Shown piece by piece: positions 1 to 39,214 of a stretch of DNA of 39,214 nucleotides; position 1 is the stretch's first letter; the number at the start of each line of letters is the position of its first letter. The position numbers and the translations under genes were made by a program. The stretch is from an uncultured archaeon (GTDB taxonomy: Archaea > Asgardarchaeota > Thorarchaeia > Thorarchaeales > Thorarchaeaceae). The stretch spans positions 1-39,214 of the forward strand of contig CAYYQL010000023.1 of assembly GCA_964473825.1 (NCBI GenBank), read 5' to 3'. The notes under the pieces were generated by a model, which did no database searches, had not been told where the DNA came from, and was given only the letters and a program-made list of their open reading frames with translations.

Positions 1-476
1 AGAAAGAGAATGGTTTCGGAGGCATGGTTTCTCACAAGATAGTCTGGATCGTTCGCTACCGCCTCGAACAGAGCCTGTACAACCTGTTCATCAGGAAACC
101 TTCTGAGGGCCCTGGCCGCATCCATTCTGTGGGACCAAAAAGCAGAGTTCTTGAGAACAAAGATGATATGACCAATATACTCGAGGGAATCCTTAATCAC
201 GCATAGGGCAACAGCAATCTGAATTCTGAAACTTCCTGCACTGGAGGGTAGAAGCCGTTCGAGAAGAGGGAGAGCTCTAATTGATTTTAGCTCTCGCAGT
301 CCTATTGCCGCGTAGTGATTCCCTTCTTCAAGAGAACTAATGAGCATTTCCTCAGCCCTAGATCTTTCATCATCTTTCAGACGGGTAACCGACTTCTCAT
401 CAATCCCGTCATGCCACATCATGTACGGATCACCATAGTAGTTGGCCATGAAGTATTCCCAATCACGACTCGGCAA
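1..476 (-). CDS. HEAT/PBS-lyase-repeat protein, runs off the left edge (partial; absent from the ORF track)
   Basis: Manual translation from TTG at 476 (ATG at 449) stays open to the window edge: ...YAAIGLRELKSIRALPLLERLL...RIQIAVAL...WSHRMDAARALRRFPDEQVVQALFEAVANDPDYLVRNHASETIL, a typical HEAT_2 pattern. Confidence 0.8.
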   Translation of the reverse strand, partial: MPSRDWEYFMANYYGDPYMMWHDGIDEKSVTRLKDDERSRAEEMLISSLEEGNHYAAIGLRELKSIRALPLLERLLPSSAGSFRIQIAVALCVIKDSLEYIGHIIFVLKNSAFWSHRMDAARALRRFPDEQVVQALFEAVANDPDYLVRNHASETILF

Positions 477-599
477 GGGAAATCACGAGGACGGAATACT
501 CTGGAGTATCTATTAGTTGTTTTGTGCGCCTTGGGGCGCGTTCTACTATGAGGAAACAAGATAATTTCAGGGCATCCTAGAATCTGGGATGAGCGGAGT

Positions 600-1160
600 C
601 TATCGATTTTCTCCAATCTGGCTGAGGTATCTCTCTCGTAGTTCTTCAGTGCACTCATCGCAAAATGCTGAAGGGACCGAGTCGAGGTCCTCGACGGTCT
701 TGAATGGCTGCATCACACACTCGTCGTCTCGATGCCCGAGTTTCATAGCCTGTCCCAGCTCGTGAAGGGCAACCTTCAGGGCTCTTGTTCTGAAGAGATC
801 ACTGTTAGGCTTTCGTCCATAGAACTCCTCTCTCAGGCGCGGAAGAGCTAGGAGTGCATTGCGACCTCGTTCAGCCCGCCCAAGCACATAGTCTTCTTTT
901 GCGGAGAACAGGTCCTCGTCTATGATACCAATAGCGCGACCTTCCTCGGGCATGTGTCGGACCAGGTCTCGAATGAAATCATCTGCACGATATTGGTTTC
1001 TGGTAGGGACGAAGCTCTCTTCTGGGAGGTCAAGCCTTTCAGGAGATGCGGTGACCTCCTGGAATAACCTGTTGGGTAATCTGCTTTGGATCTCATCTCT
1101 AAGATTGAACAAGATGTCTTTTGATACTTGCTGGTAAGGTAGTAGTCGTAGAATGGCCAT
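600..1160 (-). CDS. Archaemetzincin (peptidase M54) family protein with degenerate Zn motif
   Basis: RNQYRAD, DLF...YVLG.A, RLREEFYG, KVALHELGQAMKLGH...CVM...FCDEC match archaemetzincin. Likely start is ATG at 1160 (ORF track starts at 1229). Confidence 0.85.
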   Translation of the reverse strand: MAILRLLPYQQVSKDILFNLRDEIQSRLPNRLFQEVTASPERLDLPEESFVPTRNQYRADDFIRDLVRHMPEEGRAIGIIDEDLFSAKEDYVLGRAERGRNALLALPRLREEFYGRKPNSDLFRTRALKVALHELGQAMKLGHRDDECVMQPFKTVEDLDSVPSAFCDECTEELRERYLSQIGENR

Positions 1161-1533
1161 ATAATCAATACTTTCCTTTACGCATGATACAAGGACATGG
1201 TAGCGGATAAAGGCTAGGAATGCGGTCATAGTCTCTGCTCTGCGAACCTGTATGATACAAGCGTATACTCTAGAAGCGGTCTCGTGTACGATTCATAGTT
1301 CGACAGGTCTGGCTTGGAGAGATTCTGACAATCGTTTACAAGTAGGCGGTGGGCAATCTCTTGTACCGTTGCCAATGTATCTTGAAACAATCTTCAGGCA
1401 ACAGCTCAATCGAGAGTACACGATACCCTTCTCTCATTTAGCGGCTGCAGAAGATGCGTGTACTCTACTAATGATGGGTACACGTTGGGCGGTAGCCAGA
1501 GTTATTAGACATGTACGCACCCCGGCCTCCATC

Positions 1534-2727
1534 ATGTGCCCTGATGTGGTTGTGGTCGGCGCAGGTCCTGCGGGGCTGTTGGCAGCCCAGGTACTCAGTG
1601 AGAACAGTGTGGATTTCAGGCTCTTCAGTCGCGAGCGAGTTCCCGGACAGGAGAAGTCTTGTGGAGGCTTCATACCTGCTCGAATGTTCTCTGAATTCTG
1701 TATGAAACCTTTTGGCGGTTGCTATGCCATCGACTCTGTGAGAATGAAGTTTCCTGAGATGGATCCAGTCCGAGTCGAGTTTCATAGACCGGTTGGCTAT
1801 GATGTCGCGCGGGATCACCTTGGTCTTGCTCTCCTTGAGAGAGTGGGTCACTACGAGAAACTCGTTCAGCTCGAAACAGAGGTCAGAAGTGTATCTATTG
1901 ATAGCTCGGGTTGTGAGTTAACGGTTAATGGGCCAGGTGGGTCAGAGTCAGTCAAAGCAAAGCTACTGATTGATTGCAGCGGAGCCAATCCTGTCAGTCT
2001 TCGACACGGGTATGTTAGGCCACGTATACCCAACTCCAAGATGGGCTATGGCCGACAATACATCTTTGAGCGTGAGCCGGGAGCCGGGGAATACGACAAT
2101 GTCATTGACCTCTTCTATGGACACGAATACAGTCCTGGGGGCTATGCTTGGTTGTTTCCTCGCAAAGACATTGCGGTGATAGGTTCGGGTGGACTGGTCT
2201 CGAGAGTGCGTGAAGACCCAACACCAATCGACACGTATCTACATCGCTTCATGGATCATGTTGTGATAGGCGAGCAACTCCGCGGAAGCTATGTCATCCA
2301 GAAGGAGGCTGCTCTCATGCCTCTTGCTGGCGCAGTGACACCTTCTTTCTCCGACAGAGTTCTACTCGCCGGTGATGCAGCAGGACACTGCTCACCAATT
2401 TCGGGAGAGGGGATCTATTACTCAGCTGTGGGAGGTCAGTGCGCTGGAATTGTGGCCTCCACAGCGGTAGAGGAGAATGACTTCTCTGACAAAGCCCTCA
2501 GTCAATATGAGAAGATGTGGAGGTCTCGAATTGGTTCTGATCTACGTTGGGGTGCGTGGTTGCAGAGCAGACTCCGTGATGGGGGATCAGGCTCATTTGC
2601 AAGCTCTCTGCTGAAGTCGGAGAAATATCAGCGTATCATCGCTGAGATGCTGGTCGGTGAGAGGTCGGTACGGCGCGCGATTCTAGCCTGTGCACCGGGA
2701 TATTTACGTGCAAAGATTGGATTCTAG
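1534..2727 (+). CDS. Geranylgeranyl reductase family FAD-dependent oxidoreductase
   Basis: DVVVVGAGPAG dinucleotide fold, KSCGG, PGGYAWLFP (YxWxFP), LLAGDAAG, GEGIYYS. Likely start is ATG at 1534, just before the Rossmann motif. Confidence 0.9.
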   Translation: MCPDVVVVGAGPAGLLAAQVLSENSVDFRLFSRERVPGQEKSCGGFIPARMFSEFCMKPFGGCYAIDSVRMKFPEMDPVRVEFHRPVGYDVARDHLGLALLERVGHYEKLVQLETEVRSVSIDSSGCELTVNGPGGSESVKAKLLIDCSGANPVSLRHGYVRPRIPNSKMGYGRQYIFEREPGAGEYDNVIDLFYGHEYSPGGYAWLFPRKDIAVIGSGGLVSRVREDPTPIDTYLHRFMDHVVIGEQLRGSYVIQKEAALMPLAGAVTPSFSDRVLLAGDAAGHCSPISGEGIYYSAVGGQCAGIVASTAVEENDFSDKALSQYEKMWRSRIGSDLRWGAWLQSRLRDGGSGSFASSLLKSEKYQRIIAEMLVGERSVRRAILACAPGYLRAKIGF

Positions 2728-2788
2728 TAGATCAGATAGCAGTTCCGAAATAATCCATTTCAGACACCCCGCGTGGGCGAAGGGCTGG

Positions 2789-4156
2789 CTATGTTCGCTC
2801 TCTCTTCAGTTGCCTTTTTGCTGTAGTCTGCACATCTACATGGTCGTCTTCTAGTGCCTGTCGGATTACCGTCGTCGAATACGGCTCGGAGAGATGATGC
2901 ACCGATTCAACTACAGCCTTTCTTACTCTGTAATCCTCGTCATTCATGAGGGGGAGGAGTAGATCACCAATCTCACCTGGCGGTGCATGCCTAAGCGCTC
3001 GAACAGCTGAGACCCTGACAAGTGGAGAGAAATGAGAAAGGTAAGACTCGAGTAGTTTCAGATTTGCTGTCTTGAACCATTCGGATCCCATGATGTAATC
3101 GTCTAAGCTCCTTGCGGCAACCTCGATACTGCCCGGGTCGGTTCTTATCTGAAAATCTCGTGATGCAACCTTTGAGAATATCTCAGCAGCCTTCTTTCTA
3201 ACGACTGAACTAGAATCTGAGAGCAGTGGAGATACAATTGCCTGTAGCTTAGATTTGGGTACCGACATCGCTTCCATCACACGGAGAGCTTCCAACCTTT
3301 CAGAGGAGTTTCCAGTGTTGAAGAGCTCGACAATCTGGTCAAAGAGAAAGAATGTGGAAGAATCCTTGAATGACGCAATCGCGTCTCTTCGTTTTTCCTT
3401 GGAACCGGCTTTGAATAGTAATCGTGTCTGATATACTCTCTCAAGCACGGCCATTCTTGGATAGGCATTATCGGTAGATCGGAATGTATCGAGGGCTTCT
3501 TGCCAGTCTTCGGGGGCAACCTCAACTAGGATCTGGTCAGGTTCGAGGTCAAGCTGTTCGAGAAGGCTTCTAACATGGAACCATTGTTCCTCTCCGATAA
3601 CCTTCGAGTTCCTACTTATTCCAACCGAAGCCAGAGCCATCTCTCCGTAGTGGCTATCAAAGAGCCCTCTCAACGAATACCTGATGAGTTCACGTCCCGA
3701 GCGGCGTAGGATAGAGTATGGAACCTGAACATTTGCCAGCATGTCCGTATGATACTGGATAACATCTGACGACATGATTGCATATTCATTAAGAGACAGG
3801 AGTTCGAACTCTAGCCGCCGCGACACCAGGTCAGGGCTTTTCTTCTCAAACATCTCCCTTGTTAACGCGAGGAGCTGTCTTCTCGCATCTTCAAGATTAT
3901 TGGCATCGCCCAATCGCAAAAGTAGGTTTTCAGAGTCAACTTGAAGTGCTGTATAGATCGGACGGGCGTTCAGTGCAAATAAGACATGGTCTCTTACTCT
4001 GAGGTGTGACTCTGATGCGGAGCCATAGAGAGGGGCAAGCGAGTCCACGAATGTACCTATCGTTCCGTCACGCATTATCCTGTCAATGAGTAGACGGCTC
4101 TCATTGAACTCTCCCAGTTGAAGTGCCTTGTGAAAGAGGTGGGCGTCTGTGGACAT
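2789..4156 (-). CDS. HEAT-repeat domain protein
   Basis: C-terminal repeats LLSDSSSVVRKKAAE, SPLVRVSAVRAL, LMNDEDYRVRKAVV, ALEDDHVDVQTTA. Likely start is ATG at 4156. Confidence 0.8.
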   Translation of the reverse strand: MSTDAHLFHKALQLGEFNESRLLIDRIMRDGTIGTFVDSLAPLYGSASESHLRVRDHVLFALNARPIYTALQVDSENLLLRLGDANNLEDARRQLLALTREMFEKKSPDLVSRRLEFELLSLNEYAIMSSDVIQYHTDMLANVQVPYSILRRSGRELIRYSLRGLFDSHYGEMALASVGISRNSKVIGEEQWFHVRSLLEQLDLEPDQILVEVAPEDWQEALDTFRSTDNAYPRMAVLERVYQTRLLFKAGSKEKRRDAIASFKDSSTFFLFDQIVELFNTGNSSERLEALRVMEAMSVPKSKLQAIVSPLLSDSSSVVRKKAAEIFSKVASRDFQIRTDPGSIEVAARSLDDYIMGSEWFKTANLKLLESYLSHFSPLVRVSAVRALRHAPPGEIGDLLLPLMNDEDYRVRKAVVESVHHLSEPYSTTVIRQALEDDHVDVQTTAKRQLKRERT

Positions 4157-4242
4157 CAAGTGGACAGATGAACTTAGCTTATTGAACCTCACGTATTGTC
4201 ATCATCTAATAGAGAGAAGACAGTGAAGGTGAGATGTCGGGA

Positions 4243-4509
4243 CTATGAACCCATGCCCTTCATCTTATTGACGATGAAGCACTTCTGTCGGTATGACTCG
4301 TCATCTAGTGATGAGATGAAGTCTTCCAGTCGCTTCACTCTTGTGAACTCTTCTTCAATATCAAGATCGCGTACAGTGATGGTGGCCTTTCTCTTCTCGA
4401 TACGAACGTATACGCCACCAATGCCTACTTGATGTTTCATGTAGACCGGTTGATCTTGATTCTTCACTCTGTAGAAACCTTGTCGTCTTAGCATTCTTAG
4501 CATCATCAT
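4243..4509 (-). CDS. Small basic hypothetical protein (88 aa)
   Basis: Plausible alpha-beta-beta-beta-alpha pattern; GGGAGG upstream of the ATG; TTTATAT box near 4562-4568 on the minus strand. Confidence 0.7.
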   Translation of the reverse strand: MMMLRMLRRQGFYRVKNQDQPVYMKHQVGIGGVYVRIEKRKATITVRDLDIEEEFTRVKRLEDFISSLDDESYRQKCFIVNKMKGMGS

Positions 4510-4582
4510 GTTTGTCTAGCCCTCCCGGCGGCAGACAACTCAATGAGTACATGTTACCCTAATATAAATCCTACAGTTTTTA

Positions 4583-4880
4583 GGTAGTACACGGCCTAAT
4601 CAAGCTCTCCGGGGTGAAACTGCCCTCATCTGCCCTCTAGCTGGCAATATGTTTGGCGCGATTTAGCTACCGTGTACAATAATGGATAGACTCTTAGCCC
4701 AAACATACCCCTAACGTTTACGAAAAGGAAGCTTATCCGGGGGCGGAGGACGTAATACGAAGATAATACATGTCCTCCGGAATAGCAGAGCTCCTAACGT
4801 ACTCTTTTGCCGGAAAGAGGCGCTGATAGCCGTTCCTTTAGGAGAGCATGCTGATACGGGAGGTAGCAGACCAGCTTTTT
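4583..4880 (+). ncRNA. Candidate structured non-coding RNA of unknown class
   Basis: ORF-free region with many helices: 4587-4594/4670-4677, 4648-4656/4699-4707 (crossing), 4744-4753/4770-4779, 4791-4797/4838-4844, 4802-4808/4813-4819. G-U pairs favour the plus strand. TATAAA at 4563 and a T5 run at 4876-4880. Confidence 0.5.
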
Positions 4881-4891
4881 CTACTGTGAAA

Positions 4892-4906
4892 CGAGAAGCC
4901 TTAAAA
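4892..4906 (+). promoter_or_regulatory. BRE/TATA promoter for the DUF106 gene
   Basis: CGAGAAG followed by CCTTAAAA about 40 bp upstream of the TTG at 4944. Confidence 0.5.
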
Positions 4907-4943
4907 CTGGTTTAGAGTGCTTGGCGTCAAAGGCGCGTGATGA

Positions 4944-5498
4944 TTGTTGGACCTATTTGGTGATATACTTCAGTTCTTCGTCAACGCATTGCAGCCCGTA
5001 TCCTCGTATCCTACCTCCGCAGCATTTGTTGTGTTCGTGAGTGTAGGGTTAGCGTTGATTTCTTCATGGGTTACACTACGTTTCAGCGATGTTGAGAAAC
5101 TTCAGAAGGACATGGAGGAGGTCCAAGAGTGGCAGAGGAAGTTCAAAGAAGCACGGAAGACTATGGATCCATATCTGCTTCAAGAGGTTCAGGATACACA
5201 GGGAAGGATACTGAGACTCCAGTCTGAGATGATGGGTTCAAGAATGAAGCCCATGTGTATTTTCTACATTCCGTTTCTGATAATCTTCTGGATTCTCAAC
5301 TCGCTTTATGGTGCAACTCCTGTGGCCATAATGCCTTTCAACGCCCACAAGCTATTACCCTTTCTGGTTGGATTCTTAGGTACGCCTGTTGAAGGGCTTG
5401 GTTTTGGCCTGTATTTCTGGCCGTGGTATGCGATGGCTAGCTTTGCGCTTGGTAACCTTGTGAGAAGAGCATTCGGTGTTAACACACCCGGCATGTGA
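4944..5498 (+). CDS. DUF106 / EMC3-TMCO1-Get1 (Oxa1 superfamily) membrane insertase
   Basis: TM helix, cytoplasmic coiled coil (DVEKLQKDMEEV...LQSEMM), MKPM..FYIPFLIIF, then FWPWY...SF..GNLVRRAFG. Confidence 0.9.
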   Translation: MLDLFGDILQFFVNALQPVSSYPTSAAFVVFVSVGLALISSWVTLRFSDVEKLQKDMEEVQEWQRKFKEARKTMDPYLLQEVQDTQGRILRLQSEMMGSRMKPMCIFYIPFLIIFWILNSLYGATPVAIMPFNAHKLLPFLVGFLGTPVEGLGFGLYFWPWYAMASFALGNLVRRAFGVNTPGM

Positions 5499-5580
5499 AT
5501 CAAGGAACTTTGGACATTCATCAATCAATGGCATCCCGTCTTCTCAGAGGAAAGCGCTAAGGCGCGGGGCGACCTCGATG

Positions 5581-5595
5581 GCAAGAGCTTTTAAG
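5581..5595 (+). promoter_or_regulatory. BRE/TATA promoter of the rnfDC operon
   Basis: GCAAGAG followed by CTTTTAAG about 45 bp upstream of ATG 5638; AGGTG RBS-like site upstream of the ATG. Confidence 0.5.
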
Positions 5596-5637
5596 ATTGA
5601 GCAGTTACATTTGAGAAAACAGCTAGGTGTTGTAGAG

Positions 5638-6687
5638 ATGTCTGTTGAAGGAGGTCCAGCGGATTACCAAGAGGTTAAGCCGCCACACACGCACATAGGG
5701 TTCACCAAGGATGAGCTCATGTTCAAGACATTTGGGGCGTTGCTGATCATCGCGTTTGCATCAGTCATTGTGATGGGATTGAACGCCCTCATCCATATAC
5801 TGGTTGCAATGGGTGCAGTGTTGCTATTCCATGGCTTGGTTTACTCGTATCAGAGATGGAGGAAGGAGAAACCCACCTATCAATCGCCTGCGTCCCCGAT
5901 GGTTGCAGGAATGATTGTTGCGCTTGCCATGCCCATTGCGAGTCCGTTTGTGGTAACGGCTGCCGTGGCCCTTGTCACAATCGCTGTTTTCAAGTATGGT
6001 CAGGGGGCCTATTTCGGGAGAAAATACCTGAATCCCGCTGCAGCATCGAAAACTCTACTCCTCGTGTTGCTCTCATTGATGATCTTCCTTGAGGACTCCT
6101 TGGATGTTGGGATGCTCTTTCATCCTCATCATCTTAGCTTGGATCTTCTTACTGCCGAGGGTTTCCAGAGTTCTATGTGGATATTCAGCGGAAAGGTGTT
6201 GCCAATACTGAACATCGAACTAACGCCGGCTCAGGCTCTTGTTATCTGGCAGACCCATGGTTGGATTGGCGGAGCATGTGGAGCTGTCGCCTTAGTTGTG
6301 GGTCTGGTGGCTGCCTACTGGCTTAGGTACAAATGGCATATTATCGCAGCAACTCTGTCAACAATCACAGCCCTAGCAATCATCACCGGTCTCGCTGTCG
6401 GAGGAGATCCTCTGTTGCGGGTTGCATTCCATGTGTTCACGGGGAGTGTCATATTCATGGTCTTTTTCATGGCAACCGAGCCCCAATCCACCCCAATGCC
6501 CGAAACCTCTCAGATCATCTTCGGTGTTATTCTGGCTGTTCTGACCTTTGTGCTACAGCTCCTCAACGTACTAGGCGGCTCAATCATTGCGTTGGTAATC
6601 CTGAACTTCGCTACGCCGTACCTGGACAAGATTGGAATCAAGACACCCTATGGACTGAAAGGGTCACACGGAGGAGATGAACAATGA
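5638..6687 (+). CDS. rnfD: RnfD/NqrB family membrane subunit
   Basis: VAGMIVALAMP, LNPAAA, GWIGG, HVFTGS..F..FFMATEPQSTP (cf. FFMATDPVTSP); about 10 TM helices. Likely start is ATG at 5638. Confidence 0.85.
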   Translation: MSVEGGPADYQEVKPPHTHIGFTKDELMFKTFGALLIIAFASVIVMGLNALIHILVAMGAVLLFHGLVYSYQRWRKEKPTYQSPASPMVAGMIVALAMPIASPFVVTAAVALVTIAVFKYGQGAYFGRKYLNPAAASKTLLLVLLSLMIFLEDSLDVGMLFHPHHLSLDLLTAEGFQSSMWIFSGKVLPILNIELTPAQALVIWQTHGWIGGACGAVALVVGLVAAYWLRYKWHIIAATLSTITALAIITGLAVGGDPLLRVAFHVFTGSVIFMVFFMATEPQSTPMPETSQIIFGVILAVLTFVLQLLNVLGGSIIALVILNFATPYLDKIGIKTPYGLKGSHGGDEQ

Positions 6688-8009
6688 ATACCGATGGCAA
6701 AGGTGTGACTGAATTCGTGGAGAAGGGTGGCTTCAAGATGGACTTGTCCATGAAGATCGATGCATTAAGCAGCCCCTTTACGACGGTACCCCCGGCTGAT
6801 AGGATGGTTGTATTCCTTCGTCAGCATATTGGCCCTGAAACAAAGCCCCTCGTGGAGGTCGGTGACGAAGTGGTATACGGACAGAAGATTGGAGATGACC
6901 CCGATGGAGGTCCCTTAGTGGTTCCGGTGCACAGTCCAGTCAATGGGATTGTCACCGATCTGACAGAGATGGTCCATCCAATATCAGGTCGTGAAGAGAT
7001 GGCTGTGGCGATTGAAACCAAGAATGAAGACAAGAAGCCATACTACAAACCTCTGGATCCCGATAATGCAACGAAAGAGGAGCTCGTAGAGAGAGTGAGA
7101 GAGACAGGGATTGTGGGTCTAGGCGGGGCCGCATTCCCAACCCACTTCAAGCTCTCTCCAGGCAAACCAATATCTCATTTGATCATCAATGCCAAGGAGA
7201 GCGACCCGAACACAGCATGCGATTTCTGCCTTATGTTGGAGAGTCCCGATGAGATAATGATCGGGATACAGCTAATGGCACAGATGCTAGGGGCAGGTGA
7301 GGTTATCTTTGCCACGCGTACCAAAGAGGGTGAGACGCCAGAGTTTGAGCGGATCCTGAGTGAAAACAATGTCACCATTACCAGAATCCGACCCTGCTAC
7401 TCAATTGGCAGTGAAAAGCTTCTGGTAAAGGAAGTTCTGGGCAAAGAGATTCCATCAGGAAAGTTCCCCCCAGATATTGGGGTCGTGGTTCACAATGTTT
7501 CAACTGCTCATGCAGTCAAGCGATCAATCATTGATGGAGAATCGCTCGTTAGCAGAGGTCTCACAGCGTATTCGCGAAAGACCGGGGGAAACAATCTTTG
7601 GGTCCGGATGGGCACGCCAGTCGAACACGTTCTGCAATTCCTGGGAGTCGCCCCAAGTGAATTCCAGAGAATTGCCATCGGCTCCATGATGATGGGTCTG
7701 TCAATACCTGATTCATCATATCCTCTCCTGAAGGCAACCTCGGGCATTACTGCTTTCACAGAAGCCGAGACCGATCCTTACGAGGACTCGCTACCGTGCA
7801 TCCGGTGCGGCTACTGCAATACGGTCTGCCCAGTCAACATCTATCCTCAGCTGATAATGGAGGCTGAGAAGGCGGGCGATACTGAGCAACTGAAGAAGCT
7901 CCACGTTGAGGTATGCATAGACTGCGGACTCTGTTCGTATGTCTGCCCATCGTGTATCAAGTTCACTCCATTTCTGCAGAGAGGCAAACAAAAGATCCGA
8001 GATACATGA
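6684..8009 (+). CDS. rnfC: RnfC/RsxC family flavin/Fe-S subunit
   Basis: QHIG..KPLVEVGD.V..GQKIG, PVHSPVNG, GIVGLGGAAFPTHFK, two 4Fe-4S motifs CIRCGYCNTVCP and CIDCGLCSYVCP; ATGA overlap with rnfD. Confidence 0.92.
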   Translation: MNTDGKGVTEFVEKGGFKMDLSMKIDALSSPFTTVPPADRMVVFLRQHIGPETKPLVEVGDEVVYGQKIGDDPDGGPLVVPVHSPVNGIVTDLTEMVHPISGREEMAVAIETKNEDKKPYYKPLDPDNATKEELVERVRETGIVGLGGAAFPTHFKLSPGKPISHLIINAKESDPNTACDFCLMLESPDEIMIGIQLMAQMLGAGEVIFATRTKEGETPEFERILSENNVTITRIRPCYSIGSEKLLVKEVLGKEIPSGKFPPDIGVVVHNVSTAHAVKRSIIDGESLVSRGLTAYSRKTGGNNLWVRMGTPVEHVLQFLGVAPSEFQRIAIGSMMMGLSIPDSSYPLLKATSGITAFTEAETDPYEDSLPCIRCGYCNTVCPVNIYPQLIMEAEKAGDTEQLKKLHVEVCIDCGLCSYVCPSCIKFTPFLQRGKQKIRDT

Positions 8010-8175
8010 GAGCATTCTCGCAATAGAATGTAGCGACTATTCAGAAGAATTCCCCCATATCCCTACTCGAGTGCGAAGCCTCTATCAGAACAGGAGGTTG
8101 TTACCAGTTTGTTCTGAAAAACGTCGTGAAGGCTGAGATACATTGCAGGCTTATGGGTTGGCCACTATGCTCTCA

Positions 8176-9012
8176 CTAGGAGACAAGATTCTCAAAGACA
8201 TCTGCTGCTGGATGCTCGAGAGCTGGGTCGAACCGCTTGTCATGCCAGCAGAAGTCGCAATATGAATCACCGTCGACCAGAGTCTTGGTCCTTGTCAGAA
8301 CGAAGTTCGGATTAGCCATTACAGCCTGAGGAAAATGGAAATGGCATAGAGTAGCACGGACAAGTTCAGAATCACCATATGCCTGTAGAATTTCCTCGGG
8401 CATACACCTGTCAATCCGACAAGCCAGTCTTCCACTGTCAAGAAGCGTGGAATGGAGTTCAGAGTCACCCGTGTGGGCCTTCTGATGACGCTCGTAGATT
8501 ACTCTCAGACTCTCGGTGGGCGGTGCCACTATTGCACCTAGCTCTTTCGCCACGAATTCCATAAACTGTTTGCTTAAGTCAAGAGCATCCTCTCGGGACA
8601 CAGTATCAGTGAGTGCCGCAAGCATCAAATAGAGGGTGGAAAAACGGGCGCGATTGTAGACACGCCTCGGCAAAGTCGCCATCTCCTTCTTCAATTCTTC
8701 TTCGTGTGTTGCGTAGTTGAGAAGACGAAGAGTATTCCCCTTTATCAATGCCTCAATCCTGGGATATTCACGAAGGTGTTCTCTTTCATACGTGAATTCC
8801 ACGCCTTCCGTATCGACGTCTGCATCCAGTTCTTGCAGGCGGAATACTGCACGCTCAACAACCTGTTCTACACAAGAAGGTCTTTTCTCCTTCAGGAACT
8901 CGAGAAGAAGCTCGGCCAAGATGAGCGGAGTTGAAGTGAAGAAATACGACGGCAGTTGGATTGTGGCGTTTTCGTTATATTTGATATGCGCTATCTCTGT
9001 TTCTATCTTCAT
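8176..9012 (-). CDS. Protein with C-terminal L-2-amino-thiazoline-4-carboxylate (ATC) hydrolase-like domain
   Basis: IDRC...LCH...LTRTKTLVDGDSYCDFCW signature; GAGGT RBS upstream. Confidence 0.7.
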   Translation of the reverse strand: MKIETEIAHIKYNENATIQLPSYFFTSTPLILAELLLEFLKEKRPSCVEQVVERAVFRLQELDADVDTEGVEFTYEREHLREYPRIEALIKGNTLRLLNYATHEEELKKEMATLPRRVYNRARFSTLYLMLAALTDTVSREDALDLSKQFMEFVAKELGAIVAPPTESLRVIYERHQKAHTGDSELHSTLLDSGRLACRIDRCMPEEILQAYGDSELVRATLCHFHFPQAVMANPNFVLTRTKTLVDGDSYCDFCWHDKRFDPALEHPAADVFENLVS

Positions 9013-9040
9013 TGATTACCTCTCTCCTCTCTTTGTGTCT

Positions 9041-9660
9041 CTACGGTATTTCTGTCAGATTTTCCAGCTCCGCTAGGAGATCTTTTGCGAAGTCTATACC
9101 GATATTCCAGAAGGACCTCCTATTGATATCAAATCCCGCAGCCTTGATGATCTCTCTGGGACTTGCTGATCTTCCAGCTTTGAGGATCTTGAGGATTTCT
9201 GGCTTGAAGGAATCGCCCTTCTCCCGATACTTACTGTATAGGGCAAATACGAGTAGCTCGCCGAAGGAGTAGCTGAAGTTGTAGTATCTCCGTTCAGCTG
9301 GCTTGAAGTTGTGGATGATAAAGCCCCACATCCATTCGGAATTGGGAAGCCAGTCTATCGTGTCTCCAAAGACTTCTGCTCTAGACTCCACCCAGAGGTT
9401 CGCTATGGTTTCAGCGTCAAGATATACCCCTGATTCGATTGCATTGTAGGTTCTGGTTTCAAAGATGAAGCGCCACAGTAAGTGGGAGGTAAGCAATCTG
9501 AAATTATCGAGTTGTCTGCACAGTAGCTGGATTCTGAGATTACCAGAAGCGCCATACATGCTCATCGTAATAAGCTCTGGGAGAAGTGATTTCCGCCGAA
9601 GTTTTAAGTCTTGGCCAGTCACACAGACTGAAATTTCACTGATGAGGCTTCCTCCGGTAA
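9041..9660 (-). pseudogene. Oligoendopeptidase F (M3B) C-terminal remnant
   Basis: RFIFE, LW...FGD..DW....W.W..I.H.F...YYNFSYSFGELLVFALY, ILKAG.SASP...GFDI...FW match the PepF C-terminus. Only about 190 of roughly 600 aa are present, there is no HExxH, and a divergent gene starts immediately upstream. Confidence 0.75.
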
Positions 9661-9729
9661 GACATATTAGTGGTTTCCTATTAGTGTCTTAGCAAAGCGT
9701 TCTATGTGAGAGAGGAGGCGCATCAGACG

Positions 9730-10779
9730 ATGGAGTATGTTGTTAAGTCGTTCGACTTCAGGAACGTGGAAGAAGAGGAGCTAGGCATCTACAGACAGAT
9801 AGGCCGGGAAGCATTCGCACAACTCTTTCCTGACGGTCCACAAATGTATGACGCAGCATTCATGGCTAGCATTGAAAGCGGGTTGTCTAATCAAGATATA
9901 ATTGGTTACTACGTTACACCTGCTGGTAGACCTGAAAAACCAGTAGCTCACGCCCGAACCCATTATGTATTGGAACATTCTCCCTCCTATGAGGGTAATG
10001 AGTATGATTGCATGATTGCGGGTCCAATAGTCCTGGAGGAGCATCAAGGTCGGGGGATAGCACGAAAGATGCTAAGTCTAGTCTGTGATCATGCCATTAA
10101 GAGCGGAAGAACCCGGCTTATCGGGGGCATCTTGAACGAGAGAGGCCGAGAGTTTGCTCGGGTGCTCGGGGGTAAAGAGGTGCAGACAGTGCGCATCAAT
10201 CGGTTGGACTTGAAGGGCGTTGATTGGTCCATGGTCGAAGATTGGGCGAAGGAAGGTGCAAGTCGTTCATCAGAGGCAAGGCTTGAGTTCTTCACATCTA
10301 TACCGGACGATATCCTCGAAGAATACTGCAGAGTATGTACGGAAGTAGCTAACCAAGCTCCAAGGGATGAGCGGGAGGCGGGTGATTGGGTAACAACTCC
10401 CGAAGACGAGAGACAGCGCGAAAAAAAACATTCTGATGCGGGCCTAACCAATCTGACAGCCATTATTCGAGAGGAAAACGGCGACATATCAGGATTTACT
10501 GATGTTCTCTATACTCCCTCAAGAGCACCCATTCTGCAGCAGATGTTCACGGGCGTACTGAAGAAATATCGTGGCCAGCGAAGGGGCAAGTGGCTGAAAG
10601 CCGCCATGTTACTCAAGGTGCGAGAGCTATTTCCGGACATTGAAGTGATTGATACTGGGAACGCCTCGTCCAACGCCCCGATGCTGCACATCAATGAGAA
10701 GCTGGGATTCAGATTGCATCGAGAATCCCACGTCTGCCAAGCAGAAGTTTCGGAAGTGAAAGCCAATCTAGAATCCTGA
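9730..10779 (+). CDS. Tandem-domain GNAT family acetyltransferase
   Basis: VLEEHQGRGIA and TGVLKKYRGQRRGKWLKAAML acetyl-CoA motifs; TGNASSNAPMLHINEKLGF. Confidence 0.9.
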   Translation: MEYVVKSFDFRNVEEEELGIYRQIGREAFAQLFPDGPQMYDAAFMASIESGLSNQDIIGYYVTPAGRPEKPVAHARTHYVLEHSPSYEGNEYDCMIAGPIVLEEHQGRGIARKMLSLVCDHAIKSGRTRLIGGILNERGREFARVLGGKEVQTVRINRLDLKGVDWSMVEDWAKEGASRSSEARLEFFTSIPDDILEEYCRVCTEVANQAPRDEREAGDWVTTPEDERQREKKHSDAGLTNLTAIIREENGDISGFTDVLYTPSRAPILQQMFTGVLKKYRGQRRGKWLKAAMLLKVRELFPDIEVIDTGNASSNAPMLHINEKLGFRLHRESHVCQAEVSEVKANLES

Positions 10780-10800
10780 TATGAAATCTACGCCTTCCGT

Positions 10801-11568
10801 CTACAGACTCTGAGAGGGGTCCAGTACCACTACAGACTCAGGATTATGATGCAGAAACTCTTGGGCGTAGGCCTGATTCCTGATTCGTACGACCATCAAA
10901 CCCTCTTCGCCGCTGTCTAGAATGGTGAATGCTTTCATAAGATCATTGGGGCGAAGTAGACGATATGATGTCAACATCAGAATGGTCACTAGAGGCAAGG
11001 GCAGAACCAATGATGGAGGAATCCATATTTGACTTCTGTACACGGATTCTATAAGAACAGAAATGATGAAGAAGATGAATAAGAGAGTGGAGAAGGTATT
11101 GACTACTAGATAGACCCATTTCTTCTGATTCATCTCGTAAGCTGGGTACGCATGGTCTTCACAGGTTGGAATGCGTAGTTCTCGTACTGAGTAGTATCCG
11201 TCCAGAGGCCTTCCTGGTCCTTTGCGATAGAGGAATGCAAACGGAGTCACTTGATCCCATGCCGCGTGATAATGCTTCTTAGCATCGCCGGTTTCGGGGC
11301 CAGATGCCACGATGAAGCCGACTGACGTGGCGGGAGCTTCACACACTGGGCAGAACCTCGGGAACTCTACCGTTTCAGGATTGAAGCGAATCACATAGCC
11401 CTTCTCTTGGCGTCCGATCAAAGTTCGCTTAACCTCAGGGATATTTGGCACAGAAGCATTAATACCTTCGTACGGATTCTCGCAGCTGATACGGAAGAGC
11501 ATGAATACCAGAGGCTGTTGGGCGACAGCTTGGTACCATGTCACGATGCAGTATTGCCTACCAGGCAC
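10801..11568 (-). CDS. Hypothetical membrane protein with Zn-ribbon-like CxxC...CxxH (true start probably later)
   Basis: FPRFCPVC...IPTCEDH followed by two TM helices. Confidence 0.65.
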   Translation of the reverse strand: MPGRQYCIVTWYQAVAQQPLVFMLFRISCENPYEGINASVPNIPEVKRTLIGRQEKGYVIRFNPETVEFPRFCPVCEAPATSVGFIVASGPETGDAKKHYHAAWDQVTPFAFLYRKGPGRPLDGYYSVRELRIPTCEDHAYPAYEMNQKKWVYLVVNTFSTLLFIFFIISVLIESVYRSQIWIPPSLVLPLPLVTILMLTSYRLLRPNDLMKAFTILDSGEEGLMVVRIRNQAYAQEFLHHNPESVVVLDPSQSL

Positions 11569-12022
11569 TTTCGTGGTTGGCGTAGGGAATGAGATACAGA
11601 AAGATGACGGCTAGACCCAGCAAGGTAGGTATCGGCAGAATGAGCGATGAGAATGGGGACGCTTGCATGAGGCTGAGGATGTAGCTCGGTAGGGTCAAGA
11701 TCAGCGGGAGAACCTCGGAAATGATGCCTACAACAAGTGTCTGTCGCCGCGTAACCTTCCCAGAGTAGTACCTGAAAACCCAGTAGACAAGAATAAGTCT
11801 CATGATCCAGAAGGGAGTGAACTCCAGTATCTCCTGCACACTGATCCCCGTAAATCCTGTGTGGTAGAAGGAGTCGATGAACACCCAAAATGGCCATCGA
11901 ATCAAGTGGTTTGCTGAACCCAGGCCAACGGTTTCCTGATACCCATAGGGGAGCAGCACTGTTCCAATCAGCAAGAGCACCGAGCTGATGACTGGCATCG
12001 ACGTGTTCCTACTTGAGGTCAT
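11558..12022 (-). CDS. Hypothetical membrane protein (about 4 TM helices)
   Basis: Hydrophobic segments; likely start is ATG at 12022. Confidence 0.6.
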   Translation of the reverse strand: MTSSRNTSMPVISSVLLLIGTVLLPYGYQETVGLGSANHLIRWPFWVFIDSFYHTGFTGISVQEILEFTPFWIMRLILVYWVFRYYSGKVTRRQTLVVGIISEVLPLILTLPSYILSLMQASPFSSLILPIPTLLGLAVIFLYLIPYANHESAW

Positions 12023-12189
12023 GTTCACAATACCCGTTTCACTATAGCTCTCTTGTCCTGAGATAAGTGTTCTATTCTTAGCAATCCATTGGCCGTAAGA
12101 CATGCTGCATGGCACTGAATTCTGACCTATCGAATCGTCTAATGGCACCTTGCGGAACAATCAAAACTAGGTGCATCAATGTAGAGTCC

Positions 12190-13389
12190 ATGCCAACAGA
12201 ATCATCCAAAGTGTATTTCGGGTCAGTACAGCACGGTAACCGTGCAAGGTTCGCCTCATTCGCAGCGAAGCTGGATGAGGTCATCGAGCGATTGGATTTC
12301 TCCACCGTCGAGAAGAAAGAAAAAGTTGCAATCAAGATGCATCTTGGCTTCAAAGATGGATATCAAACACTCTCTCCATTCTTCGTCAGGCGTGTTGCTG
12401 AAGCCGTCAAGAAACAGGGTGCTTTCCCCTTCGTTACCGACAATCCCACTTCAGTGTACAATGCCGCTCACCGAGGTTACACCCAAGAGACTTGTGGCTG
12501 CCCCCTCATCCCAGTTGCTGGGGTGAAAGACCAATACACATACACTCAGGAGGTTGACTTCCGCGAAGTTGAGAAAATGGAGCTTGCAGGAGCGCTTCAT
12601 GATGCCGATGTGCTCATTGATCTTAGCCATGTTAAGGGCCACAACTCATGCGGCTTCGGCGGGGCAATCAAAAACATAGCTCTGGGTGGTTACTCTGGAC
12701 CTACGAGATGGCGAAAGTATCACGGGGTTCACCAGTCAACCCCCTATTGGGATGCTGACAAGTGCACACCCGAGCACGCGAAGCGCCTGGTGGAGTCTTG
12801 CCCTGATGACTGTATCAGCTACGATGAGGATGAACACAGACTCAAGCTGAGCTTCGATATGTGCAATCAATGTGGAGAGTGTCTTAGAGTTGATGAGGAC
12901 GTTGGCTGCCTTGAACTCAAGCAGGAGTACTTCTCTGCGTTTCAAGAGCTCATGGCCATTGGGGCGAAGCTCATTCTCGATACCTTCGACAAGGACAAAG
13001 TCTTCTTCCTCAACTTCCTAATCGACATCACAGCATATTGTGATTGCTGGGGCATAGGACAGCCACACGTCGTCAACGACATAGGTTTGCTCGGCAGTCA
13101 AGATATCGTCGCCGTTGAGGCTGCATCACTCGACCTGATTGCCAGAGAAGGCCTGATTGAGAGTATGATCCCGCCCTTCATGCGCCCGAATCTAGACGCT
13201 GATCTTGACTTACATCCTTTTGCACGACTGCATGGACCAATGAAGAATCCTTACATCGTACTGGACTATGCCCAAGAACTGGAACTGGGAAGCAAGGACT
13301 ACGAGCTTCTAGAGGTGCTATCTCCCGAGGAGACCATGAAGATGGAAGCACCGAAGGGTGTAAGTGAGACGGAGCCTACTTTCTACTAG
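12190..13389 (+). CDS. DUF362 domain Fe-S protein with ferredoxin-like insert
   Basis: VAIKMHLG, PFVTD, LSHVKGH...GFGGAIKNIALG, CNQCGEC, DIT.YCDC, DIGLLGS.DIVAVEAASLD. Confidence 0.88.
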   Translation: MPTESSKVYFGSVQHGNRARFASFAAKLDEVIERLDFSTVEKKEKVAIKMHLGFKDGYQTLSPFFVRRVAEAVKKQGAFPFVTDNPTSVYNAAHRGYTQETCGCPLIPVAGVKDQYTYTQEVDFREVEKMELAGALHDADVLIDLSHVKGHNSCGFGGAIKNIALGGYSGPTRWRKYHGVHQSTPYWDADKCTPEHAKRLVESCPDDCISYDEDEHRLKLSFDMCNQCGECLRVDEDVGCLELKQEYFSAFQELMAIGAKLILDTFDKDKVFFLNFLIDITAYCDCWGIGQPHVVNDIGLLGSQDIVAVEAASLDLIAREGLIESMIPPFMRPNLDADLDLHPFARLHGPMKNPYIVLDYAQELELGSKDYELLEVLSPEETMKMEAPKGVSETEPTFY

Positions 13390-13414
13390 AGCAACCGAGT
13401 GGATTGTGTAGAAG

Positions 13415-14047
13415 ATGTCGTGGCCCTCCATGGTTAGAGTACTCGGGTTCGGGGACAGTCTGACAGCAGGAACCCCTGGATACGACCCTGAACTCAAAGA
13501 AGGTGACGAGGAGTCTCAGTACTCCTATTGGCTCGAGAAGCGAGCGCTGGCTGAGGCAGATTTGGACCTCCACTTCGAAAATCAGGGTGTTGCCGGAGAA
13601 CTGGCACAAAATATGTTTCCGAGGATAAGGCAGATTCTACAGCGACGAAGTTCTGTGTATGATGTTGCTGTGATTCTTGGGGGATCAAATGATATTGGCT
13701 GGGGTTACTCAATAGATGCAGTAGTGTCGGCCGTAACAGCGCTCTGGGACACTTGTCTGGACGAGGATGTGCCCGTCATCGGATGTACGATTCCACCAAT
13801 CGGACACATCTATGGTGGCATTCAGTCAATGCAGGCAAATATCAACAAGCAACTCGGTACGGCAATGGCCGACCGCGAGAAGGCAGTCTTGGTTGATATA
13901 TTCAATGCTCTCAGTGATGAAGGGAGGCTTCTCAATTCTGAATATGACTCCGGAGATGGCTTACACTTGAGTGTTGCTGGATATAGGAGGATGGGCGAAG
14001 CAATCTGGAGTCAGGGAATGAAGAAGATTAGACCGAACCTCTCTTAG
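13415..14047 (+). CDS. SGNH/GDSL hydrolase
   Basis: FGDSLTAG, NQGVAG, LGGSND, DGLHLS blocks. Confidence 0.92.
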   Translation: MSWPSMVRVLGFGDSLTAGTPGYDPELKEGDEESQYSYWLEKRALAEADLDLHFENQGVAGELAQNMFPRIRQILQRRSSVYDVAVILGGSNDIGWGYSIDAVVSAVTALWDTCLDEDVPVIGCTIPPIGHIYGGIQSMQANINKQLGTAMADREKAVLVDIFNALSDEGRLLNSEYDSGDGLHLSVAGYRRMGEAIWSQGMKKIRPNLS

Positions 14048-14121
14048 ACCCTGGTTGCACCGATTAGGTTCAGAAACTCTTTAGGGAGTGGCCCTGCAAT
14101 ACAACGACAGAAAAGGGTTAA

Positions 14122-15015
14122 GTGCCAGCCAGCAATGAGAGTACTACCTCGGAGGTAAAGACTCTGCCTAAGACTTCAAAGACTTCGAACAGAGGCAGAC
14201 TAGAGTTCGTGCGGAGTATGTGTGAGACTATCCGCCGTGGAGACATGAGTGCCGTCAGGGAGTCTCTGAAGGGATTCTGGGACGATAAAGAGACGAATCC
14301 ATGGGATAGAGTCTATACAGATATCGAGAAGTATTGGGCCAAGGAACATCCAGACGAAGAACTCGCAGAAACCCTCTTGCTGCTCAGGGATGGTGTGTTC
14401 GCTTCGCTTGATATACAATCACTCACTCTCCCCAGCAAGATAGCAACTTCCGATCTCCTGGAGATGGTTCTGTCAGAAGAGACCTGGAAATCAGGTCGAA
14501 GGGCTGCTCGGAACCACTGCGTCGGTCTCCTTGTCAAACAGATCAGCAATGGACATCTGAATCACATCGAAGATATAGGACTCGAACTCGACGGGTTTGG
14601 ATATCTCCTAGACGAGCTTCGCGAGGCGCGTCTGGATAAATACCGTGAAGCAGAACCTGATATCAAGCGTAAGTATGCGTACTTGGAGCCCCTCAGGAAA
14701 TCGAGAGAAGGTCGGAGACTCCTGCGGAATCTATCGATAACAGAGGATCGCCTTGCGAAGGACGACCCCCGTTTCGAGGAGCTGATGGAGGCATATGAAC
14801 TTGCACTCGTAGACATGGAAGTCGATCTGAGTTCGTCCGAGGCCTTCCCTGACTCAACCCGCCAAGTGACTCTGAATGGAGAAACAATCGAGGGACATAC
14901 TGCTGAAGAACGCAGAAAGATGAAGAAGAAGAGAGGAGCCAAGGGTGAACAAGAGGCTCTCACGGAGTTCATCAATGAGTCAGGATCAACTCATGCAGGA
15001 GGGGACAAGAATTGA
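14122..15015 (+). CDS. Hypothetical helical protein
   Basis: 297 aa ORF with a 4-bp overlap into the next gene; TATA-like CTTTA upstream. Confidence 0.7.
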   Translation: MPASNESTTSEVKTLPKTSKTSNRGRLEFVRSMCETIRRGDMSAVRESLKGFWDDKETNPWDRVYTDIEKYWAKEHPDEELAETLLLLRDGVFASLDIQSLTLPSKIATSDLLEMVLSEETWKSGRRAARNHCVGLLVKQISNGHLNHIEDIGLELDGFGYLLDELREARLDKYREAEPDIKRKYAYLEPLRKSREGRRLLRNLSITEDRLAKDDPRFEELMEAYELALVDMEVDLSSSEAFPDSTRQVTLNGETIEGHTAEERRKMKKKRGAKGEQEALTEFINESGSTHAGGDKN

Positions 15016-16475
15016 AGGCTCTTCGAAATATCGAGTCGGCGAAGGTCGACGAGATGCGAAGAATCTCTTATTCATTGGAGTCCGAAGACCTAGAAACTAT
15101 GTATGCAGCAGCGGGGGAGATGATCACCATTCCAAATGGCTTTTCGTTGATTCCTAAGGCGCTTGCCCTGACTTCCTCAGATGATATGACCATCTGCAAG
15201 CTTGCATACAGGACCTTAGGCCAGAACGTCTACGGGAAGTACGTGAAGGAGCTCTTCGAGAGGCTGACAAATATCAATCCTGCAGAGCGCGAGCAGGTGC
15301 TTCAGGTCATCGAGGAACGTTTCAAGACAACTGGCAGTCCTGACATGTCCTCAGAACAGGACTACTGGATTGACGCTTTGGCTGAACTCGGACGTGAGCA
15401 CCAGCCCACTGTATTTGGAATTCTGTCCACTCTTGGTCGAAAAGGAGCTAACTATGTCAAGAAGATTATCTCGGATAGCATAACTTCTGTTTCTCTTGGT
15501 TCCATCCAAAAGATCAGCGACTTTCCGCATCGAACACGAAATCGATTCATCAAGCTACTGGTCAGGAAGTCGATCGAGAAGAAGAGCGAGCTCTTGCCAT
15601 ACATTCTTGAAACAATAGACGACAAGGCAATCAAGTACGCCAGTCCGTATCTCCAGTCTAATAGATGGCAAGAACGGGTTCAGGTTGCCACTCGTGTCGG
15701 GCACATAGGGATATCCCGTGCCAGTGGGATAGTTATGGAAGTGGTGGCTGATGAGGATTGGCGCGTCAAACAAGCTCTTCTTGAAAACATCGCAGTTGAG
15801 AAATCCAAGCTTACTTCTATTCTGAAGATATTGGAGTACATGGTGAAGGATTCTCATGCACGCGTAAGGGGGGCAGCTGATAGACTCGTTTTGCAACTTG
15901 GAACAAGAGAATGCATGGGTTCCAACTTAGAAAACCAACGCAAGCGGATTCAGAAGCGATTTCGAAAACAACTTCTGAGAGCAGCCCCGGTGAACAAAGA
16001 TGTAGATTCCGAGTGGCTTGGAGTTGATGTTGAGGCAGAAGACCCGATTCCTTACATGGACGAGGCCGATGCAGAAGATGAAACGCATCCTCAGGGAATG
16101 TCTCTATCAGACCTTGCGGAAGAGCCTGTGAAGGACAAGGCGGCAGAAGAAGCCCGCAAGAGCCTATTGGGTGCTCTGATGTCAGCACAGAAGAAAACAA
16201 AGAATGAGAAATCTGAACTCCCCCAGATAGCTTCAGTGGATGATTTCGACATAGATGATTCTACCCTAGAACCGGAGGAGCGCTTCTTGATGGCTTTGAA
16301 ATCTCTTCATCACCAAGAAGGCAAGAACGTCACTATCGAGCTTTTGAGAGCTGAACTGGCAGGTCATGGGATGAATGAAAATGATTTCAACGCGACGCTT
16401 GAAAAGCTTGAGAGGAGTGGAATAGTGTATCGTTCAGGTGAGGGGACGGTCAGCTACGTGGACCTCGAGCTTTGA
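15012..16475 (+). CDS. HEAT-repeat protein with acidic linker and C-terminal winged-helix-like domain
   Basis: NRWQERVQVA, DEDWRVKQAL, KDSHARVRGAA repeats; C-terminal ...DFNATLEKLERSGIVYRSGEGTVSYV. Confidence 0.75.
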   Translation: MKALRNIESAKVDEMRRISYSLESEDLETMYAAAGEMITIPNGFSLIPKALALTSSDDMTICKLAYRTLGQNVYGKYVKELFERLTNINPAEREQVLQVIEERFKTTGSPDMSSEQDYWIDALAELGREHQPTVFGILSTLGRKGANYVKKIISDSITSVSLGSIQKISDFPHRTRNRFIKLLVRKSIEKKSELLPYILETIDDKAIKYASPYLQSNRWQERVQVATRVGHIGISRASGIVMEVVADEDWRVKQALLENIAVEKSKLTSILKILEYMVKDSHARVRGAADRLVLQLGTRECMGSNLENQRKRIQKRFRKQLLRAAPVNKDVDSEWLGVDVEAEDPIPYMDEADAEDETHPQGMSLSDLAEEPVKDKAAEEARKSLLGALMSAQKKTKNEKSELPQIASVDDFDIDDSTLEPEERFLMALKSLHHQEGKNVTIELLRAELAGHGMNENDFNATLEKLERSGIVYRSGEGTVSYVDLEL

Positions 16476-16500
16476 GCAAGACTAATCTGCGACTCAATAC

Positions 16501-17856
16501 ATGTTGCCACGACAGGTGAGCGAATTGGACGAGGTCAAAGCGATAGAGAATGGTCTTATCGTCACAATGGATGATCAAAACACTATCATTGAGAGGGGAT
16601 ATGTCCTCATCAAGGACAACCGAATTGCCGAAGTGAGTGCGGGCGACTGTGAAACAGATGTTGACACGCGGGTTGATGGATCCGGTTGTGTAGTCATGCC
16701 AGGCTTTGTGACGGCTCATACACATCTCTACGGTATTCTATTACGAGGAGCTTCTCTGGATATTACCCCTCCCAGTGATTTTGCACAGGTGCTTCAACGA
16801 GTCTGGTGGCCCCTAGACGAGGCCCTGACTCTTGATGATGCTTATGCGAGCGGGTTGTCCGCCTCTGCAGAGTTACTCAAGAACGGTTCTACTTTCCTTG
16901 CTGACACATATTCAGGCCCGAACTCGATTGATGGAAGTTTGGATCGCATCGCAGATGCAACCAACCGTGTGGGAATCCGTGCACTCTTAGCCTTCGAGAT
17001 GACTGAGCGACACACTGAGGAGGAGGCTGAGAGAGGTCTCGAGGAGAATCTCCGTTTCGCAGAACAGTGTGAGAGCTGTCAGAATCTTGCCTCGCTGATG
17101 GTGAGCATTCATGCGTCATTTACTGTTTCTGATTCCCTCATAGAGAAATCTTCAGAGAAAGCTAAGGCCATGGGTGTACCCCTGACAATCCACACCTCCG
17201 AAGGTGCAGTCGACTTGTACCATAATCTTGAGCGCTATGGGGAACGGACAGTGGAACGCCTTGATCGGCTCGGGGCTCTGGGCCCAAGCACAGTTCTCGC
17301 TCACTGTGTCCATGTTGATGACAATGAGCTGGACCTTATAGCTAAGACCGGCTCGTCTGTGGCCCACAATCCCATGAGCAATATGCTCAACGCGGTTGGA
17401 ACTGCCCCTGTGCCCGAGATGCTTTCTAAGGGCATAGTCGTTGGACTAGGTAACGATGGATGGATATTCGACCCTTTCGAGAACATGAGGTGTGCCTATA
17501 CCGTTCACAGACTCTCGCACAAGAATCCAAGCATCATATCCCCACTGGCAGTTGTAAGGATGGCAACAATTGAAGGCGCACGGTGTTATGGGCTCGATAC
17601 TGAGATAGGGAGCATAGAAACAGGCAAGGTTGCCGACCTGGTGATCATCGACGGATTGCGAGCACCGACACCACTCACCCCCGAATCAGTCATTGGTCAT
17701 ATCCTCAACACTTTGTCAGGGAGAGATGTGCGCGACACAATCGTTGACGGCGAAATTGTCGTGCGAAATGGAAAACTCACAAGGGTCAATGAATTGGAGG
17801 TCGTTCGGATGTCCAAGAAGTCTGCCAGAGACCTTTGGTCTAGGATGAATGCCTAG
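16501..17856 (+). CDS. Amidohydrolase, SsnA / MTA-SAH deaminase-like
   Basis: MPGFVTAHTH, HASFT, IHTSEG, LAHCVH, HNP.SNM, GLGNDG, GSIETGKVADL. Confidence 0.9.
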   Translation: MLPRQVSELDEVKAIENGLIVTMDDQNTIIERGYVLIKDNRIAEVSAGDCETDVDTRVDGSGCVVMPGFVTAHTHLYGILLRGASLDITPPSDFAQVLQRVWWPLDEALTLDDAYASGLSASAELLKNGSTFLADTYSGPNSIDGSLDRIADATNRVGIRALLAFEMTERHTEEEAERGLEENLRFAEQCESCQNLASLMVSIHASFTVSDSLIEKSSEKAKAMGVPLTIHTSEGAVDLYHNLERYGERTVERLDRLGALGPSTVLAHCVHVDDNELDLIAKTGSSVAHNPMSNMLNAVGTAPVPEMLSKGIVVGLGNDGWIFDPFENMRCAYTVHRLSHKNPSIISPLAVVRMATIEGARCYGLDTEIGSIETGKVADLVIIDGLRAPTPLTPESVIGHILNTLSGRDVRDTIVDGEIVVRNGKLTRVNELEVVRMSKKSARDLWSRMNA

Positions 17857-17946
17857 GCGTTGCTGATTATCTCCTTGAAGGACCGTTCAGAAACTGTGCC
17901 AGGTCGTTTCTATCCAGAACTTCTGAGAGCGAGCCGTTTCCTTAGG

Positions 17947-17973
17947 ATAAAAAGAAGAAGAGAGGCAGAGAGA
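17947..17973 (-). terminator. Pyrimidine/T-rich terminator tract for the 18052-18729 gene
   Basis: Minus strand reads CTCTCTGCCTCTCTTCTTCTTTTTAT between convergent genes. Confidence 0.45.
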
Positions 17974-18051
17974 ACGTGAAGCGATTGTTTCCCATGCCTC
18001 GTTTCGAACCATGCTATGGCCGGCTTTGAGTATCTCTTTCAGACTCGTACT

Positions 18052-18729
18052 CTATTTTTTCTTGCAGACAACTAAACCGAGTATCACTATCACGGCTATG
18101 CCGCCGCCAATTATCAGGATGTTGTCTTGAAGCAACACCATGATTTCAGATGGGAGGCCATCTCGGATAACGGATAGGTCTGCTACTGTGTGTGTCTGAT
18201 TGGCTATTGACACTATGTACTTGGCAAGAAAGCCATCTTCCTTGAGGTAGGACGTCGTCACAGTACCTGTCTGATTCAAGTATTCATACTCGGCCACAAC
18301 TTCCCAGTATGCTGAGTTCTCGCTTACGGTGAGATTCTCGTACGTGTCCAACAGAAGCTCGGTGAGAAGCGTGAAGTTTCCGATGGGGACTGCAATCTTC
18401 CCGCCAGTAGCACCAATGAATAAGAAAATCAAGGCACTGAATCCCATTGAGGTTCCATTCGTCCACGCAAGGTCGATATCGATGTCAGGCATATCAGCCC
18501 AGTCAGTCAACACGTTTGGTATAGTGTCTCTACTTTCGACTTCCATGTAGATGCCTTCGTTGACATCCTCATCTTCACTATCGATTTCAGAGATGCTCAT
18601 CTGAAAGTTGAACTGGTCTCCAACACTTATACCCCATTCAAGACCTTGGGAAGTGGCCGCAGTCACAGGCGTGATTAGGAAGATTCCAGCTATAGATAGT
18701 GCGAGTATAATGCTTAGCGTGCGTTTCAT
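18052..18729 (-). CDS. Secreted, C-terminally anchored cell-surface (glyco)protein
   Basis: Signal peptide MKRTLSIILALSIAGIFLITPVTA, many N-x-S/T sequons, C-terminal TM helix followed by KKK. Confidence 0.8.
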   Translation of the reverse strand: MKRTLSIILALSIAGIFLITPVTAATSQGLEWGISVGDQFNFQMSISEIDSEDEDVNEGIYMEVESRDTIPNVLTDWADMPDIDIDLAWTNGTSMGFSALIFLFIGATGGKIAVPIGNFTLLTELLLDTYENLTVSENSAYWEVVAEYEYLNQTGTVTTSYLKEDGFLAKYIVSIANQTHTVADLSVIRDGLPSEIMVLLQDNILIIGGGIAVIVILGLVVCKKK

Positions 18730-18886
18730 GTTTGTTTTTCTCCTTAACCAATCTACGAATTGGATACTATTCTCTGCATAGACCCCTAAAAAAGGTCTTC
18801 GCTTATACATTCGACCACAGGCGGAATAGTTTCGTCGCTTGGTCAGAGCAAGACTTTCAAAAGGGACGATATCTTGCCCGAGGTGG

Positions 18887-19831
18887 GTGTCTGTCCTGGA
18901 TTTCGAACCGAGATACACCGGGCCAATCTTCGATGCTCATAGTCATGTTGTTGATGAACAGTACTTGGAGCTACTCGTGCGGATTGGCAGTGACTATGGT
19001 GTACAAAAGTCTCTTCTCATCGTTCACGGAAACGTAGGAACTGAAACCTACTCACAGCGGTATCCTGACAGGTTTGTCTTCGCGAAGTACTTCTCCGGAT
19101 GGATGATATTCGGGGAAGGACTAGATGAGGCTGTGCCAGAAGTGCATTCGATGAGACAAGAAGGGTACAGTGTGGCGAAGGTTCACTTTGCGCCTTTTTG
19201 GAGCGACAGAATATCTGAGGTAAGTAACATCCCCCCATTAGACAGCGCCGAGTTCAATCCTTTTTTTGACGCTCTAGCTGAGGCGGACATTCCTGTCTTG
19301 ATTCACGTTTCTGATCCAGACACCTATTATAAGACACGATATGAAAAGAAATCAGTCTATGGCACAAAGGACGAACACCTCATGGAGCTCGAACACCGAC
19401 TCGAACTGAGCCGAGACGTGACATTTCTGGTGGCTCATTTTGGCGCTCAACCAGAGGTTCACCGCCTTGACAATCTAGGACGGATGTTCGACAAGTACTC
19501 CAATCTGAATGTAGACACAGGATCTGCTCGATGGATGGTCCGGGAGCTCGGGAAGGATCCAGAGAAGTCAAGACGCTTTGTGACGAAATACTCTGACCGA
19601 ATTCTATTCGGAAGTGATTGTGTGGCTCGAAACAACGACATCGCCTATTATGAAGGAAGGTTCAAGTCAGAGAGGTTGCTCTGGGAGAGTGACGTTAGAA
19701 GGATGCCACTGCCTTTCGTTGACGCAGACACAGTAGATTCAGGAGGGACCTTTATCAACGGCTTGAATCTTGATAACGAGGTCTTGGAGCGCATATACTG
19801 GAAGAATGCCTCCCGACTACACCTGCAGTAA
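18887..19831 (+). CDS. Amidohydrolase_2 family metal-dependent hydrolase
   Basis: IFDAHSH, PVLIHVSDP, VAHFG, DRILFGSD, IYWKNA; GAGGTG RBS-like site at about 18880. Confidence 0.85.
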   Translation: MSVLDFEPRYTGPIFDAHSHVVDEQYLELLVRIGSDYGVQKSLLIVHGNVGTETYSQRYPDRFVFAKYFSGWMIFGEGLDEAVPEVHSMRQEGYSVAKVHFAPFWSDRISEVSNIPPLDSAEFNPFFDALAEADIPVLIHVSDPDTYYKTRYEKKSVYGTKDEHLMELEHRLELSRDVTFLVAHFGAQPEVHRLDNLGRMFDKYSNLNVDTGSARWMVRELGKDPEKSRRFVTKYSDRILFGSDCVARNNDIAYYEGRFKSERLLWESDVRRMPLPFVDADTVDSGGTFINGLNLDNEVLERIYWKNASRLHLQ

Positions 19832-19901
19832 AAGAAGAAGACTAGGGAACGTGCCACCAATTCGAATCTATCGGCATTCCCCTTGATGCATTCTATTGCT
19901 T

Positions 19902-20570
19902 CTATTCAGCCACTACTAATCCGTCCTCAACATCGAGGACCCCAAATGTGTTCTCCGCGCATGCGAGGGCCACAAGCTGGGTAGCTCTATCAGGTACTAC
20001 CCCCGAAAGAGTAACGATTCCGTCTTCAACCTTCACGTCGACATCGTTCACGTCTACCGAGAAACTTCTGTCGATCGCTTTGATCACGTCTTTTGCGATG
20101 ACCTCATCTGTAACCTTCTCTGTTGGAACGACAGTGATCTTGTTGTCAAAACTGATAACACCTCTTACGTCGGAGACCAGCTGCTGCGCCCTGAACTTCC
20201 GCCAGTATGAGTCAACAGTCCCCTTGAGAATCACATTGCCTGTATCAACGCTGACGTCAATGTCGGCATCTGCAGTGGATTGGTTCCACTCTAATACAAA
20301 CTTTACCCGCTCTGCTATGTCCTCGTCGCCGGGAATCTCTATCGTAGGCGGGTACTTCACGAGAAGTCGGTTGTCTACCTTTGTTACTCCTTCTGCTTTC
20401 CAAGCATCGAACAGAGCGGTCTCTGAGGCTGAGTAGCTGGGTACAGAACCTCGCAAAATAACCTCATTGTCCTCTACTTCAACTTCTACATCAGAGGCAT
20501 CAACACGGTGGTCCCAGTAGAGATGGTCCACCACGTCTTTTTTGATCTGTTCATCTGTTCGGCTAGTCAT
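19902..20570 (-). CDS. Triple BON-domain (OsmY-like) protein
   Basis: Three repeats of D..I...V...L.W....I.V.V..G.V.L.G.V......A.......GV..V.N.L.V; GAGGT RBS; no signal peptide. Confidence 0.92.
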   Translation of the reverse strand: MTSRTDEQIKKDVVDHLYWDHRVDASDVEVEVEDNEVILRGSVPSYSASETALFDAWKAEGVTKVDNRLLVKYPPTIEIPGDEDIAERVKFVLEWNQSTADADIDVSVDTGNVILKGTVDSYWRKFRAQQLVSDVRGVISFDNKITVVPTEKVTDEVIAKDVIKAIDRSFSVDVNDVDVKVEDGIVTLSGVVPDRATQLVALACAENTFGVLDVEDGLVVAE

Positions 20571-20801
20571 TTACTATAGTTACCTCACATATCTGTTGAA
20601 TCAGTTGACTCTCGGGAGTATTAAATGCTGGGATACTATGCACGATCAGGTATTATCTGGGCTTCAAACTCTGAATCAGTCTCCCCCGTAATCTCCAGAT
20701 TGCATGTGACGGTACCGTGAGATACTTTACGTATCTGAGAGATTTCGTTGATAAGCCTGAAGCGGGCTAGTGCAGGGACGAAGCGGAGGTGAGTTGAGCA
20801 G

Positions 20802-21017
20802 ATGATAGGTGAGACAATCGAGATTCTACCTGCTGAACTCGAGAATGTGGAAATCCTAGCTGAGATATCGAAGAGAGCCTTTGAGTTGGATGCCGATGTA
20901 AGCTCCAAAGTAAAAGGTGGGCTACTCAGATACGATTCGCACGAGAAGCACGAAGAGAACGTGAAGATAGATGGGATTGAATACTTGAAAGCGTTCTACG
21001 ACTGCCATTCTCTCTGA
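20802..21017 (+). pseudogene. Probable N-terminal fragment of a GNAT acetyltransferase
   Basis: IEILPAELENVEILAEISKRAF...YDS resembles a GNAT beta1-alpha1 start; the ORF stops before the acetyl-CoA motif and is followed by non-coding sequence. Confidence 0.5.
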
Positions 21018-21185
21018 TGCTTTATCTTGACGGTTTGGAAAAGGTAATAGGCGATGAGTCATATGCCCATTGTGCGGTGATGATGAGCCTCCACAAAGTG
21101 ATTAGGAATGGATGATCGTACGGTGAGCAGCTGAACCGCGCTCTAGTGTCGCTTCTCAAGAAGCTAATAGATTCCATTCTGTGCA

Positions 21186-21201
21186 GGTTAACTTGTTAAC
21201 C
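21186..21201. promoter_or_regulatory. Perfect palindrome, candidate operator
   Basis: GGTTAAC-TT-GTTAACC, about 80 bp upstream of the MFS start. Confidence 0.4.
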
Positions 21202-21283
21202 ATTCTGTACGGGATTACACACATCCACAAATCTATATGCCACTCGATTTTGTCTGGACACCAACCTGCTCTGAGGACGAAAA

Positions 21284-22678
21284 ATGGGTGAAGACAATCA
21301 ACCTGCGAGTGTGGCCACCATCCATGATGCTCACGGGAATCAGGATGACATATCTCATCTCACTTGGTTTCAATCCGTCAAGCGTGTACTCAGCAATAGA
21401 AACTGGGCCATCTATCTTGTCACTGTATGGATCTATAACAGCATGGGGATTCTTCGCCAATACTTCACCCTCTACTTCCGCGATATCGGCATATCTTACG
21501 TCTTGACAGGAGTCCTCCTGTCTTTGATGTTTGGAGTAAATGTGATAGGGTCCTTTGTTTCAGGATATCTGGCTGACAACTATGACAGGCGGAAGCTGTC
21601 AGTTGTGACAATGCTGGTAAGTGGTTCTGGCTTCCTCATGCTCTCAATCTTCACGGATATCATCGGCGTTGGATTTGCTTTAGTTGTGGCCGGGTTGTCG
21701 TCGTTTACCGGGATTGCCGGTCAAGCGTATCACATGCAACAAGTTGACCGAAGACTGGGAGGAGTTGCTAACAGCCTCTTTACGCTGGGCACTTCTTTCG
21801 GGGTTGTTCCCCTCTATGTGTTTGGCTTGCTCCTAGATTTAGGCTGGAACTTCGTTAGCATTATGCGGTTGTTGCTTCTGGTTGCTGGCTTTCTCTACTT
21901 GGTGTCCGCGTTGATTCGCGCTACTGCGCTGAAATCGTTTTCAGTACCGAACAGAAAGAACCACCACGGAGGGATACTACGGGACTTCGTCAATGAGAAT
22001 ATCCGGGGTGTCAGACTGCTTCTGAAGGTGCTTCCTGTCTTTGTTGCGGTGATATGTATCGATGCATTCAGCGACAGCTTTTACAATTTCGCAAGTCTCT
22101 ACTTCATTAATGAAACGCTCAATTTTGGTTTTTCTGAGATTAACCTCATGTTTCTGATTACGCTGGCTTTCTCTGTTCCCTTGGCGATGTACCTCGGGCG
22201 TGTGTTCGACACGAAAGGCGGTCGGAAGCTTACCGTTGTCGTCTACTCTGTGATGCCTATTGCAATTGCACTTCTCATTGTAGCTCAATACATTCCATAT
22301 GTTGGGCCTAGGGAGTGGGTAGATGCCCTGAACTCCATCTATCCTGGTCTCAGTGTGCTTTTCTCTCTCGCCTTCATTGCCACAGCAATGAAACAGATCA
22401 ATGATATCTTGTGGTTTTCAGTACTCGGCACCTATATCCAGAAATCCCTGCCTCGTGCAGATATGGGAAAGATGTTGAGTCTCACCATGTTCATAGTGCT
22501 GCTCTTCGTCACGTTAGGGCCGATTCCCGCTGGTATCATCTACACGCTCTATCAAGGTCTGCCGCTTCTCCATGTTGTGCTTGGACTCAACATAGCTATC
22601 CTCATAGTATTGGTTCTGTTCAGCATCGAGCCAAGAATGACGGTTCAAGAGCTAGAAGGTGATGACTTTAGTTACTAA
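21284..22678 (+). CDS. MFS transporter
   Basis: Motif A GYLADNYDRRK and its repeat GRVFDTKGGRK; about 12 TM helices. Confidence 0.9.
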   Translation: MGEDNQPASVATIHDAHGNQDDISHLTWFQSVKRVLSNRNWAIYLVTVWIYNSMGILRQYFTLYFRDIGISYVLTGVLLSLMFGVNVIGSFVSGYLADNYDRRKLSVVTMLVSGSGFLMLSIFTDIIGVGFALVVAGLSSFTGIAGQAYHMQQVDRRLGGVANSLFTLGTSFGVVPLYVFGLLLDLGWNFVSIMRLLLLVAGFLYLVSALIRATALKSFSVPNRKNHHGGILRDFVNENIRGVRLLLKVLPVFVAVICIDAFSDSFYNFASLYFINETLNFGFSEINLMFLITLAFSVPLAMYLGRVFDTKGGRKLTVVVYSVMPIAIALLIVAQYIPYVGPREWVDALNSIYPGLSVLFSLAFIATAMKQINDILWFSVLGTYIQKSLPRADMGKMLSLTMFIVLLFVTLGPIPAGIIYTLYQGLPLLHVVLGLNIAILIVLVLFSIEPRMTVQELEGDDFSY

Positions 22679-22799
22679 TAGATACTCTCTGCAATCACCT
22701 TAGTTTCCAACATAGTGTCGGTCATATGTCAGCAAATGATGTGGAATCTCGGCTCGGCAGGCAACATCTTCATATGTCAGACCCGGTCCAACGAAACCC

Positions 22800-24476
22800 A
22801 TGCAAACGATGGATTGGCTCACAGTAGGGTTCAACATCATAGGCGGCCTCGCACTCTTCATGTACGCGGTTACGATACTCAGAGAAACTCTGGGAAAGAT
22901 TTCAGGCTCAAAAGTAGCGAAGTTACTGGAAAAGGCGACGAATAATCCAGTGAAGGGAATGGGTGTGGGTACGGCAGCCACATTCATGACGCAAAGTTCA
23001 AGCATAACCGTGCTTACCCTCATAGGATTCGTCAATGCTGGGATGATGACCTTCCGACAGTCAGTGAATGTGATGCTAGGCTCCGAAATCGGGACAACGA
23101 TCACAGCTCAGCTTGTATCCTTTGATATCGGTATGGCATTCTGGCCGCTGGTGGCTGTTGGCTTCTTCGTCCATATGTTTGCCCGAAGTGAGAGAATCCG
23201 CTTGGTTGGGAAGGTGTTGTTCAGTCTCGGTCTCCTGTTCTTGGCCATGGAGTTCATGAAAAATGGGGCTATACCTCTTGGGAACAGCCCTTTCTTTGTT
23301 GCACTGATTAATGACTATGGGACCGTTCCATTTGTTGCCATCCTTATTGGAACACTGATAGCAGGAGTCACTCAGAGCAGCTCTGCGACAACTAGCCTCG
23401 TCATTGCCATGGGAATGGGAGGGGTAATCAGTCTTGACGCGGGTATTGCTTTGGTTATGGGCGCGAATATTGGAACATGTTTTCTTGAGATATTTGCCGC
23501 CGTTGGAGCCACTACCCCAGCAAAAAGAACGGCTCTAGCCCAGACAATAATCAACGTCTTTGGAGTATTGGTGTTTATCCCTTTCCTCAGGCCATTCTCC
23601 AACATCGTGGCTGGAACCTCTCCTGACCTACCTCGTCAGATTGCCAATGCCCACACCATCTTCAATGTCCTTGTTAGTGTCGCATTGATACCTCTTGTTG
23701 GGCTTTTGGTTCGATTTTGTGAGAGAGTTATTCCAGACAAAGAAGGGGAGGTTATTGGGCGGCATTTCTTTGATGAAGAGATGCTGCATTTTCCGCAAGT
23801 TGCCCTTCTTGAGGCCGAACGCGACATCATTCGAACCGCAGATATCACCTTGTCTATGATCCAGCTAAGCAACCGAGCTCTTGTCATGAGAAATAGAGAG
23901 GCAGCCAAAGATATAATCCGTTTCGAGGACGAGGTTGATGAGAGCGTTCGAGAATCTGAACGATTCATCGATAGAATCCGAGAGGAGGAACTAAGTGAAA
24001 CAGATAAGCTCTGGAGGATGAAGCTTCTGGCCATCTTGGTGGACATCGAACGCGTTGGGGATCTCACAGATAATCTCGCGGAGTTCGCCATTTATGCTCA
24101 AGAGGCAGACATTGATTTCTCCGAAGAGGCGCGCTCAGAGCTTACCGAGTTCTTCTTACTGGTTGAGAACACCTATGGCTCAGCAATCAATGCTCTTAAG
24201 ACAAGAAACAAGGATGTTGCCCGCAGAGCAGTACTTCTCGAAGATAAGGTCGATAAGATGGAACGAACACTCAGAACAAACCACGTCAAACGCATGGAAG
24301 CAGGAATCTGCAACCCGAGCGCTGATGCTATGTTTGTTGAAACACTGAGGAACCTAGAGAGAATTGGTGATCACGCTGATAACATTGCGGCAGATGTGAT
24401 CGTGGTCAAATCGGTCCACGGGCCAGTGCGAATTGCGGATCCCGATATTGCGAATCAAAGAACTCTGCAGGAATAA
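22800..24476 (+). CDS. Na/Pi cotransporter (SLC34/NptA-like) with PhoU domains
   Basis: Two QSSS motifs, GANIGT, RQIANAHTIFN, DIERVGD and NLERIGDHADNIA PhoU repeats. Confidence 0.93.
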   Translation: MQTMDWLTVGFNIIGGLALFMYAVTILRETLGKISGSKVAKLLEKATNNPVKGMGVGTAATFMTQSSSITVLTLIGFVNAGMMTFRQSVNVMLGSEIGTTITAQLVSFDIGMAFWPLVAVGFFVHMFARSERIRLVGKVLFSLGLLFLAMEFMKNGAIPLGNSPFFVALINDYGTVPFVAILIGTLIAGVTQSSSATTSLVIAMGMGGVISLDAGIALVMGANIGTCFLEIFAAVGATTPAKRTALAQTIINVFGVLVFIPFLRPFSNIVAGTSPDLPRQIANAHTIFNVLVSVALIPLVGLLVRFCERVIPDKEGEVIGRHFFDEEMLHFPQVALLEAERDIIRTADITLSMIQLSNRALVMRNREAAKDIIRFEDEVDESVRESERFIDRIREEELSETDKLWRMKLLAILVDIERVGDLTDNLAEFAIYAQEADIDFSEEARSELTEFFLLVENTYGSAINALKTRNKDVARRAVLLEDKVDKMERTLRTNHVKRMEAGICNPSADAMFVETLRNLERIGDHADNIAADVIVVKSVHGPVRIADPDIANQRTLQE

Positions 24477-24493
24477 GGTGGGAAGTATCGGAT

Positions 24494-24736
24494 TCAACCT
24501 CCTCCGACTGGAGGAAAGATGACAACGAGGTCTCCTTCCTCAATCTTTGCATTTGTGCTCTCCACACGATCTCCGTTTAGCATGATAATCTTAGCCTTCT
24601 CATGAGAAATTCCAAGCTTATCCAACACATCTGCCACTGTATCATCGTCTACTTCCAGAGAGAATGATTCAGCTATTGCAGTGGCCTCTGGAGCGAAGCG
24701 TCTGAGTGTTGCATATAGTTTTACTTCGACCCGCAT
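24494..24736 (-). CDS. MoaD/ThiS/SAMP ubiquitin-like sulfur carrier
   Basis: MRVEVKLYATLR...LNG...EGDLVVIFPPVGGG with a free C-terminal Gly-Gly; GGAGG RBS; start at 24736. Confidence 0.92.
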   Translation of the reverse strand: MRVEVKLYATLRRFAPEATAIAESFSLEVDDDTVADVLDKLGISHEKAKIIMLNGDRVESTNAKIEEGDLVVIFPPVGGG

Positions 24737-24747
24737 TTCTATTCCTC

Positions 24748-25056
24748 CTAGTAGTACTCGACATCGTGATCTGACTGAGTGTAACCATGCCCCTTGAGGT
24801 GCTGTCCTCCACACAATAAGACCATGTTGAAGGGAAAAAGCCCGATACGACATCCATCTTCTATTTCATCATGTGGGCGAGCGATGCGACCGTCGATAAA
24901 GCAATCCCCTAAGTCGGACATCTCAAGACCTATTCTCTCTACCAGTTGGCTGAAGGTCTCTTCTTCAATATACTCCAGCTTGATAACAGTATCATCATTG
25001 GCTCTTGCGTTCTCGACCAAGCTTCGCAGCTTGCCATAGAGATATACTTGAATCAC
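24748..25056 (-). CDS. MoaD/ThiS-like beta-grasp protein with C-terminal extension beyond GG
   Basis: IQVYLYGKLR...FIDG...DGCRIGLFP, then FNMVLLCGG-QHLKGHGYTQSDHDVEYY. Confidence 0.8.
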   Translation of the reverse strand: MIQVYLYGKLRSLVENARANDDTVIKLEYIEEETFSQLVERIGLEMSDLGDCFIDGRIARPHDEIEDGCRIGLFPFNMVLLCGGQHLKGHGYTQSDHDVEYY

Positions 25057-25110
25057 TCAGAACGTTCTCCAGTTCCATCTTCGGTACTAGTATGCCTTCT
25101 TGAAAAGAGG

Positions 25111-25153
25111 ATAAAAGGCAAGAAAAAGAGATTGGCAGGGGCAATATGCCCCT
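25111..25153 (-). terminator. Hairpin plus T-rich tract downstream of aor
   Basis: AGGGGCA-ATA-TGCCCCT (25137-25153), followed on the minus strand by TCTCTTTTTCTTGCCTTTT. Confidence 0.5.
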
Positions 25154-25161
25154 AGGCCTTT

Positions 25162-26952
25162 CTACATATTCTTGTAGACTGCATCAAGTTCCTCTGCTGG
25201 CACATCGAAAGTTACATCGTGGGGTGGCAACGGTTCTGTACTGAAGAACTCAGGGAGTCTGTCGTCTTGAGCCGTGAAACCTGCTTGTTTGTTGAACTCT
25301 CGTTCCTTCTGCAGAGTGTTGAGACCGTACTCAGTCACATCTATCTCCTCGCCAAGGAATGCGTTAACGGTTTCGGTCATTCCAGTGAAACCATCATCAT
25401 TGTCGAGGATTGCGAAGGCAATGAAGAGACAGTAGCCCGAGGAGTCGATGTACGCGGTTGTGGCTTGGAAGTTGCGAGAAAGCTCAGCCTTGTCCAACTT
25501 TCGTGGGTCGGTTACTTGCCCCTTGATTCCGAGAATCTCAGCTGCGATTGTGTATCCTGCAGTATGGTCTGCACCCATTGTAGTTGTCGCGTAGGTAACG
25601 CCGATTCCACGGATTGGTCTCGGGTCATAGGCAGGTAGGGCCTGTCCCTTGACAACTGGAATCCGGGTTACACCCAGCACCTCACCGGCCGCTTTGGTTC
25701 CAGATGATACCAGTTTACCTGTGACAGAATCTTTGTCATAGGCTTCTTTCAAGAGCTTGATAGCAGCCTTACCGTCACCGTAGTCAATGACTCCGGCCTC
25801 CATGAACATCGCAATCGTGTTACCCGTTTCAATCGTGTCGAGCCCTAGGTCATTACAGAGCCTATTGAGTTCAGCAACATGTTGTAGATTCTCGATTGCA
25901 GGATTAGTGCCAAGTGCCCAGGCCGACTCGTATTCAAGTGGTGCCACATGTGCCTTTCCGTTCTTCTCGTAAGGCACCACGTTGGAACATGCTATGATAC
26001 AGCCTGGATGGCATGCGTGTCCGTACCTGCCCTCTGCCTTATCACCGAACTTCTCTCTTGTCTTATCGACGAGCTCGTGGACTGCTTCTCCTGAGACTTT
26101 GGGAGCCACGTCTGACCTACCTGTTCTGAAGCCACGGAATGGAAGACCGCCGGCTTCATTCAAGATGTTCATGAGGATGTTAGTGCCATAGTTCTTTAAC
26201 CCCCCGTACGGATTTCCTTCCTCGTCCTTGAGTTTTCCAGTCACAGGGTGCTCGTTCAATGCAGTAACAAGCTTCTTTCTACCCTCATCAAACATTTCCT
26301 TGTCTTTGGGCTTCGGCTTCTCTGCACCAGAATCATCGCTGATTATGGAAACCACTCGTTTTGAACCCAGTACTGCACCGAGTCCTCCACGGCCTGCATA
26401 TCTACCGGGATCAGTATTCTCTATATTGTTTCCGAAGATTCCTGCAGATTTAAGCATCCGCTGACCTGCCACTCCGCAACCGACGATACCAGGTCTGTTG
26501 TCATACTTCTTCCAGACTTTACCTATCAGGTCATAGAGGCCGATTCCGGCGTAGTCGTTTGTCTTCAGGATTTCAACGTTGTCTTTCCCAATGTAGACAC
26601 TATACCAGTCCTTGTTGGATTCAGGCATACCTTCGACGACAACAGCTCGGATTCCAAGGTTTCCTAGTCTTGTTCCGCTAAGCCCTCCGGCATTGGCCTC
26701 CTTTATTGTCCCAGTCAACGGTGACTTTCCACCGAAACTGATACGCCCAGAAGACGGTGCGGGAGTGCCTGCGAGAAGCCCTGGTGATATCACGAGTTTG
26801 TTGAACTCCCTCAATGGATTACATGTGGGCTCAACCTCGTCGTGGACAATGGCTGAGGTCAGTGCCCTTCCAGCATACGTAGAATACTTCTTGGGAAGGT
26901 CTTCCCATCGGTATTCTAAGTCGTTCATATCTATTCTAAGTATCTTGCTCAT
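25162..26952 (-). CDS. aor: Aldehyde:ferredoxin oxidoreductase family (W/Mo-pterin, 4Fe-4S)
   Basis: KSPLTGTIKEANAGG, AGRGGLGAVLGSK, CHPGCIIAC, EYE, GLDTIETG, VKGQALPAYDPR, GADHT, DRLPEFF. Confidence 0.95.
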   Translation of the reverse strand: MSKILRIDMNDLEYRWEDLPKKYSTYAGRALTSAIVHDEVEPTCNPLREFNKLVISPGLLAGTPAPSSGRISFGGKSPLTGTIKEANAGGLSGTRLGNLGIRAVVVEGMPESNKDWYSVYIGKDNVEILKTNDYAGIGLYDLIGKVWKKYDNRPGIVGCGVAGQRMLKSAGIFGNNIENTDPGRYAGRGGLGAVLGSKRVVSIISDDSGAEKPKPKDKEMFDEGRKKLVTALNEHPVTGKLKDEEGNPYGGLKNYGTNILMNILNEAGGLPFRGFRTGRSDVAPKVSGEAVHELVDKTREKFGDKAEGRYGHACHPGCIIACSNVVPYEKNGKAHVAPLEYESAWALGTNPAIENLQHVAELNRLCNDLGLDTIETGNTIAMFMEAGVIDYGDGKAAIKLLKEAYDKDSVTGKLVSSGTKAAGEVLGVTRIPVVKGQALPAYDPRPIRGIGVTYATTTMGADHTAGYTIAAEILGIKGQVTDPRKLDKAELSRNFQATTAYIDSSGYCLFIAFAILDNDDGFTGMTETVNAFLGEEIDVTEYGLNTLQKEREFNKQAGFTAQDDRLPEFFSTEPLPPHDVTFDVPAEELDAVYKNM

Positions 26953-27152
26953 TCCTCTCTCATCCTAAATGCTATGTATCTACAATGTACAGCTTCCTAT
27001 TTAATCGATATGCTCTCCCATTTCATATCGAAATGCACCACAGTGCATAACGGAGTGCGTAACTGGATGCAAAGCCAATCTCAAAATGTAAGAATCGATA
27101 CATAAAAACAACAGGCGGAGCCACACGTTTACGTGGCCCCTCTGTTATGAGC

Positions 27153-27452
27153 CTAATCCTCTGTTTTCTCAGGCGACATAAACTCAATGTATATCGACTG
27201 ATCCGAGTCATCACGAAGGACCCTATACGTCAAGTCATCATGCATCTGAACGAATAGTATCAGTTCTTCGACGGCACCTTGATCGTCTCTTTCAAGATGC
27301 ATGAAGTCTTTCAGAAACTCGAGACTGACTGCCTTTTCTTTTCCTTTGATGTCCTTAAGCATCTCCTCGAAGTTGCTTCGGACTTTCATATCAATCTCGC
27401 GATTCTGTTTGATGAGTTCTGGAACATCCTTAACGTGCTTCTTCCATGTCAA
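27153..27452 (-). CDS. Hypothetical protein (about 99 aa)
   Basis: AGGTGA RBS before TTG at 27452; charged globular sequence. The upstream extension in the ORF track overlaps the divergent gene and is unlikely. Confidence 0.65.
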   Translation of the reverse strand: MTWKKHVKDVPELIKQNREIDMKVRSNFEEMLKDIKGKEKAVSLEFLKDFMHLERDDQGAVEELILFVQMHDDLTYRVLRDDSDQSIYIEFMSPEKTED

Positions 27453-27586
27453 CTGATTCACCTTCAGTTCATGTGATTGAGTTATGTACTTATGAACAAT
27501 GCGAAACACAAGTTCACAATTAATATATTTACTTCCTCTAATCCTTTTAAAAGACAGGTACATCAATAGATGAAGAGGCAACATAT

Positions 27587-28531
27587 ATGGAGTTTGGAGT
27601 GCAAGTCGAGCCCCAGTTTGGCTACTCTTTACAAGATGTGATCGAGATCTCAAATGCAGCAGTTGAACACGGTTATTCGACGCTATGGTTTTCAGACCAT
27701 TTCATGCTGGACAAGAACGCCACTAATCGTGAGCTCTTGGACCCCTGGCTCCTGATGACAGCACTGGTGTCAACCAACAAGAGAATACGGGTGGGCACTC
27801 TGGTGGCCTGCAACAATTATCGTCCGCCTCCACTTCACGCCAAGATGGCTTCAACACTAGATGTTCTGTCTGAAGGTCGTTTTGAGTTCGGAATAGGTGC
27901 CGGATGGAAGGAGGTAGACTACAAGGCATATGGGCTAGAGTTTCCTGATGACATGACTCGCATTGGACAACTAGCAGAGGGGATTGAGATCATCCGAGGT
28001 GCTTGGACAGAAGATGTGTTCGACTTCGAGGGAGAGTTCTACTCAGTGGACAATCTGATCTCGTTTCCCAAGCCTGTCCAGCGGCCCCATCCCACGATTT
28101 GGGTTGGAACGATGAAGGGACGGGGCCACATGATCGAAGTGGCAGCCGAACATGGTGACGGCATCAACCTTGCTTGGTCGTTCATCCCCAAGGACGTAAA
28201 ATCAATCTTCGCCAAACTGGATAGCCTCTTGGAACATCACAATAAGACCCCTGAAGCATTCAATCGGTCTGTCGGTTTGTGGACGCGATGTTTCAGATCG
28301 AAGACTGAAATGGAAGACCAGATTACAAAGGCGGCCGAGGAACGCGGCATCAAACAAGAAGAATATCGCAAGCGAGTTTCGAAGGCACTTTGGGGGACTC
28401 CTGAGATGATTACTTCTCGCCTTCGAGAATACGCCGACTGCGGAGTTGATCATGTCATCTTCATGTTTCCGTACGGTCAGGAACGTGATCAGATGACCCT
28501 CCTCAAAGAGCAAGTCCTGACGAAGATGTGA
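27587..28531 (+). CDS. LLM-class (luciferase-like) flavin/F420-dependent oxidoreductase
   Basis: LWFSDHF, DPW, RVGTLV, AKMASTLDVLSEGRFEFGIGAGW, PKPVQRPHPTIWVG, GTPE. Confidence 0.93.
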   Translation: MEFGVQVEPQFGYSLQDVIEISNAAVEHGYSTLWFSDHFMLDKNATNRELLDPWLLMTALVSTNKRIRVGTLVACNNYRPPPLHAKMASTLDVLSEGRFEFGIGAGWKEVDYKAYGLEFPDDMTRIGQLAEGIEIIRGAWTEDVFDFEGEFYSVDNLISFPKPVQRPHPTIWVGTMKGRGHMIEVAAEHGDGINLAWSFIPKDVKSIFAKLDSLLEHHNKTPEAFNRSVGLWTRCFRSKTEMEDQITKAAEERGIKQEEYRKRVSKALWGTPEMITSRLREYADCGVDHVIFMFPYGQERDQMTLLKEQVLTKM

Positions 28532-28689
28532 TGGCATTCAATAGGCTGACAAAAAAGAAACCCCGCCTCAAGAAGCTCTTTTTCAGATTGTGGATGGAAT
28601 AGATTCCTATAGCGTTGGGTGAGGGCTTACGTAGGACTCATGACTAGATTGCCTTTTCTGCCACCCAAGATAGCATCTTTTTTCGATAC

Positions 28690-28953
28690 TTAGGCGAAAT
28701 CGATGAGTTGTGACTGACCTTGGTCAACCAATCGCCAGATGCCGGTTACAGCGTCTCTTGTCACGATTGACTCCTTCTCCATGTTCTTGAGGTGGTAGAG
28801 GACCGTGCTATACGATAGGTTCACCACTGACGCGATCTCACTGGTGGTGGGAGCCTCTTTCTGTTCTATTGCCTCGAGTATTGCAGTTCGGGAGCTTAGC
28901 CCACTCTCTACGTTGCGAATCCATGTCAGAAAGGCCCTTCGATTATAGGACAT
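28690..28953 (-). CDS. Winged helix-turn-helix (ArsR/Lrp-like) DNA-binding protein
   Basis: RTAILEAI...TTSEIASVVNLSYSTVLYHLKNMEKESIV.R....W. Confidence 0.85.
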   Translation of the reverse strand: MSYNRRAFLTWIRNVESGLSSRTAILEAIEQKEAPTTSEIASVVNLSYSTVLYHLKNMEKESIVTRDAVTGIWRLVDQGQSQLIDFA

Positions 28954-28962
28954 GAATCTGCC

Positions 28963-29241
28963 TCAGGGAATTGACTCATTGATCAAATCTAAGAACACAG
29001 CCGGTTCATTGTCTTCAGATATTGGTCGAATTCGGTAGTCGTTATACTTGTGACTCAATCGGGCAGCCACTCTTGTACCCACAAGCTTCTTCACAACCCC
29101 TGCCTTCTTTCCCCGCCATAAGTAGATGGTCTTCGTATCGTGATCGATATAGACGAGTACCTTGTGCGTTTCAGTCTTGTGAATGTTACCTTCGGCCGGA
29201 ATCATCTTAGCTTGCGAATCAATCTCAAAGGTTTCGACCAT
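28963..29241 (-). CDS. Single-domain gelsolin-like protein
   Basis: VLVYID...IYLWRGKKA...K...A..L......I..ISEDNEPAVFLDL matches the gelsolin repeat (IY.W.G..S...EG.EP..F). Confidence 0.8.
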   Translation of the reverse strand: MVETFEIDSQAKMIPAEGNIHKTETHKVLVYIDHDTKTIYLWRGKKAGVVKKLVGTRVAARLSHKYNDYRIRPISEDNEPAVFLDLINESIP

Positions 29242-29373
29242 CTTGTGTTTCCTCACTGGGTCACGACACCATAACAGTATCTTCGCTTAAGTGCGTTTTC
29301 GGTATTGGATAGTTAGATACACGCAATAAGGATTGATTAAGGAAGACGTGCCTCAGGTCTTTGTGTGCAGCCT

Positions 29374-30096
29374 ATGTCCAAGCAAGACCAGGTGAGGATT
29401 AGACTCATAGACCGTGAGAACAGAAGAGTCGAGTTAGTCAAGAATGATGTAATTGGTTCTTATCCTCTAAACACAATTCCTGAGAAACTCAAGATTGCCA
29501 TGGCTGATGTGTTTGAAGGCAGATCTCTGGCTCCTAAGGACAAGCTGACACGCCTATACGAATCCTCAGTGATGAAGCCGTCAGTCTGTACTCTGGATCC
29601 TCGTAGTCCCTTTCCAATTAATACCTCAACAAAGCTTGTCAGACTGAGTCTGAATGATGAGGTCATTCAGGACAGAATCGATCAACTGGAGAGTGAACTC
29701 CTATCACTGCAGGGTAGACCCTTTGAGGAAACTATTGGTGAGCGAATTCAACTTTACAGAGACCTCTATGTTAAGGAGAGTGAGATTGATCAATTCAGAC
29801 TGGGTGCCGTTGAGATGTATGGCGAATCTACTTACCACAATATCTGTATGGATTCCAGAACCACACTTTCATTTCAGTGGCGTGATTCAAAGACGGGAAC
29901 CGCCCATGGCTATCAGCTGAACTGTATATCTGAGATGTCTCCTCCGAATGATCCTTTCTTCAGATACATGAGAGTGCTTCGTGGTCTCTTCTCATCCCGT
30001 TTCGTGAACACCAAGAAAGGCGATTACCCCTGTGCATACAAGTTCTGGATATCAGAAGTGCATGACAAGTCACTCGTTAGTAAAATCGGCTATTAG
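29374..30096 (+). CDS. Hypothetical protein
   Basis: About 240 aa ORF with a coiled-coil-like middle; no recognised motif. Confidence 0.65.
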   Translation: MSKQDQVRIRLIDRENRRVELVKNDVIGSYPLNTIPEKLKIAMADVFEGRSLAPKDKLTRLYESSVMKPSVCTLDPRSPFPINTSTKLVRLSLNDEVIQDRIDQLESELLSLQGRPFEETIGERIQLYRDLYVKESEIDQFRLGAVEMYGESTYHNICMDSRTTLSFQWRDSKTGTAHGYQLNCISEMSPPNDPFFRYMRVLRGLFSSRFVNTKKGDYPCAYKFWISEVHDKSLVSKIGY

Positions 30097-30294
30097 CCTC
30101 AGTATTCCGCCATCTATCTGGCTACTCGTTGTAATCAATTCCATTTGAATCGCTCATTGAAAACTAGACGTTGTTCATAATACAATGGGAATTGTTTGTG
30201 ATGATAACGCAAAAAATCGGATGCCATTTGACAATCGTTTTATGCGATTCTGCGTAGCTTCCCACAAGTAGGACAAGATGGCAGGCACGACACA

Positions 30295-30735
30295 TTGAGC
30301 ATAACAAAACACAGTCGGATGAAATCTCCATGGGTATTTCATATCAACACGGGATCCTGCAACGGATGTGATATTGAGATTGTAGCCTCGTTGACACCCA
30401 GATTTGACCTGGAGCAGCTGGGTTGTGTATTGGTGGGAACTCCCCGCCATGCTGATGTTCTGCTCATCTCCGGACCGATGACTCGCCAGATGGTAAAGAG
30501 AGCGATAATGGTGTACGACCAGATTCCGGAACCGAAGACAATTGTTGCCATAGGTGCATGTGCTCTATCGACTGGCCCCTTCTTTGGGAGCGATATGGTT
30601 GAAGGTCCTGTTGATCGCCTCTTGCCTGTAGATGCCTACGTCCCTGGCTGCCCACCGAAACCAGAGGCAATCATGGACGGCGTGCTCAAAGCATTGGAAA
30701 AGAAATATGGGTCTGATGAGAATGGCGACGAATGA
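30295..30735 (+). CDS. Group 4 [NiFe]-hydrogenase small subunit (NuoB/EchC/MbhJ-like)
   Basis: SPW...GSCNGCDIE, PRHADVLL..GP, PEPK..VAIGACA, VDAYVPGCPPKPEAI. Confidence 0.95.
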   Translation: MSITKHSRMKSPWVFHINTGSCNGCDIEIVASLTPRFDLEQLGCVLVGTPRHADVLLISGPMTRQMVKRAIMVYDQIPEPKTIVAIGACALSTGPFFGSDMVEGPVDRLLPVDAYVPGCPPKPEAIMDGVLKALEKKYGSDENGDE

Positions 30736-31852
30736 CGAAGCACAACCAAACACCAAACATGTCCGGATTCCTGTTGGGCCCGTCCACCCTGCTTTCAAGG
30801 AACCGGTTCAGTTCAATATTGTACTCGATAAGGATCGTATTGGAGATGTAGACCTTCGAGTGGGCTTTGTTCATCGAGGGATAGAGGCTCTGGCGGAAAC
30901 ACGAAATCTGATGCAGAATATATTCCTTACAGAACGAATATGCGGTATATGCTCCAACTGCCACTCGACATGTTACATCCACGGGGTAGAAGAGATAGGG
31001 GGTATTGACGTACCAGAACGTGCTAAGTATCTACGAGTACTTCTTTCCGAAATGGAACGTATCCAGAGTCACATTCTCTGGCTTGGGATAAATGCGTATG
31101 AAATCGGGTTTGATACCCTATTCATGTATGCCTTCAAGCATCGAGAGAAAGTGAATGACCTCTTTGAGGAGATCACCGGAAATAGGATCCACTATGGACA
31201 CAATACAATCGGTGGCGTTCGCTACGATATTGACGATGATATTTCTCGAAAAATACTCTCAGCAATCAGTGAAGTCGAGAAGGCCGCAATCTACATTCAA
31301 GACGTCTTTGCGGATCGAACGTCTGTGAAGCGATTAAAGGGTGTCGGCGTGTTGAGTACCAGTGAAGCCAAAGAACTATGCCTGGTTGGCCCGACAGCGA
31401 GGGCTTCTGGTGTTCCAATCGATGTTAGAAAGGACGATCCTTATGCGGCATATGACGATCTGCAAGACAGCTTCGACATAGTGTTGGGCGAAGAAGGAGA
31501 TAGTCTCGCAAGAACCGAAGTGAGGAACCTTGAAATATTTGAGTCTGCCAGACTGATACGCGCAGTCCTCGACGAAATGCCTAATGGACCTATCGTTGCT
31601 GAGGGCAGTGACATGAAGCGGATGCGGAGTATCCCTGCGGGAGAGGCTGTGTCTCGTGTAGAGGCACCACGGGGCGAGTTGATTCATTATGTCAAAACAA
31701 ATGGCAAACAGGGACTGGAAAGACTGAAAGTGAGGTCTCCTACATTGGCGAACATCATCAGCATGGAAACAATGTTGAAGGGTCGTGAGATTGCTGATAT
31801 TCCCGTGATTGCTGCATCAATTGACCCCTGTATGAGCTGTACTGACAGATGA
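30722..31852 (+). CDS. Group 4 [NiFe]-hydrogenase large subunit (EchE/MbhL-like)
   Basis: GPVHP, HRGIE, L1 ERICGICSNCH, EAPRGE, L2 DPCMSCTDR-stop. Likely start is ATG at 30722. Confidence 0.95.
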   Translation: MATNDEAQPNTKHVRIPVGPVHPAFKEPVQFNIVLDKDRIGDVDLRVGFVHRGIEALAETRNLMQNIFLTERICGICSNCHSTCYIHGVEEIGGIDVPERAKYLRVLLSEMERIQSHILWLGINAYEIGFDTLFMYAFKHREKVNDLFEEITGNRIHYGHNTIGGVRYDIDDDISRKILSAISEVEKAAIYIQDVFADRTSVKRLKGVGVLSTSEAKELCLVGPTARASGVPIDVRKDDPYAAYDDLQDSFDIVLGEEGDSLARTEVRNLEIFESARLIRAVLDEMPNGPIVAEGSDMKRMRSIPAGEAVSRVEAPRGELIHYVKTNGKQGLERLKVRSPTLANIISMETMLKGREIADIPVIAASIDPCMSCTDR

Positions 31853-31872
31853 CGGAGAAGGATGGTTAAGAG

Positions 31873-32826
31873 ATGATAGAATCACTCATCCTAATACTAA
31901 CCGTGGTTCTCCTGGTTCCGATATCAATCATCCTCGGACTCCTGTTTGAGGGCATGGGCAGGAAGCTTCAGGCTCGAATGCAGAACCGGAGAGGCCCTCC
32001 GATTCTCCAACCCTTCTATGATTTCATAAAGCTGTTCGGCAAGGAGCAGCTCGTACCAGAGACCTCTGCATCGGTGATTTTCACTCTTGCTCCAGTAATC
32101 GCTGTCATCAGCCCGATTATCAGCTCTGTCATGACTATGGCAGTAGTACTCTTCCAAGTACCTCTTGAGGGAGACATTATCTTGATCCTCTACTTGCTTA
32201 CAATACCCTCGTTGATGTATGCGGTTGGAGGCGCATCGTCTGGTAATCCCTTCGGCGCTATAGGCTTTTCTAGAACTATAACGATGATGCTTGCATATGA
32301 ACTGCCTTTCATCATGTCGCTTGCACTCACAATGTTCAAGACCGAGTTCACACTTGCAAGTTATTCAGTTATTCAGTTGCAAGAAACACTGGGCACTGCG
32401 ATGGTTCTAGCTTATCCAAGCATGTTATTTGCGGGGGCAGCTTTTGTGCTTTGCATTCCTGCTGCCGTGGCTGTGGTGCCCTTCGACGTGTCCGAGGCCA
32501 AGACGGAGATTGCCCACGGCGTGTTAATAGAATATACAGGATCTCATCTTGCTCTGATGAAGCTCAGTAAGACAATGTTGTCGTTCAATCTAACTCTTCT
32601 AGCCACAATCCTCTTCTTCAATCATCCCCTGCTGTTTGGCTGGGCTGGTGTTTATGGTTCCATGATGGTACGGCTTCTGCTTGCATTTGTTGTGATGTTT
32701 GCTGCTGCTACACTTCCCAGTACAATCTTTGCACGTTCAAAGCCATATCAAGCATTCAGGTTTTACTGGAAAATTCCAATGCTCTTTGTGGTGTTGTCGA
32801 TCTTCTTTGTGATGATAGGGCTGTAG
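31873..32826 (+). CDS. Hydrogenase membrane anchor (NuoH/EchB/HyfC-like)
   Basis: RKLQARMQNRRGPPILQPFYDFIKLFGKE, PFDVSEAKTEI..G...EYTG. Confidence 0.93.
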   Translation: MIESLILILTVVLLVPISIILGLLFEGMGRKLQARMQNRRGPPILQPFYDFIKLFGKEQLVPETSASVIFTLAPVIAVISPIISSVMTMAVVLFQVPLEGDIILILYLLTIPSLMYAVGGASSGNPFGAIGFSRTITMMLAYELPFIMSLALTMFKTEFTLASYSVIQLQETLGTAMVLAYPSMLFAGAAFVLCIPAAVAVVPFDVSEAKTEIAHGVLIEYTGSHLALMKLSKTMLSFNLTLLATILFFNHPLLFGWAGVYGSMMVRLLLAFVVMFAAATLPSTIFARSKPYQAFRFYWKIPMLFVVLSIFFVMIGL

Positions 32827-33174
32827 GTGATATGTTTGAAAGTGGTTCAAATGCTGCGTGACGCAATAAGGTCACTCTTTCGTAGACCATATACGATTCC
32901 CTGGGATGCAACGCCTGAAGAGAGAGGACCCGTGCCAAAACGGCTTCGAGGGAAGATAGTCTACGACCGAGACACCTGCATTGGATGTCTTCTGTGTACT
33001 AAGATGTGCCCGGCCGGTGCTATCTTGGTGAAAGAGAACAAGAAGGTAAGGTTTAATTTGAGTCGTTGTTTGTTCTGCGGCCAGTGTAGGGACATCTGTC
33101 CTGTAGATGCCATCGAACTATCAACAGAGTATTTGATGGGTACGCATGATCGAGAGAACCTCTATGTTGAATGA
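32827..33174 (+). CDS. 2x[4Fe-4S] subunit (NuoI/EchF-like)
   Basis: RPYT, RGKI, CIGCLLCTKMCP, CLFCGQCRDICP. Confidence 0.93.
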   Translation: MICLKVVQMLRDAIRSLFRRPYTIPWDATPEERGPVPKRLRGKIVYDRDTCIGCLLCTKMCPAGAILVKENKKVRFNLSRCLFCGQCRDICPVDAIELSTEYLMGTHDRENLYVE

Positions 33175-33210
33175 AACTGGTGAGCATTTCTACGTTTGTG
33201 GGGTCTGTAA

Positions 33211-33681
33211 GTGAGTCAGGAAACTGTAACTATTACGCTGGAAAACCTCGTCTACCACTCGACTGATCATCCTCTTCTGAGTGACCTCTTAGAGGAAAAG
33301 TATGGCTTTACGAGGATTGAAGATGATACGCAGGAAGTGTCGAAGGAACAGAAGCCAACAACTCAGTCACTTGAAGAGAAAGAAAACGACAAGATTGTGA
33401 AAGCCGAGATCAAGAAGTACTCAAAACACAAGAAATTGTCTGGTGATTACCTCGATGCAAGTATCCGCGTTGCCATTCTCGGTGATGTTACTTGCACGCA
33501 TACCGTGGTCGAGATCAACTCTGATGAACAGGAGTCTAACTACACCACGACCTATCAGATGATCAGAATCAGTAGCGACAGCGGATACGCGATTCAGAAG
33601 CTCATCGACAGACTGGTCGTTGACCTTGGCCTTGTTATTTCAAAATCTGACTGGTCGTTCCACCGGGTCAAGGACCTCTGA
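33211..33681 (+). CDS. Hypothetical soluble protein at the end of the hydrogenase operon
   Basis: 156 aa, 36 bp downstream of the NuoI-like gene on the same strand. Confidence 0.7.
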   Translation: MSQETVTITLENLVYHSTDHPLLSDLLEEKYGFTRIEDDTQEVSKEQKPTTQSLEEKENDKIVKAEIKKYSKHKKLSGDYLDASIRVAILGDVTCTHTVVEINSDEQESNYTTTYQMIRISSDSGYAIQKLIDRLVVDLGLVISKSDWSFHRVKDL

Positions 33682-33825
33682 ATCGATCGGTATTGTTCAT
33701 GATGGTCGGCTGAACCGACTGACAGCTCAGGTGCTTTAGTCTTGAGTGCAGTGGGCAGAGGAGATAATGATGCCTCGAATTTCATGTTTCGACTTTTGAC
33801 TTTCCCGGGATTCTGAAATGGGTAT

Positions 33826-35298
33826 CTATGTGATGAAGCCCAGGAATAGATGCGGCATGAGTCCAAAAACAATGATGATGGCCGCAGTTATGACTGCAGG
33901 AATCCACATTTCCCGGGGGACCTCTTTCGTGTCCTTAAGAGATTCTCTCTCTGGCCCTGCAAAAATCAGGTGATATGACCTGATGAGGAAGACGAACGCA
34001 AGTAGCGACGTGCTTACGAGTAGCAGCAGCATTACGATAGCGGGCATCAATCCCACACTTGCAAGAAGATGTTGATAGACAGTGCCTAAGAGAAGCCACT
34101 TTGTGATGAAACCGCTAAGGGGAGCTATGCCGGCTAAAGATATGATTGCGATCAGATACACTACAGAAGTACGCCGCATCTGCCTGCCCAATCCTCCGAG
34201 AGATTTCATGTCCATGGTGCCCGTGGCAATGATTACCGACCCTAAACAGAGAAGAATTGCCAGCTTCATGATTGATGCATTCATGAGGTAGAGCTGACCA
34301 ACAGCATAGCTGAGTGGTGTGAACAAACCAAACACGATCATAACATAACCGAACTCTTCGATGGTTGCATATGCGACTAATCTCATGAAGTTATTCTGTG
34401 CATAAGCCAGCAGTACTCCGAAAACAAGTGAGAAGACACCAACACCAATCACAAGGAGTGGGAGGACTGTGGACGGTGAAACAGAGTACAGCATATGAAC
34501 GACTCTGTACAACGCGATGAACAGAGCAATGGGCTCGGCGGCGAAGAAGCAGTTAACGGCTGGTTTTGATGCAGGGAATGCATCTGGTAGCCATCCGTGG
34601 AATGGAGCAACCCCTATATCTGCACCAATTCCAACGATGAAAAACACGCCTATGAGAATGACAAGTCCTGACTCGGCTGCGAGTGGGCCAGGATTGGCCA
34701 GTATTTCACGGATGTTGGAAGTCTGAGCAGTGATGTAGACCAGTATGGTGCCGAGAATCACAAGAAGAGCACTTACTGCTGTAATAATGAGGTATTTGAA
34801 TGAGGCTTCGACTGCGTCTTTTCCTTTTGCATGTACCACCAGTATGACGGAAACGGCAATGACAAGCTCGATGAATAGAGCGACAGCGAATATATCATAG
34901 ACTAGAATCAATCCCAGCATACAAGTCAAAAACGATAATACAACGAAATTGTAAATCTCCGGGCTGAGCCGTCCGCCCTGTTCTGCCTTGATGTTGTAAA
35001 TGGACGTCAGAAAGAAGATGACTCCAACTGCAAGCAAGGGTGCCATGTTTTCTGAGTCCAGCCTGATGGCGGCCCATGGAAACTCATAGATGACCCCGCT
35101 GAAGACCGCTGGAGACAGCAGGATGAGAAGAAGCAGTGTCAAAGATGTACCCACAACAACAGAGGGTTTGTCAACATGCTCGAAGAGATGTTCTAGACGC
35201 GACACGCGGGCAATCAGTATTGAGACCACTGCAACTAGCAACGGGATGCCTAGGACCGCGAGGGGAACGGGCGATGCCATTAGATAAGTCGCCTCCAT
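33826..35298 (-). CDS. Antiporter-like subunit (HyfF/MrpD/NuoN-like)
   Basis: FIEL, EASFKYL, PFHGWLPDA, LGGL, SLAGIAPLSGFITKW; about 14 TM helices. Confidence 0.9.
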   Translation of the reverse strand: MEATYLMASPVPLAVLGIPLLVAVVSILIARVSRLEHLFEHVDKPSVVVGTSLTLLLLILLSPAVFSGVIYEFPWAAIRLDSENMAPLLAVGVIFFLTSIYNIKAEQGGRLSPEIYNFVVLSFLTCMLGLILVYDIFAVALFIELVIAVSVILVVHAKGKDAVEASFKYLIITAVSALLVILGTILVYITAQTSNIREILANPGPLAAESGLVILIGVFFIVGIGADIGVAPFHGWLPDAFPASKPAVNCFFAAEPIALFIALYRVVHMLYSVSPSTVLPLLVIGVGVFSLVFGVLLAYAQNNFMRLVAYATIEEFGYVMIVFGLFTPLSYAVGQLYLMNASIMKLAILLCLGSVIIATGTMDMKSLGGLGRQMRRTSVVYLIAIISLAGIAPLSGFITKWLLLGTVYQHLLASVGLMPAIVMLLLLVSTSLLAFVFLIRSYHLIFAGPERESLKDTKEVPREMWIPAVITAAIIIVFGLMPHLFLGFIT

Positions 35299-35924
35299 TC
35301 TGTTACAGACATAACACCATATTCGCGATAGCCATGGATAATTATGTACACGCCTGCTAGGTTGACGAGACTAACGAGAAGAAGTAGAGGGAATACGATG
35401 GTGAAAGGTGCTTGTTCGAAAAATGGGAATAGCGCCGTTTCTGCGATGTTGAGACCTACAAGAATCTTCAAGGGATCGTCACGTGTTAGAATCAATACAA
35501 AGTCGATAGAGAGTACAAGAGTGACCGGTGCGAAGATGACGAGGTCTCCAGGTACCACTGGCCATATCCATATCCAGAGCATGACCTGTGCGGCAATCAA
35601 TGCAAGAATCACGGCACTTGTGACGCGAATGCCTGTTCTGGGAAAGTCAGATACGTTCTCGGTCTTCCTTACACCTGCATATAGTATGAGCGGGGTGACC
35701 CCCGCAGCGAAGAAAAACTCTCCTGCAGCCGCCATCACCTTGATAGCTGACGTGGCATTCCAAGCCATAGAAGCCTCAATCAGTGCCAGTGTCAGAGATG
35801 CTATGGTGACAATGCTGGCCTGTAACACGAGAATCAGAATGAGCTGTTTTGAGGTGCGAATGTAGCATGCCAGTGCTGTCAGAATCGCGAGAACGAATAA
35901 CAGATAGAAGTAAATAATGTTCAT
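35280..35924 (-). CDS. Small membrane subunit (HyfE-like)
   Basis: About 7 TM helices, LQA in TM2, KILVGLNIAET; lies between two antiporter-like genes. Confidence 0.65.
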   Translation of the reverse strand: MNIIYFYLLFVLAILTALACYIRTSKQLILILVLQASIVTIASLTLALIEASMAWNATSAIKVMAAAGEFFFAAGVTPLILYAGVRKTENVSDFPRTGIRVTSAVILALIAAQVMLWIWIWPVVPGDLVIFAPVTLVLSIDFVLILTRDDPLKILVGLNIAETALFPFFEQAPFTIVFPLLLLVSLVNLAGVYIIIHGYREYGVMSVTEWRRLI

Positions 35925-35928
35925 CGTC

Positions 35929-37878
35929 TTACACCACCAAGAAAGCCATCAGCAGCAAGACCGTCAACCCGAGGATGAACCACAAGAAGGCACGAACAAA
36001 CTGACGCCGGACATCCAACTCCAGTAGCCTCTTACCTGCTTCGTATATCCTCTTAGAGAAGTATTCATAGAGTCGGTCAATGTCAGTGGACCGAACCAGA
36101 CGTTCCACGTTGAAGATATCTGATCGAATTGTGTAGAATAGGTCTGAATGAGATAGTCTATACTCTCCGCTGTCCTCTCCACAGATGAACGGCTTGAAAG
36201 CCTGTTCATGTGGTTGATGCTTGTACTTCCCTCTGTTCTTCGAGAAAACTACTGCTACAAAGACCACAGAGAGTAATACCAATGTGGCCGTTGTGATTAT
36301 GATAGGACTCCAGAGTCCGCCAAAGACCGGTAATATCAGGAAAGGAATCACTTCTTCAACGGACATGCCGAGCTGAACAACACTTGGCAGGATTAGACCA
36401 TCAAGGAGCAGCACGGGGTCGAGTCCGATAATCACTATCAGCCCTGCCATTAGAAGCATTGGAAGCAACATGAAGATGGGCGGATCCGTGACATCAGAAG
36501 GTATTGTCACTTCGCTCTTAACGAGAAAGACAGAATAGAGTATTCGGGTTGCTATCACGATGTGTATTAGCTCTCCCAGTATCGCCACAGACAAAAAGAA
36601 GGGTGAACGGGCCGCAACTGTGGACATTATAACAAGATACTTGGCGATAAACTCGCTAAGCAAAGGCAGACCACCTATAGCTAGAACACTTATTGCTGTA
36701 CATGATGCCGTTATCGGCATCGAGTGATAAAGTCCACCTAGATTGTCGATGTGGCGCATCCCCGTTTCCATGATGACAGCTCCTGCACACAGAAACAGGA
36801 GACCTACAACCAATGTATGTGATATTGCATAGAAGAGACTTGCAGTTACCCCCAGTGGTGACTCCAACCCCAGAACAATAAACACGAAGCCAAGCTCAGA
36901 AGAAGCACCGTAGGCGATAATCCTGGGCAAATCCGTTTCTATTGCAGCATTAATCGCTCCGATGAGAAGGGTAACTGTTCCCACTAGTGATATGACTAGA
37001 CCCAATACACTTGGATTCCCCAGTATTTGAACGAGCGCCACTGTAGGGAAAAGAGTAAGAGCAGGCTCAAATGCCTGTACAACAAGCCGGAGGAGAAGAT
37101 AGATGCCGGTCAGATCAGTTGCGAGGAACAGAACCATAGTCGAAGCTGGCGCGATGGTTCCGTCAGGAAACCATGTATGAAATGGAAACTGGAGACTCTT
37201 GGGAAGAACTGCGAGTAGTGACAATGGAATCAGGGCTGGTAATGTCGCTCCCAGCAACCCCGGATACTGAGCAATTTCATGGATTTGAAGCGTTCCCAGG
37301 GTTGATGAGATGATGATGGTGAGTGCAAGAAGTCCTAGACCGCCGGCATGAGTCATCAAGAAGGCTTTGAAAGCAGCCTCAGGACTGTCTCTTTGGATGA
37401 TTAATGCATAAAGAGACAGAGTCATTATCTCCCAGAAGATGAGGAGGGTGAAGAGGTCTAGTGAAAAGAGGGTTCCTAGGAGTCCGCCAACCATTATCAC
37501 TGAGGTGGAAAGAGACCTATCCGCCATTGACCTGTGGATGCTATCTTCAGTCCTTCTGAAGTAACCAATTCCATATCCGACGATTAAGACTCCGAATAGG
37601 GATCCGACAAGAGCAAAGGAAATGGACAGCAGGTCGATGTACATTCCGGTCTGAATCTCAGTTGTCAGGAGGGTAAGTGTGAATAGGTTGAGCTGCAAAG
37701 CAGAAACCAGGATTGTCGGAAGCAAGGCAATCAACCCGACGAAGACAAACATGACAGCAGCAAGACAAGCCCATCTTGATAGAGTACTTGATTGTGATAG
37801 TTTTGCCAGCGGAAGAGAAAGCGCGCCGGTGGCTAGAGGAATGCCAACAACAAGCACAGCAAGTACGGTATTTATCAA
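35929..37878 (-). CDS. Antiporter-like subunit (HyfB/MrpA/NuoL-like)
   Basis: FWEIMT, KSLQFPFHTWFPD, LGGL...MPIT, GLP.LS.FIAK, PFICGE; GAGGTGA RBS before TTG at 37878. Confidence 0.9.
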   Translation of the reverse strand: MINTVLAVLVVGIPLATGALSLPLAKLSQSSTLSRWACLAAVMFVFVGLIALLPTILVSALQLNLFTLTLLTTEIQTGMYIDLLSISFALVGSLFGVLIVGYGIGYFRRTEDSIHRSMADRSLSTSVIMVGGLLGTLFSLDLFTLLIFWEIMTLSLYALIIQRDSPEAAFKAFLMTHAGGLGLLALTIIISSTLGTLQIHEIAQYPGLLGATLPALIPLSLLAVLPKSLQFPFHTWFPDGTIAPASTMVLFLATDLTGIYLLLRLVVQAFEPALTLFPTVALVQILGNPSVLGLVISLVGTVTLLIGAINAAIETDLPRIIAYGASSELGFVFIVLGLESPLGVTASLFYAISHTLVVGLLFLCAGAVIMETGMRHIDNLGGLYHSMPITASCTAISVLAIGGLPLLSEFIAKYLVIMSTVAARSPFFLSVAILGELIHIVIATRILYSVFLVKSEVTIPSDVTDPPIFMLLPMLLMAGLIVIIGLDPVLLLDGLILPSVVQLGMSVEEVIPFLILPVFGGLWSPIIITTATLVLLSVVFVAVVFSKNRGKYKHQPHEQAFKPFICGEDSGEYRLSHSDLFYTIRSDIFNVERLVRSTDIDRLYEYFSKRIYEAGKRLLELDVRRQFVRAFLWFILGLTVLLLMAFLVV

Positions 37879-38020
37879 CTGTCTCACCTCTTCATCAGAG
37901 TCTGTACCGGAACACCACAGCCTCTCTTGTGGGCTTTCAGTTTTTGCCTCCCCTATTATTCTTGACGTTAGGACCTTTCCTCGGCTCGGAATATGTGCTC
38001 AGATTCGTGTTGGTGTAAAA

Positions 38021-38617
38021 TCACCTTTTCTCAAGCGTTTCGATAGAAATGCCCATGTCACTAATACGGCCACAGAGCTGTTCCGCGAGTGACAAGATAG
38101 AACGAATCACATCAATTGTTTCTTTGGTCCTCCTGGAGGCCTCTACGGCGCTGTCGATTACACTTTCTGTGTCAGCTTTAAGGACGAATGCAGCCGTCTG
38201 CAGCGAGACCTCTTTAACACGTTTACTACTTCCAGCCCAAAAGGCCGCTGTCAACGGGTCCAAGAACACCTCGACGCCATCATGGCGAGTCACCATGTAA
38301 ACCATCTTCACGTCTTTTCGCGCAGTTTCAACTGCATCTGTCTTGGACGAATCTTGTGAGGATGACTTGTGTTTCATCTGAATCATATTGGTGTGTGCCA
38401 AGAGTGCAGGTCCGCTGGGCAAGGATACAGAGAAATCACCGATATGGATCGATGTGCCTATCTTCTCCAATACTGATTCAACCTGATCAGATTTCCATGT
38501 GGACTCTATCATGATTGACGATCCGTGCTGAAGCCTGACTTCTGTGGTTATCTTTTTACGACCTTCCTTGTCTTGCTCCAGCTCAGTTGTGATGCCAGTC
38601 TGATTGTTCTGTTCCAT
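38021..38617 (-). CDS. Hypothetical soluble protein upstream of the antiporter-like genes
   Basis: 198 aa, AGGTGA RBS; no recognised motif. Confidence 0.7.
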   Translation of the reverse strand: MEQNNQTGITTELEQDKEGRKKITTEVRLQHGSSIMIESTWKSDQVESVLEKIGTSIHIGDFSVSLPSGPALLAHTNMIQMKHKSSSQDSSKTDAVETARKDVKMVYMVTRHDGVEVFLDPLTAAFWAGSSKRVKEVSLQTAAFVLKADTESVIDSAVEASRRTKETIDVIRSILSLAEQLCGRISDMGISIETLEKR

Positions 38618-38774
38618 ATAGAGTTCTCACCTTCGATTTCTGCATAGCCAACAACGTGATCGGAGCCATCTCCCCTTGGCACGTATCGAGATTGGTTCAG
38701 ATTGGCACCAAGAGAATATAGCCGGGGCATCGGGCATATCCACTCGTTAGCTATCTTCCTATGCCCCTGATACT

Positions 38775-39059
38775 CTATGACGCTTCTATGCCCTGCTTCT
38801 CAGCCTCTTCTAGAATCGCCTCTTCTATCCTCGCTGCGGTTGGATTGCTGCCGAGCAACTTGTTGCCAACTACTACTCCGCGATAACGAATTCCATACTG
38901 GTTGGCGACCTCACTGTCAGCTGAGTATTCCTTGTACTCCACTATGCTTCTATGCTTCTTAACAGCCTCATAGATTCGGCCAAGGAATCCTGTCTGGCTG
39001 CAGCCACATACGCCAACAGCATTGAAAACCATGACTGGGATTTTCTCAGTTATAATCAT
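38775..39059 (-). CDS. Small thioredoxin-fold protein with CxC (ArsD/glutaredoxin-like)
   Basis: VFNAVGVCGCS ... ANQYGI...VVVGNK....NPT...IEEAI; ATG overlaps the upstream TGA. Confidence 0.6.
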   Translation of the reverse strand: MIITEKIPVMVFNAVGVCGCSQTGFLGRIYEAVKKHRSIVEYKEYSADSEVANQYGIRYRGVVVGNKLLGSNPTAARIEEAILEEAEKQGIEAS

Positions 39060-39214
39060 CACCCCCATTCCTCTCTTAGACGGTCAACATGTTCTGCGAT
39101 ATCATTCGCGATTCTTTCGACAATATCGCTTCTCTCTTCAGCGTCCCAATTGTAATCGATTGCCGAACAGGCATCATCAACGTAGTCTTCTAAGTTGATT
39201 TCTACAGCAGGCTC
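39059..39214 (-). CDS. C-terminus of an unidentified protein (partial, right edge)
   Basis: Open frame EPAVEINLEDYVDDACSAIDYNWDAEERSDIVERIANDIAEHVDRLREEWG-stop, with a TGATG overlap to the next gene. Confidence 0.6.
   Translation of the reverse strand, partial: EPAVEINLEDYVDDACSAIDYNWDAEERSDIVERIANDIAEHVDRLREEWG

Follow-up and report, generated by a model that had tools for sequence, protein, structure and literature searches.

The window, by which we mean the whole stretch of 39,214 nucleotides analysed here, encodes an RnfD-RnfC pair that stands without the rest of Rnf, and this pair belongs to a conserved, horizontally spread family in which the missing subunits are a family trait and not a gap. 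Its members seem to function by themselves, as a membrane redox module linked to NADH. RnfC and RnfD are known as Rnf subunits. Rnf and Nqr are regarded as machines that need all six of their subunits, four of which make up a conserved membrane core (PMC12174285), and a literature search turned up no account of a family with RnfD and RnfC alone: the matches to 'RnfCD' were rnfCDGEAB operons in every case. A draft genome of a soda-lake syntroph with RnfC, D and G only was treated as having Rnf (PMC6295475). The ESM Atlas yielded only generic RnfD clusters.

The pair and the signals around it are laid out as follows.

5575..5601, + strand: promoter-like block, with the TATA-like TTTTAAGA at 5589-5596, about 45 nt 5' of the start at 5638
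5625..5629, + strand: AGGTG resembling a Shine-Dalgarno site, 8 nt ahead of the ATG at 5638, kept in the congener
5638..6687, + strand: rnfD-like gene, 349 aa, for a membrane protein with 10 helices from a non-canonical RnfD clade; alternative upstream ATG at 5578
6121..6132, + strand: HPHH motif (residues 162-165) of the outward linker between TM5 and TM6, where canonical RnfD has its flavinylated Thr
6247..6264, + strand: WQTHGW, with invariant H207, then GGAC at the position of canonical GxIGE(T)S
6463..6495, + strand: FFMATEPQSTP loop on the cytoplasmic side; the Asp of canonical FMATD is Glu here
6684..8009, + strand: rnfC-like gene, 441 aa, with an NAD(P)H/FMN domain and a 2x[4Fe-4S] domain
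7116..7211, + strand: GLGGAAFPTH, the nucleotide/FMN site, and the family-specific NAKESDPN, which replaces canonical NGxECEPY
7797..7949, + strand: two CxxCxxCxxxCP motifs for two [4Fe-4S] clusters, aligning with the cluster motifs of solved RnfC
8176..9012, - strand: ATC_hydrolase-like convergent gene, which closes the operon and lies outside the module

The rnfD-like open reading frame ends at 6687 on the + strand and has candidate starts at 5476, 5578 and 5638. We place the start at 5638, and not at 5578 or 5581, because the homologues begin there, the Met encoded at 5638 being their first residue. The 20 codons from 5578 to 5637 carry seven amino acid differences from the congener, and the remaining RnfD-like protein is 93% identical. 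The two genes overlap by 4 bp (ATGA), and 166 bp separate the end of the rnfC-like gene from the convergent gene. An earlier, sequence-only reading of this DNA had described the overlap, the D-then-C order and the convergent gene that follows, all of which we confirm. It had also given the pair its own TATA box. The box is plausible because the 27-nt block containing TTTTAAGA is invariant between the genome and its congener, the flanking intergenic DNA having diverged, and we regard the block as a putative promoter; the ORF start used in that reading, however, put the box inside the gene.

Are the other Rnf subunits encoded elsewhere in the host? The genome, assembled in 103 contigs at 95.7% completeness, was searched in full with profiles whose controls behaved as expected; the PF02508 profile, for example, matched in four known Rnf/Nqr genomes. 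Nowhere in the whole genome is there a match to RnfA/E (PF02508), to RnfG with the covalent-FMN FMN_bind domain (PF04205) or to ApbE (PF02424), while RnfD and RnfC_N are found at one locus each. One candidate for RnfB, the sole PF04060 match (on contig C1), was rejected because this 431-aa protein contains no ferredoxin (Fer4) domain; a corrinoid Fe-S protein is all that it matches in the PDB, and weakly. Thus the proposal that no other rnf gene accompanies the pair holds for the genome as a whole, which lacks RnfA/E, RnfG, ApbE and a true RnfB.

The same absence recurs across the family. We collected 48 loci from Asgard archaea, Thermoplasmata, Atribacterota, Acetothermia/Bipolaricaulota and Thermotogae, and D-then-C is the only gene pair conserved among them, with no further conserved neighbour. 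D and C are adjacent in this order in 38 loci by ORF clustering and in five more by tblastn, the latter being loci that ORF picking had missed or mis-called. Two ORFs (582 and 563 aa; L059 and L060) that looked like fusions of D with C were discarded as such, since tblastn places their D and C in different frames. RnfA/E is absent from 36 of the 44 other host genomes and ApbE from 34 of them, and in both cases every archaeal host is among those lacking the gene. The RnfD-like protein is present in five of 61 Asgard relatives, and within Thorarchaeota the pair is patchy (5/37 genomes of the family). Compared with the congener, dN/dS is 0.10 for the rnfD-like gene and 0.10 for the rnfC-like gene, and unsaturated pairs give values of about 0.10-0.14 for both, indicating purifying selection. 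Many of the host records, we note, are named from soda-lake and hypersaline sediments. The suggestion that the pair is a stand-alone, membrane-anchored dehydrogenase and not part of a six-subunit Rnf is therefore well supported, there being no rnfGEAB set in its own genome or in those 36 other hosts.

The RnfD-like protein has the fold of RnfD and a rebuilt outer face. It matches PF03116 (RnfD/NqrB) above the Pfam cut-off (E 1.5e-34, 120 bits) and scores 79 bits against TIGR01946, for which the cut-off is 207. Its AF2 model (pLDDT 89, pTM 0.88) finds its best fold matches in RnfD (9eri, 8ahx and 7zc6) and then in NqrB. In a quick IQ-TREE search with SH-aLRT support, it is split from canonical RnfD by a long branch with full support. 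The result that the sequence-only reading had named as contrary to its proposal, a complete rnfGEAB set elsewhere in the genome with branching among canonical Rnf, was thus not found. The covalent-FMN site is lost: the [ST]G[AS][TS] flavinylation motif occurs in none of the family members listed, and the Thr of canonical SGAT aligns by hhalign to a variable column, occupied by M in the window's protein. Similarly, GGAC stands in place of canonical GxIGE(T)S, and its Glu is therefore lost. Gained instead is an outward HPHH motif with a putative His cluster. Among 71 family RnfD sequences, H162 and H164 are conserved in 97% and H165 in 100%, and the conserved motifs of the outward linker are HPHH, AEGF and WQTHGW. 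On the cytoplasmic side, FFMATEPQSTP is the most conserved stretch of the protein (mean top-residue frequency 0.94). The protein also keeps the NPA Asn and, at +6, the basic residue. Asp248 and Asn124 adjoin riboflavin in C. tetanomorphum RnfD (PMC9588780); the two residues retained at these positions suggest that the RnfD-like protein may also bind riboflavin.

The relatives of this RnfD clade point in the same direction. Its sister clade (SH-aLRT 99) consists of RnfD proteins fused to formate dehydrogenase: the RnfD C-terminus continues into a ferredoxin domain and an FdhA-like molybdopterin enzyme, and NuoE, NuoF and NuoG-N-like genes follow. We found no description of this fusion in the literature search. 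These proteins, from Halanaerobiaceae/Clostridia (L049-L054 and L057), share FMATEPQ(S/T)TP, H165, H207 and H265 with the window family; they differ in having YPEH where the window family has HPHH, in using the fused ferredoxin and FdhA-like enzyme in place of RnfC, and in residing in hosts that also have canonical Rnf and ApbE. In the next clade, RnfD is fused to an RnfC-type 2x[4Fe-4S] domain. H165 and H207 are common to the window family, the formate dehydrogenase-fused clade and the ferredoxin-fused clade. The two kinds of fusion argue that RnfD of this type takes electrons from cytoplasmic Fe-S modules without RnfA/E/G, and also that its C-terminus is cytoplasmic and its His-rich linker outside.

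The RnfC-like protein, for its part, has kept the FMN/NADH motifs and both [4Fe-4S] motifs. Its Pfam architecture is RnfC_N, Complex1_51K and 4Fe-4S dicluster; it exceeds the cut-offs of TIGR01945 (rnfC; 384 bits, cut-off 246) and of RsxC NF003454 (354 bits, cut-off 345), and it aligns over its full length with the RnfC of 8ahx, 7zc6 and 9eri (E 1e-57 to 1e-63). Within the family, GxGGAxFP and NAKESDP are each found in 33 of 38 RnfC sequences.

We propose that the pair descends from the NADH arm of Rnf and forms a membrane oxidoreductase of two subunits that acts autonomously. Electrons would pass from NAD(P)H to RnfC, then to a flavin in RnfD, and on to a putative acceptor such as any redox enzyme requires; we put the probability of this reading at roughly 0.55. 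First, RnfC would bind NAD(P)H and pass electrons by way of FMN and its two [4Fe-4S] clusters to RnfD. Second, a non-covalent flavin in RnfD would accept them; this is most likely riboflavin, bound close to the cytoplasmic face at the conserved N...E site. Third, this flavin would deliver the electrons either across the membrane to the remodelled outward pocket formed by HPHH, H207 and H265, or to a carrier within the membrane; the outward pocket may stand in for the covalent FMN and for the RnfG partner. Such a path through RnfC and RnfD would make the pair an exit, or an entry, for NADH electrons. We infer the cofactor content of RnfD, which way the electrons run, what accepts them and on which side, and any ion coupling. 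We know of no route by which an outward flavin could be loaded without ApbE. A haem at the His cluster, though conceivable, gained no support: AhbD is below cut-off in all 45 hosts, and the host's own genome offers only a distant radical SAM/SPASM match of 150 bits. With no obvious quinone genes and no AhbD at cut-off, neither a quinone exit nor a haem-based one is supported.

More tentatively, the RnfD superclade as a whole may be a general membrane socket that takes electrons from different cytoplasmic Fe-S modules, whether RnfC, formate dehydrogenase fused to it or ferredoxin fused to it, and carries them across the membrane alone, possibly coupled to Na+ or H+ movement. The window's pair would then be a two-subunit conduit or pump, the simplest relative of Rnf and Nqr, with the outward His-lined site replacing covalent FMN and RnfG.

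Among other explanations, we consider it doubtful that the pair is an NADH:lipophilic-carrier reductase resembling NqrA/NqrB, in which RnfC feeds RnfD directly and the RnfD riboflavin reduces a quinone-like or other membrane-soluble carrier at the cytoplasmic leaflet, with no transfer across the membrane. This has a precedent in Na+-NQR, where the NqrB riboflavin reduces ubiquinone in a pocket on the NqrB surface (PMC12174285), and the residues on the riboflavin side are retained in the RnfD-like protein. The Thor hosts also have a borderline MenA-like UbiA prenyltransferase. However, it reaches the MenA cut-off marginally and in three genomes only, and in the genome studied here the gene looks like one for carotenoid synthesis because its neighbours are crtI, crtB, cruF and a polyprenyl synthase. 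MqnA/D is found in 0/45 host genomes. The lipid-soluble (quinone-type) partner put forward in the sequence-only reading is thus not borne out, no futalosine-pathway gene being present in the 45 hosts and the sole MenA-like match lying in that carotenoid cluster. A carrier reduced at the cytoplasmic leaflet would, moreover, not explain why the outward linker (HPHH, AEGF and WQTHGW) is so strongly conserved.

It is unlikely that the pair docks on a non-homologous partner encoded elsewhere, for example the group 4 [NiFe] hydrogenase/Mrp-type module or the window's AOR, to form a hybrid complex, as the sequence-only reading had suggested. The window does encode a group 4 hydrogenase with antiporter-type subunits as well as the AOR, close orthologues of the hydrogenase large subunit (78-94% identity) occur in three of the four other pair-bearing Thor genomes, and antiporter-like genes lie near the pair at a few other loci. 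Profiling nevertheless speaks against the hydrogenase as partner, since its large subunit has homologues in 56 of 61 Asgard relatives and the RnfD-like protein in only the five noted above. One pair-bearing genome (G013) has a homologue of only 47% identity, and one genome with an orthologue of 64% identity (G015) lacks the pair. Co-occurrence is limited to two or three neighbouring genera, and shared ancestry therefore explains it. The linkage of pair and hydrogenase, about 22 kb apart, is confined to the genus, and across the 48 loci neither the hydrogenase nor the AOR is conserved beside the pair. These two suggested partners are thus not supported.

An improbable explanation of another kind is that electrons do not flow through the pair to an acceptor of its own. 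RnfC might sense NADH/NAD+ and gate RnfD as an Amt/urea-transporter-like channel for Na+ or H+, or the pair might supply corrinoid or radical-SAM enzymes with low-potential electrons at the membrane. RnfD/NqrB has relatives among the ammonium and urea channels, and the soda-lake and hypersaline origin given in many host names would suit an ion flux, but the residues of the canonical outer-flavin Na+ site are lost in the alignment (Asn90 to Met, Glu185 to Ala/Ser). For the corrinoid version, the RnfD-ferredoxin clade is found among B12-binding radical SAM, HemN/AhbD-like radical SAM, MtrH, a small B12-binding protein and CobD, and a radical SAM gene adjoins the pair in three Thermoplasmata loci; yet no such neighbour occurs in the window or at most loci, and the argument borrows the context of another clade. 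Least probable by far, and already largely refuted, is an artefact or remnant: the draft state of the assembly could hide rnf genes in the unassembled 4%, and the patchiness within Thorarchaeota could reflect decay of a lost Rnf operon, but the absence is equal in 36/44 independent hosts from several phyla, unrelated genes flank the pair on both sides of the contig, dN/dS is near 0.1 with intact reading frames and cofactor motifs kept, and the clade is distinct from canonical RnfD.

A conserved family with only RnfC and an RnfD with a rebuilt outer flavin site would mean that RnfD does not depend on RnfA/E/G to function, and would offer a much simpler system in which to study RnfD's own role, be it electron relay, ion path or both. 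It would also add an unrecognised, predicted NADH-oxidising membrane enzyme to Asgard archaea and to fermenters of saline anoxic sediments, for both of which the disposal of NADH is a central problem. Finally, we note a caution for annotation. In public records the RnfD of this family bears the name 'RnfABCDGE type electron transport complex subunit D', which could be taken to signify an Rnf complex that is absent.

How does the autonomous oxidoreductase that we propose compare with known systems? In Rnf (RnfABCDGE; 7ZC6, 8AHX and 9ERI), RnfC is a full-length homologue of the window's RnfC with the same cofactor motifs, and RnfD has the same 10-helix fold, with the riboflavin-flanking Asn and acid kept. 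The window family differs in lacking RnfA, E, G, B and ApbE and in its D-then-C order, and its RnfD differs in lacking the flavinylated Thr and the Glu of GE(T)S, in reading FMATE for FMATD, and in its invariant outward His set. In Na+-NQR, NqrA-NqrB is the homologous subunit pair, and riboflavin in NqrB is the last cofactor, handing electrons to the membrane acceptor. NqrB structures match the RnfD-like protein with TM-scores of about 0.55-0.64, and NqrB models score only 35-36 bits against cut-offs of 350-414; NqrA is cofactor-free, whereas the window's RnfC keeps all of its cofactor motifs. PrdC of proline reductase shares the RnfC_N, NuoF-like and 2x[4Fe-4S] architecture, and PduS is a soluble RnfC-like reductase of the same architecture group. 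The PrdC model TIGR04481 gives 142 bits on the RnfC-like protein against a cut-off of 490, and no proline reductase gene is among the pair's neighbours in the window or the 48 loci. PrdC-type proteins act without RnfD, whereas in the window family RnfD is the invariable partner.

What do the two Rnf-like proteins encoded in the window do, and do they act without the other Rnf subunits? The pair and its flanks are arranged as follows:

Ending at 5498: EMC3/YidC-like gene, upstream of the pair
5476/5578/5638..6687 (alternative starts), + strand: rnfD-like ORF, RnfD/NqrB-family membrane protein (PF03116, 120 bits)
6684..8009, + strand: rnfC-like ORF with RnfC_N, NuoF-type FMN and 2x[4Fe-4S] domains, the full RnfC architecture
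8176..9012: unrelated convergent gene, downstream of the pair

The 4-bp overlap of the two ORFs (ATGA here), the D-then-C order and the convergent gene after the pair, all described in the sequence-only reading, are seen in the window ORFs. We read the rnfD-like start as 5638, not 5578, and regard the block at 5575-5601 as a plausible promoter element, because family members begin at the Met encoded at 5638, the stretch 5578-5637 diverges between the window and a close genome of the same genus (7 of 20 codons nonsynonymously changed, against 93% identity over the remaining RnfD protein), and the 27-nt block is unchanged between them. AGGTG precedes the ATG of 5638. The pair had also been credited with its own TATA box; TTTTAAGA does lie inside the invariant block, and its role as a promoter is plausible from a comparison of two close genomes only.

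The rnfC-like protein scores 384 bits against NCBIfam rnfC and 354 bits against RsxC, above both curated cut-offs, and can be aligned over its whole length with the RnfC subunits of the three solved Rnf complexes (E 1e-57 to 1e-63). The RnfD-like protein is far more divergent (TIGR01946, 79 bits vs a cut-off of 207), and by phmmer its N- and C-terminal thirds alone align with solved RnfD. Its AlphaFold2 model, for which 75 family sequences were used, has high confidence (pLDDT 89, pTM 0.88); the top structural matches are RnfD of 9ERI, 8AHX and 7ZC6, with NqrB next and urea/ammonium channels far behind.

The claim that no other rnf gene accompanies the pair holds across the genome (3.27 Mb, 103 contigs, 95.7% complete; the window lies on contig 23), which the names of the nearest public homologues assign to Thorarchaeota. 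Six-frame searches of the whole genome returned no match to RnfA/E (PF02508), for which positive controls matched in known genomes, and none to RnfG-type FMN_bind (PF04205) or ApbE (PF02424), for which positive controls also worked. RnfD and RnfC_N each have a single locus in the genome. Its single PF04060 match is a 431-aa protein (L003:478-1773, minus strand of contig C1 of this genome), in which this Fe-S cluster domain, found in RnfB and corrinoid Fe-S proteins, is the sole recognisable domain; we rejected it as RnfB, as it lacks ferredoxin domains and matches, weakly, corrinoid Fe-S protein alone.

How widespread is the arrangement? A search of 5.8 billion proteins matched the RnfD-like protein to about 100 clusters at 43-91% identity, with source names Thorarchaeota, Promethearchaeia/Lokiarchaeota, Thermoplasmata and Bipolaricaulaceae; RnfD-ferredoxin fusions came next, at about 35%. 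In an exhaustive HMMER search, five 50%-identity clusters only had E better than 1e-60, followed by a second tier at 1e-39 to 1e-26 and by ordinary RnfD from near 1e-16. Scanning one genome per prokaryote species, we found 48 loci, in Asgard archaea, Thermoplasmata (including records named Natronoplasma, Saliniplasma and Haladaptatiplasma), Atribacterota, Acetothermia/Bipolaricaulota, Thermotogae, Halanaerobiaceae and other Clostridia, and isolate names in the record titles seem to point to soda-lake or hypersaline sediments for many hosts. ORF clustering of the 48 loci placed RnfC immediately 3' of RnfD in 38 and found no other conserved gene family beside the pair. Where ORFs were missed or mis-called (eight loci), tblastn recovered D-then-C in separate frames in five, and in the remaining three the contig ends before the rnfC position. 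RnfA/E is missing from 36 of 44 host genomes and ApbE from 34 of 44: all archaeal, Acetothermia and Thermotogae hosts lack both, all Atribacterota lack RnfA/E, and the exceptions are Halanaerobiaceae/Clostridia and one further genome. This RnfD occurs in 4 of the 36 remaining genomes of the window's Thorarchaeota family and in none of the 24 Asgard genomes sampled outside it. Against four Thorarchaeota orthologues, dN/dS (Nei-Gojobori) is 0.04-0.14 for both genes, and about 0.10-0.14 in unsaturated pairs. To judge from these comparisons, both genes are functional and the stand-alone pair is a recurring family and no chance occurrence.

In some Thermoplasmata, two tandem rnfC paralogues follow rnfD (L033:580-4387, L037:9974-13738, L039:9989-13794). 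An FAD-dependent HI0933-like gene lies 3' of this triplet in L033 and L037 and of a single-rnfC pair in L023 and L024; right beside the pair, L024, L035 and L037 encode a universal stress protein. In the Thermoplasmata loci L025 (5306-6628), L028 and L031, a divergent gene just upstream of rnfD encodes a radical SAM protein of ~435 aa that matches no specific family.

We propose, with a probability of roughly 85%, that the pair is an autonomous module and not part of a six-subunit Rnf. The stand-alone membrane-anchored dehydrogenase first suggested is borne out by the lack of other Rnf subunits in the genome, the position of RnfD outside the canonical clade and purifying selection on both genes. 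Across 38 family sequences, RnfC conserves GLGGAxFPTH and both CxxCxxCxxxCP motifs, and has its own NAKESDPN where solved RnfC has NGxECEPY. RnfD was compared by profile-profile alignment with 18 canonical sequences, with residue roles in C. tetanomorphum RnfD as reference (PMC9588780). It retains two residues that in solved RnfD lie beside riboflavin close to the cytoplasmic face, the Asn of NPA and the acidic residue of FMATD (Glu in this protein), and the FFMATEPQSTP loop is its most conserved portion; the helix-VIII Gly and the basic residue at NPA Asn +6, where Lys replaces Arg, are partly kept. Around the outer FMN, the Thr that is flavinylated in canonical RnfD aligns with a variable column (Met in the window), Ala or Ser takes the place of the GE(T)S Glu in family RnfD, and Asn90 is Met by pairwise alignment; every family RnfD listed lacks the [ST]G[AS][TS] motif. 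The outward TM5-TM6 linker has gained HPHH (residues 162-165 from the 5638 start, 97-100% conserved) and the invariant His of WQTHGW. Positive-inside loops, and the joining of RnfD to cytoplasmic Fe-S enzymes at its C-terminus in sister clades, would place the linker outside and the C-terminus in the cytoplasm.

We propose that NAD(P)H would be oxidised at RnfC and that the electrons would reach a non-covalent RnfD flavin by way of two [4Fe-4S] clusters, a route likened to Rnf running in reverse (PMC9588780, PMC12174285). From there they might leave to an acceptor via a rebuilt outward pocket or within the membrane. Conserved motifs support the first half of this path, and the second half is inferred; we consider the path as a whole slightly better than an even bet, and any single acceptor unlikely.

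Three partners had been suggested. For the large subunit of the group 4 hydrogenase in the window, close orthologues (64-94% identity) are restricted to four related genomes, three of which carry the pair, an overlap due to common descent (two or three genera); large-subunit homologues are found in 56 of 61 Asgard relatives vs 5 of 61 for RnfD, and the hydrogenase is not a conserved neighbour in the 48 loci, which argues against it. In the congener, the counterpart of the large-subunit gene of the hydrogenase at window 30295-37887 lies on the rnfD contig, about 22 kb away. A lipid-soluble carrier fares no better: MqnA/D is absent from all 45 host genomes, and a marginal MenA match in the window's genome was rejected as a quinone gene, sitting among crtI, crtB, cruF and a polyprenyl synthase and thus probably a carotenoid gene. 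This cluster (L141:2830-10983, contig C9:44829-52982 of this genome) holds two CrtI-like desaturases, phytoene synthase, a UbiA prenyltransferase adjoining a CruF-like gene, a polyprenyl synthase and a second UbiA, marginal as MenA, a set that resembles haloarchaeal bacterioruberin genes. AhbD (haem) reached its cut-off in none of the 45 hosts. The AOR is not conserved beside the pair in the 48 loci.

Finally, the autonomous module can be set beside its relatives. In a quick ML search (IQ-TREE, SH-aLRT), a superclade of the RnfC-partnered family, a sister clade and a ferredoxin-fused tier separates from 36 canonical RnfD (branch length 1.13, support 100), and archaeal members nest among bacterial ones, which fits transfer from bacteria to archaea. 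The sister clade (support 99; Halanaerobiaceae, Clostridia) encodes a 1,120-1,240-aa fusion of RnfD, a ferredoxin domain and an FdhA-like molybdopterin enzyme, followed by NuoE-, NuoF- and NuoG-N-like genes (L049:10019-16584, protein ~1,127 aa; also L050-L054 and L057). By its domains, this locus is a membrane-anchored formate dehydrogenase/NADH module, of which we found no published description in the literature. In the next clade (L061-L140, e.g., L067 and L134), abundant in sediment metagenomes (>471 matches), RnfD is fused to an RnfC-type 2x[4Fe-4S] domain. Its conserved neighbours, HemN/HutW-like, AhbD/NirJ-like SPASM and BchE-like B12-binding radical SAM proteins, MtrH, a small B12-binding protein and CobD, suggest a link to corrinoid/tetrapyrrole chemistry; a 223-aa protein and large PQQ-like propellers are also encoded there. 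H165, H207 and H265 are common to all three clades, and H162 and H164 are found, among the three, in the RnfC-partnered family only. Because of the FDH-fused and ferredoxin-fused clades, superclade RnfD appears repeatedly to be the membrane partner of differing cytoplasmic Fe-S modules, operating without RnfA, RnfE or RnfG.
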